This document shows, piece after piece, positions 1-54,345 of a stretch of 54,345 nucleotides of DNA. The position numbers and the translations under genes are program-made. Positions within the stretch are counted from its first letter, which is position 1, and each line of letters opens with the position of its first letter. The stretch spans positions 1 to 54,345 of the forward strand of contig JBDLTL010000003.1 in the NCBI GenBank assembly GCA_039799085.1, in the 5' to 3' direction. Source of the stretch: Candidatus Parcubacteria bacterium. Its GTDB lineage: Bacteria > Patescibacteriota > Minisyncoccia > Phycocordibacterales > UBA918. The notes under the pieces were generated by a model. The model was given only the letters and a program-made list of their open reading frames with translations. It ran no database searches and was not told where the DNA came from.

Positions 1-57
1 CGCCGCTTTTCTTTCCCTTCTCCACAGTAGTTTTTTAAAACCGCATGCTACAATATC

Positions 58-156
58 TCACGTAGCGGAGGTAATAAACGCTATGCGGAAATACGAATAG
101 TATGACCGCTATCTCACATCACACACACCGTAGAAGCCCCTAGCCTGGGGCTTTTG
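58..156 (+). ncRNA. candidate small RNA / sORF transcript
   Basis: TGCTACAAT extended -10 at 46-54; hairpins CGTAGCG/CGCTATG and GCGG..ATAC/GTAT..CCGC; terminator-like AAGCCCC/GGGGCTT-TT at 134-155; SD GGAGGT before MRKYE* (83-100). Confidence 0.35.
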
Positions 157-194
157 CATACCTAGCAATTCTTTTGATTTATGCTAGAATCGAT

Positions 195-275
195 GCACTT
201 CAGTGATGGAGTGGATGGTGGGTGTATCTGACGATACAACCGCTCATTCGTCCGAACTGTTCAGACAAGTAGGCA
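195..275 (+). ncRNA. candidate rod-shaped small RNA
   Basis: TGCTAGAAT at 182-190 followed by a long imperfect hairpin (CAGT/ACTG, GGA/TCC, TGGATG/CATTCG, GTGG/CCGC, GTATC/GATAC). Confidence 0.3.
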
Positions 276-289
276 GGCAGAGCTTGCTA

Positions 290-349
290 GAGAAGTATAG
301 TGAGGTAAAAATATGAGCAAGCTCCAATTTTTACCTCACTATACTTCTC
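290..349. repeat. perfect 23-bp inverted repeat (REP-like hairpin)
   Basis: GAGAAGTATAGTGAGGTAAAAAT ... ATTTTTACCTCACTATACTTCTC. Confidence 0.85.
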
Positions 350-391
350 ACACTTCGTGCTACTTATTCGAACGCTTCGTGTACTCAAATC

Positions 392-462
392 GCGGGTGTA
401 GTTTAGTGGTAAAACAACTGCCTTCCAAGCAGTGGTCGGGAGTTCGATTCTTCTCACCCGCA
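392..462 (+). tRNA. tRNA-Gly(TCC)
   Basis: acceptor GCGGGTG/CACCCGC, anticodon arm ACTGC-CT-TCC-AA-GCAGT, T-loop TTCGATT. Confidence 0.95.
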
Positions 463-470
463 CAATAAGT

Positions 471-503
471 AAAAGCAGCGCGGCCTTCGGCCGCGCTGCT
501 TTT
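471..503. terminator. bidirectional intrinsic terminator
   Basis: AAAAGCAGCGCGGCC-TTC-GGCCGCGCTGCTTTT between convergent tRNA-Gly and mscS. Confidence 0.85.
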
Positions 504-507
504 ACTT

Positions 508-1413
508 TCACCTACTTGCTTTCTTCACCACTCGCTTCTTTGACTTCATATCCTTCACAATGTGAATACTTTGATGCGGATACGGGATAGTGATGCCCGC
601 AGCATCAAGAGCATCTTTGCAGATCTCAGTAAGCATAAAAAAGTACTTCTGCTCAAAGCCGGGCTTATCAACCCAAATCCGCACCAAAAGCTCCACACCA
701 TGCTCACCAAGCTTATTTACCACCACAGCCGGCTCTGGCTTCTTAAGCACGCCCTTAATTCCCTTCACGGCAGATAGAAGTGCCTCGCGTGCTGATTCAA
801 CGGATTCGTTATACGGGATGTGCACGTGCGTTGTAATACGAAGTGTTCCTTCTTCAGAGAAGTTAGTGACCGGGGAACTTGTCACCAGGGAATTGGGGAC
901 ACTGATGTATGTATTATCAAGGGTGCGGATTTTTGTGGTGCGAAGAGAAATACTGATTACCTCACCATAATGCTCTGCCACCTTGACCCAATCTCCGGCC
1001 ACATAGAGTCTATCAACGAAAATTCCAAAACCAGAAAAGATGTTAGCGATCGTCTGTTGCGCAGCAAACCCAACGGCGATACCAAGCACCCCAATACCCG
1101 CAACAGCAGCGGTGACGTTAATACCTAGTTTACTCAGCACCAAAATGAGCCCAACAATAATAACTGTCCAGCGATAGAGTGAGCGTACTGTGATCTGCAC
1201 CAATGACTCCTGCATCGCAGTCTTGCGAAGAGCTGCTTCAAACACCCGAGCAGTAATGAGATAAAACACAACAACAAAGAAGATAACAACGAATGCTGAA
1301 ATGATGTTGGGAGCGAATGACCACAGCAACTCGAGCGCCTGCTGTCTATCAAGACCAAGGTGAGAAAGGAACCAATCCATAGGTACCCTAAGTATACCGA
1401 TAAAACTCCACAT
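508..1413 (-). CDS. mscS: small-conductance mechanosensitive channel
   Basis: TM helices, GIAVGFAAQQTIANIFSG, GDWV..G.V..ISLRTT.IRT.DN....PNS motifs. Confidence 0.93.
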   Translation of the reverse strand: MWSFIGILRVPMDWFLSHLGLDRQQALELLWSFAPNIISAFVVIFFVVVFYLITARVFEAALRKTAMQESLVQITVRSLYRWTVIIVGLILVLSKLGINVTAAVAGIGVLGIAVGFAAQQTIANIFSGFGIFVDRLYVAGDWVKVAEHYGEVISISLRTTKIRTLDNTYISVPNSLVTSSPVTNFSEEGTLRITTHVHIPYNESVESAREALLSAVKGIKGVLKKPEPAVVVNKLGEHGVELLVRIWVDKPGFEQKYFFMLTEICKDALDAAGITIPYPHQSIHIVKDMKSKKRVVKKASR

Positions 1414-1466
1414 AGAAATGTTTGCTTTGTTAAAATCTCAAACATCGGAAATGTTATACTGAGCAC

Positions 1467-2549
1467 ATGAACATCTTTATTGATATTGTTGTATTCATTT
1501 TGACGAGCTACTTGAGTCTCACAAACACGCTTGCTGACCGCATCTCAAACTTTCTTCCTAGTACAAGTGAAGAAGAGTCTATTGAAGAACCGGCAGAAGA
1601 AATGGTCGAACTACCAAGTATTTTTGATTCATCAATTCCTGACGTTCTTCGTCGAAGTCTCGAGTACCAGAGCGCCGCTCTTGGTAGTGCAACCGAACTT
1701 ACCGGAAGTACCACCAAAGATCCTCTTGAAGCGCTCGTGAATATTTTCTGTACAGTAAAGACTGAGACCTCGATTCGTACCACCACAGGTACCGGTTTCT
1801 TCATCGATCCTGATGGCGTCATCATGACCAATGCACACATCGCTCAGTTCTTGTTACTTGAAAATACTGACAGCTTTGGAGATGCTGAGTGTATTATTCG
1901 AACCGGCAGTCCGGCTAGTCCTGAGTACACCGCTGATCTTCTCTACATTCCTCCAGCGTGGATACAAGAAAACGCATCACTTATAAATGACGCGAAGCCA
2001 ATGGGAACAGGAGAGCGAGACTATGCACTTCTCTATGTCAGTGGCGGCTTTAATGACGAACCCCTTCCTGCTGTATTCCCTGCTCTTAGTTTTGACAGCG
2101 ACCTTCTTCCTGTGAGTACCAAGGACAATTCCGTGACTGCGGCTGGCTACCCCGCGCGCGATTTACTTGAGCACGGCGCCAATTCCGATCTTCTAGCTCG
2201 CTCAGCGCTAACTAGTATTTCAGAACTCTACACGTTTGGCTCAAACTATGCGGACGTATTTTCTGTTAGGGGGAGCATTGTGGGAGCTGAAGGAGCTTCA
2301 GGCGGACCAATCGTAAATGAAGACGGTGAAGTGATTGGCATGATTGCTACACGAGGAAACGATGAGGCTGACGGCGAGGGCAGTCTCCGAGCTATTACCC
2401 TCTCTCATGTCGAACGAACAATTGAAGAAGAGACAGGCTTCTCACTTCAAGAAAACATCAACGGCGACCTTCCTTATCGAGCGGAAATATTTGCAAAAAC
2501 ACTTACCCCATTCCTCGTTCAACTATTAGAAGAAGGCCGGACAGAATAA
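1467..2549 (+). CDS. trypsin-like (S1) serine protease with N-terminal anchor
   Basis: GTGFFI..DG.IMTNAH, DYALL and GASGGP catalytic triad motifs. Confidence 0.88.
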   Translation: MNIFIDIVVFILTSYLSLTNTLADRISNFLPSTSEEESIEEPAEEMVELPSIFDSSIPDVLRRSLEYQSAALGSATELTGSTTKDPLEALVNIFCTVKTETSIRTTTGTGFFIDPDGVIMTNAHIAQFLLLENTDSFGDAECIIRTGSPASPEYTADLLYIPPAWIQENASLINDAKPMGTGERDYALLYVSGGFNDEPLPAVFPALSFDSDLLPVSTKDNSVTAAGYPARDLLEHGANSDLLARSALTSISELYTFGSNYADVFSVRGSIVGAEGASGGPIVNEDGEVIGMIATRGNDEADGEGSLRAITLSHVERTIEEETGFSLQENINGDLPYRAEIFAKTLTPFLVQLLEEGRTE

Positions 2550-2606
2550 TAAAAAGCAATAGGCGCGCCCGAGGGCGCGCCGTTTTGTTGTTGGATATTC
2601 GTGGCT

Positions 2607-2771
2607 TTAACACCACGGAGCGAAAAACTGACGTCGAGCAGAAGCGAGGGCTGCTTCATGAGAGAATCTTTCCCGCTCAGCGAGATAGATTTTCATGAAG
2701 GCAGGGCCCTTGTAGACGGCTTCAACGTCTTTTTGCTCCGATTCCTGGAGCATGAGCTGCTGGTCAGGCAT
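2607..2771 (-). CDS. small hypothetical protein (54 aa, MPDQQ...)
   Basis: ATG overlaps the end of the upstream small ORF; terminator-like hairpin at 2562-2581 downstream. Confidence 0.4.
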   Translation of the reverse strand: MPDQQLMLQESEQKDVEAVYKGPAFMKIYLAERERFSHEAALASARRQFFAPWC

Positions 2772-2964
2772 GCTCAGATGCCTTGCCAGGCTCATAGTCG
2801 GGATTTTCAATGTAGAGTTCGCGTCCCTTGTCGTCTTGTGTACCTGTTGGCACAAAACGCTGACTGACAGCATCACGGAACTCAGGAGTTCCGGGTGTAA
2901 GCCCTTCCTTCCGAAGCTGCCGAGTAATTCCCAGGCACGTAAGCGTTGGCTCTCCGCAAATCAT
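2764..2964 (-). CDS. small hypothetical protein (66 aa, MICGEP...)
   Basis: SD GGAGGG 7 nt upstream of ATG at 2964. Confidence 0.5.
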   Translation of the reverse strand: MICGEPTLTCLGITRQLRKEGLTPGTPEFRDAVSQRFVPTGTQDDKGRELYIENPDYEPGKASEHA

Positions 2965-3034
2965 ATGGATACCCTCCAGAATTGAGAACATACGACATCA
3001 TCTCACATGAGTATGTCGTCCAGATTCAGGTGAA

Positions 3035-3119
3035 GCTGGGGGAATGTTTGAAAGCTTTCAAACATTCCCCCAGCCACGAACCAAATGACCGGCCCTAACG
3101 GGCCGGTCATTTGGTTCGT
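3035..3119. repeat. tandem palindromes: perfect 40-bp palindrome plus 20-bp-stem hairpin
   Basis: GCTGGGGGAATGTTTGAAAG|CTTTCAAACATTCCCCCAGC (3035-3074); ACGAACCAAATGACCGGCCC-TAAC-GGGCCGGTCATTTGGTTCGT (3076-3119). Confidence 0.9.
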
Positions 3120-3267
3120 AAATGTTATTTACTTACCCAACCAGCCCACGAGACGTGAGAATGAAAGCCAGCCAAAGCACAAAATTGTACTGTGCGTGGA
3201 CATTCAAAGATTGGATTGTTCCCTGCATACGTTCCATCATACAAAACAGCAGGTCTCTGTCAATAGA

Positions 3268-4629
3268 CTACTGTTGTGGAGCCTCTGTCTCAGGAGTGCT
3301 CCCCTCAGTCACTTCTGGAGTTGTTGTAGCTTCCGGAGTCGGTACAGTCTCCTCACTAGGGACAGCGCGAGCTGAAACACCTTCTGTTTCAAACAGAGCG
3401 ATAGCGTCTCCAAGTACAGTTGCGCTTTCCTTGGCAAGATTCACTGCATTAGCTGGCTCTGTCGAAGAAGCGATGATTGCCTCATTACTCTCTGCGATTT
3501 CAATAGCATACGCAGCCTTCTCTGCAGCATTAGCTGAGACTTGTGGAGTAAGTGTCTTGATGATTTCAATTTTTCGGTTGATGTCTTCACGAAGCTGCCC
3601 AAGTTGACCCTTGAACTCGTCATCAGTGTATACAATCGGAACAATGGCTTCGATGTCAGTTGTGCCACTCACCTCAGCGTCGCTCATGAACACAATAATC
3701 TTTTGTGTTCGTTGAAGGGCATCAAGAAGCTGTCCTTGCGCCACTTCTTCATTTTGACCGCGAAGACCATTTGCTTTTTCAATAGTACGTCCTACGTCAT
3801 CAAGTCGGCGCTGAGCATCCTTGTATAGCTTATCCTCAGTATTAAGCTTTAGTGACTGAAGCAACTCATATGCACGAGTAGTATTAATCTCTACACGAGC
3901 CATAATCTTATCGTATGATGGAAGGGTGTCCGCGTGCTGATCTTGTTTGGTTAGACTCTCATTAATCGCATCAACAACCATCTGGGCTGGATTCTCAGAA
4001 GAAGCGTCAGTCATCGCAAGTGCCATCACTGTATTCCCTTCCTCCACAAAAGCATCAGACTGTACCTGAAGAGTTGTACTAAGCTCGATTGAAGCAAGTG
4101 TAGCCTGATCTGCATCTTCAGCTCGCAGAACTTCAATCTCTTCTTGTACCGCCTCAGTGTGCTCTTTTACCGCAGTAGCGATTTCCGCTTCTACTTCATC
4201 TGTAAGCTTTCCTTCACTAGCCAAAAGCCGTGCTTCAGCAATACGACGATTGAGTCGCTCTGTTTCCCACTCCACTTTTTCGTATGGACTAAGCTTAAGG
4301 GTACTGATTACTTCTTCATTAAATTGAACCTTAATAGCGTAAAGACTATCACCCGGCACCGAACGCTCAGCGAGCATAGGCACAATTACAAGAACGACAG
4401 CCGCAGTTACCGCTGACCACTTCATGATCAATGATAACGGCATCTGTACAAATGGATACTGCTGGCTCGGCGTGAGCGAGACACGCTTCTTCGATGAAGA
4501 CACCCTACTTTCAGGGAGCGGGTGGTACTCCATGTATGAATAAACACGCTGACGAAGCTCTTCACGCTCAATAGCCTGTAGTGATACAGACTGGGCTTTT
4601 TTATGAAACTGTTCGCTAAAGCGCTTCAT
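3268..4629 (-). CDS. membrane-anchored putative anti-sigma factor (DUF5667-like)
   Basis: directly after the ECF sigma; one TM helix followed by AERSVPGDSLYAIKV..NE and RRIAEA motifs; helical C-terminus. Confidence 0.7.
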   Translation of the reverse strand: MKRFSEQFHKKAQSVSLQAIEREELRQRVYSYMEYHPLPESRVSSSKKRVSLTPSQQYPFVQMPLSLIMKWSAVTAAVVLVIVPMLAERSVPGDSLYAIKVQFNEEVISTLKLSPYEKVEWETERLNRRIAEARLLASEGKLTDEVEAEIATAVKEHTEAVQEEIEVLRAEDADQATLASIELSTTLQVQSDAFVEEGNTVMALAMTDASSENPAQMVVDAINESLTKQDQHADTLPSYDKIMARVEINTTRAYELLQSLKLNTEDKLYKDAQRRLDDVGRTIEKANGLRGQNEEVAQGQLLDALQRTQKIIVFMSDAEVSGTTDIEAIVPIVYTDDEFKGQLGQLREDINRKIEIIKTLTPQVSANAAEKAAYAIEIAESNEAIIASSTEPANAVNLAKESATVLGDAIALFETEGVSARAVPSEETVPTPEATTTPEVTEGSTPETEAPQQ

Positions 4630-4630
4630 G

Positions 4631-5215
4631 TTATGTTTTTTTCTTCATTCTCTTCTTAAGGGCTGCTTCGTCCTGCGCTTCAAGCATCTTTCGAAGCGTC
4701 TTGAGGCCACGATGAATGCGTACCGAAACGACATTCTCCGTTTCTTCAATGAGCTCACTTATCTCTCGCGGACCAAGCTGGTCAACAAATCGCAAGATAA
4801 TAACTTCACGATACTGGTCGGGCAGTTGCTCAAGGAGCTCAAACGCCTTCTTTCCGTCGATCGTTGCAGCCAGGGCCTCGGCGGTACTTTCAGACAACTC
4901 TTCAAACGAACCCTCATCTACTCCTTCTAACTCTAAAAGAGCGTCGAGGGAAGATTCTTTTTTCTTCCGGTATTCATCAATAATCAAATTGTTGAGCACC
5001 TTGTACAAAAACGGCCGGAAATTGTCTATTTCATAGCCACCACGAAGGTATGACCACACTTTTGTGAAGGTGTCATGGACCAAATCAACTGCTTTTTCAC
5101 GACTACTCACGCGCAAGAACGCGTGGCGGAACAAAGCGTCGTTATAATCCTCAAACGCTTTCAAAAAGCGCGTCTCCTGGTCTTCTGGTGAATGTGAGGT
5201 CTTTCCAAACGCCAT
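4631..5215 (-). CDS. ECF RNA polymerase sigma factor
   Basis: region 2 (A.DLVHDTF.K.W, FLYK...N..ID.YRK) and region 4 (LP..YREVIILRF...EI......V..RIHRG). Confidence 0.93.
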   Translation of the reverse strand: MAFGKTSHSPEDQETRFLKAFEDYNDALFRHAFLRVSSREKAVDLVHDTFTKVWSYLRGGYEIDNFRPFLYKVLNNLIIDEYRKKKESSLDALLELEGVDEGSFEELSESTAEALAATIDGKKAFELLEQLPDQYREVIILRFVDQLGPREISELIEETENVVSVRIHRGLKTLRKMLEAQDEAALKKRMKKKT

Positions 5216-5275
5216 GTGAAAACCATTATATACGTAGACGGGTAAAAAGCCGAAGTCTTTCAGGTTATCCCCAGA

Positions 5276-5893
5276 CTAGACACAGGACTCGATTTTTTGG
5301 ATAAGCTCAGGGAAATCTGGCTGGAGGAAGTGATTTCTGTCCTCAAAAACCACATATTCTGCCAGCGGAAGCACATCTTGATACTTTTCCATATGACGAA
5401 ATGGTACTACTGGGTCATCTTTTGAGTGCATAAAGATGATTTTTGAGACTTTTTCAGCCAATTCCGGCACATCATCTGTATCAAATTCAAAGTCTCCACC
5501 ATCTTCACCACCGAAGTTGTCTGGCTCAAATGGCCCCGCTAAAAGAATGAGTGCTTTTACCGAAAATGGCAACGGGTCTTCCTCAAGAAAGTACTTCACA
5601 AAAAAGTACGCTCCCTGTGACCAACCCACCAAAATGACATCTTGGTCCAGGTACTCAAAATGACGCTCAAACCAAAGCTTCCATTCTTCGTATTTTGCAT
5701 TCTGGCTATTCGGCATTCTGGGTGTAAATACCTCAAATCCCTCTCCAAGGTCTTCCCGGAGAGTCTCTGACCAGCGTTTCACCTTCGGCAGCATCGGCAA
5801 ATCACGTGGGATGTCACTCCGCAATGAATCCAAAAACACATCGTAATCTGAATACGCACTCCCTCCGTGAATATAAAATACTTGCTGTTTCAT
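5276..5893 (-). CDS. RBBP9/YdeN-type alpha/beta hydrolase
   Basis: IHGG, GWSQG nucleophile elbow, HSKDDPVVP, NHF; start moved to MKQQ. Confidence 0.85.
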   Translation of the reverse strand: MKQQVFYIHGGSAYSDYDVFLDSLRSDIPRDLPMLPKVKRWSETLREDLGEGFEVFTPRMPNSQNAKYEEWKLWFERHFEYLDQDVILVGWSQGAYFFVKYFLEEDPLPFSVKALILLAGPFEPDNFGGEDGGDFEFDTDDVPELAEKVSKIIFMHSKDDPVVPFRHMEKYQDVLPLAEYVVFEDRNHFLQPDFPELIQKIESCV

Positions 5894-5897
5894 AAAA

Positions 5898-6821
5898 TTA
5901 GAGCCATTGATTCTTTTTAAAATACCACACGACAAAGGCAACGCTGGTCACAATGATACCAACCACTGCCCAAAATGCGTGCGGTGTATGCTGAAGCGGC
6001 AACGGAACATTCATTCCAAAGAGTGACGCCACAATCGTAGGAATCGTGAGGAGAATTGTAAGTACTGTTAGGGTCTTAATGGTTGTGTTCAAGTTATTCG
6101 CCAAGATTGCTTCAGTTGCATTGCGAACATTTTGAATCGTATTGAGAAGTGAACGGGCTGATTCGATGAGCTGCGTGTTATCGATAATAAGATCCTCCAT
6201 AAATTCAACATCTTCAGGATACATTTGGAGATGATTCCCCTTTACAATCTTATTTAGAGCCGTATTTGTAGGAACAATAGCAGCAATCATGTCATTGAGC
6301 TTGTGTTCATAGTTCACAAATTTTTCAATTTCACGATTACCAATGCGACGCAACTTTGCTCTTTCCTTATGAACATTTCGACGCAAGATGACCAGCTGTT
6401 TCTCAAAAGAACTAGTAACCTCTTGCATCATTTGAATAAAGAGCTTGGTCTTTTGTGTGGTGTGCATCACTTCCGTCCCAGTAAAAAAGGCCTTAAATTG
6501 TGGAATATCGCGCTGAACGATAGTAAGGACAAACGACTCCCCCATCACAACCACGAGCGGCGCAGTATCAGTATCCTCTTTCTTCTCATTAAATGGGTAC
6601 CTGGTGAAAAAGAATGTCGCGCCGCTCGCTCGCTCAAAACGAGGCACTTCAAAGAAGTCCTGCGCGTCTTCAATCAAATCCTCATCAAGGGCTAATTTCT
6701 TAAAGAGATCAGTAAGCTCTTCTGTACTTGGTGACACTGCATGCACCCACACCCCTGTCCGGAGATCTGTTATCTCCTTTAGTGAATCATCTTTGATTGT
6801 CCGAAAGTAGTAGGTAATCAT
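5898..6821 (-). CDS. corA: CorA-family Mg2+ transporter
   Basis: two C-terminal TM helices with FGMNV signature. Confidence 0.93.
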   Translation of the reverse strand: MITYYFRTIKDDSLKEITDLRTGVWVHAVSPSTEELTDLFKKLALDEDLIEDAQDFFEVPRFERASGATFFFTRYPFNEKKEDTDTAPLVVVMGESFVLTIVQRDIPQFKAFFTGTEVMHTTQKTKLFIQMMQEVTSSFEKQLVILRRNVHKERAKLRRIGNREIEKFVNYEHKLNDMIAAIVPTNTALNKIVKGNHLQMYPEDVEFMEDLIIDNTQLIESARSLLNTIQNVRNATEAILANNLNTTIKTLTVLTILLTIPTIVASLFGMNVPLPLQHTPHAFWAVVGIIVTSVAFVVWYFKKNQWL

Positions 6822-7099
6822 AATGTCTCAGTTACTATAAAAAATAAACACTCCCACGCGACCGACACAGCAAGTTCAGTCTGGTCATTCTAGCACGGGG
6901 TCGCTGCAAGCAAGTAGTTTGGACACAAGTCCTCGCTTTTTTTTATGCTTAGTGGTATGATTTTCCGGCGAAATTCGAACTATCACGAGTTTGCAAAGAG
7001 TACAGCGAGCTGTTTAAGGACCTCGGGATGTAAGCAAAGCTTCCAACCCTGGCTCGAAGCTTAAATGTAAAACTAAACTTTTGCATTTATCTTATCACT

Positions 7100-7170
7100 C
7101 GGGATGTAGCATAATGGTAGTGTACGCGGTTTGGGACCGTGTGGCCCGGGTTCGATTCCCGGCTTCCCGA
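7100..7170 (+). tRNA. tRNA-Pro(TGG)
   Basis: CGGGATG start, anticodon arm CGCGG-TT-TGG-GA-CCGTG, CCGGGTTCGATTCCCGG T-arm; terminator at about 7178-7206. Confidence 0.93.
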
Positions 7171-7235
7171 CAAAATAAAGACAGCTGACGAAAGTCGGCT
7201 GTTTTTATATCTAAATGTTGAAATGTATATAAATA

Positions 7236-7777
7236 TGTTTCACGTGGCACATAAAACCCTGTTTCATATGGAACTTAGAGATATTTTGTTTTTTCTTAAG
7301 CTTATTTCACATGAGACAATACTTAAGGTGTCACACGATTATGTCTGGTAAGTATTTGATAGTTGCATATCTTTCACGTGGAACAATTCTTACCGAAATA
7401 ACATCAATTTGCCACTCTCCCTCATAATTATGTTCCATCAGCCAGCTTTCGATTGTTCGATACATACGCTGGATCTTTTTCTCATGTACATTTTCCTCAG
7501 GACGCCAGGTTCCATATGAAACAGCGTTTAAAAGTTGCTGCTTTGTTTCATATGAAACTGTTTTGACTTCCACAAAGTGAATTATAGTCTTATTTTTAGA
7601 TGTTTCACGTGACACAATATCAATTTCGCCCCATTTTTTAAGGTAATTTGTCTCAATTGTCACGAAGCCTTTCCTTTTGAGATAGTTACTGGCAATCTCT
7701 TCACCATATGCCCCAACTCTATTCTTGTCTCCTTTCTTTTCAATCTGTTTCATATGGAACTTGTTTCACGTGGCACA
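7236..7777. promoter_or_regulatory. parS: cluster of nine parS-like 16-bp palindromes
   Basis: matches to TGTTNCACGTGAAACA at 7236, 7260, 7303, 7370, 7508, 7544, 7601, 7746, 7762. Confidence 0.85.
7331..7753 (-). CDS. yraN: YraN (UPF0102) family PD-(D/E)XK nuclease
   Basis: G..GEEIA..YL...G......NY....GEIDIV and FVEVK motifs. Confidence 0.92.
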   Translation of the reverse strand: MKQIEKKGDKNRVGAYGEEIASNYLKRKGFVTIETNYLKKWGEIDIVSRETSKNKTIIHFVEVKTVSYETKQQLLNAVSYGTWRPEENVHEKKIQRMYRTIESWLMEHNYEGEWQIDVISVRIVPRERYATIKYLPDIIV

Positions 7778-7830
7778 TATATTGAAATTAGAATCTGAAT
7801 TGAATATTCTGAATAATCGTAGCATTTCAG

Positions 7831-7896
7831 ACTGTCTTTTATAAAGGACAGTACACATAATTGTCCTTTATCCACCTATCCACTCAGTTATCCACA
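7831..7896. promoter_or_regulatory. TAAAGGACA operator-like repeats plus DnaA box upstream of yraN
   Basis: TGTCTTTTA 7833, TAAAGGACA 7842, TGTCCTTTA 7862; TTATCCACA 7888-7896; minus-strand TGCTACGAT -10 at about 7817-7825. Confidence 0.55.
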
Positions 7897-7942
7897 TATT
7901 GCAAAGGCCCGGGCATTTCTGCTCGGGCCAGTGCATCAGCTC

Positions 7943-8287
7943 TCAATCTTTGAGAGCAATGCTGAAAGAGGGGAGTACGAGATCTTGAAGCCAGCACTTT
8001 TCGGTTGCCAGCAGCGTGCCTTTCTTGAGACAGAGTGCATCCACATATTCATTCCCATTTTCGTGGGTATGAATGCTGCCACAGAAGAGAATTGCTGGGT
8101 GAAACCCCGTAGTGTCTTCAGAAAGAATCTGAACCACCGTTCCAGGTGAAGAGATGATTAATTCAAGCTCTTTCTGACCTGCGAGAGAAGCTCCCTCCAT
8201 TGTTGCCAAAACCTCTCGCAGGGTGGGATAATTGGCATCTTTTCGTTTTCGTACCTCCTCGAAAGGAACAAGTTTCTCAACATTCAT
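7943..8287 (-). CDS. hypothetical protein
   Basis: 114-aa ORF filling the gap, hairpin downstream at 7905-7929. Confidence 0.55.
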   Translation of the reverse strand: MNVEKLVPFEEVRKRKDANYPTLREVLATMEGASLAGQKELELIISSPGTVVQILSEDTTGFHPAILFCGSIHTHENGNEYVDALCLKKGTLLATEKCWLQDLVLPSFSIALKD

Positions 8288-8407
8288 AACAAATAACCTT
8301 CGATGCTTTAGGGATGTCGATTATATTTCTAACCTCTTATACGAATAAGAACCCTAATTCTTACAAATTCAACAGAAAAAGCGCCAAAATAGGCGCTCTT
8401 CTGACTC

Positions 8408-8581
8408 TTGGTGCGGCCAGAGGGAATCGGTCACAAGTCGCTCCTTTCAGTCGCGCTCGCGACCCCGACTCGGCGACAAGCCCTCACTTCGTTCGTCTTG
8501 TGTACCGCCTCCGTCTTTCGATTCTCCTTAGCCACTACCAACAGCAAAGGCCCAGAAGTATTCACTTTCTGGGCCTGCTGA
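8408..8581 (-). repeat. tRNA-Gly 3' tail element with 22-bp duplication of the tRNA 3' end
   Basis: TTGGTGCGGCCAGAGGGAATCG at both 8408-8429 and 8582-8603; inverted degenerate copy at 8517-8535. Confidence 0.85.
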
Positions 8582-8582
8582 T

Positions 8583-8656
8583 TGGTGCGGCCAGAGGGAA
8601 TCGAACCCTCCACTAATCCTTGGCAAGGACTCATTATACCACTTAACCATGGCCGC
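8583..8656 (-). tRNA. tRNA-Gly(GCC)
   Basis: GCGGCCA/TGGCCGC acceptor, AGTCC-TT-GCC-AA-GGATT anticodon arm, encoded CCA. Confidence 0.95.
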
Positions 8657-8657
8657 A

Positions 8658-9326
8658 TTATTTTGCTAAGTCTCTTAGCGCTAGTTCAATCCATCGATTG
8701 AGTTTATGCTTCAAAACTGTGTTGCCGATTATAGTATTTCCAACGCCAAAGTGCAACGTCTCCTTGGTCTTTTGACTGTTGATGTACTGATTCTTGTAAA
8801 ACTGAGCGTAGGGGAGGGTTGTGGCTGTTTTCCAGCGTTTCATACAAGTTTCCTCAGACTGACCTTTGTATAGCAATATCCAAAAATGAATATCCTTTTT
8901 CTCAGCTCCAAGGAACCCAAGTGCAAACTTAATGAAAAGCTTGTGCGCTCCAAGCGAAGTACCAGAAAGACGTATCTGGCGCTCGTTTTTCATATCACCC
9001 TGAGTCAGATAGAGCATAAGCCCCGCCACAAACAGGGGATTGTCTTTGTAGTGCTTATACTCTGTCTCAGCTGAACGCACCGCTTCTTTATACCGATGGG
9101 CTCGCTCGCCACTACGCGCCTTACTCATAAGCTGCAACCGTTTCGCATTCTCAACTCCAGCACGCTTCTTATTCTGCTTCGTTACATTCTCTGAAATAAC
9201 GTTATTTTTCAACCATTTTGAGACCGTACTCTTTGACACATCACATATCTTTGCAACCTCTTCCAGAGTAAAACCTCTCTTTCGAAACTCCAAAGCCTGT
9301 TGGTACTTGCCCTCATTACGAACCAT
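8658..9326 (-). CDS. HTH plus LAGLIDADG-like domain protein
   Basis: N-terminal HTH (GFTLEEVAKICDVSKSTVSKWL); LFVAGLMLYLTQGD helix resembles the GLMLYWAEG motif of CPR/actinobacterial LAGLIDADG-like proteins. Confidence 0.65.
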   Translation of the reverse strand: MVRNEGKYQQALEFRKRGFTLEEVAKICDVSKSTVSKWLKNNVISENVTKQNKKRAGVENAKRLQLMSKARSGERAHRYKEAVRSAETEYKHYKDNPLFVAGLMLYLTQGDMKNERQIRLSGTSLGAHKLFIKFALGFLGAEKKDIHFWILLYKGQSEETCMKRWKTATTLPYAQFYKNQYINSQKTKETLHFGVGNTIIGNTVLKHKLNRWIELALRDLAK

Positions 9327-9434
9327 ATAGTTAGTATATTATATATGAATTATATATGTTTCGTTTGCCATTATACACAGAAAAGGCCCGGGATATTCCG
9401 AGCCTCTCTTTCTCTTCGCTAACAAGTAATCGCG

Positions 9435-9719
9435 TTAAGAATCTCCTTTGATTTCCTCAGCCACAACCACTATCCAACCCTGTGGACCAACAACAGCTGA
9501 GTGCGGGGTACCGGGCGGCACATCAAACCGTTCCCCAAGCTTTACTTCACGTTTTTTACCGTTAAAATCAAACGTAATCGAGCCATCAGTGACAAAAAGA
9601 CTAACCTTACCCTTATGCGCATGCTCTTCATAGATGGTGTCAGGAGCATCTTGCCATTCATAAATACTCAAAAATCCCTCGTCTTCAAATTTCTTAATCC
9701 ACCGTTCAGACAATTCCAT
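9435..9719 (-). CDS. cupin domain protein
   Basis: HAH...LFV.DGS and GERFDVPPGTPHSA cupin motifs; start moved to MELSE. Confidence 0.85.
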   Translation of the reverse strand: MELSERWIKKFEDEGFLSIYEWQDAPDTIYEEHAHKGKVSLFVTDGSITFDFNGKKREVKLGERFDVPPGTPHSAVVGPQGWIVVVAEEIKGDS

Positions 9720-9787
9720 ACCCGAATGATACAACCAGTGAATCCTCGTTGCAAAAGCGCTGATTTCACCGTATGATGCTACGCACT

Positions 9788-9859
9788 GCACCTATGGTGA
9801 AATGGATATCACAACTGACTTCGGATCAGTCGTTCTGGGTTCGAGTCCTGGTAGGTGCA
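9788..9859 (+). tRNA. tRNA-Arg(TCG)
   Basis: GCACCTA/TAGGTGC acceptor, ACTGA-CT-TCG-GA-TCAGT anticodon arm, TTCGAGT T-loop. Confidence 0.95.
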
Positions 9860-9860
9860 C

Positions 9861-10006
9861 CTGAAATAGTAATGCCGGCTTTATGCCGGTTTTGCTATTT
9901 TAGGCCTAGGGACTCGAAGCCCGATTGAGCTGGATTGTGAGCCCTGCGAAACAATCCAGCCAATTGGGATACTGGCTCTGTAAGAGCCGAGTCCTGGTAG
10001 GTGCAC
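9861..10006 (+). repeat. tRNA-Arg 3' tail element with 19-bp duplication of the tRNA 3' end
   Basis: CGAGTCCTGGTAGGTGCAC at 9842-9860 and 9988-10006; inverted degenerate copy GCCTAGGGACTCGAA at 9904-9918. Confidence 0.85.
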
Positions 10007-10051
10007 AAACGAGAGAAACGCCTTTGGGCGTTTTTCTGTTAGAATATACAC

Positions 10052-11524
10052 GTGAAAATTAGTAATACTGATATACCGTTAGTCGTCCGCCAGACTGCGG
10101 AAACACTAGAAAACGCTGGGTTTGAAGCGTATCTTGTCGGAGGCTGCGTTCGTGACTTACTACGCAGCAAGGCTCCCAAAGACTGGGACCTCACCACCGA
10201 TGCTCATCCTGAACAAATTCAGGCGCTTTTCGTGGAACACTATGCGAATAACGATTTTGGAACAATTGGGGTAAAAACTGAGGACGAAGACCCTACCCTC
10301 GCAGTCATTGAAATCACCCCATATCGTAGTGAAAGCGGTTACACGGACCTTAGACGACCAGATACTGTGACTTTTGGCGTTTCACTCGATGAAGACTTAG
10401 CGCGTCGTGACTTCACCGTAAATGCGCTCGCATACCGTCCAAAGACCGGAGTTTTGGTAGATCACTTCGACGGACTTTCTGACCTGGCTGCCAAGCGACT
10501 CGCGACAGTAGGGGACGCTCACGAGCGATTCAATGAAGACGCTCTCCGCATGATGCGTGCAGTACGCTTAGCAGCTGAGCTCGGTTTTGTTATTGATGGC
10601 GAAACAATGACCGCGATAGCTGAAAATAACCTTCTTTTAAAGCGCATTTCAATCGAACGTGTAGCCGCTGAATTCTCTCGCCTTATCGCCTCAAAAGAGC
10701 CAATGCAGGGTATTATTTTCCTTGAAAAATTAGGTTTGCTTCAACACGTTATTCCAGAGCTTCGCGATGGAATCGACTGTGAGCAGGGAGGTATCCATGC
10801 CTACGACGTACTTGAGCACAACCTTCGCACTCTCCAAGCAGCTGCTGACAAAGATTTTTCGTTCCACGTTCGTCTTGCTGCTCTGTTACACGACATTGGT
10901 AAACCAGCAACCAGGAGAACGGGTGGCAAAAACAAGCACTACACCTTCTTTGGTCACGAAGTAGTGGGAGCGAGAATGACAAAAAGCATTCTTGAACGCC
11001 TCAAAATGCCTCGTGAAACCATAGATATCGTGGTCAATCTGGTCCGCTGGCACATGTTTTTCTCTGATCCAGACCAAATCACGCTCTCTGCGGTACGTCG
11101 GACCATCACAAGAATAGGGGAGGAGCACATCGAAGACCTCCTCAACCTCCGTGTTTGTGATCGTATTGGCACCGGACGCCCAAAAGAACAGCCCTTCCGC
11201 TTCCGCAAATACAAAGCCATGGTTGATGAAGCACTCCGTGACCCTATTTCAGTAAAGATGCTCAAGGTGAATGGTGATCGCATCATGGAAATGACCGGAG
11301 AAAAGCCAGGGAAGCGACTTGGATACGTATTACACGCTCTTCTTGAAGAAGCATTGGAGGACAGCACTAAAAATACAGCTCAATATATGGAAAAAAGAGC
11401 TATCGAGTTACTTGATTTGCCTGAAAGTGACCTGGTCGAGCTCGCCGAGGCAGGGAAGCGTAGACAAGCCGAAGAGGAAGCACAAGCTCTAAGGGACATC
11501 GCCCGGGAACATAAGGTAGGATAG
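10052..11524 (+). CDS. cca: CCA tRNA nucleotidyltransferase with HD domain
   Basis: VGGCVRD, DWDLTT, RRDFTVNA, EDALRMMR, LLHDIGK motifs. Confidence 0.93.
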   Translation: MKISNTDIPLVVRQTAETLENAGFEAYLVGGCVRDLLRSKAPKDWDLTTDAHPEQIQALFVEHYANNDFGTIGVKTEDEDPTLAVIEITPYRSESGYTDLRRPDTVTFGVSLDEDLARRDFTVNALAYRPKTGVLVDHFDGLSDLAAKRLATVGDAHERFNEDALRMMRAVRLAAELGFVIDGETMTAIAENNLLLKRISIERVAAEFSRLIASKEPMQGIIFLEKLGLLQHVIPELRDGIDCEQGGIHAYDVLEHNLRTLQAAADKDFSFHVRLAALLHDIGKPATRRTGGKNKHYTFFGHEVVGARMTKSILERLKMPRETIDIVVNLVRWHMFFSDPDQITLSAVRRTITRIGEEHIEDLLNLRVCDRIGTGRPKEQPFRFRKYKAMVDEALRDPISVKMLKVNGDRIMEMTGEKPGKRLGYVLHALLEEALEDSTKNTAQYMEKRAIELLDLPESDLVELAEAGKRRQAEEEAQALRDIAREHKVG

Positions 11525-11589
11525 TGTCCTTTATACAAAAGCGGCCAGCATGGCCGCTTTTGTATTTCGTTATTAAAATTTGAGAATAG

Positions 11590-11648
11590 AAAAAGGCTTG
11601 GGGGGATTGATAGACAAGTGACTTATCTGACAATCTCCCCAAGCCTTT
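11590..11648 (-). terminator. long hairpin / minus-strand terminator
   Basis: AAAGGCTTGGGG...CCCCAAGCCTTT with the U-tract on the minus strand. Confidence 0.7.
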
Positions 11649-11948
11649 GGGTTTTGAAAGAGCTTTTTATTTTGGAGGGTTATGGTAACCCAAGTGCGCG
11701 CCTAATTGGCTATGGCTAACGCTATCCGAAGCTCTATGTTGTACGAAATCTTTTGGTGATGAGACTTGTTATGAGTAACATCTCGATTTCATTTTATAGG
11801 GTGGGTGTTATGAACTAGAGTTTTTTTGGAGGTAATAAACTCATTTGGATTTTGGAAGATCTCTTTAAGGGGTACCCCCTGAGACTTGCTGGGAAGATGT
11901 TTCTCTTCAAGTCTCAGGAGATTCCTGCTCGCCCTCTCTGGGCCTGCA
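11590..11948 (-). ncRNA. candidate ~360-nt non-coding RNA with repeated CAUA hairpins
   Basis: no convincing CDS in a 566-bp gap; -10-like TAGTAT near 11952-11957, structured 5' part (CCTGAGACTTG/CAAGTCTCAGG), five CATA(A/G) motifs, terminator. Confidence 0.4.
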
Positions 11949-11964
11949 TATATACTACTCAGAG

Positions 11965-12019
11965 TAAAGGACACTGTAAAGGACAGTAGTGTGCATAACT
12001 GTGAATAACTTGTCCTTTA
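11965..12019. promoter_or_regulatory. TAAAGGACA operator-like repeats flanking two DnaA boxes
   Basis: TAAAGGACA 11965 and 11977, TGTCCTTTA 12011; TGTGCATAA and TGTGAATAA between them. Confidence 0.55.
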
Positions 12020-12090
12020 AAAAAACACGACTCTCTTTTTGACAATTTTGAGAATCGTGTGATTGTGTTTTTTCCCATATAGGCTTTATT

Positions 12091-12882
12091 TTAAAGGCTA
12101 ATATCTATGGAGACAGGGCAATGATCACTTCCATAGGCATCTGCATGGATACGTGCACTTTTTACAAGTGGTGTGAGTTCTTCAGAAATCATCACATAGT
12201 CAATGCGCCAACCAACGTTCCGCTCTCTTGCATTTCCAAAGTGTGACCACCAGGTATAATTGCCATTTTCTTGATTGAAGATGCGGAAGCTATCAACAAA
12301 TTTTTTCTCCACCATGGCATCAAATCCACTTCGCTCCTCGTCGGTAAATCCTTTCTTGCCTTTGTTCTCCTTCGGGCGGGCGAGGTCGAGCTCAGTGTGT
12401 GCGACATTGAAATCGCCACAGAAGATAACGGGCTTCTCCTCTTGCAGTCTATCCATATACTCGAGGAAAGCAGGGTCCCAAGCCTGGCGCATCGGGATGC
12501 GAGAAAGGTCGTCCTTGGCATTTGGTGTATATACGGTCGCTACATAGAACCCTTCGAACTCAGCAACCAATACTCGGCCTTCTTTGGTGGTGTCACCATA
12601 GCTATCTGCGAGCTGATACTTACTCGCAATATCCTCTGGAATCCCATGAAATACCTCTACTGGTGTGATTTTGCTGAAAATAGCAGTACCAGAGTAGCCC
12701 TTTTTCTCAGCAGAGTTCCAATATTCCTCATATTGTGGCCAATCGAGGTCAACCTGCTCGTGATTTGCTTTGGTTTCTTGTAAACAAAGGATATCAGGGT
12801 CGTGTTTATCAAGAAATGTTTGTAAATCGCCCTTTTTTATCACTGCGCGAATCCCGTTCACGTTCCATGAGTAGATTTTCAT
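12091..12882 (-). CDS. xth: exodeoxyribonuclease III / AP endonuclease
   Basis: SWNVNGIRA, LQETK, GDFNVAH, GWRIDY, SDHCP motifs. Confidence 0.96.
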   Translation of the reverse strand: MKIYSWNVNGIRAVIKKGDLQTFLDKHDPDILCLQETKANHEQVDLDWPQYEEYWNSAEKKGYSGTAIFSKITPVEVFHGIPEDIASKYQLADSYGDTTKEGRVLVAEFEGFYVATVYTPNAKDDLSRIPMRQAWDPAFLEYMDRLQEEKPVIFCGDFNVAHTELDLARPKENKGKKGFTDEERSGFDAMVEKKFVDSFRIFNQENGNYTWWSHFGNARERNVGWRIDYVMISEELTPLVKSARIHADAYGSDHCPVSIDISL

Positions 12883-12964
12883 GGCTCAAGTGTACCGCGA
12901 CTGCAATAAAATTTCGAATCTCTGCGTATTTGCTATACTTTGCCTATAACTTCTACTCATATAT

Positions 12965-13501
12965 ATGTACACCATATCCAACATTAACCTTATCTTTTCT
13001 CTCGCAGGACTTGCGCTAGGAGCAGTAACGATTCTCCTTTACGTCGATTACTTCTTTTTGAAGCGCGCATATTACCTCCGCTACGGAAGCGTCTGGGCTT
13101 GGCCGGCGATTATCGCGGTGACGGTAGGGAGTGTAGCGGTCTCGCTCTTTTACTCTGAGTGGCTTGGGTTTATCCCGTGTTCGCTCTGCTGGCTTCAGCG
13201 TATCGCGCTCTACCCACAAGCGCTCTTTGCTATCATGGCGTTTCGCATCAAGGAAACAACCTACTTCCCGATGTACAACATCGCGCTCTCAGTCTTTGGA
13301 CTTCTTGTCGCTGTGTACCAATACATCTACCAAATGCTTCCAAAAGAAGTCTCGAGCGGAGTCATGCCGTGTCTTGCCGACGGCTCTGGCGACTGCGCAC
13401 TCAAGGTAATCGAAACCTTTGGCTTTGTAACCTTCCCACTCCTCTCTGCTATTACCTTCGCGTTTTTGATTGTGATGTATTTGAATTTAAGGAGGAGTTG
13501 A
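12965..13501 (+). CDS. dsbB: disulfide bond formation protein B family
   Basis: PCSLCWLQR motif, second Cys pair, multiple TM helices. Confidence 0.88.
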   Translation: MYTISNINLIFSLAGLALGAVTILLYVDYFFLKRAYYLRYGSVWAWPAIIAVTVGSVAVSLFYSEWLGFIPCSLCWLQRIALYPQALFAIMAFRIKETTYFPMYNIALSVFGLLVAVYQYIYQMLPKEVSSGVMPCLADGSGDCALKVIETFGFVTFPLLSAITFAFLIVMYLNLRRS

Positions 13502-13525
13502 TTTGACTTCTGATAGAATTAGAAG

Positions 13526-13663
13526 ATGCAAAAAATTGAGTTCTCTAAAAACCTTATAAAAGGTCGGGTTGGTGAAATGACATTTGAACAAATGCTACGC
13601 GATGAAGGCGAATCCGCATCCGGAGATACTTTCAATAATGCATTCTGGGGGAGTACACTTTGA
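13526..13663 (+). pseudogene. truncated 45-codon gene remnant, possibly a PD-(D/E)XK-like nuclease N-terminus
   Basis: MQKIEFSKNLIKGRVGEMTFEQMLRDEG resembles the G..GE helix that begins such nucleases, then the ORF stops early. Confidence 0.35.
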
Positions 13664-13763
13664 TGCAAGTTCTTTTTAACAGAGAGTGGTGCTTGTTTGG
13701 AAATAGACAAAAAATTATTTTTGTTGTACTGTCCTCCTTGGATTTAAGCTGAAAGGACACTGC

Positions 13764-14528
13764 ATGCCCTACCAAGAGACTCAGCCGATGCTTGTGACAT
13801 TTGTGGGCGAGGCTGGCTCTCGAGCTAGCGCCCGCACCTTTCTCCCCGAAAACGGAACTTACCTCCGAAGCCTCAACGGAGACCTGATTGGGAAAATACC
13901 CGAAGGTGAGCAGCCAGTGATGTATGCTCGTTTCGATGAAGTGGGAGGGGAGAAACTCATGGGAGTTATTAAAGACCCTCTACTCAAAAGCCGGCTCCTT
14001 GAATACCTTGACCAGTACTTGGGAAAGAAATACACCAATTGCTCAGCCTTTGCGCACTTCCTTTTCACGGGTGAATTTATCGAATGCGAAGAGGAAAACA
14101 ATTTGACTGTGGTACGCCACCACATGCAACAGTACCGAAATGTGCAACGAGTACATATCGGCGACATGCTCTGTGTGATCCACGTGCGACAACGTTTTGC
14201 GCAATCGAGAAGGACGGGGTGGCGAAACAACTACCTCAAGGTGAAGAAGAGCCGCAATGACAAAGGCGCTTGCCTGACTCGTTCGCTTCGGACCGAAGAA
14301 CAGGTATTGTCTCCAGAAGAGATTTTGGAGTTTTGCAAAAGTCCGCTCATGGTCGACTATCACTTCATGGTGTGTGTCGACATCAAGAACGGAAAACCTG
14401 TGTGGCTCTCGCAACTCGGCCGCGATGACGGAAAGGAGGAACTCGCTCCACTCGCTATCACGCACGGGAACGAGGACTTGCGACCGAACGAAGTTCCTCT
14501 CCTCACGCTCATCAAGCGAAGGAAATGA
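13764..14528 (+). CDS. hypothetical protein
   Basis: 254-aa ORF with AAGGA SD and a downstream hairpin (14537-14577); NC..FAH and YHF.V motifs. Confidence 0.7.
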   Translation: MPYQETQPMLVTFVGEAGSRASARTFLPENGTYLRSLNGDLIGKIPEGEQPVMYARFDEVGGEKLMGVIKDPLLKSRLLEYLDQYLGKKYTNCSAFAHFLFTGEFIECEEENNLTVVRHHMQQYRNVQRVHIGDMLCVIHVRQRFAQSRRTGWRNNYLKVKKSRNDKGACLTRSLRTEEQVLSPEEILEFCKSPLMVDYHFMVCVDIKNGKPVWLSQLGRDDGKEELAPLAITHGNEDLRPNEVPLLTLIKRRK

Positions 14529-14610
14529 AAGGGTGTCAGCCCGCAAAGCAGTCCGCACGGATCTGCTTTGCGGGCTGTTTTGTTTATACATATATATGTA
14601 TACTCATCGT

Positions 14611-15858
14611 ATGAAAAATACTTCGGTGTGGGATGTGATTGTGGTTGGTGGGGGACCGGCCGGCATGATGGCGGCAGCGACCGCCGGTGCTCGTGGTAAG
14701 CGAGTGCTCTTGCTTGAGAAAAACCCATCACTAGGGAAGAAACTCCTCGTCACCGGCGGTGGTCGCTGCAACGTCACCAACAACAAGCCCGACATACGCA
14801 CCATGCAAGCGCAGTATAAAGGGGCAGGGAAGTTTCTCTTTTCGCTCTTTGCAAAGCATGGAGTGAAGGAAAGTATCGAGTGGTTTGAGGCGCGCGGCGT
14901 GACGCTCAAAGAAGAGAACGAGGGGAGATTGTTTCCGACAACTGACTCCGCAAAGACAATCTTTGACACCTTAGTCGCAGAGATGAAAAAGAGTGGGGTA
15001 GTGGTGCGAACGAAAGCGGGAGTGAAAGGAGTGAAGCGTGTCAAAAATAGCTCCGATTTTTTTGACACGCTTCTTGATGGTGATGTTTTAGCTTCGACCG
15101 CTTGCATCATCGCTACCGGCGGCACCTCTCGCCCAGAAACTGGCGCAACCGGCGACGGCTACCCATGGCTCAAATCACTCGGGCACACGATAGTGCCGAA
15201 TAGTTTTTCACTTGTTCCACTTACACTGAAAAACACCTGGACCAAGAAGCTCTCAGGACTAACACTCACTAACATCAAGCTCACACTCTTTGCAGACGGA
15301 AAAAAGCATAGTGTGCACCCAGGGAAAATTCTCTTTACGCATGTCGGCGTAACTGGACCAACAGTTCTTAATATGAGTAAAACAGTGGGCGAGCTTTTGG
15401 CACACAGCGACGTCACGCTCGCACTCGATCTTTTTCCAGACATGGACGCCGGCGCATTCAAAAACCATCTGCGCCAAAAGCTCGCCGAACATTCCAACAA
15501 AAAACTGCGAAACGTCCTCTCTGAAATCGTCCCAACCGCCCTCGCCACTGATACCCTCGCAGAGCTATCAATAGATAGCGACACACCGTGTCACAGTGTC
15601 TCGACCGAAGACCGCGCAAAGCTGACAACGTTTCTCAAGGCAATACCGCTTTATATAAAGGGTTTGCTTGGAGAAGACAAAGCCATCGTATCCTCGGGCG
15701 GTGTTCCACTCACGGAACTTAATATGAAAACGATGGAATCAACCATCGTTCCACGACTCTTCATCGTCGGTGACCTCCTCAATATCGACCGACCATCTGG
15801 TGGATACAGCTTGCAGCTCTGCTGGAGCACCGGCTACATTGCTGGACAAGTGACGTGA
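14611..15858 (+). CDS. HI0933/YhiN/BaiN family flavoprotein oxidoreductase
   Basis: GGGPAGMMAA, GKKLLVTGGGRCNVTN, GGYSLQ.CWSTG; start moved to MKNTS. Confidence 0.93.
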   Translation: MKNTSVWDVIVVGGGPAGMMAAATAGARGKRVLLLEKNPSLGKKLLVTGGGRCNVTNNKPDIRTMQAQYKGAGKFLFSLFAKHGVKESIEWFEARGVTLKEENEGRLFPTTDSAKTIFDTLVAEMKKSGVVVRTKAGVKGVKRVKNSSDFFDTLLDGDVLASTACIIATGGTSRPETGATGDGYPWLKSLGHTIVPNSFSLVPLTLKNTWTKKLSGLTLTNIKLTLFADGKKHSVHPGKILFTHVGVTGPTVLNMSKTVGELLAHSDVTLALDLFPDMDAGAFKNHLRQKLAEHSNKKLRNVLSEIVPTALATDTLAELSIDSDTPCHSVSTEDRAKLTTFLKAIPLYIKGLLGEDKAIVSSGGVPLTELNMKTMESTIVPRLFIVGDLLNIDRPSGGYSLQLCWSTGYIAGQVT

Positions 15859-15913
15859 ACAAGCGAAGGCCGCCAGGAAAGGCGGCCTTTGTTGATTCAT
15901 TTACATAAGACGA

Positions 15914-16282
15914 TTAGATACCAATGTCAGGTGGCTTGGACTTCTGTTGTTCCAAGTGTTCTGGATGCAGACAAAAGTGTTGGTAATAGTACCTAACCTT
16001 GAGAGTTAGCATGGACTCAATAAGCTTCAGCTCCGTGTAGAGAAGCGTATCATTCTCCTCTATCGTCAACTCCCCCTTATCTCGTTTGGTGCGCAACGGA
16101 AGCAGTCCTGTTTCGACAACTGGAATAAATTTTTCCAGTTGATAAATCTGGTCTGGATTGTCACTGCACTCGATGTGAATCTGTTGATTAGGGACTGCTG
16201 CACCAAAATTTGTTTGAGCCGAAGCGATGGACCCCATAAAGAACGTCGGGGAGATGAAAGCTGCAGATAGAAGCAAACGCAT
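15914..16282 (-). CDS. hypothetical exported protein
   Basis: AAGGAGG SD; signal-peptide-like N-terminus ending ASA. Confidence 0.6.
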   Translation of the reverse strand: MRLLLSAAFISPTFFMGSIASAQTNFGAAVPNQQIHIECSDNPDQIYQLEKFIPVVETGLLPLRTKRDKGELTIEENDTLLYTELKLIESMLTLKVRYYYQHFCLHPEHLEQQKSKPPDIGI

Positions 16283-16356
16283 AAAACCTCCTTACTGGAC
16301 ACCTCTTGAGATAGTACTCCTTGGAGGAAGAAAAGCAATTATGCTACTCTGACAGC

Positions 16357-16998
16357 ATGAAAATGACTAAGTATGGGCACTGTTGTTTACTCCTTGAAAT
16401 TTCTGGAAAAAGAATTTTGATTGACCCAGGACGATTTAGTTCCGAACAAAACTCACTCCAGAATATTGATATCGTCCTCATCACTCACGAGCACGCCGAC
16501 CACTACCACACCGACTCAGTGGAATCGATTTTGAGAAATAACCCGGCTGCAGTGGTGGTGACCAATACGAGTGTTGCCGCCCTACTCAAAGAACTTGGAG
16601 TGACAGCGAATATTTTAGAAGGTCGAGCTGAACAGATAATTTCTGAAGTACTCCTATCTGCATATGATGGGGAACACGTAGAGATATTTGAGAATTTCGG
16701 TTTAGTCCAGAATACTGGGTACATGGTGGCAGGAGAGTTTTTCTTCCCAGGAGATGCGTACACCGTTCCTGATAAACCAGTAAGGGTTCTTGCGCTACCG
16801 GTTGCAGGTCCTTGGTGCAAACTTTCAGACGCAATACAGTACGGACTTTCGGTAAAGCCTTCTGTTGCAATTCCGGTTCATGACGCGACATTAAACGATG
16901 CAGGGAGAGCCGTGACCTACCCACACTGCGAAAGAGAGCTAGGGAAGATTGGCGCGCAGTTCATTGCGCTTGAGAATGGTGTGACGGCGGACGTGTAG
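16357..16998 (+). CDS. MBL-fold metallo-hydrolase
   Basis: GHCC, IDPG, THEHADH, PGD, PVHD motifs. Confidence 0.92.
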   Translation: MKMTKYGHCCLLLEISGKRILIDPGRFSSEQNSLQNIDIVLITHEHADHYHTDSVESILRNNPAAVVVTNTSVAALLKELGVTANILEGRAEQIISEVLLSAYDGEHVEIFENFGLVQNTGYMVAGEFFFPGDAYTVPDKPVRVLALPVAGPWCKLSDAIQYGLSVKPSVAIPVHDATLNDAGRAVTYPHCERELGKIGAQFIALENGVTADV

Positions 16999-17037
16999 AC
17001 AAGGAGGGGGCGAAGCGTAGCTTCGCCCCCTCCTTGT
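16999..17037. repeat. REP-like perfect hairpin (18-bp arms)
   Basis: ACAAGGAGGGGGCGAAGC-GTA-GCTTCGCCCCCTCCTTGT. Confidence 0.85.
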
Positions 17038-17144
17038 GTTTACCCCCAAATGTGCTTTAATGCTTGTGACGAAACAGCTCCTCTCTTTGATGCGAAGATA
17101 AGGCGAAGTGATGTTTTGTAGTTAATTAAATAAATTCCATTCAC

Positions 17145-17342
17145 ATGAAAGGATCAATCGTTCGCAAGCGCGACGAAGGGTACGGATTCATCAAGCCAGA
17201 AGATGGAAGCAAGGATGTTTTCTTCCACGCTTCAGCAATCGTTGATGTTACCTTCGATGAGCTTAAGGAAGGCGATGAAGTAACATTTGACGTTGAGCAG
17301 GGACCTAAGGGACCAGCTGCAGCAAATGTAAAGCGCGCATAA
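17145..17342 (+). CDS. cspA: cold-shock protein
   Basis: GYGFI (RNP1), DVFFHASAI (RNP2), KGPAAANV. Confidence 0.93.
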   Translation: MKGSIVRKRDEGYGFIKPEDGSKDVFFHASAIVDVTFDELKEGDEVTFDVEQGPKGPAAANVKRA

Positions 17343-17413
17343 TAAAAGAGCCCGGCTACGCCGGGCTCTTTTATTATTATCAAGATGACGGCGGGGCAAA
17401 GCCCCGCCGTCAT
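17341..17413. terminator. terminator plus a second GC-rich hairpin
   Basis: AATAAAAGAGCCCGGC-TAC-GCCGGGCTCTTTTATT and GATGACGGCGGGGC-AAA-GCCCCGCCGTCATC. Confidence 0.8.
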
Positions 17414-17439
17414 CGTTCTCTGCGCTGTATAATAATTAC

Positions 17440-17841
17440 ATGATTTTTACCAACATCATCAGCGACTACTTCCGCTGGCACTACTCAAAGGCCTTCAAAG
17501 AATTATTTCATGTATGGATTAACTTTCTTTGGTTCATCACACACTTCTTTTCACTTAAGGAACTTCTCATTTCGCTCTTCTCTCCTTGGAGACGTATGGT
17601 AGAAGCAAAACAGGAAGGTTGGAGCTTTGAAGGTTTTCTCTCATACATCATCATCAACATCCTCTCTCGCTTGGTTGGATTCATTATGCGCAGCGGAGTT
17701 ATTGTTACGGGAACAATCTGCCTCTTGTTGATAGTGGCACTCGGATTAACAACCATTGCTCTATGGGTCGTCTTACCTGTCGGTTCGGTCATTGCGACAC
17801 TTGCTGGTATTTCTCTCCTCGCTTCTAATCTTTTCATATGA
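17440..17841 (+). CDS. hypothetical membrane protein coupled to the Clp ATPase
   Basis: hydrophobic; Y..WHY, HFFS, LFSPWRR motifs; ATGA overlap with the next gene. Confidence 0.8.
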   Translation: MIFTNIISDYFRWHYSKAFKELFHVWINFLWFITHFFSLKELLISLFSPWRRMVEAKQEGWSFEGFLSYIIINILSRLVGFIMRSGVIVTGTICLLLIVALGLTTIALWVVLPVGSVIATLAGISLLASNLFI

Positions 17842-20273
17842 GTACACTTCACGATCACATCCTTACCTTTAAACCAGCCGTGAGTCTTGAGCGACTTATT
17901 AGTCGCAAAACTCTCCACGTCCTTCGCACACTCTTCTTCATCACTACGGCATTCTCTGGCTTTACTGCGCTCACACTGTTATTTTTCTTTGAAAATAATC
18001 AGTATGATCTTGCTGCCCTTGGTGTATTTCTCCTTTTCCTTGGATTGTGGCTAGAACAAATCCTTCTCTTCACGTACCACAACAGCTTTTTCTTCCACGG
18101 ACTCAATTCCGTTATTGGACTTGATACCGAACCAGTCGAAGGAGTTACGTACGAAATCGCCAAAGCAGTCCTCAAGTACCCTGAAGATCTCACACTTGCG
18201 TTTTGTGGTTCTCCGTTTGGTTCAACAATACTACTGAGAGCTGGCGTACCGTTTGCCGCTATTGATACTTTTTTGACAAGTTCACGGAGAAAGCTTTCTG
18301 CCAGCGCAATCACCATAGAAGATGGGAAGGTATTCACCTTTATCGACCTTGGTAAACACCTCCTTTCTCATGACACGGACTTCGCGTCACTCTTTGCTAC
18401 AAATGGCGTGCAAGCGGAAACATTCATCGGTTCACTCAATTGGGTTGTACGCACCTACCATGAAGAGAAGCGTTCACTTAGATGGTGGGGCAAAGACAAT
18501 CTTTCTCGCACACAAGGTATTGGAAAAGACTGGACGTACGGTATCGCGTACTCACTTAAACGCTACGCTCGCGACATTCGAACGAGCGCAGTCTTCTCAA
18601 CCCTCACTCGCGACAGCGCCTATGCCATCGAAAAAGTTTCTGAAATCGAAACCGCTCTTGCAAAAACAAAAGCTTCCAACGTACTCATTATCGGTGAACC
18701 AGGTGTTGGGAAAATTGACCTCGTCATGGAAGTGAAGCGTCGCATTGACACAGGAGCTTCACTCGGAGCGGTAGAAGGAAAGCAGATTGTCGTACTCGAC
18801 ACCAACCGTCTCTTTGCTATCAACAAAGATAAAGCGTCACTTGAGGTTGCGCTCCTCCAACTCCTTAGTGAAGCGTACAATTCAGGAAACATCATCATCG
18901 TTATCGAGAATCTCAGCACTGTAGTGCGTGAAGCGGAAGCCATGGGAGTGTACCTTCCAGAACTCATTGATGAATTCCTCTCCTCACCACTTCTCCAAGT
19001 GATTGCTACCGATACACCTGGCGCGTTCCATACCTACCTTGAACCGCTTGGCGGTTTCACCCGGAGGTTTACCGAAGTTCTCATTGAGACTCCAGACCTC
19101 TCAGCTACCACCAGACTACTGCAAGGCATCGCTCTCCAAAATGAGCTCCGTTATAAAATACTCTTTACGTACGGATCACTTGAAGCCATCGCTACCGCAG
19201 CCGATCGCTACCTCGTTGAGGGAGTCATGCCGGATAAAGCGGTAACACTCCTTGTCGACGTCGCTTCAGCTGCTGCGCAGACAGGTACCGATATCATCAC
19301 GCAAGAATTTGTATACGAAGTAGTGAGCGACAAGACCGGTATTCCTGCCGGACCAATCGGGGACACCGAGCGTGACCTTCTCCTCCACCTCGAAGACCAA
19401 CTCCACACACAAGTGGTTGGACAAGAGCGCGCTATTGATGCAATCGCTCGCACCATGCGTCGCGCTCGAGCAGGGATCCAATCGAGTGAAAAGCCAATTG
19501 GCTCATTCCTCTTCCTTGGACCAACCGGTGTAGGGAAAACCGAAACAGCAAAAGCGCTCGCAAAACTATTCTTCGGGAGTGAAGGTAAAATGCATCGCTT
19601 CGACATGTCAGAGTACAGTGGTGGTGGATCACTCGAACGACTCCTTGGTACAAGCCAGTTCAGTGGTGCACTTCCGGACATGCTCCGCGAGCACCCATAC
19701 GCAGTAGTGCTCCTCGACGAGTTTGAAAAGGGGGCAAGAGAAGTGCACGATCTCTTTCTACAAATCCTCGACGAAGGTGTCTTCACAGACGGCCGAGGTG
19801 AGAAGGTAAATGCACGAAACACCATCATCATCGCGACTTCAAATGCCGGTAGTCAGCTCATCATGCGCACCGTTGAACAACGCAAGGAACTTGGACAGCT
19901 CACCGAAGAAATCATCGCTCACATCATCCGCGAAGGTATCTTCCGCCCAGAGCTCATCAACCGTTTTGACAGCACAATCATCTTTGAACCACTCACAGAA
20001 ACTGAACAGACGCACATCGCACGGCTCATGCTTGGCGGACTCTACGCACGAGTGAAAGAACAGGGGTACTTACTTGAAGTCGGCGACGATCTTCTCACGG
20101 TCCTCGTGGAGAAGGGGTACAGTCCTGAGTTTGGTGCCAGACCAATGCAGCGAGTTCTTCAAGACGTTGTCGAAGAGAAGATTGCTCAAAAGATAATCTC
20201 TGGTGTCGTTGTAAAGGGACAAACCATTACGCTTCACAAAGATGACTTTTCGGAAGAAGAGTTGGCGGTGTAG
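17838..20273 (+). CDS. membrane-anchored ClpA/B/C-like AAA+ ATPase
   Basis: two N-terminal TM helices; D1 GEPGVGK, MPDKA; D2 GPTGVGKT, LLDEFEK, FRPELINRFD, GARPMQR. Confidence 0.88.
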   Translation: MSTLHDHILTFKPAVSLERLISRKTLHVLRTLFFITTAFSGFTALTLLFFFENNQYDLAALGVFLLFLGLWLEQILLFTYHNSFFFHGLNSVIGLDTEPVEGVTYEIAKAVLKYPEDLTLAFCGSPFGSTILLRAGVPFAAIDTFLTSSRRKLSASAITIEDGKVFTFIDLGKHLLSHDTDFASLFATNGVQAETFIGSLNWVVRTYHEEKRSLRWWGKDNLSRTQGIGKDWTYGIAYSLKRYARDIRTSAVFSTLTRDSAYAIEKVSEIETALAKTKASNVLIIGEPGVGKIDLVMEVKRRIDTGASLGAVEGKQIVVLDTNRLFAINKDKASLEVALLQLLSEAYNSGNIIIVIENLSTVVREAEAMGVYLPELIDEFLSSPLLQVIATDTPGAFHTYLEPLGGFTRRFTEVLIETPDLSATTRLLQGIALQNELRYKILFTYGSLEAIATAADRYLVEGVMPDKAVTLLVDVASAAAQTGTDIITQEFVYEVVSDKTGIPAGPIGDTERDLLLHLEDQLHTQVVGQERAIDAIARTMRRARAGIQSSEKPIGSFLFLGPTGVGKTETAKALAKLFFGSEGKMHRFDMSEYSGGGSLERLLGTSQFSGALPDMLREHPYAVVLLDEFEKGAREVHDLFLQILDEGVFTDGRGEKVNARNTIIIATSNAGSQLIMRTVEQRKELGQLTEEIIAHIIREGIFRPELINRFDSTIIFEPLTETEQTHIARLMLGGLYARVKEQGYLLEVGDDLLTVLVEKGYSPEFGARPMQRVLQDVVEEKIAQKIISGVVVKGQTITLHKDDFSEEELAV

Positions 20274-20314
20274 GGAAGAGAAAAAAAAGAGCGGCGCCGA
20301 AGGCGCCGCTCTTT

Positions 20315-21229
20315 TTATTTCCCGTGAAATTTTTTATGCACCTCGCGTAAGTGCTTGTCGGTGACGTGTGTGTACACCTGGGTTGTACCGATGTTGGCAT
20401 GACCAAGCAGAGCCTGTACCGAACGAAGGTCGGCACCATTACTCAAAAGGTCAGTCGCGAAACTATGTCGAATAACGTGCGGTGTCACCTTGCGAGTGAT
20501 GCCTGCCTTGCCAGCATAAAACTTAATAAGTCGCTGTACCGCTCGGGGTTGAAGTCGCGAGTCGCCGCCATCATTTGCCTTTCGTCCGTAGCGGACAAAG
20601 AGGGGTTCTTCCAAATCCTTCCGGGCACCTAAGTACTCCCGGAGAAATTTCTTCGCTGCTTCAGAGAGAAACACCACCCGGACTTTATCTCCCTTTCCTC
20701 TTACAGAAAACTCATCACGAGTTAAATCAACATCATCAATCGAAAGCCCGCACAGCTCGGAGATACGGAGCCCGGTAGAAAAGAAGAGTTCAAGAATTGC
20801 TCGGTCTCGCTTGCCCTCGAGTGTCTTGATATCTGGAGCATTGAGCAAACGCTTGAGCTCAGTTGCGGTAATGAGGTCAAGTGAACGTTCTGGCACCTTA
20901 GCGAGCTCAATGCGCTCAGGGGAGAGAGCTTCGATGCCACGCTTCCGCAAAAACTTGAGAAACGCTCTAAGCGCAATGAGGTAGTAGTTCTGCGTGCGGC
21001 GTTTCATGGGCTCGACCTTACCACCGATCTTACTTCCTGCCTGCCGGTTAAGGTGCAAGCGAAACTCGCGAATCTGAGTTTCACTGAGCTGTGAAACTGT
21101 CTTGACCTTCGCAAAAGCGAAAAAACGCTCAAGATAGCGATCGTAGTTCTCAACCGTCTTCACACTCCTACCCCTTTCGATTTCAAGGTACTCAAGAAAT
21201 TGACGTTTCAGTTCCACTAAGTCAGTCAT
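20315..21229 (-). CDS. xerC: tyrosine recombinase XerC/XerD
   Basis: TGLRISEL, GKGDKVR, HVIRHSFAT, LLGH, TTQVYTHV; start moved to MTDLV. Confidence 0.9.
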   Translation of the reverse strand: MTDLVELKRQFLEYLEIERGRSVKTVENYDRYLERFFAFAKVKTVSQLSETQIREFRLHLNRQAGSKIGGKVEPMKRRTQNYYLIALRAFLKFLRKRGIEALSPERIELAKVPERSLDLITATELKRLLNAPDIKTLEGKRDRAILELFFSTGLRISELCGLSIDDVDLTRDEFSVRGKGDKVRVVFLSEAAKKFLREYLGARKDLEEPLFVRYGRKANDGGDSRLQPRAVQRLIKFYAGKAGITRKVTPHVIRHSFATDLLSNGADLRSVQALLGHANIGTTQVYTHVTDKHLREVHKKFHGK

Positions 21230-21324
21230 AACACTTATTATAGCAAGATTATGAGACTGTTTTGACGGAGTGGGAAACACGTTCTGTAATCTTGCTTTTT
21301 TACAAATATATGCTATAGTAGAAA

Positions 21325-21411
21325 CACCTTCGCAGGTAATCGACCGCACCAGGTGGTAACTCTCGTTTTGAGTAGTATCTATACGACCGGCTGCGTAACT
21401 AATATAAACCT
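21325..21411 (+). promoter_or_regulatory. structured rpsO 5' leader (putative S15 autoregulatory RNA)
   Basis: TGCTATAGT -10 at 21311; CGCAG...CTGCG closing stem enclosing ACTC/GAGT hairpin. Confidence 0.5.
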
Positions 21412-21678
21412 ATGCTATCTAAGCAAATCAAGAAGAATGTACTCAAGAATGTCGCTCGTCACGAGGGTGATACTGGCTCTGCGGAAGCGCAGGTTGGTCT
21501 CCTCACTCGCCAGATCGAGGAACTCTCAGGACACCTTCGAAAGCACAAGAAAGACTTTCACTCACGTCGTGGTCTTCTTCAGATGGTAGCGGATCGCCGC
21601 AAGCATCTAAAGTACCTCGAGCAAAAAGATGCAAAAGCCTACGAGGCCCTCATCAAGAAGCTCGGTCTCAAGCGATAA
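21412..21678 (+). CDS. rpsO: 30S ribosomal protein S15
   Basis: DTGSAEAQV, HKKDFHSRRGLL. Confidence 0.98.
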   Translation: MLSKQIKKNVLKNVARHEGDTGSAEAQVGLLTRQIEELSGHLRKHKKDFHSRRGLLQMVADRRKHLKYLEQKDAKAYEALIKKLGLKR

Positions 21679-21785
21679 AGAAACATGTACTCCACTTGGG
21701 GTACATTTTCTTTTATGTCTGGTATATAGTAAGTGGGCCTCGCGAAGGCATATACTTTTTTTAAGATTTTAATATTTATTTTTAT

Positions 21786-22370
21786 ATGGGAGTTATAAAA
21801 CACCCCGAACAACGTGTCGCTATTTTGATAGACACCCAGAACCTCTACCACAGTGCAAAGAACCTCTACAAATCAAAAGTGAATTTTGGTGCTGTGGTGA
21901 AGACCGCACTAGGAGGACGTAAGCTTATCCGCGCTGTTTCATACGTGGTAAACACCGAAGGCGGTGAAGAGTCCGCCTTCTTTGAAGCACTTGAAAAAGT
22001 TGGTATCGAAATTAAAACCAAAGACCTCCAAATATTTTACGGAGGTGCCAAGAAAGCCGACTGGGACGTAGGGATGGCAGTCGATGCAATCAAGCTCGCA
22101 CACAAGGTCGACGCGATTGTGCTCGTCACAGGTGACGGTGACTTTATTCCACTCGTGGAATACGTAAAGAGTCAGGGTTGTCAGGTAGAAGCAATCACCT
22201 TCGGACGTTCGGCTTCAGGAAAACTGAAAGAAACTGTCGATGACTTCATCGATATGGACGAAAATCCACACGCCTACCTCATCGGCTACAAACCGATGAA
22301 AAGGGGGGGTCAGAAGAATCTCAAAAAGACTATCAGTAAAGTGGTCGGCACTGACACCGACGGATTGTAG
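21786..22370 (+). CDS. NYN domain (LabA/DUF88) protein
   Basis: IDTQN, K.DWDVGMAVD, TGDGDF motifs. Confidence 0.92.
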   Translation: MGVIKHPEQRVAILIDTQNLYHSAKNLYKSKVNFGAVVKTALGGRKLIRAVSYVVNTEGGEESAFFEALEKVGIEIKTKDLQIFYGGAKKADWDVGMAVDAIKLAHKVDAIVLVTGDGDFIPLVEYVKSQGCQVEAITFGRSASGKLKETVDDFIDMDENPHAYLIGYKPMKRGGQKNLKKTISKVVGTDTDGL

Positions 22371-22506
22371 GATTAAAAACAGCCGGCGGGAGCTTTGCTC
22401 CCGCCGGCTGTTTTGCTATGCTTTCACTATTACTCATGAGCTTGGAGCGTAGGTAGGTTTCAAAGCATTGAAATCTAAAACGCTTCTGGCTCTTAAGAAA
22501 AAATTG

Positions 22507-24636
22507 ATGCAAACAAAATCATATTCGATGGAACTTGGAGGAAAGACACTAACCGCTGAGTTCAATGACCTAACTGCTCACACCAACGGCTCTGTCATGC
22601 TCCGCTACGGAGAGACTGTCATTCTCGTAACAGCAGTCATGAGTGAACGGGAAGGGAGCGCTCCTTACTTTCCACTTTCAGTAGAGTTCGAAGAAAAGTT
22701 TTATGCTGCGGGACAGATTCTTGGTAGTCGCTTTCAGCGTCGAGAAGGCCGACCGAGCGATGAAGCAATTCTCAGCGCGCGTATTATTGACCGCACGATT
22801 CGTCCGCTTTTCAATCAATCAATTCGTAACGACGTGCAGGTAGTCGTGACTGTACTTGCTCTCGGTGCAGACGACCCAGATATTCTTGCAGTTATTGGTT
22901 CTTCACTTGCTCTCGCCATCTCTGACATTCCATGGGACGGACCAGTCGGAGCAGTACGTATTGCACGAAATGCAGAGACAAAGGAACTGATTGTAAATCC
23001 GACATACATCGACCGTGAAAAAAACAAGCTTGATATCGAGGTTATTGCATGTGGCAAGGAAGGCTCTATCAATATGATCGAGACAGCAGCCTTCGAGCAA
23101 GGAGAAGCTGATATTATCTCAATCCTCGAAGCGGCCACAACATTGCACACACAACTTGAAGTATGGCAAAAACAAATCATCTCCGAACTTGGAAAAGCAA
23201 AGCGCGTAATTGCGGATAATGAAATCCCCGAGACACTCATACATATATATGAAGACTCATTTGCAGCAAAACTCCGCAATGAAATGTTTAGCAAGCGTCC
23301 CGGGAAGGATCACATCTACGCTGTCAAAAAAGAATTCCTCGAAGCAATCAAAGCTGTAGAAATAAGCGAAGCGGTAGCAAGTGAATTCTTCGAAGAGAAA
23401 ATTGACCATGAACTTCACCTCGGTGCCGTCGAGCGAAATGAACGTGCAGATGGTCGAGGTATGGATGAAGTGCGAGAACTATACGCACAAGCTGGTGGTA
23501 TTTCACCAGCACTTCACGGCTCGGGTATTTTCTATCGAGGCGGTACACACATCTTTACCGCACTAACGCTTGGCGGACCAGAAGCGGCACAAATTATTGA
23601 TACGATTGAGGAACAGGGAGGGAAGAAGCGATTTATGCACCACTACAACTTCCCGCCCTTCTCAGTCGGTGAGACTGGGCGAGTCGGAGGCTTCAATCGT
23701 CGCATGATTGGTCATGGCGCCCTTGCAGAAAAAGCGCTCATTCCCGTAATTCCGTCACAGGAAGAATTTCCGTACACGATTCGTCTCGTGTCTGAAACAC
23801 TTTCAAGTAACGGCTCAAGCTCCATGGGTTCAGTGTGTGGTTCGACACTCGCCATGATGGATGGAGGTGTACCTATCACTCGACCAGTGGCGGGCATCGC
23901 TTCAGGCGTGATGATTATGGGAGACAAGTATCAACTTCTTACTGACATTCAAGGACCGGAAGATGAATTCGGTGACATGGACTTTAAGGTAGCCGGCACA
24001 ACTGAAGGTGTCACGGCGATTCAGATGGACGTGAAGGTGGGAGGGATTTCAATCGAAATTCTTCGTGGAGCATTGGAAAAGGCGCGCGCGGCCCGGCTCC
24101 ATATTCTTCAAACGATGACACAAGCCATCGCAACGCCGCGACCTCACATATCGCCGCGCGCGCCAGAAATCGTCGTGGTCAAAATCAATCCGGACCAAAT
24201 CGGTCTTGTCATCGGCGGCGGCGGAAAAACGATCAACGGCATTAAAGATACTACCGGTGTACAGGAGATCACTATTGAAGAAGACGGTACTGTCTTCATC
24301 ACTGGCAAGAATGGCTCCGCACAAAAAGCCGCTGACAAAATCCGCTCTCTCACAAAAGTGTATGCAGTAGGGGAGAGATTGGAAGTAACTGTCACAAGAC
24401 TTGCCACATTTGGAGCCTTTGCAAAGCTCGATGATTACAATGAGGGTCTGATTCATATTTCTGAAATTGCACCATTTAGACTTGAGACAATGGACGGTGT
24501 TCTGAAGGAAGGAGAGACCGTACCAGTAGTCATCTCAAAGGTAGAAGAAGGGAAGATCGGACTCTCCATCAAGCAAGCCGACCCAGAATTTGCCCAAAAA
24601 CATGGCCTCACAGCACCTCCAAAGCCAAAAATGTAA
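22507..24636 (+). CDS. pnp: polyribonucleotide nucleotidyltransferase
   Basis: RREGRP, FMHHYNFPPFSVGE, SNGSSSM, GDMDFKVAG, KH and S1 domains; start moved to MQTKS. Confidence 0.97.
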   Translation: MQTKSYSMELGGKTLTAEFNDLTAHTNGSVMLRYGETVILVTAVMSEREGSAPYFPLSVEFEEKFYAAGQILGSRFQRREGRPSDEAILSARIIDRTIRPLFNQSIRNDVQVVVTVLALGADDPDILAVIGSSLALAISDIPWDGPVGAVRIARNAETKELIVNPTYIDREKNKLDIEVIACGKEGSINMIETAAFEQGEADIISILEAATTLHTQLEVWQKQIISELGKAKRVIADNEIPETLIHIYEDSFAAKLRNEMFSKRPGKDHIYAVKKEFLEAIKAVEISEAVASEFFEEKIDHELHLGAVERNERADGRGMDEVRELYAQAGGISPALHGSGIFYRGGTHIFTALTLGGPEAAQIIDTIEEQGGKKRFMHHYNFPPFSVGETGRVGGFNRRMIGHGALAEKALIPVIPSQEEFPYTIRLVSETLSSNGSSSMGSVCGSTLAMMDGGVPITRPVAGIASGVMIMGDKYQLLTDIQGPEDEFGDMDFKVAGTTEGVTAIQMDVKVGGISIEILRGALEKARAARLHILQTMTQAIATPRPHISPRAPEIVVVKINPDQIGLVIGGGGKTINGIKDTTGVQEITIEEDGTVFITGKNGSAQKAADKIRSLTKVYAVGERLEVTVTRLATFGAFAKLDDYNEGLIHISEIAPFRLETMDGVLKEGETVPVVISKVEEGKIGLSIKQADPEFAQKHGLTAPPKPKM

Positions 24637-24692
24637 TGATTTTGGTGAAAAACCCTCCCGCGTGGAGGGTTTTTCATGAGATACTTATACTA

Positions 24693-26432
24693 ATGGTTAC
24701 TGAGCCTCCCAAGACGCTTCCTAAAATTCGCACGTACGCACAGGATCTGGAGATAGCTCGCACAAAAAGCGGCGAGTCTGTTCCTGTGGTGGCAGCGGAA
24801 AAAATAGAGACCCCGAAACTTGGTAAAGCATCAACAACAATACAGGAAGCTCCCACAACCCCTACTCCTAATGCACAAAAACAGGAGGTCCACATCGCAC
24901 CCCCTGTTCCTTCTATTACAAAAATTCCAGCCTTCCACGAGCTTCAGAAAAAAACTTCTGAGCAAGTGACAGTACCCCACCAACAAGAAGTACGGGAATC
25001 AGGAAAAACCAACATAAAAGCACCTGCTACTCCTTCTAAACGAACTGTAAGTATCCGTGCTAAAAAAACAGATCTCAAACAACCTCGCCGTGCAGGTGGA
25101 GGCGCAATCATCACAGATGGTCGAAAAACTGAATTTAGTCTTTTTAGCTCAGTTACTACCTCAATTAAAAATTGGTTTAGTGGTGTTGGTAAAGCTTTTA
25201 AGAAGAAAGAGGCTCCGAAGTACACCATCACGGACACTGAGCGACGAAAAGGAGTCATCCAAAAAGCCACTTCGAAAACCGGCTCTATCTTCACCGCCGA
25301 TAGCGACACTCTCCGTGAGGAAATTCGACGACGCCAAACACAGAAGTCTGAAGACCCTGATATCACCTGGTCTCCAAACACTGAACCTGGGTTTACCCTT
25401 CTTGATTCTGGAACACCAAAACCAGCAGTAACAAATGTTGTTGTTGAATTCAAAAAGCAGAGCACTCCTGCTCCATCACCAAACATTACTGCACAACCTG
25501 TGCGAATAGCTGTTCCTCCCCCTGTCTTTGTCGAGCCGACCACACCAATTACTCCGGAGCCTGATCCGGCAGTAGTGGCGGTTCCTGAAATTCAAGAAAT
25601 ACCCACAGCTACTATTGGCTACGAAAATTACGAGCCGGCAACTGAAAGTAATGAGGTTGGAGAACTCCCAGAAGAACCTCTCTACGAAAGCGAGCCCCAA
25701 ATTGAAGACATCGCATCAGCCGAAGTTGCATCAGCCACACCGTATGAACTCACTACGCCAGAAGCCCATTACAAAGTTCGCGGACTTGGAGACATTACCC
25801 GACTCAACACAAACACACTTTCTCTTGGTGTCGTTGCTGTTATCGCCTCATTTTTAGTTATCATTGTCGGTGCACGCGCACTCATCGGTTTTGTTTTACC
25901 TGACACAGAAACAGTCGAATCTGAGCAAGTGACAGCACTCACAAAAAATGCTGTGGCTGTAAATCTAACTCACACTTCTGATGACCTTGAAGCTGAGCTT
26001 TCATCTGCCGCTCTTCCTGAGGCGGCCATCACCGAGATCCGCCTCACTGCTAAGGACGGTTCCGTAATGGACTCCTCATCGGCTCTTACTCTCCTTGGTA
26101 TAAAGACAGGCCTCCTTGGCACCTCCGTAACTGAAGCACGTCTTATAGTAACTCCACAAGGTCGAGCCTTGGTTCTTAAAATCAAAGATTCTACAACCAC
26201 CTTTGGCCAACTCCTCAGCCTTGAAGGTCAGTTACCGGGAGACCTTTCAAGAATATTTGCCACAACCTACCAAGAGGGTGGCACTTTCTACGACGTGAGC
26301 CAAAACGGTATAGACACAAGAGTGTATAAAACGGCTAATTCTGAATCCCTAACCTATGGCTTTACTGACGGTAATACCGTTATCATCGCAAAGGATCCTG
26401 CTGTCTTCAAAGCTATCGTAGGCAGTGAGTAG
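24693..26432 (+). CDS. hypothetical single-pass membrane protein, Pro/Thr-rich N-terminal region
   Basis: long ORF, IRTYAQDL N-terminal motif, one TM helix before the C-terminal domain. Confidence 0.75.
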   Translation: MVTEPPKTLPKIRTYAQDLEIARTKSGESVPVVAAEKIETPKLGKASTTIQEAPTTPTPNAQKQEVHIAPPVPSITKIPAFHELQKKTSEQVTVPHQQEVRESGKTNIKAPATPSKRTVSIRAKKTDLKQPRRAGGGAIITDGRKTEFSLFSSVTTSIKNWFSGVGKAFKKKEAPKYTITDTERRKGVIQKATSKTGSIFTADSDTLREEIRRRQTQKSEDPDITWSPNTEPGFTLLDSGTPKPAVTNVVVEFKKQSTPAPSPNITAQPVRIAVPPPVFVEPTTPITPEPDPAVVAVPEIQEIPTATIGYENYEPATESNEVGELPEEPLYESEPQIEDIASAEVASATPYELTTPEAHYKVRGLGDITRLNTNTLSLGVVAVIASFLVIIVGARALIGFVLPDTETVESEQVTALTKNAVAVNLTHTSDDLEAELSSAALPEAAITEIRLTAKDGSVMDSSSALTLLGIKTGLLGTSVTEARLIVTPQGRALVLKIKDSTTTFGQLLSLEGQLPGDLSRIFATTYQEGGTFYDVSQNGIDTRVYKTANSESLTYGFTDGNTVIIAKDPAVFKAIVGSE

Positions 26433-26454
26433 CGAGGTGCTATACTCATGATAT

Positions 26455-26823
26455 ATGAGTAGCATTCAAAAGAATAATCTAGAAGCAGAACTTACCCGTG
26501 TAAAGGAAGAACTTTCAAGTATTGCTCAATATGATGAAGCAACTGGTGACTGGACGGCGATTCCTGACGCTGTCGGACTAGCCGAAGCTGACGAAAACTC
26601 TGAAGCTGATGGTTTGGAAGAATGGAACGAACGCACAGCAACCGTCACCCAGCTTGAGATGATTCATCAAAATATCGTTCGCGCCCTTCAGAAGATTGAG
26701 GCAGGCACTTACGGCACCTGCGAAATTTGCGGAACAGTGATTGAAGAAGATCGTCTAGAAGTGCTCCCTACTGCACGCACCTGCAAAGAACATCGCGACG
26801 AGGAACGGACTCTTTCATTCTAG
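26455..26823 (+). CDS. TraR/DksA C4-type zinc-finger protein
   Basis: AL.KI..GTYG.CEICG..I...RL...P.ARTC..H. Confidence 0.9.
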   Translation: MSSIQKNNLEAELTRVKEELSSIAQYDEATGDWTAIPDAVGLAEADENSEADGLEEWNERTATVTQLEMIHQNIVRALQKIEAGTYGTCEICGTVIEEDRLEVLPTARTCKEHRDEERTLSF

Positions 26824-26827
26824 CTTC

Positions 26828-28345
26828 ATGTCAATTGCGCGCGTTACTACGGTGCAACCCCACGTACTGGCGGGCACTATTGTTACCATAGAAGCCGACA
26901 TCTCACGTGGGCTTCATGCTTTTTCGATTGTTGGTCTCGCTGGAAAAGCGATAGATGAATCAAAGGACCGAGTAGGGAGCGCTATTAAGCACTCTGGTTT
27001 TGCCTCACCAAAAACAAAAAATCAAAAAATTGTCATTTCGCTTTCGCCAGCTGACATAAAGAAGGAAGGACCGCTCTTTGATCTTCCTATCGCAATAGCC
27101 TATCTCATAGCTGCTGAAGAGATTGTCACAGACCATGCAGAGCGTATCTTTATTGGCGAACTTGGTCTTGATGGAACACTCAGAAAAGTACGCGGTGTTC
27201 TTAACTGCATCAAGGCCGCAAAAGCTGCTGGTTATGCGGAAGTGATTGTTCCACTTGAAAACGCGGCCGAAGCTGCGCTCGTAACTGATATCACCATTTT
27301 TCCAGCCAAAAACTTGCGTGAGGTGATTGAGCACATAGCCACTGACCCTACGAGCAAGAAGCTCATTGCACAACCTCCCACACATATCGAAGAGGGGTGG
27401 TATGAAAGCACAATTACCCTCGAAGACATCAAGGGACAAGAATCGGCCAAGCGTGCACTCACCATTGCAGCTGCTGGGAGGCACAATGTGATGTTTGTTG
27501 GACCACCAGGAACAGGGAAGACCATGCTTGCTCGTGCTCTGCGAGGACTTTTGCCCCCACTTACTCGAGAGGAAGCATTGGCAGTGACAGCCATCCATTC
27601 GCTTGTTGGAAATGATGTACAAATTTCTTCTAGACCACCATTTCGTTCGCCACATCACACAGCATCGCACACTGCTCTCGTAGGTGGTGGGAGTAACCCA
27701 CGACCAGGTGAAGTGACACTCGCTCACCACGGAGTTCTATTCATGGATGAGTTTCCTGAGTTTGAGAGACGATCTCTCGATGCGCTCCGACAGCCACTCG
27801 AGGATAGAGTTGTAACCATTTCACGCGTACAAGGAACGGCAGAGTTTCCAGCTGATTTTATTTTGGTCGCCGCTCTCAATCCGTATCGAGGTACCGAAGA
27901 TGGCACGGCTGACCTCGCCAGAGCAATGCAAGAAACATATAAAAATAAAGTCTCTGGCCCAATTCTCGATCGTATTGATCTTTGGGTTGAAGTTCCACAT
28001 GTCGACTACGAAACTCTGACCAGTCTAAAGACTGAAACAGGGGAGACAAAGAAAGCGCGCGAAGAGGTCACCCTGGCGCGCGAGCGCATGCTCGCGCGCC
28101 AGGGTGACCTGCAGTCACTCCCAAGCACTAATAGCAATCTCTCCGCCAGAAACATCGAGCAAAGTATTACCTTACGTGAGGACGTGAAAGAAATTCTTAA
28201 GCTTTCAAGCGCCAAACTCAACCTGTCTCCACGAAGCTACCACCGACTTATCAAAGTCTCACGCACCATTGCTGATTTAGCAGATAGCGAACACATTGAG
28301 GCAACTCATGTTCTTGAGGCACTCCAGTACCGAACACCGGTATAA
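26828..28345 (+). CDS. comM: ComM/YifB Mg-chelatase-like AAA+ helicase
   Basis: LSPADIKKEG..FDLPIA, GPPGTGKTMLA, PFRSPHH, GEVTLAH.GVLFMDE, RTIADL. Confidence 0.93.
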   Translation: MSIARVTTVQPHVLAGTIVTIEADISRGLHAFSIVGLAGKAIDESKDRVGSAIKHSGFASPKTKNQKIVISLSPADIKKEGPLFDLPIAIAYLIAAEEIVTDHAERIFIGELGLDGTLRKVRGVLNCIKAAKAAGYAEVIVPLENAAEAALVTDITIFPAKNLREVIEHIATDPTSKKLIAQPPTHIEEGWYESTITLEDIKGQESAKRALTIAAAGRHNVMFVGPPGTGKTMLARALRGLLPPLTREEALAVTAIHSLVGNDVQISSRPPFRSPHHTASHTALVGGGSNPRPGEVTLAHHGVLFMDEFPEFERRSLDALRQPLEDRVVTISRVQGTAEFPADFILVAALNPYRGTEDGTADLARAMQETYKNKVSGPILDRIDLWVEVPHVDYETLTSLKTETGETKKAREEVTLARERMLARQGDLQSLPSTNSNLSARNIEQSITLREDVKEILKLSSAKLNLSPRSYHRLIKVSRTIADLADSEHIEATHVLEALQYRTPV

Positions 28346-28353
28346 TAATCTCC

Positions 28354-29109
28354 ATGAAGGACTACATATCTACCACACTAATACTTCTCACCCTCATCAC
28401 TGCTCTCTTTGTTTGGCAAAATGAGAGCACCGAGAAATTAAACTCCTTGAAATTTTCTAACACCCAAACCTGGGATGAAACGCTCCTAAAGGCAAGTCTT
28501 GAGAAGACAGTAATTGTTGAGGCTGCCTATGGAAAAATGCACCTTCCTGAAGCTCCCATTAACAAATCCTCGACCACACGGCGAGAACTTGAAGATCTAC
28601 ACATGATGGTTTCGCTCCGAACACCGGAAATCCTTGAAAGAATCAACGCTGAACAGAAGCTTGTCGGTTCAGTCATGGGTCCTTACACGTACGCAGAGAT
28701 AATAAGCACCAGCACCCATCCACACACTTCATTCTTTATCCAGAAACCACTATATGAGCTGTCGGTTCTCACCATGCGATTCAAAAAGAGGTTCGATAGG
28801 GTTAGGCCGAGCTATCTTGACACCTCTCTTACCACAGCCATTACAGTCCCGGAACATCCCGCATACCCAAGCGGACACTCAACCCAAGCTCACTTCATTG
28901 CACTTTTAATGAGCGAGCTTGACCCCGAGCATCGAGATGCCTACTGGGAAAGTGCTGAACGTATTGCCAAAGGAAGGGAAATTGCAGGAGTACACTATCC
29001 GTCCGATTCGGAAGCGGGGAAAATCTTAGCACAGCAGTACTTTGCGCTTTTACAGAAAACACCTTGGTACCAAACGTACTTTAAACTTGCAAAGGGGGAA
29101 TGGGAATAG
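28354..29109 (+). CDS. PAP2 family phosphatase
   Basis: K......RP, YPSGH, R...GVHYPSD motifs. Confidence 0.88.
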   Translation: MKDYISTTLILLTLITALFVWQNESTEKLNSLKFSNTQTWDETLLKASLEKTVIVEAAYGKMHLPEAPINKSSTTRRELEDLHMMVSLRTPEILERINAEQKLVGSVMGPYTYAEIISTSTHPHTSFFIQKPLYELSVLTMRFKKRFDRVRPSYLDTSLTTAITVPEHPAYPSGHSTQAHFIALLMSELDPEHRDAYWESAERIAKGREIAGVHYPSDSEAGKILAQQYFALLQKTPWYQTYFKLAKGEWE

Positions 29110-29144
29110 AAAAAACTGAGCTCACGCTCAGTTTTTTCTTCAAT

Positions 29145-30170
29145 CTAAAATGGATTCTTTCCGCCGCGAACCTCGAAGTGGAGATGGGTTCCTGTCGACT
29201 TTCCGGTGTTACCCATACCACCAATCGTTTGTCCCTGCTCTACGTACTCACCAGAACCGACAGAGAGACTTGAGAGGTGAGCGTACAGCGTCTGCGTCCC
29301 GTTGTTGTGCTTGACTACAACGTAACTGCCGTACCCACCGTTCCATCCAGAAGCCTTAGCTACGATTACTTGTCCACCAGCCGCTGCACGGATAGCAGAG
29401 CCGGTACTGCCGGCAAGGTCAACCGCGTTGTAGCCGTGAATACCCTGAGTCTTAACTGACCCCGGGGCAGGATGAGAGAAACCAATACTTGAGCTACCTC
29501 CAGCTGAACCGCCACCTGACTTTGTCTTACCAGACGTCTTTGCTGGTGACGCATGAAGTGTTCCACCTGGAATAATAAGGGTATCTCCGACTGCGAGCTC
29601 ACTCGCTGTTGCAAGCTGGTTGAATGAGAGAATCTCATCAACATCACCTTCGTACTTCTTCGCAATAGAGTTGATACTGTCTCCACTCTTTACGATATGA
29701 CGAATACCAGCAATAGGGAGAATAACAAGCGTGTCACCTGGCTGAATGCCCGTGCTCTTTGGGATGTCATTTGCCCACATAATAGTGTTGGCTGTAACGC
29801 CAAACATGTCAGCTACTTGTGAAAGTGAGTCGCCCTCGCGTACGGTGTATACACTAATCTCGCCAGTGTTGGTACCATGCGCAGCAATCTCGTCTTCACC
29901 GATTGGACCGGTTGATACGAGCGCATTCTCATCAACCACAATATCCGAACCTCCACGACCAGCGAGTGGATCTGGATTCTGCTGCGCCGCAAGAAGAGGA
30001 ACATCCGTCGGACTATCATGTGCAGGGAGCACTATCGGAGCAGAAGACGTTGCAGATTCATCAGCAAAAATATCAGGGAAAATACCAGCATGTACAGACA
30101 CTGGGATAGCAACGACGAGTAAAGAAAAGACCATCTCGAGGGCGAGCTGGATTCGGGCCTTAGTGGCCAA
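29145..30170 (-). CDS. LysM-repeat M23 peptidase
   Basis: signal peptide, two LysM domains, H....D and HLH M23 motifs; TTG start uncertain. Confidence 0.9.
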   Translation of the reverse strand: MATKARIQLALEMVFSLLVVAIPVSVHAGIFPDIFADESATSSAPIVLPAHDSPTDVPLLAAQQNPDPLAGRGGSDIVVDENALVSTGPIGEDEIAAHGTNTGEISVYTVREGDSLSQVADMFGVTANTIMWANDIPKSTGIQPGDTLVILPIAGIRHIVKSGDSINSIAKKYEGDVDEILSFNQLATASELAVGDTLIIPGGTLHASPAKTSGKTKSGGGSAGGSSSIGFSHPAPGSVKTQGIHGYNAVDLAGSTGSAIRAAAGGQVIVAKASGWNGGYGSYVVVKHNNGTQTLYAHLSSLSVGSGEYVEQGQTIGGMGNTGKSTGTHLHFEVRGGKNPF

Positions 30171-30518
30171 GGTATGGTACTGATGACTTACGAGTGCAAG
30201 TTTGGTATCAGTGTTTTTTGTGAAGGGTTGAATACAGGTTTCGTTAAGGTCTCACCGCCAGTCATCCGCTACGTCCGTGCTAGAAAGGAAAAGGAGCATT
30301 ACGCTCCGTGTCATACCTCAATGTGGTATGGCAGTATTGTACCGGAGACAACCCGGAAGACAATTGACGTAATTCACTTTTTCTCGTCACCAGAAATACC
30401 TCGCAAAGAACCTTGTATTACGGCTTAATTTTACTATTGTCTTAGCTTGATATTCATTGTGTAGTGTAATCCCCGGATAGGCCCTCCCTCGCAAACCGCC
30501 ATGGTATAGTGTCCGCAC

Positions 30519-32477
30519 ATGAGCGAACCCACCCCCTACCTTGAAGGACTTAATACACAACAATTCGAAGCCGTTACTCATACCGAGGGTCCGCTAATGG
30601 TACTTGCTGGTGCTGGCTCGGGAAAAACTCGCGTTATCACACACCGCATTGTTCACCTTATCCATCAAGGTGTACACCCTCGCAACATCCTAGCGGTAAC
30701 GTTCACCAACAAAGCCGCCAAAGAAATGCGTGAACGTGTCACTGCACTTATTCATAAATTCCCACCTTCCGATCGCTCAGTTCTTGATGGACACCCAACC
30801 GTTACCACGTTCCACTCCCTCGGAGTCCATATTTTGCGCGAGTTTCATGAAGCAATGAATCTTCGTCGGCATTTCACGATTTATGACCGAGCAGACAGCC
30901 TTCGCGCGGTGAAACAAGCACTCGAACGCGCCAACTACAACCCAAAAGAATTCGAACCCCGTCGTATTCTTGGAATGATTTCACGAGCCAAAGGCGATGC
31001 AATGACACAGCTTGCGTACCAAGATGCAGCCAGCTCATATCCCGAACAAGTCGCAGCTGCAACATGGGAAAAGTACGAGGCCATTCTCACAGAAGAACAA
31101 GCACTCGACTTTGACGACCTCCTTGCAAAGACACTACGTCTCCTGGAAAACAATCCTCAGGTACGAAGTGAGCTCCAGACACGTTTCAAATATATTCATG
31201 TTGATGAGTACCAAGACACCAACAAAGTGCAATTTGCTATCGTAGAACTTTTGACTGACGAAAACAAAAATATCTGTGTCGTGGGCGACATCGACCAAAA
31301 CATCTACTCATGGCGTGGTGCTGATATCAAAAACGTCCTTCAGTTTGAACGTCATTTCCCTGGAGCAACCACGGTACTTCTTGAAGAAAACTACCGCTCA
31401 ACCCAAACCATCATCGCGGCTTCAAACGACGTCATCAAGAAAAACCAAAACCGTGTGGAGAAAAATGTCTTCACGAATAACCAAGAAGGGGAGAAGATCA
31501 CTCTCTACGCGGCCATGACTGGTACCGACGAAGCAGAGTACATCGCCCTGACCGCTCGCTCCCTTATCGCAGACGGGGCCGACCCTTCAGGTATCGCCGT
31601 GCTCTACCGCACTAATTTCCAATCACGCTCACTTGAGGAAGCGTTTCTCAACTTTGAAGTACCGTACCAGCTCCTTGGGACAAAGTTCTTTGAACGTAAG
31701 GAAGTAAAAGATGTGCTTTCGTACCTTCGTCTAGCACTTAATCCTGGAAGTAATGCCGACCTAGCGAGAGTGGTAAATGAACCAGCTCGCGGAATTGGTA
31801 AAGTCACACTTCTTAAACTCATCGAAGGAAAACGAAGCGAGCTCAACAAAGGCGCGCTTGAGAAATTGGCTGGCTTTGACGCCATTATGCAAGATATCGA
31901 AATGACAGCGACTGAAAAACCTTTGTCAGAAACGATAAAATTCATCATGCGGCGCAGCGGCATTGAAGGCGCATACAAACAAGAGGGGACTGAGGAAGCG
32001 CTTGAACGACTTGAGAACCTGCGCGAACTCGTGACGTTGGCAGCACGTTATGATCACTTACCTCCAACTGAGGCCGTTGAGCTCCTTCTAGAAAGCGCGG
32101 CTCTGCAAAGTGACCAGGATGAAATTAAAGACAGGGAAGAATTGAACGCCGTACGTCTTATGACTGTCCATGCTGCTAAGGGCCTTGAGTTTCCTTACGT
32201 GTTTATTGCTGGTCTCGAGCAGGGACTCTTCCCACACGAACGACTTGATGACGGAAAAATAGACAATGAGGAAGAGCGTCGACTCTTTTACGTTGCGCTT
32301 ACTCGAGCAGAAAAGAAAGTCTTTCTTACGTACGCGCACATGCGTACCATCTTCGGCAGCCAACATGTCAACGTTCCTTCAATTTTCCTAAACGATATCA
32401 GCAAGGAGCACGTGGAGAGTGGCAATCCAGGTGGGGGACACAATTCGGGATACGAGACAACGATTTATTTGGATTAA
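30519..32477 (+). CDS. pcrA: UvrD/PcrA DNA helicase
   Basis: AGAGSGKT, TFTNKAA, DEYQD, ENYRS, EEERRLFYVALTRA. Confidence 0.96.
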   Translation: MSEPTPYLEGLNTQQFEAVTHTEGPLMVLAGAGSGKTRVITHRIVHLIHQGVHPRNILAVTFTNKAAKEMRERVTALIHKFPPSDRSVLDGHPTVTTFHSLGVHILREFHEAMNLRRHFTIYDRADSLRAVKQALERANYNPKEFEPRRILGMISRAKGDAMTQLAYQDAASSYPEQVAAATWEKYEAILTEEQALDFDDLLAKTLRLLENNPQVRSELQTRFKYIHVDEYQDTNKVQFAIVELLTDENKNICVVGDIDQNIYSWRGADIKNVLQFERHFPGATTVLLEENYRSTQTIIAASNDVIKKNQNRVEKNVFTNNQEGEKITLYAAMTGTDEAEYIALTARSLIADGADPSGIAVLYRTNFQSRSLEEAFLNFEVPYQLLGTKFFERKEVKDVLSYLRLALNPGSNADLARVVNEPARGIGKVTLLKLIEGKRSELNKGALEKLAGFDAIMQDIEMTATEKPLSETIKFIMRRSGIEGAYKQEGTEEALERLENLRELVTLAARYDHLPPTEAVELLLESAALQSDQDEIKDREELNAVRLMTVHAAKGLEFPYVFIAGLEQGLFPHERLDDGKIDNEEERRLFYVALTRAEKKVFLTYAHMRTIFGSQHVNVPSIFLNDISKEHVESGNPGGGHNSGYETTIYLD

Positions 32478-32608
32478 AAAACGCTTCCTAGTGGTTCCTC
32501 AGGACACGAATAAAGTTCTCCGCTCGAGACGGCTTCCTATCAAGACGCTTCGCATCTTGATAGGAAGCCTGCTCAGCGAGGCCCTTCAAAACCACTAGGA
32601 GGTGTTTG
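32478..32608. repeat. composite inverted-repeat element (MITE/REP-like)
   Basis: outer AAACGCTTCCTAGTGGTT / AACCACTAGGAGGTGTTT; inner GGCTTCCTATCAAGA / TCTTGATAGGAAGCC. Confidence 0.7.
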
Positions 32609-32642
32609 CTAGTTTTCACGTAATACCGTACCGTACTCATAC

Positions 32643-33446
32643 ATGAGTGAAAAATTCGAACACAAAAAGTCTCTCGGGCAAAATTTCCTGAAAAATGACT
32701 ACGCTCCGAAGAAAATGTGTGACGCCGCCAATCTCACAAAAGGGGAGACGGTTCTTGAAATCGGCCCAGGCACCGGTGCTCTCACTAAGGAAATCTTGGC
32801 TCGGGGCGCAAACGTGATAGCCCTTGAGGCTGACCTTCGCGCCATCGAGTCTCTTGAAACTGCCTTTCCCGCCGAAATAGCGAGCGGTCAGCTCATGATT
32901 CACCACAAAGACGCTCGAGTAATTCCGTTTTCTGAACTTGGCCTTAAAGACCAAAACTATACCGTCATTGCCAATATCCCATACTACCTATCAGGACTCC
33001 TTTTCCGAAGTATTCTCGAATCAGAGATTCAGCCACATACCCTTGTTTTTCTCGTTCAAAAAGAGGTAGCGACCAGAATTGCTCGTGAAAAGAAAGAGTC
33101 TCTTCTTTCTCTTGGTGTAAAAGCTTTTGGAACTCCTACATATATATGTACGGTGGGGCGGGGGCACTTCGTGCCCCCGCCCAAAGTCGACTCCGCCATC
33201 ATCGCCATACGTGGCATTTCTCGCGCAAAATTCAAAAACCTTTCAATACCAGCGTTTTTTGAGCTTCTCCACCTTGGCTTTGGTCAAAAGCGCAAACAGC
33301 TAGTCGGGAATTTGAGCGAAAGGTACTCTAGAGTGACTATCGAAGCGGCCCTTTCTTCACTATCACTTCGCAGTGACATACGAGCGGAGGATATTTCTAT
33401 CGACATGTGGATTTCTCTTGCTACTATCCTTATATCCACAGAGTAA
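32643..33446 (+). CDS. rsmA: 16S rRNA dimethyladenosine transferase
   Basis: KKSLGQNFL, EIGPGTG, ANIPY, F.PPPKVDSA. Confidence 0.96.
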   Translation: MSEKFEHKKSLGQNFLKNDYAPKKMCDAANLTKGETVLEIGPGTGALTKEILARGANVIALEADLRAIESLETAFPAEIASGQLMIHHKDARVIPFSELGLKDQNYTVIANIPYYLSGLLFRSILESEIQPHTLVFLVQKEVATRIAREKKESLLSLGVKAFGTPTYICTVGRGHFVPPPKVDSAIIAIRGISRAKFKNLSIPAFFELLHLGFGQKRKQLVGNLSERYSRVTIEAALSSLSLRSDIRAEDISIDMWISLATILISTE

Positions 33447-33549
33447 TCAACACGTTATTCTGAGACTTACCGACGCACTATCCACGCGATACACACCTTT
33501 TGTGAACAGCTTCAAGAAAGACTCGCTCTGACTGCTATACTGAATGTAT

Positions 33550-34443
33550 ATGTTAGGCAGATTGAACCCAAAAGTACTTGGCTCCGTTGTTGTTGGCGTT
33601 GCCTTGGTTGCCGGAGCTTACACGATTTCAAATTTTGGCGAACCGCGCATGCAGCAGCCAGCGAGTGTTTTGGAATCCCAAGCACCTGAGCGCGTTGCGA
33701 TCGCTGTCACCGATAAGGATGAAAACGGTGTGGAAGACTGGCGCGACCAGCTTATCCCAACCCAGCCTGCTGCTATGATTACATCATCAACCTCCTACGA
33801 GCTCCCGACAACCCTCACTGGCAAAATGAGTATTTCACTTCTTGAAAACTACACCCAATCAAAAATAAATGGGCCATTTGGAAACACCCAAGACGAAGTT
33901 GTGAGCCAGGCTCTTGATGAACTGAGTGAAGGGACTCGCCAAGAGCTCTATGACACAAAAGACGTAATAGTAATGGAAACATGGACAGACGAAGACATCA
34001 AAAACTACGCAAATGCCATGGCAGGCGCCATTTTGAACAATAATGTTAAAGGCGTAAAGCAAGAAGTTGCCATCATGTACGAAGCTGTTGTAAAAGGGGA
34101 TACAAAAAAAATAGAGGATCTTGCAGTAGTTACAGACATCTACAAAAGAACCCTCGATGACTCGCTTGCTGTCCCTGTACCAGCACTTTTATTGAAGCAA
34201 CACCTTGATCTCATCAACTCATATAGCGCGCTCTATGGTGACGTTGATGCGATGGCAAAAACTTTCTCTGACCCGGCGGCCACACTCATGCGCTTCAAGC
34301 GCTACCAAGACGACACTCTCGGTCTCCGTCTGTCACTGGAAAATATGTATGTGTCGCTTACCCCGTACGAAAACCTGTTTGGTACATCTGATTCGGCTAT
34401 ATTTTTTACTAGCTTCAACCCTAGCAATAATCGAGTTCAATAA
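33550..34443 (+). CDS. hypothetical membrane-anchored protein, first gene of the T4SS-like locus
   Basis: N-terminal TM, DKDENGVEDW Ca-binding-like loop; start 33544 or 33550. Confidence 0.7.
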   Translation: MLGRLNPKVLGSVVVGVALVAGAYTISNFGEPRMQQPASVLESQAPERVAIAVTDKDENGVEDWRDQLIPTQPAAMITSSTSYELPTTLTGKMSISLLENYTQSKINGPFGNTQDEVVSQALDELSEGTRQELYDTKDVIVMETWTDEDIKNYANAMAGAILNNNVKGVKQEVAIMYEAVVKGDTKKIEDLAVVTDIYKRTLDDSLAVPVPALLLKQHLDLINSYSALYGDVDAMAKTFSDPAATLMRFKRYQDDTLGLRLSLENMYVSLTPYENLFGTSDSAIFFTSFNPSNNRVQ

Positions 34444-34463
34444 GAACCATTAATTACACGAGT

Positions 34464-35879
34464 ATGGATACATTTTTCAAAAATTTAAAAAAAGGTCTAG
34501 TCTTCAGCATCATTTTGGTGTTTGCCTTCGTCTTTACATACGTACCACAAAACTTTAATGAGCCACCACAAGCACAGGCACTCGACTTCGACACTGATGT
34601 GATGGCAAACATTTCGACTGCTGTATCCGCCGCGGCCAATGTTACACTGACAACAAAAGACACTGTTCTCGATGGAATCTTCTATGCGATTGGAAAAACA
34701 ATTATCTCATCGCTTATTGGTAGCATTATCAATTGGGTAAACAGTGGCTTCGAGGGAAGCCCCGCCTTCGTCACTGACCTCAAGCGAAGTTTGCTTGAAT
34801 TTGCAGACCGAGCAGCAGGAGAGTTCATCAAAGGGCTTGGGGATGAGGGCTCGTTTATCTGTTCTCCATTCAGACTCAACATCCAAGTCGCCCTTGCGGT
34901 TGAATACCAGAGAGCTCGAGAAGGGAAGCCAATTGAGACCTGTACCCTCTCTGGCATCATAGATAACATCGAAGACTTCTATGAAGGCAACTTCGAGTCT
35001 GGTGGCTGGAAAGACTGGATTACTGTTACCTCCCGTCCCGAAAAATACACACCATATGGGCAGCTACTAACTGCACAGACAGCAATGCGAGCCGAACTCG
35101 TAAATGCAAAAGGTGAAAAACTTGTTGAAATAGACTGGGGTCAAGGATTCCTTTCTGGAAAAATTTGTGAAACAATCGAAGGTTCATCTGGACCAAAAGA
35201 GAATTGTACGATAACAAAGCCTGGTCGAGTTATCGCAGACACGCTCAATAAATCACTCGGGGCAGGACAAGACCAACTCATTGCTGCAGATGAAGTAAAT
35301 GAACTCATCGCCGCGCTTATTGGTCAACTTGCAAACCAAGCTATTGTTGGCACCGCTGGTCTTCTTGGACTCTCATCAGGCACAGGGCTTACATACGGTG
35401 GGTTTAGTGCAGGTTCCTACATAGACCAAGCAATTGCTCAGTCTTCTCAAATCGTTGGCAGCACAACTAAAAGTAGTTCAATGGACACAAGCGTCTTTAC
35501 AGAGTCGATTGACGTCCAAAATGATCTCATAGCTCTTGCAAACAACTACATCACCCGCCTGAACACTTACGCAAATAATAAAAATAATCCGGCAGATAAG
35601 CGTTCTAATGCACGCCTGTTTTCACAAAACGCAGCCACCGCTAGAGATAAGGCCATCGACCTCATCCCAAAGATAGAAAGCATTCGTAACGAGTACACAG
35701 CTCTAGAAGCTGAAAAGACCGCACTTGGGAATCAGCCCGCAACAGATAGTACGCGAGCTCGTCAGCAACAAATTGCCTTGCGTCAAGCGGACCTCTACAA
35801 TAACTTTATTAAACTAACACCATACTCTCGACAGCAACTCACTGACTTCGAAGAGGCGTGGAAATCCATCTTCATTTAG
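34464..35879 (+). CDS. exported/membrane T4SS-associated hypothetical protein
   Basis: signal ending AQA, INWVNSGFEGSPAFV, paired cysteines. Confidence 0.7.
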   Translation: MDTFFKNLKKGLVFSIILVFAFVFTYVPQNFNEPPQAQALDFDTDVMANISTAVSAAANVTLTTKDTVLDGIFYAIGKTIISSLIGSIINWVNSGFEGSPAFVTDLKRSLLEFADRAAGEFIKGLGDEGSFICSPFRLNIQVALAVEYQRAREGKPIETCTLSGIIDNIEDFYEGNFESGGWKDWITVTSRPEKYTPYGQLLTAQTAMRAELVNAKGEKLVEIDWGQGFLSGKICETIEGSSGPKENCTITKPGRVIADTLNKSLGAGQDQLIAADEVNELIAALIGQLANQAIVGTAGLLGLSSGTGLTYGGFSAGSYIDQAIAQSSQIVGSTTKSSSMDTSVFTESIDVQNDLIALANNYITRLNTYANNKNNPADKRSNARLFSQNAATARDKAIDLIPKIESIRNEYTALEAEKTALGNQPATDSTRARQQQIALRQADLYNNFIKLTPYSRQQLTDFEEAWKSIFI

Positions 35880-35885
35880 ACCATT

Positions 35886-38273
35886 ATGAACAAGGTGCTC
35901 CAACACATAACTCGTTACACTCCTTTCTTGGGTGGTGTGTTGGTGCTTCTTGTTATACTCATTCCACACTCCGCACACGCAGGAGGACTTGTTGACGGTG
36001 TAAAAGCTGTCTACGGCGCTGTAACAGATCCACTTCTTACCTTCCAGAAGATTCTCTTTTGGCTGGTAGTGTCTGTTGGCGGTATGTTGGTGTACACATC
36101 AGGCTTCTTGATGAATGCTACCATCAATCACTTCGTCATAGGCTTTGGAAGCACATTTCTCAATTCCGGTATTGGAGTAGCGGTAGACCAGACATGGGTC
36201 ATCATCCGTGATTTTGTCAATCTATTCTTCATCTTTGGTCTCGTGTATATCGGACTCAAGATGATTCTTGATAGCGACAATTCCAACACGAGACGCTGGC
36301 TTGGACACCTGGTTATTGCCGCTCTCTTGGTAAACTTCAGTCTCTTCATTACAAAAGTAGTTGTCGACTTCTCTAATCAGCTTTCTGCTGAGATTCTTGC
36401 TGGTGCTCAGATGGTAACCCCGACCGGAAAAGGAGGCACCTACGAATCAGACATAGCTGGAGCGCTCATGATGCACATGGGTATCACTTCCGTTTTCAAA
36501 GGGAGCCTCCCTGACGGAGCAGGGTTCGGCTACATCTTTGGCATGCTCATTCTCTTTATGGTGACAGCTTTTGTGTTTGCATCAGGAGCAATTCTCTTGA
36601 TGATCCGTTTTGCGGTACTCAATCTTTATCTGGTGCTTTCGCCAGTGATGTTTCTCGGGTGGGTAATTGCTCCCCTGGGTGACACCATGAGTCGCTACTG
36701 GAATGACTTTCTCAAGCGCTGCTTCTTTGCGCCAATCTACTTCCTCTTCATTTACTTTTCGTTCCAGATTATCGGTGGACTCCAAGTAGCAATTAAAACA
36801 ACAGGTGATGGAGCAAACGCCACCAACCTCGCCAACCCAAACTGGGCAGCAACCTTCAACGCTGATCCGTCGACACCTGTAGCTGACGCAACTACTGGGA
36901 CACTTCCGTTTTTCGTACTTATCTGTATCTTCATGTTCCTCTCGCTCGTAGCAGCTGACAAACTCGGAGCTGAGGGAGCAGGGAAGGCGGTAGCTATCGG
37001 AAAACGATGGGGTACCAAGACCGCCAAATGGACAGGAGCCCAAACTGGTGGACGACTTGCTCGACGCGCCAGCTACGAAGCTGGGAAGGCCGCAAATCGA
37101 GGTCTCCGAAGCTTGCAACAAATTGACCCTGCGGCCGGAAGTAACAAATTTACTCGAGCTCTCCGTACGGGGGCACAAAAAGCTGCGCGCAGTAACGCAG
37201 TACAAAGCACCGTCGGAGCCGGTACCGAAGCGATGCAGAAGACTAAGTTTGGTATGGCTCGAACCCGTAGTGAAGAAGCGAAGTTGCGTAACCAGACAGA
37301 GACAAATGCAAACAACGCTATGGATGTTACTAAAGGTCTACGTGCCAAGGAACTTCTTGATGCTGTTGAGTCAGGCAAGATTCGAGTCAACAATCACGGC
37401 ATCATTCAAGAGGAAGAACTCCACAACATGACTGACGAGCGCAAGGCCGAACTTGGTCTTACTGACCTCACAAGCTCAGACATAGCAACTAGAGATAAAG
37501 CTCGAGAAGAGCATCAGAAGCTTGTTGAAAAAATGCAACGCACTGCGGCCGACCTCAGCACTAAAGACTTTGAGGCTATGACTAGCGAACAGCAGATCGC
37601 TGTTGCGGAATTTCTCAGCGGCTCACAGACAGATGGCGTTATGAAGAGCGACAATATCTCCGACGCTCAGAAGGAGAAAATCTCAAACGCTCAAAAAGAA
37701 GCTGTTACTAAGCTAATCACTCAAAATGGAGAGATTCTTAGCGAGAAGCTATCTGACCTCAGTATTCGTCAGATTGAGATTCTTGGCGACCAGTTTGTTA
37801 CTGACAATGCCCATCTGTTCACAGATAGTCAATTTGGTGAAATTAAGAAAAGTAAGAAGTTTACTGAGGGACAAGTTGGTCGTTATATTGGAAATCGAAA
37901 GGCAAAACAAGAAGAACTTATTAGAACAAACCCGGATAGTATCTTCAGACTCGGAACAGGTACTGCTTCAAATATCACAACGAGACAAACGGAGACTGTA
38001 TACGGTAAATCTAGAAAAGTCGCTGATATTGCTAAAATGTCTGGCGCCGTTCTCGCTTCACCAAACGCAGTCCCATATCTTACTGTAGATGCACTAAAAG
38101 CAATTGCTAGTGGGGATAAGGAATTTGAACGCGTTTCTACACAGCAACGTGAAACTATCCTCAACAACCTTGAAGCACAACTACAGGCGCCTGGACCACT
38201 GAATCCAAATGTAGCAAAAGCACTTCACTACTTACACTCACCAAAAGGGCAAGAGGACTTCATAGGAAACTAA
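35886..38273 (+). CDS. VirB6/TrbL-like polytopic membrane protein with long cytoplasmic tail
   Basis: multi-TM N-terminal half (W.IIRDFVN, AALLVNFS, R...L..Y..LSP..F), helical C-terminal half; upstream of prgI/virB4. Confidence 0.7.
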   Translation: MNKVLQHITRYTPFLGGVLVLLVILIPHSAHAGGLVDGVKAVYGAVTDPLLTFQKILFWLVVSVGGMLVYTSGFLMNATINHFVIGFGSTFLNSGIGVAVDQTWVIIRDFVNLFFIFGLVYIGLKMILDSDNSNTRRWLGHLVIAALLVNFSLFITKVVVDFSNQLSAEILAGAQMVTPTGKGGTYESDIAGALMMHMGITSVFKGSLPDGAGFGYIFGMLILFMVTAFVFASGAILLMIRFAVLNLYLVLSPVMFLGWVIAPLGDTMSRYWNDFLKRCFFAPIYFLFIYFSFQIIGGLQVAIKTTGDGANATNLANPNWAATFNADPSTPVADATTGTLPFFVLICIFMFLSLVAADKLGAEGAGKAVAIGKRWGTKTAKWTGAQTGGRLARRASYEAGKAANRGLRSLQQIDPAAGSNKFTRALRTGAQKAARSNAVQSTVGAGTEAMQKTKFGMARTRSEEAKLRNQTETNANNAMDVTKGLRAKELLDAVESGKIRVNNHGIIQEEELHNMTDERKAELGLTDLTSSDIATRDKAREEHQKLVEKMQRTAADLSTKDFEAMTSEQQIAVAEFLSGSQTDGVMKSDNISDAQKEKISNAQKEAVTKLITQNGEILSEKLSDLSIRQIEILGDQFVTDNAHLFTDSQFGEIKKSKKFTEGQVGRYIGNRKAKQEELIRTNPDSIFRLGTGTASNITTRQTETVYGKSRKVADIAKMSGAVLASPNAVPYLTVDALKAIASGDKEFERVSTQQRETILNNLEAQLQAPGPLNPNVAKALHYLHSPKGQEDFIGN

Positions 38274-38274
38274 T

Positions 38275-38844
38275 ATGGAAATTACTAAGACACAAAGAGA
38301 ACAAGCGGAAGAACGAGCAAGTGAAGTACAACTTCGCTTGTATGCTGAACCTGAAGCAGGGGAGCAGCTTTGGAACATTGCTCGCAAGTTTAGTCTCACT
38401 GAGCGCAATACCTACTACACATTTTCTCAATTAGTTGGGGACGTTGTTCTCGGCTTCTATAAGCAATCCGACATTGATGCCCTTATAGCCAACAAGCTCC
38501 CGCAAGTTCAAGGAGCGCAGCGCATCTCACTTGAGGCCGATATAAAAATCTTTCTCTATCCGCTCACCGACCCTACATACGTGGCTCCAGGCGTTACCGC
38601 CCCAGAAGCCCCCTCAGTGCCGAGTGCTCCGCAGTCTACTGCAAGACCCGAGCTCTCGGCTGAGATTAAAGAAGCTGAGCGAGAACTTGAAGAAGTACAG
38701 AGCATTCGTACCATGGCAAGCGATATGAAAGAAGCACAACACATGCCAACATACACCTCAAGCCAAGACGACCTCATTAGACCATCGACTACTTCAGCAC
38801 CTCTATCAACTGGCCCAAGATGGGAAACTGACAGTCATTCATAA
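38275..38844 (+). CDS. hypothetical protein
   Basis: 189-aa ORF in the operon; VGDVVLG and IRTMASD motifs. Confidence 0.7.
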   Translation: MEITKTQREQAEERASEVQLRLYAEPEAGEQLWNIARKFSLTERNTYYTFSQLVGDVVLGFYKQSDIDALIANKLPQVQGAQRISLEADIKIFLYPLTDPTYVAPGVTAPEAPSVPSAPQSTARPELSAEIKEAERELEEVQSIRTMASDMKEAQHMPTYTSSQDDLIRPSTTSAPLSTGPRWETDSHS

Positions 38845-38878
38845 AAACACCCTACACCACCATGTATAATGGTGGTGT

Positions 38879-39292
38879 ATGCGTTTTGAGGTACCGCAAT
38901 TCATTGAGATTGAAGACAAGATCTTTGGACCACTCACCTGGCGACAGTTCCTCTACCTCGGCGGGGGACTTGGCGCTGCGGTGGTGATGTTTCTCGTACT
39001 TCCCTTTATCTTCTTTGTCATCTTTGGGATACCTCTTGCACTTCTTTCAGCAGCACTTTCATTCTATCCTGTGAACAGCCGGCCATTTTCTATATTTTTG
39101 GAAGCGCTAGTAAGCTATGCTACCAAGCAAAAACTCTACCTCTGGCGAAGAAAAGAAGAAGCTACCTACAAAGTCACTGAAGAAATGTCTGATGTCAATC
39201 AACACACACCTATCACACGCAGCAAGAAGACTAATGATATCGCCTCACTTTCAAGAAAACTAGAATTACAAGCTATTCAAAAACAACAGTAA
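38879..39292 (+). CDS. PrgI family (VirB3-like) protein
   Basis: VPQFIEIEDKIFGPLTWRQF and two TM helices. Confidence 0.9.
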   Translation: MRFEVPQFIEIEDKIFGPLTWRQFLYLGGGLGAAVVMFLVLPFIFFVIFGIPLALLSAALSFYPVNSRPFSIFLEALVSYATKQKLYLWRRKEEATYKVTEEMSDVNQHTPITRSKKTNDIASLSRKLELQAIQKQQ

Positions 39293-39294
39293 GT

Positions 39295-39927
39295 ATGCCA
39301 AATCCCCAAGCACGTACCCAAGACTTTGTTTCGGTGAAAGATATTAAAGACAATGTCGTCATTCAAAAAAACGGTCAGTTGGTGATGGTCCTCCTAGCTT
39401 CGTCTATCAACTTTGCACTCAAGTCATTCGACGAGCAACAGGCAATTTTGCAGCAATTTCAGTCATTCCTGAATACACTGGATTTTTCACTTCAGATCCA
39501 CATGCAATCACGAAAGCTGAACATCGAACCCTACCTCGATGTACTTGCTGGACTCGAGGACAAGCAGGACAATGACCTCATGCGAATTCAACTTAAAGAG
39601 TACATCGCTTTCATTCGCTCATTTACCGTCGATGTTGAAGTGATGAGTAAAAGCTTCTTCGTCGTTGTGCCGTATACTCCTGGCGTATCCATCGGCAAAG
39701 GGATCAGCTTCCTCCCTGGGAAGCGAGGGGGAAACACTCTCAGCGAGAACAGTTTTGAAGAACACCGCAACCAGCTTGAGCAACGTGCAGCTCTTGTTTC
39801 AGAAGGACTTGCTCGCATTGGTGTCCGTACCATTGTCCTTGGTAAAGATGAACTTGTAGAGCTGTTTTATCACATATACAACCCTGGAGATCCAACCGGT
39901 GCAGCTCCATTAGCAGAAACTAATTAA
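39295..39927 (+). CDS. VirB4 N-terminal-like / TraC-associated protein
   Basis: SSINFALKS..EQ.AI...FQ.FLN.L.F..QI motif; between prgI and virB4. Confidence 0.75.
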   Translation: MPNPQARTQDFVSVKDIKDNVVIQKNGQLVMVLLASSINFALKSFDEQQAILQQFQSFLNTLDFSLQIHMQSRKLNIEPYLDVLAGLEDKQDNDLMRIQLKEYIAFIRSFTVDVEVMSKSFFVVVPYTPGVSIGKGISFLPGKRGGNTLSENSFEEHRNQLEQRAALVSEGLARIGVRTIVLGKDELVELFYHIYNPGDPTGAAPLAETN

Positions 39928-39932
39928 TACGT

Positions 39933-41729
39933 ATGGGAATCTTTGATGCACTTCAACCAAAAAAGAGAGAGGATTCTAATATCTCTTTCGGGGACCAACT
40001 CCTGACTCTCACTGATGTTGTCGCTCCTTCAGCAATCAGTATTACTCCACGAGCAATCAATGTTTCTGGCGTCAACGCTCGTGTCTACTACGCGGTTTCA
40101 TACCCTCGTTTTCTCAATGAAGGCTGGTTGGAACCAGTACTCAACCTCGCGCGGGAGGTTGATATATCTATTTTTATTCATCCTATTGACACTGCCGAGA
40201 CACTTAAGAAGTTTCAAAAAAAGGTAGCTGAGGTGCAGAGCCAAATTAACATGAAAGAAGAGCGAGGAGAGGTGCGTGACCCTCAACTCGAAGCAGCGTA
40301 TCAAAATCTTGAAGATCTCCGCGACAAACTTCAGCAGTCAGAAGAGAAGCTCTTTAATGTCGGATTTTACCTTGCAATCTACGGCAATGACGAGACTGTT
40401 ATAAATAAGGCCGAAAACGACATTCGAGGAATCCTTGATGCTCGACTTATTACTATGAAGCCAGCGCTCTTCCAACAGGAACAGGGCTTTAAGAGTGTCA
40501 TTCCACTTTCAAACGATGAGCTTCTCGTACACAGCAAATTCAATTCTTCACCACTCTCAAGCTTCTTCCCATTTACTTCATTCGACCTCACCTCAGACTC
40601 GGGAATTCTCTATGGTATCAATCGTCACAACTCTTCTCTCGTTCTCTTCGACAGATACAGCCTCACCAACTACAACTCAGTGACTTTTGCTACTTCCGGA
40701 GCAGGGAAGTCATACGGACTCAAGCTCGAGATTCTTCGCTCACTTATGTTCGGGGCGGAAGTTATCGTACTCGACCCAGAACGTGAATATGAATATCTCG
40801 CTGAAGCAACCGGTGGCCGATTCTTTAATATCTCACTTTCATCTGACCACCACATCAATCCTTTTGACCTACCAGCACCACAGGCTGACGAAGATCCACG
40901 TGACGTCCTTCGCACACACGTCATTGAGCTTGTCGGACTCTTTAGACTTATGCTCGGCGGCCTCGCTCCTGAAGAAGAAACTCTCATCGATCTCGCCATC
41001 CAAGAGACCTACGCCCTTAAAGACATCACTGGTGACACCAATTTCGGCGAGCAAGAACCCCCATTACTCTCAGATTTTGAAATGGTACTCGCGGGCATGG
41101 ACGGTAGCCAATCCCTCCTTAATCGCCTCCAAAAATATACCTCTGGCACCTGGTCGGGCTTTATGAATAAGCCTACCAACGTCGACGTCAACCAGAAGTT
41201 TGTTGTCTTCTCACTCCGTGATATGGAAGATGAACTTAAAACCATCGCGATGTATATCATCACCAACTTCATCTGGAGCTCAGTCCGCCGTCGACTCGCA
41301 AAGCGACTCCTTGTTATCGATGAAGCTTGGTGGATGATGAAATCAGAAGATACCGCATCATTCCTCTTTTCTCTCGCAAAGCGAGGACGTAAGTACTACC
41401 TTGGTATCGCCACCATTACACAAGACGTGGATGACTTCCTTCGCTCCCCGTATGGTGTCCCAATGATTACCAACTCTTCAATCCAGCTTCTCATGAAGCA
41501 ATCACCAACTGCTATTGATAATATTCAACGAACCTTCAACCTCACCGACGAAGAAAAATTCCTGCTGCTCGAATCAAACGTGGGGGAGGGGATATTCTTT
41601 GTGGGACTCAAGCATGTCGCTATCAAGATTATTGCTTCGTACACCGAAGACCAAATCATCACCTCAGACCCATCTCAACTTCTCCAAATCCGACAAGCGA
41701 GAGCTGAACTCCAATCAAGCCGAGTGTAG
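39933..41729 (+). CDS. virB4: VirB4-like type IV secretion ATPase
   Basis: Walker A ATSGAGKS, DPEREY, INPFD, Walker B VIDEAW, KRGRKY, ITQD. Confidence 0.88.
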   Translation: MGIFDALQPKKREDSNISFGDQLLTLTDVVAPSAISITPRAINVSGVNARVYYAVSYPRFLNEGWLEPVLNLAREVDISIFIHPIDTAETLKKFQKKVAEVQSQINMKEERGEVRDPQLEAAYQNLEDLRDKLQQSEEKLFNVGFYLAIYGNDETVINKAENDIRGILDARLITMKPALFQQEQGFKSVIPLSNDELLVHSKFNSSPLSSFFPFTSFDLTSDSGILYGINRHNSSLVLFDRYSLTNYNSVTFATSGAGKSYGLKLEILRSLMFGAEVIVLDPEREYEYLAEATGGRFFNISLSSDHHINPFDLPAPQADEDPRDVLRTHVIELVGLFRLMLGGLAPEEETLIDLAIQETYALKDITGDTNFGEQEPPLLSDFEMVLAGMDGSQSLLNRLQKYTSGTWSGFMNKPTNVDVNQKFVVFSLRDMEDELKTIAMYIITNFIWSSVRRRLAKRLLVIDEAWWMMKSEDTASFLFSLAKRGRKYYLGIATITQDVDDFLRSPYGVPMITNSSIQLLMKQSPTAIDNIQRTFNLTDEEKFLLLESNVGEGIFFVGLKHVAIKIIASYTEDQIITSDPSQLLQIRQARAELQSSRV

Positions 41730-41741
41730 TACAATGTCCGT

Positions 41742-42527
41742 ATGCCCGAAGGAGGGAACCAGAACATACGAAATATCACAAAACAAAACGACACACTTCG
41801 TCCACGCGATGCTGCTGTTCGTGACGATAAAGCACGCCCCGGTCTTTCAAATCGTCGTATTATTGTAGATACAAAACCTGTACCGTATGAATCTGAAATA
41901 GCAGTCAACACTCCAACAAATGAACGGTATGCTCAGGAGGCATACCAAGAAAATCTCCTCAGTTCTCAGACTCGAAATGTTCAGACAATGCAAAGGAAAC
42001 GGGCCGAGAACGAAGAGTCTGAGAAAAGACGAAGCGCACCAAGTCGGTCAAAAAGCATAGAGTCTGTACTCAGAAGTAAGCCTGGCATCAAAAAGGCTGT
42101 TTCAGATATCCGAAAGATTATCGATGATGAGAACGAGGTGATTCTTGTAAGTAAACCTCCGAAAATGCCCAGTTTTCCAATCCTTATCGTGCTGATGGCA
42201 ATTTTTAAAGATGTTATAGATTTTTTAAATCTTACGATTATAGCTGCACCCATACCCATCATTGCTAGTTTTATTGTAGGAATGGTGCTTTTCTTTTGGG
42301 TGCTTGGAAAGGCGAGTGGGGGATGGTGGAAGAAGAAACTTATCAAGTGGCTCTGGAAACGCTATGTTATAGCTCTTGTTGTTGAACTCATTCCGCTTGT
42401 GAATATAGTTCCAACCACCACCATCTTCATCCTTCTCGCTCATTACCGAGAGAAAAAGATAGTCAAAGCAATAAACCTCGCCTTAGAGCAGCTAAGAAAA
42501 GCTGGTTTTGCCGAAATTAGAGAGTAG
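41742..42527 (+). CDS. hypothetical membrane protein
   Basis: hydrophilic N-terminus, C-terminal TM helices with ELIP...IVP motif. Confidence 0.72.
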   Translation: MPEGGNQNIRNITKQNDTLRPRDAAVRDDKARPGLSNRRIIVDTKPVPYESEIAVNTPTNERYAQEAYQENLLSSQTRNVQTMQRKRAENEESEKRRSAPSRSKSIESVLRSKPGIKKAVSDIRKIIDDENEVILVSKPPKMPSFPILIVLMAIFKDVIDFLNLTIIAAPIPIIASFIVGMVLFFWVLGKASGGWWKKKLIKWLWKRYVIALVVELIPLVNIVPTTTIFILLAHYREKKIVKAINLALEQLRKAGFAEIRE

Positions 42528-42585
42528 TCTACATATTGCTGAAGAAAAGAAGAAAAAGGTTCTTTTTGTCTGCTATCATAGAGCT

Positions 42586-43548
42586 ATGAGGTATCTGTAT
42601 ATTGCTTTTTTCCTCCTTGCCAGCCCGCTGTTTTCCTATGCGCAATTTTCTGCTGACGGAATGCTCGGCACAAACCTCTCCATCCAGAGCATGCCCGAGT
42701 ACCCATCTCCTGGAGAAGCGTTTGAACTTTCAATAGATGACTACGGCGGGGGAGCGTACGGAGCTGAAATACTCTGGTACAGAAATGACACCCTCATCCC
42801 CAATACGGCAAATGCTCGGAAAATTACCTTGACGGCTGGAGATGTGGGTGTAAAGGAAGTAATAAGCGTCGTCTTTAAAAAATCAAACGGCGTGACGAAC
42901 ACTCTGAAGAAGGAATTTACTCCAATGTTCCTTGATATCATTGTTGAACCGCAGACACACGTCCCTGGTTTCTATCAAGGCCGAGCTCTTGCCAGCGTCG
43001 GCAGCACCGTGAACCTCACCGCACTTCTCAGTGATGGAGAGACACTGATTAAGCGCGACCTCGTATACCTATGGAAATACAACCTCACTGTAATTGAAGG
43101 CGGTCCACTCAGAAACAGGAACGAGGTCTCTTTCAAAATGCCTCAAGATAGCTACACGGTAGTTTCTGTGCAAGTATCAACCCCAAGCGGAGAAATCTTA
43201 GCAAAGGAATCTACCATTATTCCATTAGCAACTCCTGAAGTTCACTTCTATGAAGTGAACGCTCTTTACGGGGTTGAGCTAAAAACAATCACTGGCGACT
43301 TTAACATGATTGCAGACAGCGCAACCATTGTTGCAGAACCTTACTTCATCGATTCAAACACTTTTAATTATCCAGATATTTTGGAATGGAAGATAAACAA
43401 CAGCGCAGCAAGAAGCAACAGTAGCAACCCTTATATAATCACCCTACAAAAGACAGGCGACCCTGGAGCAGCAACGCTTGATTTCCATGTTCGAAATACT
43501 GACATCCTCCTTCAGGGCGCAAAAAATCAAATAAAGATCAACATCTAA
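42586..43548 (+). CDS. exported beta-rich (Ig-like repeat) protein
   Basis: signal peptide; about three repeated beta-sandwich-like units with W..N motifs; start moved to MRYLY. Confidence 0.7.
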   Translation: MRYLYIAFFLLASPLFSYAQFSADGMLGTNLSIQSMPEYPSPGEAFELSIDDYGGGAYGAEILWYRNDTLIPNTANARKITLTAGDVGVKEVISVVFKKSNGVTNTLKKEFTPMFLDIIVEPQTHVPGFYQGRALASVGSTVNLTALLSDGETLIKRDLVYLWKYNLTVIEGGPLRNRNEVSFKMPQDSYTVVSVQVSTPSGEILAKESTIIPLATPEVHFYEVNALYGVELKTITGDFNMIADSATIVAEPYFIDSNTFNYPDILEWKINNSAARSNSSNPYIITLQKTGDPGAATLDFHVRNTDILLQGAKNQIKINI

Positions 43549-43551
43549 TTT

Positions 43552-44727
43552 ATGAAACGCTGGCTATTCATCATTGGCATACTTATCATCTTGATTCTTG
43601 CAGGAGCTTGGATTTTTCTCCTCTTAGCTAGCGACGAAACCAAACGTGACATCTACAACACGTTTGGTTTTACGGGCGAGACGGAAGATGGTGTTGTTGA
43701 AAATATAATCGACACTTTACTTCCTGGACTCCCTCCAGAACGTGTACCCCTTCGCCAACTAACCACCAGAAGGGTAGCAGGGTATACAGAAGTCCAAAAA
43801 GCGAGCTCAACACCAGAGATGTACTTCGTTGAAGCAGGAACAGGATATGTCTATACTCTAAATCTACAAGACGGAAGCGAACGGCGACTTTCAAACATCA
43901 CTATTGTTGGGGCCAGGGAAGCCAGAATAACAAAGGATGGAAAATATGCGATTGTTAAGTCGGGAGACTTAGAAACAGGAGTCGCCACTATTGTAAAATT
44001 GTCTGAGCAAGAGGTCCAGTCCAGCGATCTTTTTGACACTGTCATTGATTTTACTATCACTGATGAAAACATTCTTTTGTACACAACGTACGTGGGAAAT
44101 GATGTTACGGCACGTTCCTATGACCCTGAAAGCAAAGCTACAAAAACGCTCTTCACCGTGCCATTTAACGCAGCAACTATTTTGTGGGGGGAGGGAATTG
44201 ATACAGCTCACTATGCATATCCAAAGACAACTCGAGAGCTCACTGGCCACCTGTATAAATTTGAAGATAACACAATTCAAAGAGTCGCAATAACTGGATA
44301 TGGTCTTTCTGTCATGAAAGCCGAGGATTCACTCTTATTTAGCAAGATTAACGATGGGCGATATAAAAGTTTCACTCTACAAACTGACAGTAACGAACAA
44401 AAAGATATGCTCATCTCATTCTTTCCTGAGAAGTGTGCACCATCTAAAGAAAACTCCTTTGTTTACTGTGCAAACAGTACAGAACTTGAAGACGGAAGTT
44501 TTCCTGACGCTTGGTACCGTGGAGCAGTATCTTATTCCGACAATATTTGGCGATTTGATACAAGAACAAGCGACGCTACGTTCGTATACGATACATTCTC
44601 TGCTGCGCAACGTGAAATCGATGTTATCTCTCCATTTATGAGCGACAATACCATGAGTTTCTATTTCAAAAATAAAAATGACCAAACTCTTTGGGTATAT
44701 GATCTTACCTTTACTGATAACAACTAG
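43552..44727 (+). CDS. membrane-anchored beta-propeller-like protein
   Basis: N-terminal TM; E..TG.VY, PEKC, VYCA, PD.WY.G..S..D.IW motifs. Confidence 0.7.
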   Translation: MKRWLFIIGILIILILAGAWIFLLLASDETKRDIYNTFGFTGETEDGVVENIIDTLLPGLPPERVPLRQLTTRRVAGYTEVQKASSTPEMYFVEAGTGYVYTLNLQDGSERRLSNITIVGAREARITKDGKYAIVKSGDLETGVATIVKLSEQEVQSSDLFDTVIDFTITDENILLYTTYVGNDVTARSYDPESKATKTLFTVPFNAATILWGEGIDTAHYAYPKTTRELTGHLYKFEDNTIQRVAITGYGLSVMKAEDSLLFSKINDGRYKSFTLQTDSNEQKDMLISFFPEKCAPSKENSFVYCANSTELEDGSFPDAWYRGAVSYSDNIWRFDTRTSDATFVYDTFSAAQREIDVISPFMSDNTMSFYFKNKNDQTLWVYDLTFTDNN

Positions 44728-44730
44728 CGC

Positions 44731-45825
44731 ATGAGAACTCTACTATTCACAATATTTTTAACAATCGGCACACCTCTGTTTGCATTTGCTGCCCAAAAAT
44801 ACACGCCACTTGTAAACATTCCAGGAGTTACAGACTCAGCAGGGGGGACCTCCTTTGAGGACTACGTCAATTTCTTATACGCCGCTTCTATCGCTATCGC
44901 GGCCTTACTGGCGGTCATAAAAATGATTATTGCGGGAGTAAAGTACATGATGACTGATATTGTCACAAGTAAGAGCGATGCAATAGGTGATATTAAAGGA
45001 GCCCTCATTGGACTACTTATAATTTTAGGGGCTTTCATCGTACTTGAAACAATCAATCCTTACCTCACAAAGGGAAATATAGAATTCCAAAAACTGCCAG
45101 AGCGACCGAAGATATTTACACGACCTTCAGTTGCGTCAATAGACAGACTTAGTTCTGAGGATTCTTGTGCTGCAGAAACAAAATCAGACACGACGAGAGA
45201 TCGAATCTTTACCATCAACACAAGTAACTGTCAGCCAGCTGACGATCCTGCGCGAGTTATTAGTGGTTTTAGAGAAAAGTGCACTGAGTTAAAGGGTACA
45301 GTAACTGAAGTTGAAGGCTCTGGAGGTAAAGGATTCCAATGTAAGGCAGCTCTTTTCGCAGAAACATTTAAAGCAAGCGAATACGGCGACGGCGGACTAA
45401 ACGGAGTTAACTTAGACGATGCTTATGTTCATTACCAAGGAAACCTTGCCACCTACGACGCAGAAGGTTTTTGTAAGAAAAAATACCCAACAACAAGCCT
45501 TAGTGACTGTCTAAATGATGTTGAAGATGCTTTCATAAATGATGACGACTTCTGGAGTGCAGGGGCAGGTAATGCGTATTGTGAAAACAACGCTGGAAAA
45601 GCTGAAGGTAGATTTGGCTGTAAATTACCGCTCAGGACACTTACTTATGATGAGGCAGAAGCAATGTACAGACGTGAAAACCCTGGAGCAGGAGACGATT
45701 ATGACATTGATAGTGATGACTATGAGCTTATGTGTGGTAAGTGGTCGAATAATACAGCTGAATTTATAGACACACACAAAAGCGGTGACGCTGCGGGAAG
45801 TGACTATATGTGTGTTACCTACTAA
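44731..45825 (+). CDS. TrbC/VirB2-like pilin domain fused to Cys-rich C-terminal region
   Basis: signal, then AALLAV..MIIAG.KYM...I.GALIGLLIILG...VL.TINP pilin-like hairpin; 10 Cys downstream. Confidence 0.75.
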   Translation: MRTLLFTIFLTIGTPLFAFAAQKYTPLVNIPGVTDSAGGTSFEDYVNFLYAASIAIAALLAVIKMIIAGVKYMMTDIVTSKSDAIGDIKGALIGLLIILGAFIVLETINPYLTKGNIEFQKLPERPKIFTRPSVASIDRLSSEDSCAAETKSDTTRDRIFTINTSNCQPADDPARVISGFREKCTELKGTVTEVEGSGGKGFQCKAALFAETFKASEYGDGGLNGVNLDDAYVHYQGNLATYDAEGFCKKKYPTTSLSDCLNDVEDAFINDDDFWSAGAGNAYCENNAGKAEGRFGCKLPLRTLTYDEAEAMYRRENPGAGDDYDIDSDDYELMCGKWSNNTAEFIDTHKSGDAAGSDYMCVTY

Positions 45826-46550
45826 CGATGCTTCCTTACGTAGAATTCTTGCGCGATAGCAACAAGATTTGAGACGAAGAAGTAGAGTGCGATTGCGGCT
45901 GAAATCGTGTACGCGATGAAGACAATAAGGATCGGCATGACGTACTTCATTTGTACGTGCATATTGCGTGTGAAGTCTTCTTTAAAATTAGGCGCAGCGT
46001 CAGCTTCTCGAGGCGGAAGCTTTGGCAATGTCATACTGGTAAAGATGTACTGCGTTACACCCGCCGCAAATGCGAGAAGGATACTTCGACTCGCAATATC
46101 AAACATGCCAAGAAAGTTCATTGAGACAGTCACTGGCTCAGGGATGAATGAGTAGAGGAGGGAAGTGTTAATAGCTGGAAGTGCAATGCCACCACCATTT
46201 GATACCGCAAAGTACAGCGCAATGACAATCGGAATTTGAAGGAAGATGAGGAGAATGCTCGCAAATGGGTTGAGATTGGCTTCTTTGTAGATAGCCATCA
46301 TGGCGCGGGCCTGTTCCTCACGATTATCTTTGTGCGTCTCTTTAATCTCCTTTAGCTTTGGCTCAATCTCACGCATGATTTTCTGCGTTTTCGCAGCCTT
46401 AATAGAAAGAGGAAGAAGCACCATCTTTACCACAACAACTGTCGCGATAATAGCGAGACCTACATCGCCACCACGGACCACATCGACAAAAAAGACGAGA
46501 GTATTGTAAATCGGGTCAAAAAAGATGGTGTGCCAAATATATGAAAACAT
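45822..46550 (-). CDS. yidC: membrane protein insertase YidC
   Basis: GLAII..T, P.LKEI, NPF, QIP, ALYF..SN; canonical position after rnpA. Confidence 0.94.
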   Translation of the reverse strand: MFSYIWHTIFFDPIYNTLVFFVDVVRGGDVGLAIIATVVVVKMVLLPLSIKAAKTQKIMREIEPKLKEIKETHKDNREEQARAMMAIYKEANLNPFASILLIFLQIPIVIALYFAVSNGGGIALPAINTSLLYSFIPEPVTVSMNFLGMFDIASRSILLAFAAGVTQYIFTSMTLPKLPPREADAAPNFKEDFTRNMHVQMKYVMPILIVFIAYTISAAIALYFFVSNLVAIAQEFYVRKHR

Positions 46551-46560
46551 AAACGCTATT

Positions 46561-46884
46561 CTACGCAGTTTTCTTCATTCGTCCAATGAGTGCTTCTATC
46601 TCTAGCCCTGCCTCATGTTTGGTGAGCGTACTAAAGGAGGGCTTTACGTGCACAATATAGACACCGCCAATTGCTCTAAGTGTTTGGAGTCTTGCATAAA
46701 TTCGACGACGAATCTTATTTCGCGTAACAGCTAACTTGGAAACTTTCTTACTTACCACCACCGAGCCATGGAAGGTGGGGTGGGGGACATAGACGAGAGT
46801 GAGGTGGGTAGAGTGAAACCGCCGTCCCGTCTTAAAGAACTGGAGGAAATCTGCTCGAGCTACGCGCTCACTTTTTTTCAACAT
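46561..46884 (-). CDS. rnpA: ribonuclease P protein component
   Basis: VSKKV...AV.RNKIRRR (RNR motif). Confidence 0.94.
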   Translation of the reverse strand: MLKKSERVARADFLQFFKTGRRFHSTHLTLVYVPHPTFHGSVVVSKKVSKLAVTRNKIRRRIYARLQTLRAIGGVYIVHVKPSFSTLTKHEAGLEIEALIGRMKKTA

Positions 46885-46909
46885 AGAAGTATTATAACGA
46901 AAAAAAGCT

Positions 46910-47059
46910 CTAGCGAGCCTTTTTTACAGTGAGCTGTGCGCGTCCTTTGCGACGGCGAGCCTGGATGATTTTCTTTCCAGAAGTGGTTGCAGTACGAACC
47001 AAAAACCCGTGAGTGGTGGCTCGCTTGCGCTTACTTGGTTGATAGGTTCGTTTTGACAT
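46910..47059 (-). CDS. rpmH: 50S ribosomal protein L34 (not in the ORF track)
   Basis: hand translation [49 protein letters not shown]. Confidence 0.96.
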
Positions 47060-47109
47060 AAGTGGCACTACTATACATGAACTCAAAAATATTTCAATAG
47101 CACCCGAAG

Positions 47110-47211
47110 TTATGCACCATTATGCACAGGTTGTTCACAGTTGCGTTTTTTGAATCAAAAATGACTCTTCGTTTTGCACCTATTTTAAAGAAAATTTTAC
47201 ACTTTTCCACA
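47110..47211. promoter_or_regulatory. DnaA-box cluster upstream of dnaA
   Basis: TTATGCACC 47110, TTATGCACA 47120, TTGTTCACA 47131, TTTTCCACA 47203. Confidence 0.8.
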
Positions 47212-47258
47212 CCCGGGTATAATTCTTGGTACATCTTATTTCGGTGTTCTTGAATCCT

Positions 47259-48641
47259 ATGAATCTGGTATCACACAGTACTCAAAATCGTATTGTCCAA
47301 ACAAAACAAATCGACGTTAAACAGTTATGGGATGATGCTCTCGTCAAAATCGAGCTCTCAATCACCGCAGCCAACTTCAAAACCTGGTTTCGAGATACCC
47401 ACATCGTCTCAATTGAAGATGGTACCGCCACTATTGGTGTCCCGAGTGTCTTCGTGAAAGACTGGCTCCAAGACAAGTTCCAGACCATGATCCTAAAGAC
47501 GCTTCGTGACCTCACACCACACATCAGAAGTATTGAGTACGTCGTCGTACAGCGTAACGAAAAGAAGCAGGAGGCCAACAAGAACCAAACTATCAACGCC
47601 GCCCTTCCTCTTGAGGACTACTACGTCAACAAGAGTGACAACCTTAATCCGAAGTACTCGTTTGAGAACTTCGTGGTCGGTCCATACAACGCCCTTGCTC
47701 ATGCCGCTTCAAAGACAGTGAGTGAAAAGCCTGGTATCACCTACAATCCACTCTTCATCTACGGAAAAACTGGTCATGGTAAGACTCACCTTATCCAAGC
47801 AGTAGGGAACCAGGTCAAGAAGACTGGAAAGAAAGTCTTCTATGTTACCAGTGAACGCTTCGCGGTTGATTACATGAACTCACTTCAGAGTGGTACTGCT
47901 AACAGTTTTAAAGATAAGTATCGACAGTACGATGTTCTTATTATGGACGATGTGCAGTTCTTGGCCACAAAGGAGAAGACACAAGAGGAACTCTTCCACC
48001 TCTTTAATGCTCTTCACGACAACAATAAGCAGATTGTTTTCTCAAGTGACATTCACCCAGCGCTTCTTGGTGGACTTGAGGAACGTCTTCAGTCTCGTTT
48101 CCAACAAGGAATGATTGTTGATCTTCCAGCTCCTGACCTTGAATCACGCATTGCTATCCTCAAAGCAAAAGCGGCTCAAAACAGCATCGTTCTCTATGAC
48201 GATGTGGTTGAGTACCTGGCTCAGAACATTGAAGGTAATGTGCGCGAACTTGAAGGTGCCCTCAACACCATTATGTGTCAGTCACAACTTCTCGGTCGCA
48301 CCCTTTCCGTCGAAGAAGTCCGCCTTATTATCAAAAACAGCTCACGTCCGCGAAAAACCCTCGCCATCTCTGATGTTGTTGATAAGATTGCTCGCTACTA
48401 CGACATTGAACCAGCGAGTATTTATGAAAAGACAAGACGTAAGGAGGTAGTGAAACCACGTCAAATCATCATGTATATTCTTCGTGAAGATTTTCAAATC
48501 TCATACCCAGCCATCGGTAAGAAGCTTGGTGGACGAGACCACACCACCGTTATTCACTCATGTGAAAAAATAAAAGAAGAGTTAAAGAAGGGAGGGGAAT
48601 TGGAAGAAGAAATCACCCAGGTAAGAATGTTGCTGAAATAA
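47259..48641 (+). CDS. dnaA: chromosomal replication initiator DnaA
   Basis: YNPLFIYGKTGHGKTHL, DDVQF, QEELFHLFN, GGRDHTTV; start moved to MNLVS. Confidence 0.98.
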   Translation: MNLVSHSTQNRIVQTKQIDVKQLWDDALVKIELSITAANFKTWFRDTHIVSIEDGTATIGVPSVFVKDWLQDKFQTMILKTLRDLTPHIRSIEYVVVQRNEKKQEANKNQTINAALPLEDYYVNKSDNLNPKYSFENFVVGPYNALAHAASKTVSEKPGITYNPLFIYGKTGHGKTHLIQAVGNQVKKTGKKVFYVTSERFAVDYMNSLQSGTANSFKDKYRQYDVLIMDDVQFLATKEKTQEELFHLFNALHDNNKQIVFSSDIHPALLGGLEERLQSRFQQGMIVDLPAPDLESRIAILKAKAAQNSIVLYDDVVEYLAQNIEGNVRELEGALNTIMCQSQLLGRTLSVEEVRLIIKNSSRPRKTLAISDVVDKIARYYDIEPASIYEKTRRKEVVKPRQIIMYILREDFQISYPAIGKKLGGRDHTTVIHSCEKIKEELKKGGELEEEITQVRMLLK

Positions 48642-48963
48642 AAAATGAGCCGTACGGCTCATTTTTTATTTATCCACAAAAGGTATGGATAAGTCATTTG
48701 TATTGCTGTGAATTAAAGAAATTATGTTATGTAAAAGTCCGTGGATAGGTGAAAAATTCTGGGGGTAGTAGTAAAGTTTTCCCCACAAAAATAACGACCC
48801 TCGCACTATTCCCACCCTAATTAACACCCGGTACGCACCTTTACCACAGACATGCTGTCTATCTGTGCACAATTCTGACCTTAAAGTACAACATGAATTG
48901 GGCTTTTGCACACTTCCACAGGACTAATAATAAAGACTAAAATGGTGTATAAATAGAAAATCT
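48642..48963. other. oriC: probable oriC (dnaA-dnaN intergenic)
   Basis: TTATCCACA 48670, TATGGATAA, TTTACCACA, TGTGCACAA and other boxes; trio-like TAATAATAA AT-rich end; + strand changes from C-rich to G-rich here. Confidence 0.8.
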
Positions 48964-50058
48964 ATGGAAGTTATTGTTCCCTACACTGAACTTAGTAAAG
49001 CGCTTGAAATTGTTGGTCGAGTAAGTAGCAAAAATCTTACCTTGCCAGTTCTTCAGTGTGTTCGGATTGAAGCGAGAGGAGAAGAATTGGTTCTCGAAGC
49101 CACCAATCTTGAAATTAGTATTTCAGTTCCAATTAAAGGAACTGTCGTAGAAGAGGGGGTTGTTGCCGTGCCTTCACAGACACTTCTACAAAGTATCCAG
49201 TTTATTTCACAGAAGGAGGTTACTCTTCGGGTGGAGGAGGGGGTGCTGCAACTAGAAACAACGAATTCAAATACTTCAATCAAAACATTTCCAACTGATG
49301 AATTTCCGATTATTCATCATGTGATTGGAGAGGAGATTACCATTAATGCGAGTACATTTGCGTACGGTATCAAGAGTGTTGCTTTTGCTGCGTCGGTAAC
49401 TTCGATTAAACCTGAACTCGGAAGTGTGTTTGTTCAACAGAAGCAGGAGCATACACTCACCTTTGTGGCGACAGACTCATTCCGTCTTATGGAAAAGACA
49501 GTGTCTCAAAAAGGGATTGTGCTCGATCAATCATTTATGATTCCCCACAAGAATGCACTTGAGATTGCTCGTGTGTGTGACATGGTTGAGGAAGATGCCA
49601 AAATGATTGTGACTGAAAATCAGTGTGCCCTCATGTTTCCGTCAGGCGTGTACATTTCTTCAAGACTGGTGACAGGTAGTTTTCCTGACTACGTACAAAT
49701 TATTCCCAAAGAGTTTGTGTCACATGTGGTAGTGCTTAAGGAGGATTTACTTCGCTCATTTAAAAAGACCAACATTTTCTTAAATAAATTCCGCCAAGTG
49801 TCACTTACTATTACTGATAGTAATCTTACAGTAGCTTCAAACAATAATGAGGTGGGACACACTACTGACACTATTCGTGCTGACGTAGAAGGGCAGGAGC
49901 TTACACTCAACTTCAATCAGCAGTACGTGATGGATCCACTTCAGTATATCCAAGACGATTCTGTGAAACTTAGTTTTGCTGGGATTGGACGTGCGGTCAT
50001 TATGCAGGGTGTTAGTGATAAGTCGCTTCGATATCTTGTAATGCCAATGAATAAGTAA
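48964..50058 (+). CDS. dnaN: DNA polymerase III beta clamp
   Basis: ATNLEI, VATDSFRL, G.FPDY..IIP, YLVMPM. Confidence 0.97.
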   Translation: MEVIVPYTELSKALEIVGRVSSKNLTLPVLQCVRIEARGEELVLEATNLEISISVPIKGTVVEEGVVAVPSQTLLQSIQFISQKEVTLRVEEGVLQLETTNSNTSIKTFPTDEFPIIHHVIGEEITINASTFAYGIKSVAFAASVTSIKPELGSVFVQQKQEHTLTFVATDSFRLMEKTVSQKGIVLDQSFMIPHKNALEIARVCDMVEEDAKMIVTENQCALMFPSGVYISSRLVTGSFPDYVQIIPKEFVSHVVVLKEDLLRSFKKTNIFLNKFRQVSLTITDSNLTVASNNNEVGHTTDTIRADVEGQELTLNFNQQYVMDPLQYIQDDSVKLSFAGIGRAVIMQGVSDKSLRYLVMPMNK

Positions 50059-50059
50059 C

Positions 50060-50356
50060 ATGAAGAAGAAAGACCCTAGTGAAAACAAAGAACAGCTAGG
50101 GCGCCTCCTGGAGCGCTACAAGGTGTTTTTAAAGCCACCACAAGCTTCGGTGGAAAAGGAGTGCTTACAGGTCATTTCTGAGGTAACAGGGATTATGCTT
50201 CGAAGTGACCAGGTGTCATATACAGTTGCTACAAAGACGTTATACATAAAAGCCCCGAGCTTATTGCGTTCGGAGCTTTTACTTAGGCGTGTGGAGCTTC
50301 TGGAGGCTTTTAAGGGGCGCTTAGGGGGAGGTTCTGCGCCTTCAAGTATTCTCTAG
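50060..50356 (+). CDS. DciA/DUF721-like protein
   Basis: TLYIKAPS..RSEL...R.ELL pattern; position after dnaN. Confidence 0.55.
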   Translation: MKKKDPSENKEQLGRLLERYKVFLKPPQASVEKECLQVISEVTGIMLRSDQVSYTVATKTLYIKAPSLLRSELLLRRVELLEAFKGRLGGGSAPSSIL

Positions 50357-52602
50357 TTTCTGTCTGTTTCAGGAGTTTCGTCATCTCTGTTGTTGCGACG
50401 AGATGATCGTGGCTCTTCTTCAGTTGAGCTGGCGGTAGTGCTGGTTGCGTATGTACCAAACGTTTGCTCTTTCCATTGTTGGACACCGTATTCCCAGTAT
50501 TTATACTGACCGTCGCTTGAAGGGTTGCTGGGGTATGGTCCCCGAGGGTCGTTTCGGTCCACGTAGTGAAGGATTGTGTGGATGTTGTTGTAAATGTCTT
50601 GGAACTGTAATTTACTTTCCTCACTACTACTTGCTGCTGTTTGGATTAAGAGGCTGGCATCTACATAGTTTCCAGCAAGGACGGGTTTTACGTCAGTTGG
50701 TATATAAGGTTGAGTAAAGCTCTCTTTCTCTTTTTTGGTAAGTGCGATATCCATAAACTCTCTCCACATTGGGGTTGTGATAAGTCCTGAGAGTCCGCGC
50801 ATTGGGGTGTTGTCGTTGTTGCCACACCAGGCACCTACAGCAATAGTTGGCGAGTATCCCATAATCCACGCATCGCGGAAGTTGTTGGTACTACCTGATT
50901 TTGCAGCTACATCGTAGTCGTTAAACTTAAGAAGATTATTCGCTCCCCATAATGGAGTGCGAGCGACATTGTCTGAGAGTACATCACTTATCATGTTGGT
51001 GACATTTTCATCAAGGATGCGCTCTTCTTTTACTTGTGTTTCTTCAATAATATTTCCCTGAGTATCTTCTATACGAAGAATGGTGCGTGGTTCAGCACGG
51101 ACACCTTTGTTTGCGAATACACCATACGCGTATGTCATATCAAGAAGTTTTACTTCGCCACCTCCAAGTACGAGCGTAAGTCCGTATCGGTCAGGATTAC
51201 CAAGGGTCGTGATACCCATATCAGCTGCAAGCTTAAGGGCGTCGTGGATACCTACCAAGTAAAGAGTCTTAACGGCTGGGATATTCATCGACTGCGCGAG
51301 CGCGTTGCGCATACTGACTGGCCCTGAGGTTTGATTGTTATGGTTATTTGGTGAGTAGCACGGTAGGTCATTACTCATGTCCCACGGTTCACAGTTGGTC
51401 GAGAACTGTGTCTTTACATCAAATAGGGTGGTTGTAGGGAGGTACCCTTCCTTGAAGGCTTGAGCGTAGATAAACGGCTTAATAGAAGAGCCTGGCTGGC
51501 GGTTGGCGAGGGTGAGGTTAAAGTTTCCATCTACTTCTTCATTGAAGTAGTCACGTGAACCAACCATCACAAGGAGGTCACCCGTCTTTGGGTCCGTGGC
51601 TACAAGTCCGGCGTTGTCAGCGCTAAATTTTTCGGTGTTAATTGCCGCTTTTTCAGCTACGATTCGCTCAGCTTCTTTTTGGAGCTCCCAATCAAGAGTT
51701 GTGACCACCTTGAGTCCACGTTCAGCGAGAGCTTCTTCACCATATTTCTCGGCCAAGATTTCGCGGATGTACATCACAAAGTGTGGGGCTTTGATACCAC
51801 TGACAAGCTGGGGCTCAAACTCAACCACTTCGTTTTTGGCAGCTTCATATTCTTCAACGGTGATGTAGCCATTCTCACGCATTTTTTCAATGACGAGCTT
51901 TTGGCGAGCGTCGAGGTCAGCTCGATTGTTTCCGTATGGAGAGAGGTAGGTGGGTGCTTGGGGAATAGCGGCGAGGTAAGCAGCCTCACCAATGGTGAGG
52001 TCTTTGGCGGAGGTATTAAAGAAAGCTTTGGCTGCTTCTTCAACACCGTAGATGGTGCCACCGTATGGGGATTCATTGAGGTAAATTTCAAGAATCTCAT
52101 CCTTTGTCTTTAGCTGCTCGAGCTTGAGAGCAAGAATTGCTTCCTTTGCTTTACGGGTAAATGTCTTTTCTCGTTGGAGAACTGAGTTTTTGATTACCTG
52201 CTGGGTGATGGTGGAGCCTCCTTGGCCAAGCCCACCTTCTTGGACGTTTGAGATGGCGGCACGAAGAATCGCTTTCACATCAATACCCATGTGACTGTAG
52301 AACTGGTCGTCTTCGATAGCGACCGTAGCTTCTTTTACATGTTCTGAGATTTGGTCGAAGGGAACAACAGTACGCCTCACATCTTGGTGAAGGTCGTAGA
52401 GCATTACTTCACCCGTGCGATCGTAGATTTTTGTTGATTGGAGTACACGACGTTCTTCAAAAGAAGAAAGGTCAGGTATTTCAAGGGTGGCGAGCCAAAT
52501 AATAATCGCTGCCATTACTAATATAAGGCCAGCAAAACCAAAGATAAGTACGTCGATTACTATCTCTTTGCGGCCTCTTTTAAAGGTGAAACGCTTTTTC
52601 AT
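50353..52602 (-). CDS. class A penicillin-binding protein (PBP1A family)
   Basis: TGase motifs ED..FY.H.G, GGSTITQQ, RK..E, YLN; TPase motifs SSIK, SMN, KSG. Confidence 0.95.
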   Translation of the reverse strand: MKKRFTFKRGRKEIVIDVLIFGFAGLILVMAAIIIWLATLEIPDLSSFEERRVLQSTKIYDRTGEVMLYDLHQDVRRTVVPFDQISEHVKEATVAIEDDQFYSHMGIDVKAILRAAISNVQEGGLGQGGSTITQQVIKNSVLQREKTFTRKAKEAILALKLEQLKTKDEILEIYLNESPYGGTIYGVEEAAKAFFNTSAKDLTIGEAAYLAAIPQAPTYLSPYGNNRADLDARQKLVIEKMRENGYITVEEYEAAKNEVVEFEPQLVSGIKAPHFVMYIREILAEKYGEEALAERGLKVVTTLDWELQKEAERIVAEKAAINTEKFSADNAGLVATDPKTGDLLVMVGSRDYFNEEVDGNFNLTLANRQPGSSIKPFIYAQAFKEGYLPTTTLFDVKTQFSTNCEPWDMSNDLPCYSPNNHNNQTSGPVSMRNALAQSMNIPAVKTLYLVGIHDALKLAADMGITTLGNPDRYGLTLVLGGGEVKLLDMTYAYGVFANKGVRAEPRTILRIEDTQGNIIEETQVKEERILDENVTNMISDVLSDNVARTPLWGANNLLKFNDYDVAAKSGSTNNFRDAWIMGYSPTIAVGAWCGNNDNTPMRGLSGLITTPMWREFMDIALTKKEKESFTQPYIPTDVKPVLAGNYVDASLLIQTAASSSEESKLQFQDIYNNIHTILHYVDRNDPRGPYPSNPSSDGQYKYWEYGVQQWKEQTFGTYATSTTASSTEEEPRSSRRNNRDDETPETDRN

Positions 52603-52678
52603 ACAGTTCTTATACAGCCAATACTAGCATGAGTTGTCTAGACAAAATAATACGATTATGTGCTAAAGTTATTTCACT

Positions 52679-53917
52679 ATGAGTTTGAGTAAAGAGCTTG
52701 AAAATAGGGGTTTTATTCACCAGTGTTCAGCTGAAAGTCTTGCCGAAGTGCTCGACGGGCCGAAGCGAACCATCTATCACGGAGTGGACCCAAGTGCAGA
52801 TTCGATTCAGGCCGGAAACTTCGCTTCCTGGATGCTTTTGAGTCGCCTGGTAAAGTCGGGACACAAGGTAATTCTTCTTATTGGTGGAGGTACTGGGATG
52901 ATTGGGGACCCTAAGCCTGATGTGGAACGACCTCTTACTCCGCCGGAGGTTGTCGCAGAGAGGGTTGAGAAGCTTAGGGTACAAGCAAAGCGCCTTTTGG
53001 GTGAGGAGGTAATATTTGTAAATAATCACGATTGGCTCGGCTCATTGAAACTTATCGACTTCCTTCGTGACATCGGGAAACATTTCACTGTTAATGAATT
53101 GATTAAGAAAGACGCGATTGCAACTCGCCTCAAAAGTGATAATGGTATTTCATACACCGAGTTTGCATACCCACTACTTCAAGGGTACGACTTTCTTGAG
53201 CTCCACCGCACCTACGGATGTGACGTACAGGTGGGAGGGTCTGATCAGTGGGGCAATATCATTGCAGGAGTAGATTTGGTTCGTAAGAAGGAGCAGAAGA
53301 CTGTCTATGCCATTACCATCCCACTCATTATCGACAAAACGACAGGGAAGAAGTTTGGAAAGAGCGAAGGTAACTCCGTTTGGCTTGATGGAGAGAAAAC
53401 ATCTCCATTTGCTTTCTATCAATTCTGGCTCAATGTGGCAGATGAGAATGTGGTTGATTACCTAAAAATCTACACCTTCCTTTCTCTTGAAGAGATTGCT
53501 GTATTAGAGGAGGAGCTTAAGACAAATCCCGGGGCCCGAAAGGCTCAGCGGGTGTTGGCAAGCAAAATTACGGCGACAGTACATGGTAGTGAAACTGCTA
53601 AAACAGTTGCTAATGTCTCAGACGTTATCTTTGGAAGTCGTACTCTTCATGAAATGGAGAAGGGTGAGCGAGAAATTTTGGTACGTAACGCACCTACCAG
53701 TAAAGTGACGCTAGGGACTTCTATTGTGGATGTTCTTGTAGAGACTGGGCTGGCTTCAAGCAAGCGAGAGGCACGAACATTTGTTGAGAGCGGGGCTGTC
53801 TCGGTGAACGCTCTTAAGTGTATTGAGGCTAGCGATGTGCTTGAAGAGAGGATGTTTACTGACGGACTTGCGGTTCTGCGTCGAGGAAAGAAGCAGGTGC
53901 ATATCTTGGAGATGTAA
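52679..53917 (+). CDS. tyrS: tyrosine--tRNA ligase
   Basis: G.DPSA, IGDP, YPLLQGYD, GGSDQWGN, KFGKS, C-terminal S4 domain. Confidence 0.96.
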   Translation: MSLSKELENRGFIHQCSAESLAEVLDGPKRTIYHGVDPSADSIQAGNFASWMLLSRLVKSGHKVILLIGGGTGMIGDPKPDVERPLTPPEVVAERVEKLRVQAKRLLGEEVIFVNNHDWLGSLKLIDFLRDIGKHFTVNELIKKDAIATRLKSDNGISYTEFAYPLLQGYDFLELHRTYGCDVQVGGSDQWGNIIAGVDLVRKKEQKTVYAITIPLIIDKTTGKKFGKSEGNSVWLDGEKTSPFAFYQFWLNVADENVVDYLKIYTFLSLEEIAVLEEELKTNPGARKAQRVLASKITATVHGSETAKTVANVSDVIFGSRTLHEMEKGEREILVRNAPTSKVTLGTSIVDVLVETGLASSKREARTFVESGAVSVNALKCIEASDVLEERMFTDGLAVLRRGKKQVHILEM

Positions 53918-53959
53918 GAATCAAAAAACTGCTTCCAAATGGAAGCAGTTTTTTGATTC

Positions 53960-54241
53960 TTACATCTCATCCACATCGTCGAAGCTGTCGTAGTCGACGT
54001 CTTCTGCGTCGTCCTCGAGACTTTCGTCGCTATCTAAGTCTTCCTCGTCTTCCTCATCTTCTTCCTCACCTGCTTTGTCTTCTTCAAGGAGGCCAAAACC
54101 TTCCATGTCGTCTTCAAGAGCATCTTCATCATCGCCTACTTCATCAAGTAGATCGTCGTCGAGTGATGCAGAATCTTCGTCCCCATCCACTTCTTCATCC
54201 TCTACGAATTCATTATCCTCGTCATCTCTAAGAAAAATCAT
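53960..54241 (-). CDS. very acidic low-complexity protein
   Basis: 93 aa with about 53 Asp/Glu; shares a terminator hairpin (about 53922-53955) with tyrS. Confidence 0.65.
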   Translation of the reverse strand: MIFLRDDEDNEFVEDEEVDGDEDSASLDDDLLDEVGDDEDALEDDMEGFGLLEEDKAGEEEDEEDEEDLDSDESLEDDAEDVDYDSFDDVDEM

Positions 54242-54345
54242 ACTTATTGTTTTACGATTTGTTTATAACAAAGAAACTCTACTATTCCAAGTGGCGATGT
54301 TTCTTTCGGGGGATTTTACTAGGTGTCGTCAAAACCCGCAAGTGT

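Follow-up and report, generated by a model that had tools for sequence, protein, structure and literature searches.

The window (the whole 54,345-nt stretch of DNA that was analysed) carries on its minus strand yraN, a small gene of the UPF0102 family of PD-(D/E)xK nucleases. A pattern scan of the window identified nine 16-mers with at most two mismatches to TGTTTCAYRTGRAACA, all of them at positions 7236-7777. The features of the locus, and the more distant genes that bear on it, are as follows:

7100-7171, plus strand: tRNA-Pro(UGG), a conserved neighbour that bounds the array downstream
7236-7251: parS-like site TGTTTCACGTGGCACA, CACGTG centre, one mismatch to TGTTTCAYRTGRAACA; intergenic, between tRNA-Pro and the yraN stop codon
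7260-7275: parS-like site TGTTTCATATGGAACT, CATATG centre; intergenic, 24 bp centre-to-centre from the 7236 site
7303-7318: weaker parS-like site TATTTCACATGAGACA, CACATG centre, two mismatches; intergenic, 13 bp past the yraN stop codon
7331-7753, minus strand: yraN, 140 aa
7370-7385: parS-like site TCTTTCACGTGGAACA, CACGTG centre; in yraN, encodes VPRER (residues 124-128)
7508-7523: parS-like site GGTTCCATATGAAACA, CATATG centre; in yraN, encodes VSYGT (residues 78-82)
7544-7559: parS-like site TGTTTCATATGAAACT, CATATG centre; in yraN, encodes VSYET (residues 66-70), directly past the catalytic EVK motif
7601-7616: parS-like site TGTTTCACGTGACACA, CACGTG centre; in yraN, encodes VSRET (residues 47-51), directly past the catalytic D45
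7746-7761: parS-like site TGTTTCATATGGAACT, CATATG centre; includes the yraN start codon (ATG at 7753-7751, minus strand)
7762-7777: parS-like site TGTTTCACGTGGCACA, CACGTG centre; yraN 5' region, adjoins the start-codon site with no gap
7868-7897, plus strand: three direct DnaA-box-like repeats, TTATCCACC, CTATCCACT and TTATCCACA, 115-145 bp upstream of the yraN start
8658-9326: 222-aa HTH protein, 0.9 kb from the array
26828-28345: comM, with ChlI, Mg_chelatase and Mg_chelatase_C domains
47226-48641: dnaA, ~40 kb from the array

Of the nine sites, four lie in yraN, one sits on its start codon (the minus strand of the 7746 site, ATGAAACA, reads M-K-Q) and four are flanking or wholly intergenic; by centre, four are CACGTG, four CATATG and one CACATG. 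The published parS consensus is given as TGTTTCAC-GTGAAACA (PMC7383237), and the array sites are 16-bp palindromes of the TGTTNCACGTGAAACA type. Each of the CACGTG sites has a single mismatch to TGTTTCACGTGRAACA, and the other five deviate mainly in lacking the central CG of the published consensus. When three mismatches were allowed, the window returned 24 matches with both strands counted, a number reached by none of 100 dinucleotide-preserving shuffles (mean 3.93, maximum 11). An earlier note on this DNA had described the nine near-palindromes and their three cores, the peptides encoded by the four in-gene sites, the back-to-back pair on the ATG, the distance of about 40 kb to dnaA and the presence of comM in the window, and all of these were recovered at the positions listed above.

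Within the 864,052-bp assembly, 9 of the 11 sites with at most two mismatches fall in these 540 bp, and the cluster at yraN is the only one in the genome. The genome-wide parS scan called for in the earlier note thus returned the array as the main and sole cluster, with two further 16-mers in the assembly instead of a scatter. The dnaA and dnaN genes and the cumulative GC-skew minimum are found at ~44-49 kb of the window, ~40 kb from the array. As expected for parS, the array is origin-proximal and its sites are rare elsewhere. The same picture was seen in four relatives with long contigs, where every site with at most one mismatch is at the yraN locus (4, 4, 4 and 1 positions) and none elsewhere, with array-to-dnaA distances of 44.5, 31.7, 50.9 and 42.6 kb. 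The DnaA-box-like repeats prompted us to consider the array as oriC itself; this was rejected because the skew minimum, dnaA-dnaN and richer DnaA-box runs are at 47.1-49.0 kb.

The yraN product matches Pfam PF02021 (E 1.1e-18) and the NCBIfam YraN models, and it has the catalytic D in beta-2 and the E-x-K in beta-3 that are characteristic of the family, with D45, E62 and K64 invariant in a 27-sequence alignment. In the AlphaFold2 model (mean pLDDT 88.6), the four in-gene pentapeptides are located at the ends of secondary-structure elements. YraN is reported to be a nuclease that acts with ComM in transformation, as the earlier note had stated, and active-site mutants (D-to-A and E-to-A) did not complement in Legionella and Acinetobacter (PMC13663708). 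As for the neighbourhood, tRNA-Pro was found in 90 of 111 relatives' loci. ORF114 (7943-8287) was considered as a part of the module and set aside as a local insertion, since it is present in only 2 of the 111 loci, including the window's own. A sigma-70 consensus scan gave 7 promoter-like matches versus 3.9 expected, none convincing, and no terminator was returned.

The motif was detected with at most one mismatch in 36 of 41 relatives. Among 30 fetched loci 27 contain yraN, and 26 of these have at least one site inside the gene or at its edge; in a further set of loci, 76 of 80 have sites in or at yraN. Site offsets are in register across both sets, with the 7544 site (VSYET) being the most widely conserved across the order. 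In most members of the genus a site starts 8 bp before the yraN start codon; relatives also carry another site 15-100 bp upstream of this codon as well as sites downstream of yraN, including pairs 24-26 bp apart. One additional genome sampled from the same order has 6 sites. No site was found at yraN loci outside the order, in the rest of the class and phylum (0/30, 0/6 and 0/13, total 0/49), and the outgroup YraN proteins are without VSxET-type peptides. The idea that parS in yraN is general in the phylum was discarded on these counts, and as far as the sampled sequences tell, the association stops at the order boundary. Within the relatives the match between sites and ParB is imperfect. Four genomes of the order that are 97-100% complete (G031, G032, G033 and G039) and the genus member G005 (86% complete) have ParB and no site at one mismatch or fewer, and in the near-complete G028 and G036 sites are present and ParB was not found. 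The YraN of G036 (98% complete) is without VSxET peptides, and only 1-2 sites remain there, upstream; it is a suggestive case of natural loss, although it is one genome and G028, with no ParB match, is contrary in keeping three clustered sites.

Codon usage at the in-gene sites, which the earlier note had singled out as the place where a coincidence of peptides would show as freely varying codons, turned out to be fixed. Across 27 yraN genes the peptide motif occurs 42 times, and where it occurs serine is TCA in 29 of 31 cases (background 0.28), glutamate is GAA in 35 of 35 (background 0.62), and tyrosine is TAT in 20 of 20, arginine CGT in 12 of 13 and proline CCA in 7 of 7; these counts are drawn from relatives and are non-independent samples, meaning that binomial statistics overstate the evidence. 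In a larger set of 99 distinct CDS (108 recovered from the two locus sets and L073, minus 9 duplicates), 12 of 136 alignment columns have a codon excess of more than 0.3 over background, and 11 of these are parS columns, whereas the invariant G42, E43, D45, E62 and K64 have no excess over background. Among orthologs with the residue in question, the VPRER column (7370 site) has P=CCA at 0.98 versus 0.54 and R=CGT at 0.98 versus 0.28. The VSYGT column (7508 site) has V=GTT at 0.97 versus 0.48, S=TCA at 0.76 versus 0.38 and R=CGT at 0.92 versus 0.28, and the VSYET column (7544 site) has V=GTT at 0.99, S=TCA at 0.90, Y=TAT at 0.94, E=GAA at 0.99 and T=ACA at 0.72. In the VSRET column (7601 site), R=CGT is at 0.84 versus a background of 0.28, and at the start-codon site (7746) K2 is AAA in 28 of 28 orthologs versus a background of 0.60. 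At the middle residue of the pentapeptides R, Y, H and C replace one another, which is precisely what a pyrimidine-purine (Y-R) step in the DNA predicts. Judged by these codon patterns, the dual coding of sites in yraN is real and selected at the DNA level.

A single ParB_N match was found in the genome by profile search. The corresponding ORF (407 aa from the first in-frame TTG) has ParB_N, HTH_ParB and ParB_C domains together with the motifs GERRLRA and ENLQRED, and it keeps R173, N178, G201 and R204 in the Caulobacter register (G170...N178...G201...R204). R173 and G201 are reported as parS-type and Q173 and R201 as Noc-type specificity residues (PMC7383237), and the cognate protein here is of the former type. 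Nucleoid occlusion by Noc, which would go with Q173 and R201 and scattered TATTTCCCGGGAAATA-type sites, was rejected given R173, G201 and the single cluster; the NCBIfam nucleoid_noc score of the protein is 203.9, under the cut-off of 315. ParB_N matches are present in 37 of the 41 relatives. Two features set the protein apart: His replaces the conserved DNA-contacting Q162, and the recognition helix reads SREYVSN instead of A/S-R-x-x-[IV]-A-N. When positions 8 and 9 were left unconstrained in the search, the centre was Y-R in 140 of 142 and then in 434 of 440 sites (reversed-pattern controls gave 6 and 14 matches), and the order-wide position matrix is T-G-T-T-T-C-A-Y-R-T-G-A-A-A-C-A. This Y-R centre (CAYRTG) co-occurs with His at ParB position 162.

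AAA_31 gave no match to ParA in the genome (98.27% complete), so that a complete ParABS set was not recovered; the CbiA profile gave just a weak 26.9-bit match, to a 558-aa frame, and AAA_31 was above cut-off in 5 of the 41 relatives. An SMC-like ATPase of 748 aa (SMC_N 221.5 bits; 537.5 bits on NCBIfam SMC_prok_B, just below the cut-off of 567.35) is encoded, as is the kleisin ScpA. No hinge match was obtained in the SMC-like protein.

Taken together, we consider it highly probable that the nine sites make up the parS centromere of the chromosome, putative loading sites for a single ParB of the CTP-dependent class, dual-coded in yraN. The proposal in the earlier note of a centromere written into a gene is well served by the sole origin-proximal cluster, the single parS-type ParB, the in-register sites across the order and the selection on codons. 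ParB would bind the array, load there as a CTP-dependent clamp and recruit SMC. Purifying selection acts on the DNA of every in-gene site itself, and YraN appears to have been reshaped to bear the sites as V-[S/P/T]-[R/Y/H/C]-[E/G]-[T/R] pentapeptides, accommodated at strand and helix ends and in a lineage-specific insert past the EVK motif. The ParB of the order may tolerate any pyrimidine-purine step at the palindrome centre (CAYRTG), so that CACGTG, CATATG and CAYRTG hybrids could all serve one protein; the function of the five sites with a non-CG centre is predicted from their conservation. Of the two readings that the earlier note had offered for the core types, we favour relaxed ParB specificity, since the genome has a single ParB_N match and the centres obey one Y-R constraint instead of falling into two separate classes; a second ParB-family binder was dropped because the ParB_N search gave just this one match. 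Since no ParA was found, the likely job of ParB-parS would be the loading of SMC-ScpA and not a ParA ratchet: it would load and orient SMC-ScpA at the origin-proximal region and mark this region for segregation, as in Streptococcus pneumoniae. We infer SMC loading less securely here than in the model species, because the SMC-like protein is 748 aa, hingeless by match and scores below the cut-off.

The sites could instead be operators of another DNA-binding protein, such as the HTH protein encoded 0.9 kb away, a reading to which the non-CG centre of five of the nine sites lends itself, as does the retention of some sites in G028 and G036, where ParB was not found. We regard it as very improbable, since positions 1-7 and 10-16 of the sites match parS, one cluster per genome is conserved at 32-51 kb from dnaA, ParB itself is so widespread among the relatives (37/41), its HTH is altered in the same clade where the site centre relaxes, and clusters elsewhere in the phylum have the canonical CACGTG. 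Even harder to credit is that the repeats have no DNA-level function and are a by-product of a VSxET protein constraint or remnants of a mobile repeat. The in-gene sites do share one reading frame and similar pentapeptides, but four sites lie entirely between genes and another holds the start codon, synonymous positions are fixed (TCA, GAA, CGT, TAT, CCA), the middle residue swaps between R, Y, H and C with the Y-R step, and outgroup YraN is free of the peptides; a mobile repeat is at odds with one cluster per genome and nothing dispersed. Both forms of this explanation were rejected on the single cluster, the fixed codons and the peptide-free outgroup YraN.

A different question is whether the parS centromere does something further, with ParB clamps gating yraN transcription according to occupancy or cell cycle. 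A pair of adjoining sites spans the yraN start codon and 5' region, a site that starts 8 bp ahead of the start codon is a recurrent feature of the genus, and comM, which encodes the reported partner of YraN (PMC13663708), is in the same origin-proximal 54 kb. In Pseudomonas aeruginosa, native-level ParB is reported to repress promoters beside the intergenic parS3 and parS4, although no derepression was seen for the genes that carry parS1 and parS2 within them (PMC5521831). With no promoter placed by the sigma-70 scan, and with an association that may be no more than a historical accident, frozen at a small gene beside conserved tRNA genes, we rate such gating as unlikely. ParB repression of yraN, as suggested in the earlier note, could hypothetically link segregation to recombination.

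The DnaA-box-like repeats upstream of yraN are part of a pattern conserved in the order, with at least one box in 92 of 97 distinct upstream regions of relatives (versus 29 control matches) and 172 of 183 boxes in the same orientation; these are repeated TTATCCACA-like 9-mers conserved in position, and we infer that they belong to the centromere. The most extended reading, which we hold to be rather doubtful, combines these elements: in a ParA-less, Paceibacteria-type order, a ParB with Q162H and an altered helix would accept CAYRTG, the centromere would have fused with yraN, the gene of the transformation D-loop nuclease, beside the DnaA boxes, and ParB and DnaA would gate yraN once per cell cycle. 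If true, segregation and replication status would be coupled to the recombination of incoming DNA.

The locus offers a clean natural case of dual coding: throughout an order, a protein-coding gene has kept a set of DNA sites for a binding protein in constant register, at a price that can be read from its frozen synonymous codons and reshaped protein. A naturally occurring change in ParB-parS specificity is also presented, which concerns the middle of the palindrome and for which Q162H and the SREYVSN helix are candidate residues, extending previous work on ParB/Noc specificity, and the locus gives a handle on chromosome organisation and segregation in uncultured, ParA-less bacteria with small genomes. 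Our literature search for parS, ParB and Patescibacteria found no paper combining all three; with "candidate phyla radiation" in place of the phylum the matches were unrelated by title, and for parS and yraN the matches listed were unrelated by title except for one on B. subtilis chromosome replication/segregation.

In comparison with the ParB-parS systems of Bacillus subtilis (Spo0J) and Caulobacter, the array has the same 16-bp palindrome with identical outer 7+7 positions, an origin-proximal location and rarity elsewhere in the genome, and a ParB with an N-terminal GERRxRA domain, an R173/G201 HTH and a C-terminal dimerisation domain. It differs from them in having nine sites within 540 bp on one small gene, a centre relaxed to Y-R, His for Q162 with the SREYVSN recognition helix, and no ParA found. 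The Caulobacter centromere region holds DnaA boxes (Mera et al. 2014, via the review PMC6399470), and here DnaA-box-like motifs likewise directly adjoin the parS array; these are 2-3 direct repeats, ~10-20 bp apart and in one orientation, and, as a difference from Caulobacter, DnaA binding is here predicted from the conservation of the motifs. Streptococcus pneumoniae is described as having an orphan ParB with four parS sites near oriC, no ParA, and SMC recruitment (review PMC7022226). The present genome resembles it in having ParB and parS without ParA and in encoding SMC/ScpA-type partners, albeit with a 748-aa SMC-like protein in which the hinge is undetected.

Intragenic parS per se is already known from Pseudomonas aeruginosa, for which 9 of 10 parS sites are predicted to be intragenic (PMC4368675), and on this point the earlier note was overstated. 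Both systems have parS within coding sequence, and in P. aeruginosa promoter-proximal sites can silence neighbours; there, single sites lie in separate genes, whereas here they form a multi-site, in-register array with order-wide codon conservation, of which the available portions of the P. aeruginosa reports describe none. Dense canonical parS arrays also occur elsewhere in the phylum, for example 7 perfect sites in 0.9 kb in G080, and closely packed arrays of several sites appear to be common among these small genomes. The arrays of other lineages are all CACGTG in G049, G076, G080, G081, G101 and G110, with one CAYRTG variant each in G067 and G085, and the yraN loci of these array-bearing genomes (G076 and G081 left out) have no sites. 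Their ParBs keep Q162 in all five examined, in contrast to the His of the order described here.

A scan of the whole assembly (40 contigs, 864,052 bp, 98.27% complete, with the window being the entire contig C3) retrieved 11 sites within two mismatches of TGTTTCAYRTGRAACA, nine of which form an array at 7236-7777, while the remaining two are single occurrences on contigs C4 and C5. The array is thus the main cluster genome-wide, and its nine 16-mers were recovered exactly where the earlier note had placed them. Its description of the gene context was likewise reproduced: four sites lie within yraN, where the translation spells VSRET, VSYET, VSYGT and VPRER, and one overlaps the ATG back-to-back with another (site 7746 includes the start codon and adjoins site 7762). 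Three further sites fall between the yraN stop codon and a convergent tRNA-Pro. At up to three mismatches, the window holds 24 matches with both strands counted, and 100 shuffles preserving dinucleotides averaged 3.93 and never exceeded 11. The features concerned are as follows.

7331-7753, minus strand: yraN, 140 aa (Pfam UPF0102, E 1.1e-18)
7868-7897: three direct DnaA-box-like repeats, TTATCCACC, CTATCCACT and TTATCCACA, next to the parS pair and 115-145 bp upstream of yraN
7943-8287, minus strand: 114-aa ORF without a Pfam match, flanked by tRNA-Gly(GCC) and the DnaA-box-like repeats
8658-9326, minus strand: 222-aa protein whose only recognised domain is an N-terminal helix-turn-helix (HTH_23, HTH_3), upstream of tRNA-Gly
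47226-48641: dnaA
Contig C1 of the same genome, locus L001, 655-1875, minus strand: ParB, with ParB_N, HTH_ParB and ParB_C
Contig C21 of the same genome, 1452-3698 (locus L042): SMC_N protein, 748 aa, the only strong SMC_N match, both head halves of which match bacterial SMC

The 114-aa ORF looks like a local insertion, since just 2 of the 111 loci from relatives, one of them the window's own, have a homolog.

The sites match the published parS consensus, TGTTTCAC-GTGAAACA in the available text of PMC7383237, and the genome has a single ParB_N match, encoded away from the array. Its open frame (407 aa counted from the first in-frame TTG) carries the motifs GERRLRA and ENLQRED, and G170, N178, G201 and R204, which anchor the Caulobacter register used here for residue numbering, are all kept with correct spacing. 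With R173 and G201 the protein is of the parS type, as opposed to the Q173 and R201 of Noc (residue roles as given in that same portion of PMC7383237). Past the dimerisation domain it has an acidic, low-complexity C-terminal extension of ~120 aa, and in relatives the ParB open frame is ~290 to 590 aa long. The origin was located at ~44-49 kb of the window from dnaA, dnaN and the cumulative GC-skew minimum, in agreement with the ~40 kb between array and dnaA noted earlier. Runs of DnaA-box-like 9-mers, including TTATGCACA (twice), TTTTCCACA and TTATCCACA, flank dnaA on both sides (47100-47225 and 48642-48963), and because they coincide with the skew minimum they are likely a bipartite oriC. Long contigs or complete chromosomes were available for four relatives, and in these all sites with at most one mismatch are at the yraN locus.

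Table. Distance from the yraN-locus sites to dnaA in four relatives
Genome; sequence; site positions; distance to dnaA
G201; chromosome, 994,774 bp; 4; 44.5 kb
G202; chromosome, 617,472 bp; 4; 31.7 kb
G203; contig, 622,966 bp; 4; 50.9 kb
G204; contig, 416,375 bp; 1; 42.6 kb

The array is the lone origin-proximal cluster of ParB-type palindromes, as expected of a chromosomal centromere. The consensus match, the one parS-type ParB and the position of this sole cluster near the origin all agree with the earlier identification as chromosomal parS, at which ParB would be predicted to bind.

To assess codon choice, sites were defined by the peptide V[STP][RYHC][EG][TRS] and not by DNA, which gave 42 occurrences in 27 genes. 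The VSxET-type codons, for which the earlier note had called for an ortholog comparison, were fixed and not freely varying (see table), although the binomial P values for these counts are too strong, as the relatives are not independent.

Table. Codons at peptide-defined sites
Residue and codon; count; background
S, TCA; 29/31; 0.28
E, GAA; 35/35; 0.62
Y, TAT; 20/20; 0.65
R, CGT; 12/13; 0.25
P, CCA; 7/7; 0.45
V, GTT; 36/42; 0.47

When 99 distinct coding sequences were aligned by codon, 12 of the 136 well-occupied columns had a modal codon more than 0.3 over background; parS columns account for 11 of them (residues 2, 49, 66, 67, 69, 70, 78, 79, 80, 125 and 126) and the twelfth is K93, while codon usage is ordinary at the invariant residues G14, G17, E18, N36, G42, E43, D45, E62 and K64. 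The middle residue of the pentapeptide varies among R, Y, H and C, which share no chemistry and are precisely the residues of the codons CGT, TAT, CAT and TGY spelled by a pyrimidine-purine (Y-R) centre. These patterns argue strongly that the dual coding in yraN is under DNA-level selection. As the sequence itself shows, the palindrome has a TGA in frame 0, and therefore the V-S-x-E-T frame is used at the conserved positions; a few sites close to the N terminus in the order's other families use the remaining open frame. The YraN protein itself is bent around the parS sites: outside the order it reads EVKTR-xx-xxFGxPxEAV, compared to EVKTVSYET...VS[YR]GTWRPEENV within it, where it is ~10-13 residues longer, and all four pentapeptides sit at strand or helix ends in an AlphaFold2 model (mean pLDDT 88.6). 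Some YraN proteins from other families of the order (loci L003 and L005-L009) have an extra parS-like site in the N-terminal helix, translated in that other frame as F-L-M-K-[HRN], and an insert at L005 has four V-x-x-E-T pentapeptides in succession.

The motif (at most one mismatch) was present in 36 of the 41 genomes of our genus and order sample, where the reversed-pattern control was nearly always zero. Using tblastn, yraN was found in 27 of 30 loci around the best matches, and at least one site lay within or at the edge of the gene in 26 of these, the exception (L004) having sites 16-39 bp upstream. A wider scan compared a YraN alignment with one genome per GTDB species, and the best 80 of 570 confirmed relatives (labeled Paceibacteria, Parcubacteria, Nomurabacteria, Kaiserbacteria and similar) were kept. 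A site occurred from 40 bp upstream to 440 bp downstream of the yraN match start in 76 of these 80, at least three sites per locus in 71, and 440 sites in total versus 14 control hits; the two locus sets overlap, with 9 of 108 coding sequences (both sets plus L073) duplicated. Relative to the start codon, sites recur 8 bp upstream and 137, 182-194, 218-230 and 356-368 bp downstream, and both flanks of yraN carry site pairs spaced 24-26 bp. The genome containing L004 (G036, same order, 98% complete) has a YraN without VSxET peptides and one or two sites left upstream. Neither family search nor protein search found a ParB there, and this one case may represent joint loss of ParB and in-gene sites.

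The parS-yraN association ends at the order boundary. Sites in or beside yraN were found at none of the 30 top-scoring loci from the rest of the phylum, none of 6 from other orders of the class and none of 13 further phylum loci, while an additional same-order genome (G179) had six at its one yraN locus. Other phylum lineages also carry tight parS arrays, such as seven perfect TGTTTCACGTGAAACA sites in 0.9 kb (G080, contig C2, 129052-129943), ~9 kb from that genome's yraN, and dense arrays may be a frequent feature of such small genomes. Those arrays are CACGTG-centred, except that G067 and G085 have one CAYRTG variant apiece. No sites were present at the yraN loci examined in array-bearing genomes of these lineages.

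The earlier note had left open whether the CACGTG and CATATG cores reflect relaxed ParB specificity or two separate binders. With positions 8 and 9 unconstrained in the search, a Y-R step was found at the centre of 140/142 sites in the first set (CG 60, TA 39, CA 29, TG 12) and 434/440 in the best 80 of 570 relatives, in coding and non-coding sites alike, which argues that the two cores are extremes of one relaxed specificity and not two classes; together with the single ParB_N match, this speaks against two binders. Within this clade, position 162 of ParB is His in 21/21 proteins of the order, versus Gln in 5/5 from phylum lineages with CACGTG-dominated arrays and in three solved ParBs aligned, and the recognition helix reads G[KR]SREYVSN in the order versus GKARTT[IV]AN. 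His162 and the altered helix offer a lead, as a correlation confounded by phylogeny.

The repeats upstream of yraN are a second element, conserved in position and orientation across the order, and are putative DnaA boxes. Among relatives, at least one box (at most one mismatch) was present in 92 of 97 distinct upstream regions and at least two in 70; 172 of 183 boxes point the same way and 143 are located 100-200 bp upstream, compared to 29 hits for the reversed motif, and in class and phylum controls a box within the 900 bp flank occurred in 15/49 loci, near chance. The accessible text of PMC13663708 describes YraN as a PD-(D/E)xK nuclease working together with ComM in transformation, as the earlier note had it. 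At yraN, an abutting pair of sites spans the start codon and 5' region, yet we consider it unlikely that ParB at these start-proximal sites represses the gene.

No ParA/Soj was found: AAA_31 gave no match in the genome and CbiA only 26.9 bits, in a 558-aa frame; across the 41 genus and order genomes, AAA_31 exceeded its cut-off in 5 and ParB_N matched in 37. ScpA is present. The 748-aa SMC_N protein, which scored 537.5 bits against an NCBIfam SMC cut-off of 567.35 and has no SMC_hinge match, may be a shortened SMC. From the observed presence of sites and proteins we infer the later steps of a possible mechanism, in which the nine sites would nucleate ParB dimers that close as CTP clamps, and these would slide across the neighbourhood and load an SMC-like complex, so that the origin-proximal region could be organised without a ParA motor.

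Much of this is already known, namely parS, ParB, origin-proximal clusters and ParA-less systems, as are intragenic parS sites (9/10 in P. aeruginosa, in the available text of PMC4368675). By title, a literature search with most subscription journals outside its coverage gave, among the matches listed, no link of parS with yraN, the one title on a neighbouring subject being about B. subtilis chromosome replication and segregation, and nothing joining parS, ParB and Patescibacteria (unrelated titles only with "candidate phyla radiation"), and no title among the matches listed concerned a conserved in-register parS array with codon-level selection. The putative DnaA boxes beside parS resemble the arrangement in Caulobacter, whose parS region has boxes bound by DnaA (Mera et al. 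2014, per the accessible text of PMC6399470). The nearest model for ParB-parS without ParA is S. pneumoniae, whose parB, according to the part of PMC7022226 available, is an orphan and whose four parS sites lie near oriC; in this species, as in others, ParB-parS complexes recruit SMC-ScpAB.

Follow-up and report, generated by a model that had tools for sequence, protein, structure and literature searches.

Anatomy of the units behind tRNA-Gly and tRNA-Arg

The window, a stretch of 54,345 nucleotides from the genome of a Candidatus Parcubacteria bacterium, holds tRNA-Gly(GCC) on the minus strand (8583..8656) and tRNA-Arg(TCG) on the plus strand (9788..9861), both called by ARAGORN and Rfam (the latter ends tRNA-Arg at 9859). 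The initial annotation had described the same tail architecture behind these two genes, and we recovered its repeats, antisense segments and hairpins. The last ~21 nt of tRNA-Gly, which has its CCA encoded, and the last ~19 nt of tRNA-Arg are the first copy of a direct repeat (copy 1). Behind tRNA-Gly, all on the minus strand, a trailer hairpin (hp1, 8541..8582; arms 8548-8557/8567-8576) abuts the gene, and its outer stem and loop are conserved in the family of related units described below as family A. It is followed by a degenerate antisense copy of tRNA positions ~54-76 (A′, 8517..8540), whose ortholog in the closest relative, G012, is near-perfect; aligned over 30 nt (8517-8546), the segment is 70% complementary to the 3′ end of tRNA-Gly. 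Next come the core hairpin (8467..8516), with four pairs showing compensatory changes, and a right-end hairpin with terminal GTGAC (8430..8466), whose closing pair takes C56, the first base of the duplicate, and which contains one invariant G-U pair. The duplicate itself (8408..8429) runs from the T-loop C56 to the CCA, so that the direct repeat is exact over 22 nt (8408-8429 and 8582-8603) with a spacing of 174. A second terminator-like hairpin, found by folding, lies 3′ of it (8376..8403).

The unit behind tRNA-Arg, on the plus strand, has the same order. Its terminator-like hp1 (9862..9904) precedes a short, likewise degenerate antisense copy (9905..9918) that reaches over the T-loop, the T-stem and four further bases only, with 87% complementarity to the T-arm in a 15-nt alignment (9910-9924). 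The long hairpin (9920..9968; arms 9929-9938/9951-9960) belongs to a second core family, B, and covaries strongly among 70 distinct copies, and the short right-end hairpin (9974..9988), with five covarying pairs, again closes on the C56 of the duplicate. This duplicate (9988..10006) is exact over 19 nt (9842-9860 and 9988-10006; spacing 146) and is followed by a second terminator-like hairpin (10012..10037; arms 10012-10022/10027-10037), which is orthologous to the tRNA-Arg terminator of a relative, G065. The lengths reported in the initial annotation, 22 and 19 nt for the duplicates and 174 and 146 bp for the units, agree with our recomputed values, and both duplicates, read in the orientation of the tRNA, do start with the C of TTCGA in the T-loop. 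The internal sequences of the two units differ, as had been stated, because their cores belong to different families. No open reading frame belongs to either unit.

Both units fold with A′ and the duplicate forming a closing stem around the two hairpins, and their fold energies are far better than those of shuffled sequences (z = −5.98 for the Gly unit and −8.78 for the Arg unit, with 0 of 200 shuffles as good). Moreover, when the last 28 nt of each tRNA were aligned locally with the 500 nt downstream, the scores for tRNA-Gly (42) and tRNA-Arg (38) exceeded the shuffle maxima, which ranged from 18 to 28 over all 37 tRNAs of the genome (100 shuffles per tRNA). The outer hairpins had been called terminators. 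They have the hairpin shape, and the label refers to shape alone, since a simple terminator scan gave patchy calls: on the Arg side it flagged 9874-9890 on the plus strand, within hp1, and the hairpin at 10016-10033 on the opposite strand only, and it flagged no hairpin of the Gly unit, whose T-runs are weak.

Distribution in the genome and among relatives

Such small, folded, gene-less insertions behind tRNA genes are common in Patescibacteria and match nothing catalogued. In the 864-kb genome of the window (G000), 14 of the 37 tRNA genes are followed by a copy of their tail, sense and/or antisense, that scores at least 30, above the top shuffle score of 28; this count leaves out tRNA-Cys, which matches a neighbouring tRNA, and tRNA-Ile(tat), which has a different duplication. 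The tmRNA gene is also followed by a unit, and in eight cases in this genome A′ ends 63-67 nt past the tRNA. The architecture is therefore not confined to the two tRNAs from which it was first described, and it recurs in many relatives. A pattern scan of other Paceibacteria DNA yielded 83 copies of family A at 80 genome loci, 64 of them with a same-strand tRNA or tmRNA gene within 3 kb upstream (49 of these at 69-82 nt) and five more adjacent to a tRNA at the edge of a locus. The corresponding scan for family B yielded 84 copies on 80 metagenome contigs, 64 with an upstream tRNA. The host tRNAs represent 17 amino-acid types for family A and 13 for family B. Between families of the order, family-A cores are 85-93% identical, and 4 of the 20 predicted pairs of the core show compensatory changes and one is an invariant G-U; in family B, the core and the right-end hairpin show three to four pair types at many positions. 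Within a sample of the phylum, the A core was confined to the order, occurring in 2 of 401 genomes, G000 among them.

The initial annotation had suggested a comparison with Rfam, and no family was matched: cmscan of positions 7000-11000 (E ≤ 1) and of 20 loci with other units of G000 (E ≤ 0.1) returned only tRNA, tmRNA and sub-threshold chance matches. A full-text search of the literature found no description of such elements.

It had also been considered that the duplications might be ordinary scars, that is, attL/attR remnants of islands or prophages driven into the T-loop by an integrase and then stripped of their interior. Integration of the T-loop class reportedly leaves, as its classic footprint, a direct repeat of the tRNA tail that begins in the T-loop, and islands with large serine recombinases do adjoin tRNA-Glu(CTC) and tRNA-His in G000, with a family-A remnant (A′ and duplicate both of Glu type) lying 6.8 kb beyond tRNA-Glu; a search for a displaced tRNA-His tail gave chance 11-12-mers in coding regions only. 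Islands of the T-loop class (P4-type tyrosine integrases) and their CIME-like derivatives resemble the units in several further respects: the 3′ end is restored, the displaced end persists as the direct repeat, arrays form at one tRNA, and tmRNA is targeted too. Nevertheless, those islands measure kilobases and carry an integrase, whereas the units have a uniform size of 100-200 nt, no integrase in or near them, and no coding remnant in more than 160 copies of the two families, and they hold an inverted copy of the target, which classical att sites lack, next to a conserved, structured and covarying non-coding core. Neither core pattern was found in viral contigs, most of the 61 genomes of the genus have a single Xer-type tyrosine recombinase, and a cognate tyrosine integrase is mostly absent from the genomes as well. 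We thus regard the scar explanation as very unlikely.

Turnover of the sites and the antisense segment

Comparison of alleles among close relatives, which had been proposed as a check, revealed both filled and empty sites. Of 27 loci with tRNA-Arg(TCG) next to the gene for the CCA enzyme, 10 score above the thresholds, and by eye at least five more have cores and at least four are empty. Arrays occur at this tRNA in G007, G016, G001 and G018, and arrays can combine different families at one tRNA. The tRNA-Gly(GCC) site is filled in four of seven loci. Particularly, in G012 a B-type unit lies between tRNA-Gly, whose end is now without CCA, and the ortholog of the family-A unit of the window, so that in this one datable pair (G012 against G000) the newer unit adjoins the tRNA. 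In a comparison of contigs from four DNA runs with positions 7900-10500, one low-depth contig from run X5 joins 9841 to 9988 with 19 ambiguous bases and skips the 146-bp unit, a weak hint of an empty Arg allele in a run that shares few words with the window and gives no letters in between.

The T-loop-like end of rpsI is also targeted. Units with a D-type core occur in 6 of 27 rpsI loci, and in them the core is preceded by an inverted copy of the rpsI end of the same genome; at least 12 of the 27 loci have the terminator alone, and there the inverted copy is absent. In G051 and G074 synonymous changes separate the rpsI end that is in use, together with its hairpin, from the displaced end with its terminator; A′ agrees with the end that is in use. 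Some loci are chimeric: at L269 the duplicate comes from a different allele than the tRNA and A′, and at L256 the reverse holds, so homologous recombination also reshapes the sites. An intron in the T-loop was rejected as an explanation, as several essential tRNAs with a single gene copy have only a truncated second tail copy.

The antisense segment tracks its host tRNA, as had been claimed from the two units of the window. Among 52 adjacent family-A copies, A′ scored a mean of 24.1 against its own tRNA and 11.8 against others, and 77% of the own-tRNA scores exceeded the 95th percentile of the other-tRNA scores; in all, A′ is complementary to its target in ~100 adjacent copies of the two families. 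Its mismatches look like neutral decay, with 16 wobble-compatible on the tRNA-sense strand and 18 on the other strand, and the Gly A′ of G000 has diverged from that of G012 at 5 of 22 nt, so A′ would be needed transiently at most. Where copy 1 and the duplicate disagree within the repeat, A′ agrees with copy 1 at 28 positions, with the duplicate at 4 and with neither at 2, in a hand count (T54/T55 omitted). The alignment of A′ to copy 1 biases this count, and the same direction would result if only the unused duplicate decayed. In family A, small bulges are the same across different tRNAs and the loop has a single orientation in all copies seen. Two candidate origins were rejected on these grounds: hairpins that flip-flop, given the constant loop orientation, and pure fold-back copying as the source of A′, given the shared bulges and the fact that the hairpin and gene end in G051 and G074 came from elsewhere.

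The initial annotation proposed a non-autonomous mini-element in which the antisense segment serves as a guide. The element is supported by the copy numbers, the core families, the filled and empty sites, the arrays and the lack of genes; the guide fares less well. A guide would pair, as RNA or single-stranded DNA, with the target and direct an enzyme acting in trans, in the manner of bridge RNAs or the exon-binding sites of introns. Such a role would fit the complementarity to the target in both families, the fixed distance of A′ from the tRNA end and, at rpsI, the way A′ follows the synonymous variant of each genome and is missing from empty sites. However, near-identical cores occur at 13-17 tRNA types, which would require a guide of ~20 nt and the duplicate to change together, a step beyond point mutation for which we know of no acquisition mechanism. 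Besides, A′ is already paired in cis with the unit's own copy of the 3′ end, its mismatches lack wobble bias and accumulate after insertion, and in family B it often spans only the T-loop and T-stem common to many tRNAs; nor was an IS110, TnpB or Y1 enzyme found in G000, and its lone reverse transcriptase is retron-like. On this balance a guide function appears quite unlikely.

An RNA role, for which the initial annotation had named a family regulating tRNA maturation, is the stronger competitor. E. coli K-12 has three 178-bp units behind tyrV, each ending in an exact 19-nt copy of the tRNA-Tyr tail and containing a 10-nt exact complement of the tail inside a 17/20 antisense match. The annotated sRNA RttR begins 8 nt past the tRNA and ends where the first tail copy ends, with the antisense segment and the copy as its closing stem. 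The E. coli tyrT repeat, known since the 1970s, is present in 3.14 copies. A unit behind a tRNA, an exact tail copy starting in the T-loop, an internal complement able to pair with it and tandem repetition (three full copies in E. coli, arrays here) are thus common to both systems. The E. coli unit differs in having no terminator-like first hairpin and in carrying a small ORF (tpr), it has no sequence or Rfam match (RF00391) with the units of the window, and to our knowledge its repeat type occurs at one tRNA rather than many. As the origin of the E. coli repeats is itself unexplained, the likeness is a precedent and not a mechanism. Passages of PMC3318445, which cites Bosl and Kersten 1991, name one of the repeat units in the tyrT operon as the sequence encoding rttR.

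By analogy, the segment from A′ through the core to the duplicate may be co-transcribed with the tRNA and cut out by tRNA-maturation enzymes as a stable sRNA. Its closing stem would mimic the acceptor and T-stem helix and give it a tRNA-like 3′ end, it might act in processing, in the stress response or as a decoy, and its spread would be owed chiefly to homologous recombination among conserved tRNA genes. The fold of the window units around that stem speaks for this, as do the invariant G-U pairs on the tRNA-sense strand (that of family B lies inside the search pattern) and the compensatory changes in cores so well conserved across the order. Against it, the terminator-looking first hairpin would stop most transcripts before A′, and the A′ mismatches lack a wobble bias. 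Presence and absence in close relatives and mixed-family arrays do not fit a housekeeping RNA, the E. coli unit folds no better than its shuffles (z = −1.06), and RF00391 did not match. Moreover, behind tRNA-Ala(tgc), tRNA-Arg(gcg) and tRNA-Leu(caa) of G000 the duplicate is shortened to 7-10 nt while A′ is complete; the closing stem is thus not preserved. We give this reading a minority share of the probability and keep it as a live rival in view of the layout that the units share with E. coli RttR.

Candidate enzymes and a proposed gene-less cassette

The initial annotation also suggested testing for co-occurrence with HUH or IS110-type genes. In G000, which is 98% complete, there was no match to the Y1 HUH domain PF01797 or to the IS110 DEDD transposase PF01548, whose controls matched 6 and 7 of 14 genomes, respectively. 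TnpB (PF07282) gave no match either, and the blank for Y2/IS91 (PF04986) is weak because its control was silent in all 14 genomes. The two tRNA-adjacent large serine recombinases of G000 were set aside as mobilisers, as their family is present in 3 of the 61 genus genomes, and so was the retron-like reverse transcriptase, which lies next to tRNA-Glu(TTC) beside a DNA methyltransferase in a defence-like neighbourhood, with no link to the units. The sole PF00589 match in G000 is a tyrosine recombinase with an Xer-type domain set (20315..21349, minus strand), which by inference alone is a candidate for an enzyme acting in trans. No free or circular form of the units was seen.

In our judgement the chances are about even that the units are small gene-less insertion cassettes for T-loop-like sites followed by a hairpin, such as lie at the 3′ end of tRNA and tmRNA genes and, in rpsI, at its T-loop-like end. 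Such a cassette would consist of a replacement 3′ end (from ~C56 on), a terminator-like hairpin, the inverted copy A′, a conserved core that folds, and a hairpin at the right end whose closing pair takes C56. Campbell-type recombination between a cassette copy and the resident T-loop and 3′ end would leave the gene intact and displace the old 3′ end downstream, where it becomes the duplicate, and repeated entry would build arrays with the newest unit adjoining the tRNA. A′ may pair with the cassette-borne 3′ end, or just as well with the displaced copy, as one arm of a long, imperfect hairpin; under the proposal the match of A′ to the host tRNA would follow from the need for a partner that works as a tRNA tail, rather than from a role as a programmable guide. 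Cores appear to be swapped between tRNA-specific adaptors at two T-loop-derived junctions, and this exchange would account for the presence of one core family behind 13-17 tRNA types. RttR-like processing of the transcript may occur as well and would be compatible with the cassette reading. Against this reading, no enzyme is tied to the elements, the model gives no route by which a matched A′ and 3′ end are first gained at a new tRNA, and the strong conservation of the core could equally mean a host RNA function.

Other small hairpin-rich elements, such as the PATEs of IS200/IS605, IS91/Helitron elements and REPINs or MITEs, are likewise gene-less, keep one orientation and have hairpins near both ends, with the right-end cut site at a hairpin foot. 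The units differ from them in that their end copies are derived from the target, whereas those elements have element-specific terminal repeats and make no target repeat of 19-22 nt; the inverted pair of A′ and duplicate varies with the host tRNA, unlike that of a MITE, and the repeat is 19-22 nt of target, where a MITE has a short target duplication of fixed length, and PATEs would call for the Y1 transposase that found no match in G000. As a working analogy only, the units can be set beside integron attC cassettes and the folded single-stranded attP of CTX-phi, recombined via Xer: the unit is bounded at a fixed point of a short conserved site, an imperfect hairpin combines conserved bulges with variable sequence, units stack at one entry site with the newer nearest in the one datable pair, and the only recombinase is Xer-like. 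In contrast to integrons, IntI was not found (in a general PF00589 search), the cassettes are for the most part non-coding, one arm of the hairpin serves at the same time as a functional tRNA tail, and the T-loop motif misfits the R-box consensus of attC, GTTRRRY.

A bolder version, a long shot in our view, is an integron-like gene-less system that uses the T-loop as its entry point at any tRNA or tmRNA gene. Entry would be in single-stranded form, such as might follow natural uptake of DNA, and the Xer-type recombinase of the cell would recombine the cassettes at a folded site made of the working tRNA tail and its complement; the newest would stack next to the tRNA, cores would swap at the T-loop-derived junctions, and the tyrT repeats of E. 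coli would represent a fossil of the system.

The genomes of Patescibacteria are tiny and hold very few mobile elements that can be recognised, yet more than a third of the tRNA genes of G000 carry such units, and over 160 public copies come from the two core families. If they are mobile, they would move without a gene of their own and, in most hosts, without a known transposase or integrase, by an unrecognised insertion route that may exploit host recombination or the tRNA-like structure; if they are RNAs, they would form a large unrecognised class of tRNA-linked small RNAs. Under either reading, the tyrT/RttR repeats of E. coli gain their first comparative context from them. Finally, the units mislead gene callers and assemblers, giving rise to contig breaks and to overlapping spurious ORFs of 40-100 aa.

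Tail units in the window and across its genome

Four tRNA genes were called in the window by ARAGORN, with Rfam in agreement, including tRNA-Gly(GCC) (8583-8656, minus strand) and tRNA-Arg(TCG) (9788-9861, plus strand). Read in the orientation of the tRNA, both are followed by the same series: a hairpin immediately 3′ of the tRNA, a degenerate copy, in antisense, of the 3′ part of that tRNA (A′; 8517-8546, minus, in the Gly unit and 9910-9924, plus, in the Arg unit), a long hairpin and then a short one, a perfect duplicate of the tail (22 nt in the Gly unit, 8408-8429, minus, and 19 nt in the Arg unit, 9988-10006, plus), and a second hairpin. This is the order that the initial annotation had described, and we likewise found that both duplicates begin with the C of TTCGA in the T-loop (C56), with spacings of 174 nt (Gly) and 146 nt (Arg). 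Aligning each tail to its downstream region gave scores of 42 (Gly) and 38 (Arg) against shuffle maxima of 18-28, and both units fold far better than shuffled sequences (z = −5.98 for Gly and −8.78 for Arg). No genes were found encoded within either unit. The first Arg hairpin is the only one that a simple terminator scan flagged on its own strand, so the hairpins are called terminators by their shape. Between the two tRNAs lie genes for a 222-aa HTH protein (8658-9326, minus) and a cupin (9435-9791, minus), and the Arg unit is followed by the CCA-adding enzyme gene (10052-11524, plus), whose synteny with tRNA-Arg is found in most of the genus.

The genome holding the window (864 kb in 40 contigs, 47% G+C, 98% complete) has 37 tRNA genes. 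At a score of at least 30, above the top shuffle score of 28, 13 of them showed a downstream sense copy of their tail, from which we removed tRNA-Cys (the copy matches the neighbouring tRNA-Leu) and tRNA-Ile(TAT) (a different partial duplication). A strong antisense copy alone, with no sense copy over the threshold, was present at Leu-caa, Ala-tgc, and Arg-gcg. Counting sense and/or antisense copies, 14 of the 37 tRNAs carry a tail unit, and the pattern first noticed at two tRNAs is thus a wider feature of the genome. A′ ends 63-67 nt past the tRNA in eight cases, while in Thr-ggt and Tyr an additional hairpin separates its acceptor-complement from its T-arm-complement. The tmRNA gene (contig C8:22041-22437; locus L016:242-638), seen by Rfam and missed by ARAGORN, has a non-canonical T-loop and is nonetheless followed by a tail unit, in which the antisense copy is split.

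The cores of the units are modular. One core (family A) is common to the Gly, Gln-ctg, Ala-tgc, Arg-gcg, Leu-caa, and Ser-gct units and another (family B) to those of Arg(TCG) and Leu-taa; additional cores and a nested module of ~55 nt are also present. In nearly all units the right end is a hairpin followed by GTGAC or a similar sequence, which abuts C56. A conserved module of ~55-60 nt also lies in the loops of terminator-like, GC-rich hairpins, the stems of which vary between copies (C13:12720-12800, C32:1773-1831, C23:8092-8169, C9:8037-8104, and C8:23327-23393), and it is nested at the A′ end in the Leu-caa and Ser-gct units. At tRNA-Gln(CTG) (C1:40005-41230; L014) an A-type unit, a 198-aa HTH (XRE-type) gene, a second core, and an exact tail copy follow one another, forming a composite of ~1.1 kb in which the gene is sandwiched between two units. 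tRNA-Ile(TAT) (C8:15233-15307) shows a rearrangement of another kind, in which a 32-nt copy of its own anticodon-to-T-arm part stands 38 nt downstream, and its 5′ part is repeated over 29 nt at ~60 nt upstream.

Antisense copies and core structure

The proposal that the antisense segment follows its host tRNA was borne out in 52 tRNA-adjacent family-A units, for which we compared the specific part of the tail, T-loop start excluded, with A′ sequences. The mean score was 24.1 against the tRNA's own A′ and 11.8 against the A′ of units at other tRNAs, and 77% of the own scores exceeded the 95th percentile of the other-tRNA scores. Many of the A′ segments are perfectly complementary to the host tail. 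Where mismatches occur they are mostly transitions, and they show no strand bias (wobble-compatible mismatches number 16 for the tRNA-sense strand and 18 for the opposite one). Compared with its near-perfect counterpart in the orthologous unit of a close relative (G012), the window's Gly A′ has 5 changes in 22 nt. A′ is thus matched when young and decays later. At positions inside the repeat where the tRNA's own tail and the duplicate differ, A′ agreed with the former at 28, with the duplicate at 4, and with neither at 2, in a hand count that omits T54/T55 and is biased since A′ was aligned to the tRNA's tail. This is in line with a replacement end brought by the unit; decay of an unused duplicate predicts the same direction.

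The cores are real structures. An alignment of 14 family-A sequences has 20 predicted consensus pairs. In four of these both bases have changed in a compensatory way (4 of the 14 sequences, for example, have G-C in place of C-G), and C56 of the duplicate takes part in the final pair of the right-end stem. Among 70 distinct family-B copies, the long hairpin and the short one at the right end have many positions with three or four types of base pair. Family A also has one invariant G-U pair, which suggests that it is the tRNA-sense strand that folds, either as RNA or as single-stranded DNA; an invariant G-U in family B falls inside the search pattern and was not counted.

Filled and empty sites at tRNA genes and rpsI

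Comparison among relatives, as had been proposed, revealed both empty and filled alleles at tRNA-Arg(TCG) and tRNA-Gly(GCC). tRNA-Arg(TCG) lies beside the CCA-adding enzyme gene in 27 of the 30 genus loci examined. Ten of these 27 meet the score thresholds, at least five more have, by eye, cores without a recognisable duplicate, and at least four (G054, G043, G013, and G055) are empty, with just a terminator or the next gene. Two successive units stand at this tRNA in four genomes (G007, G016, G001, and G018), and the closest relatives, G012 and G065, have other inserts there; the terminator past the window's Arg duplicate is the ortholog of the G065 terminator. At tRNA-Gly(GCC), four of seven loci are filled. 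In G012 the ortholog of the window's A unit is separated from the tRNA by a B-type unit, so that of the two the newer one adjoins the tRNA. The tRNA-Gly end brought by this newer unit has no CCA, whereas the older copy keeps it. At one locus two units are identical at 196/196 positions. One chimera (L269) combines the tRNA and A′ of one allele with the core and duplicate of another, and a second (L256) runs in the opposite direction, indicating that recombination at the A′/core junction and plain homologous recombination also act. In G051 (L053), the tRNA-Arg(TCG) terminator is followed by a stretch that repeats at least 53 nt of the tRNA in inverted orientation, without a mismatch, and reaches the contig end.

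The most informative target is a non-tRNA gene, rpsI. Its end is T-loop-like and followed by a terminator (C5:25176-25345 in the window's genome; L015/L194), and we found it in 27 of 30 genus loci (L195-L223). Six of the 27 (the window's genome, G051, G074, G059, G060, and G072) have a D-type core with an inverted copy of their own rpsI end in front of it, and these inverted copies track the synonymous differences among genomes. By eye, at least eight further loci carry other inserts with an inverted copy, and at least 12, including that of G012, have the terminator alone, without an inverted copy. In G051 and G074 a displaced rpsI end and terminator lie beyond the unit, and synonymous changes distinguish them from the end in use and its hairpin. 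A′ in both genomes agrees with the end in use. These observations suggest that replacement gene end, hairpin, and A′ all come with the unit.

Mechanism, precedent and distribution

We propose, giving it an even chance of being right, that the units are Campbell-type insertion cassettes. The parts of such a cassette would be a replacement 3′ end that starts at C56, a hairpin, A′, a core, and the right-end hairpin. By recombining with the resident T-loop/3′ end, the cassette would leave the old 3′ end behind as the duplicate. A′ would then be a hairpin arm and not a guide, and core exchange at the two T-loop-derived junctions could ease the origin of new tRNA-specific versions. That origin, the missing enzyme, and a free form, as yet unseen, are the main gaps of the cassette reading.

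The genome has a single Xer-type tyrosine recombinase (window 20315-21349), four serine recombinases, and one 307-aa retron-like reverse transcriptase (C2:44166-45089; L033:2666-3589) adjoining tRNA-Glu(TTC), with a 623-aa DNA methyltransferase-like gene as its neighbour. No match to Y1, IS110, or TnpB was found in this 98% complete genome. A search for Y2 gave no match either, which says little, as its control matched in no control genome. Two large serine recombinases, 37% identical (C17:12230-13981, L068; C18:15918-17672, L069), abut tRNA-Glu(CTC) and tRNA-His; since the genes end inside these tRNAs on the opposite strand, the two proteins share a terminal GIEP motif, for which the antisense T-arm codes. 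This family was found in 3 of 61 genus genomes; most of the 61 have a single tyrosine recombinase. None of the enzymes examined (tyrosine and serine recombinases, Y1, IS110, and TnpB) therefore co-occurs with the units, which may be moved by a host enzyme or a transient helper.

A full-text literature search found no published description of such elements; their closest precedent is the tyrT/tyrV repeats of E. coli (rtT; Rfam RF00391). Behind tyrV of E. coli K-12 (NC_000913.3:1286000-1288200; L344) stand three 178-bp units, each of which has at its end 19 nt identical to the tRNA-Tyr tail, starting in the T-loop, and contains an internal antisense stretch (17/20 matches, including 10 exact bases), ~59 nt past the preceding tail copy. 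The 10-nt complement pairs with the 19-nt tail copy that ends the unit, in the same layout as in the window. The annotated sRNA of these repeats, RttR, begins 8 nt past the tRNA and stops where the first tail copy ends. An excerpt of a preprint (bioRxiv 10.1101/2024.07.17.603846) states that rtT RNA is involved in tyrT transcript processing and probably in the stringent response, its mode of action being unknown. That the units yield an RttR-like processed trailer RNA is the main rival, compatible with the cassette, and we consider it possible though rather unlikely. The predicted RttR fold has a closing stem of antisense stretch and tail copy, although it is no better than shuffles. The Rfam rtT model has no match in the window.

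Core A is present in 18 of 41 sampled relatives (12/24 genus genomes and, among the order's other families, 5 of 16) and in 2 of 401 genomes of an even phylum sample, the window's own counted. A pattern scan of species genomes gave at least 118 stretches with core A; its hosts, among the matches listed, are MAGs labelled Nomura-, Yonath-, Kaiser-, Campbell-, and Taylorbacteria and other Paceibacteria. Pattern scans of viral contigs found neither core A nor core B. The matches listed comprise 83 family-A copies in 80 loci, 64 of them with a same-strand tRNA or tmRNA at most 3 kb upstream (49 at 69-82 nt), and the host tRNAs represent 17 amino-acid types. Among the 19 listed copies for which no tRNA was called, a tRNA tail stands at the edge of the locus in five, two are too near the edge to judge, and the remainder lie behind another unit or other DNA. 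For core B, a scan of metagenome contigs gave at least 120 stretches, and the matches listed hold 84 copies in 80 contigs; 64 of these copies have an upstream tRNA, of 13 amino-acid types.
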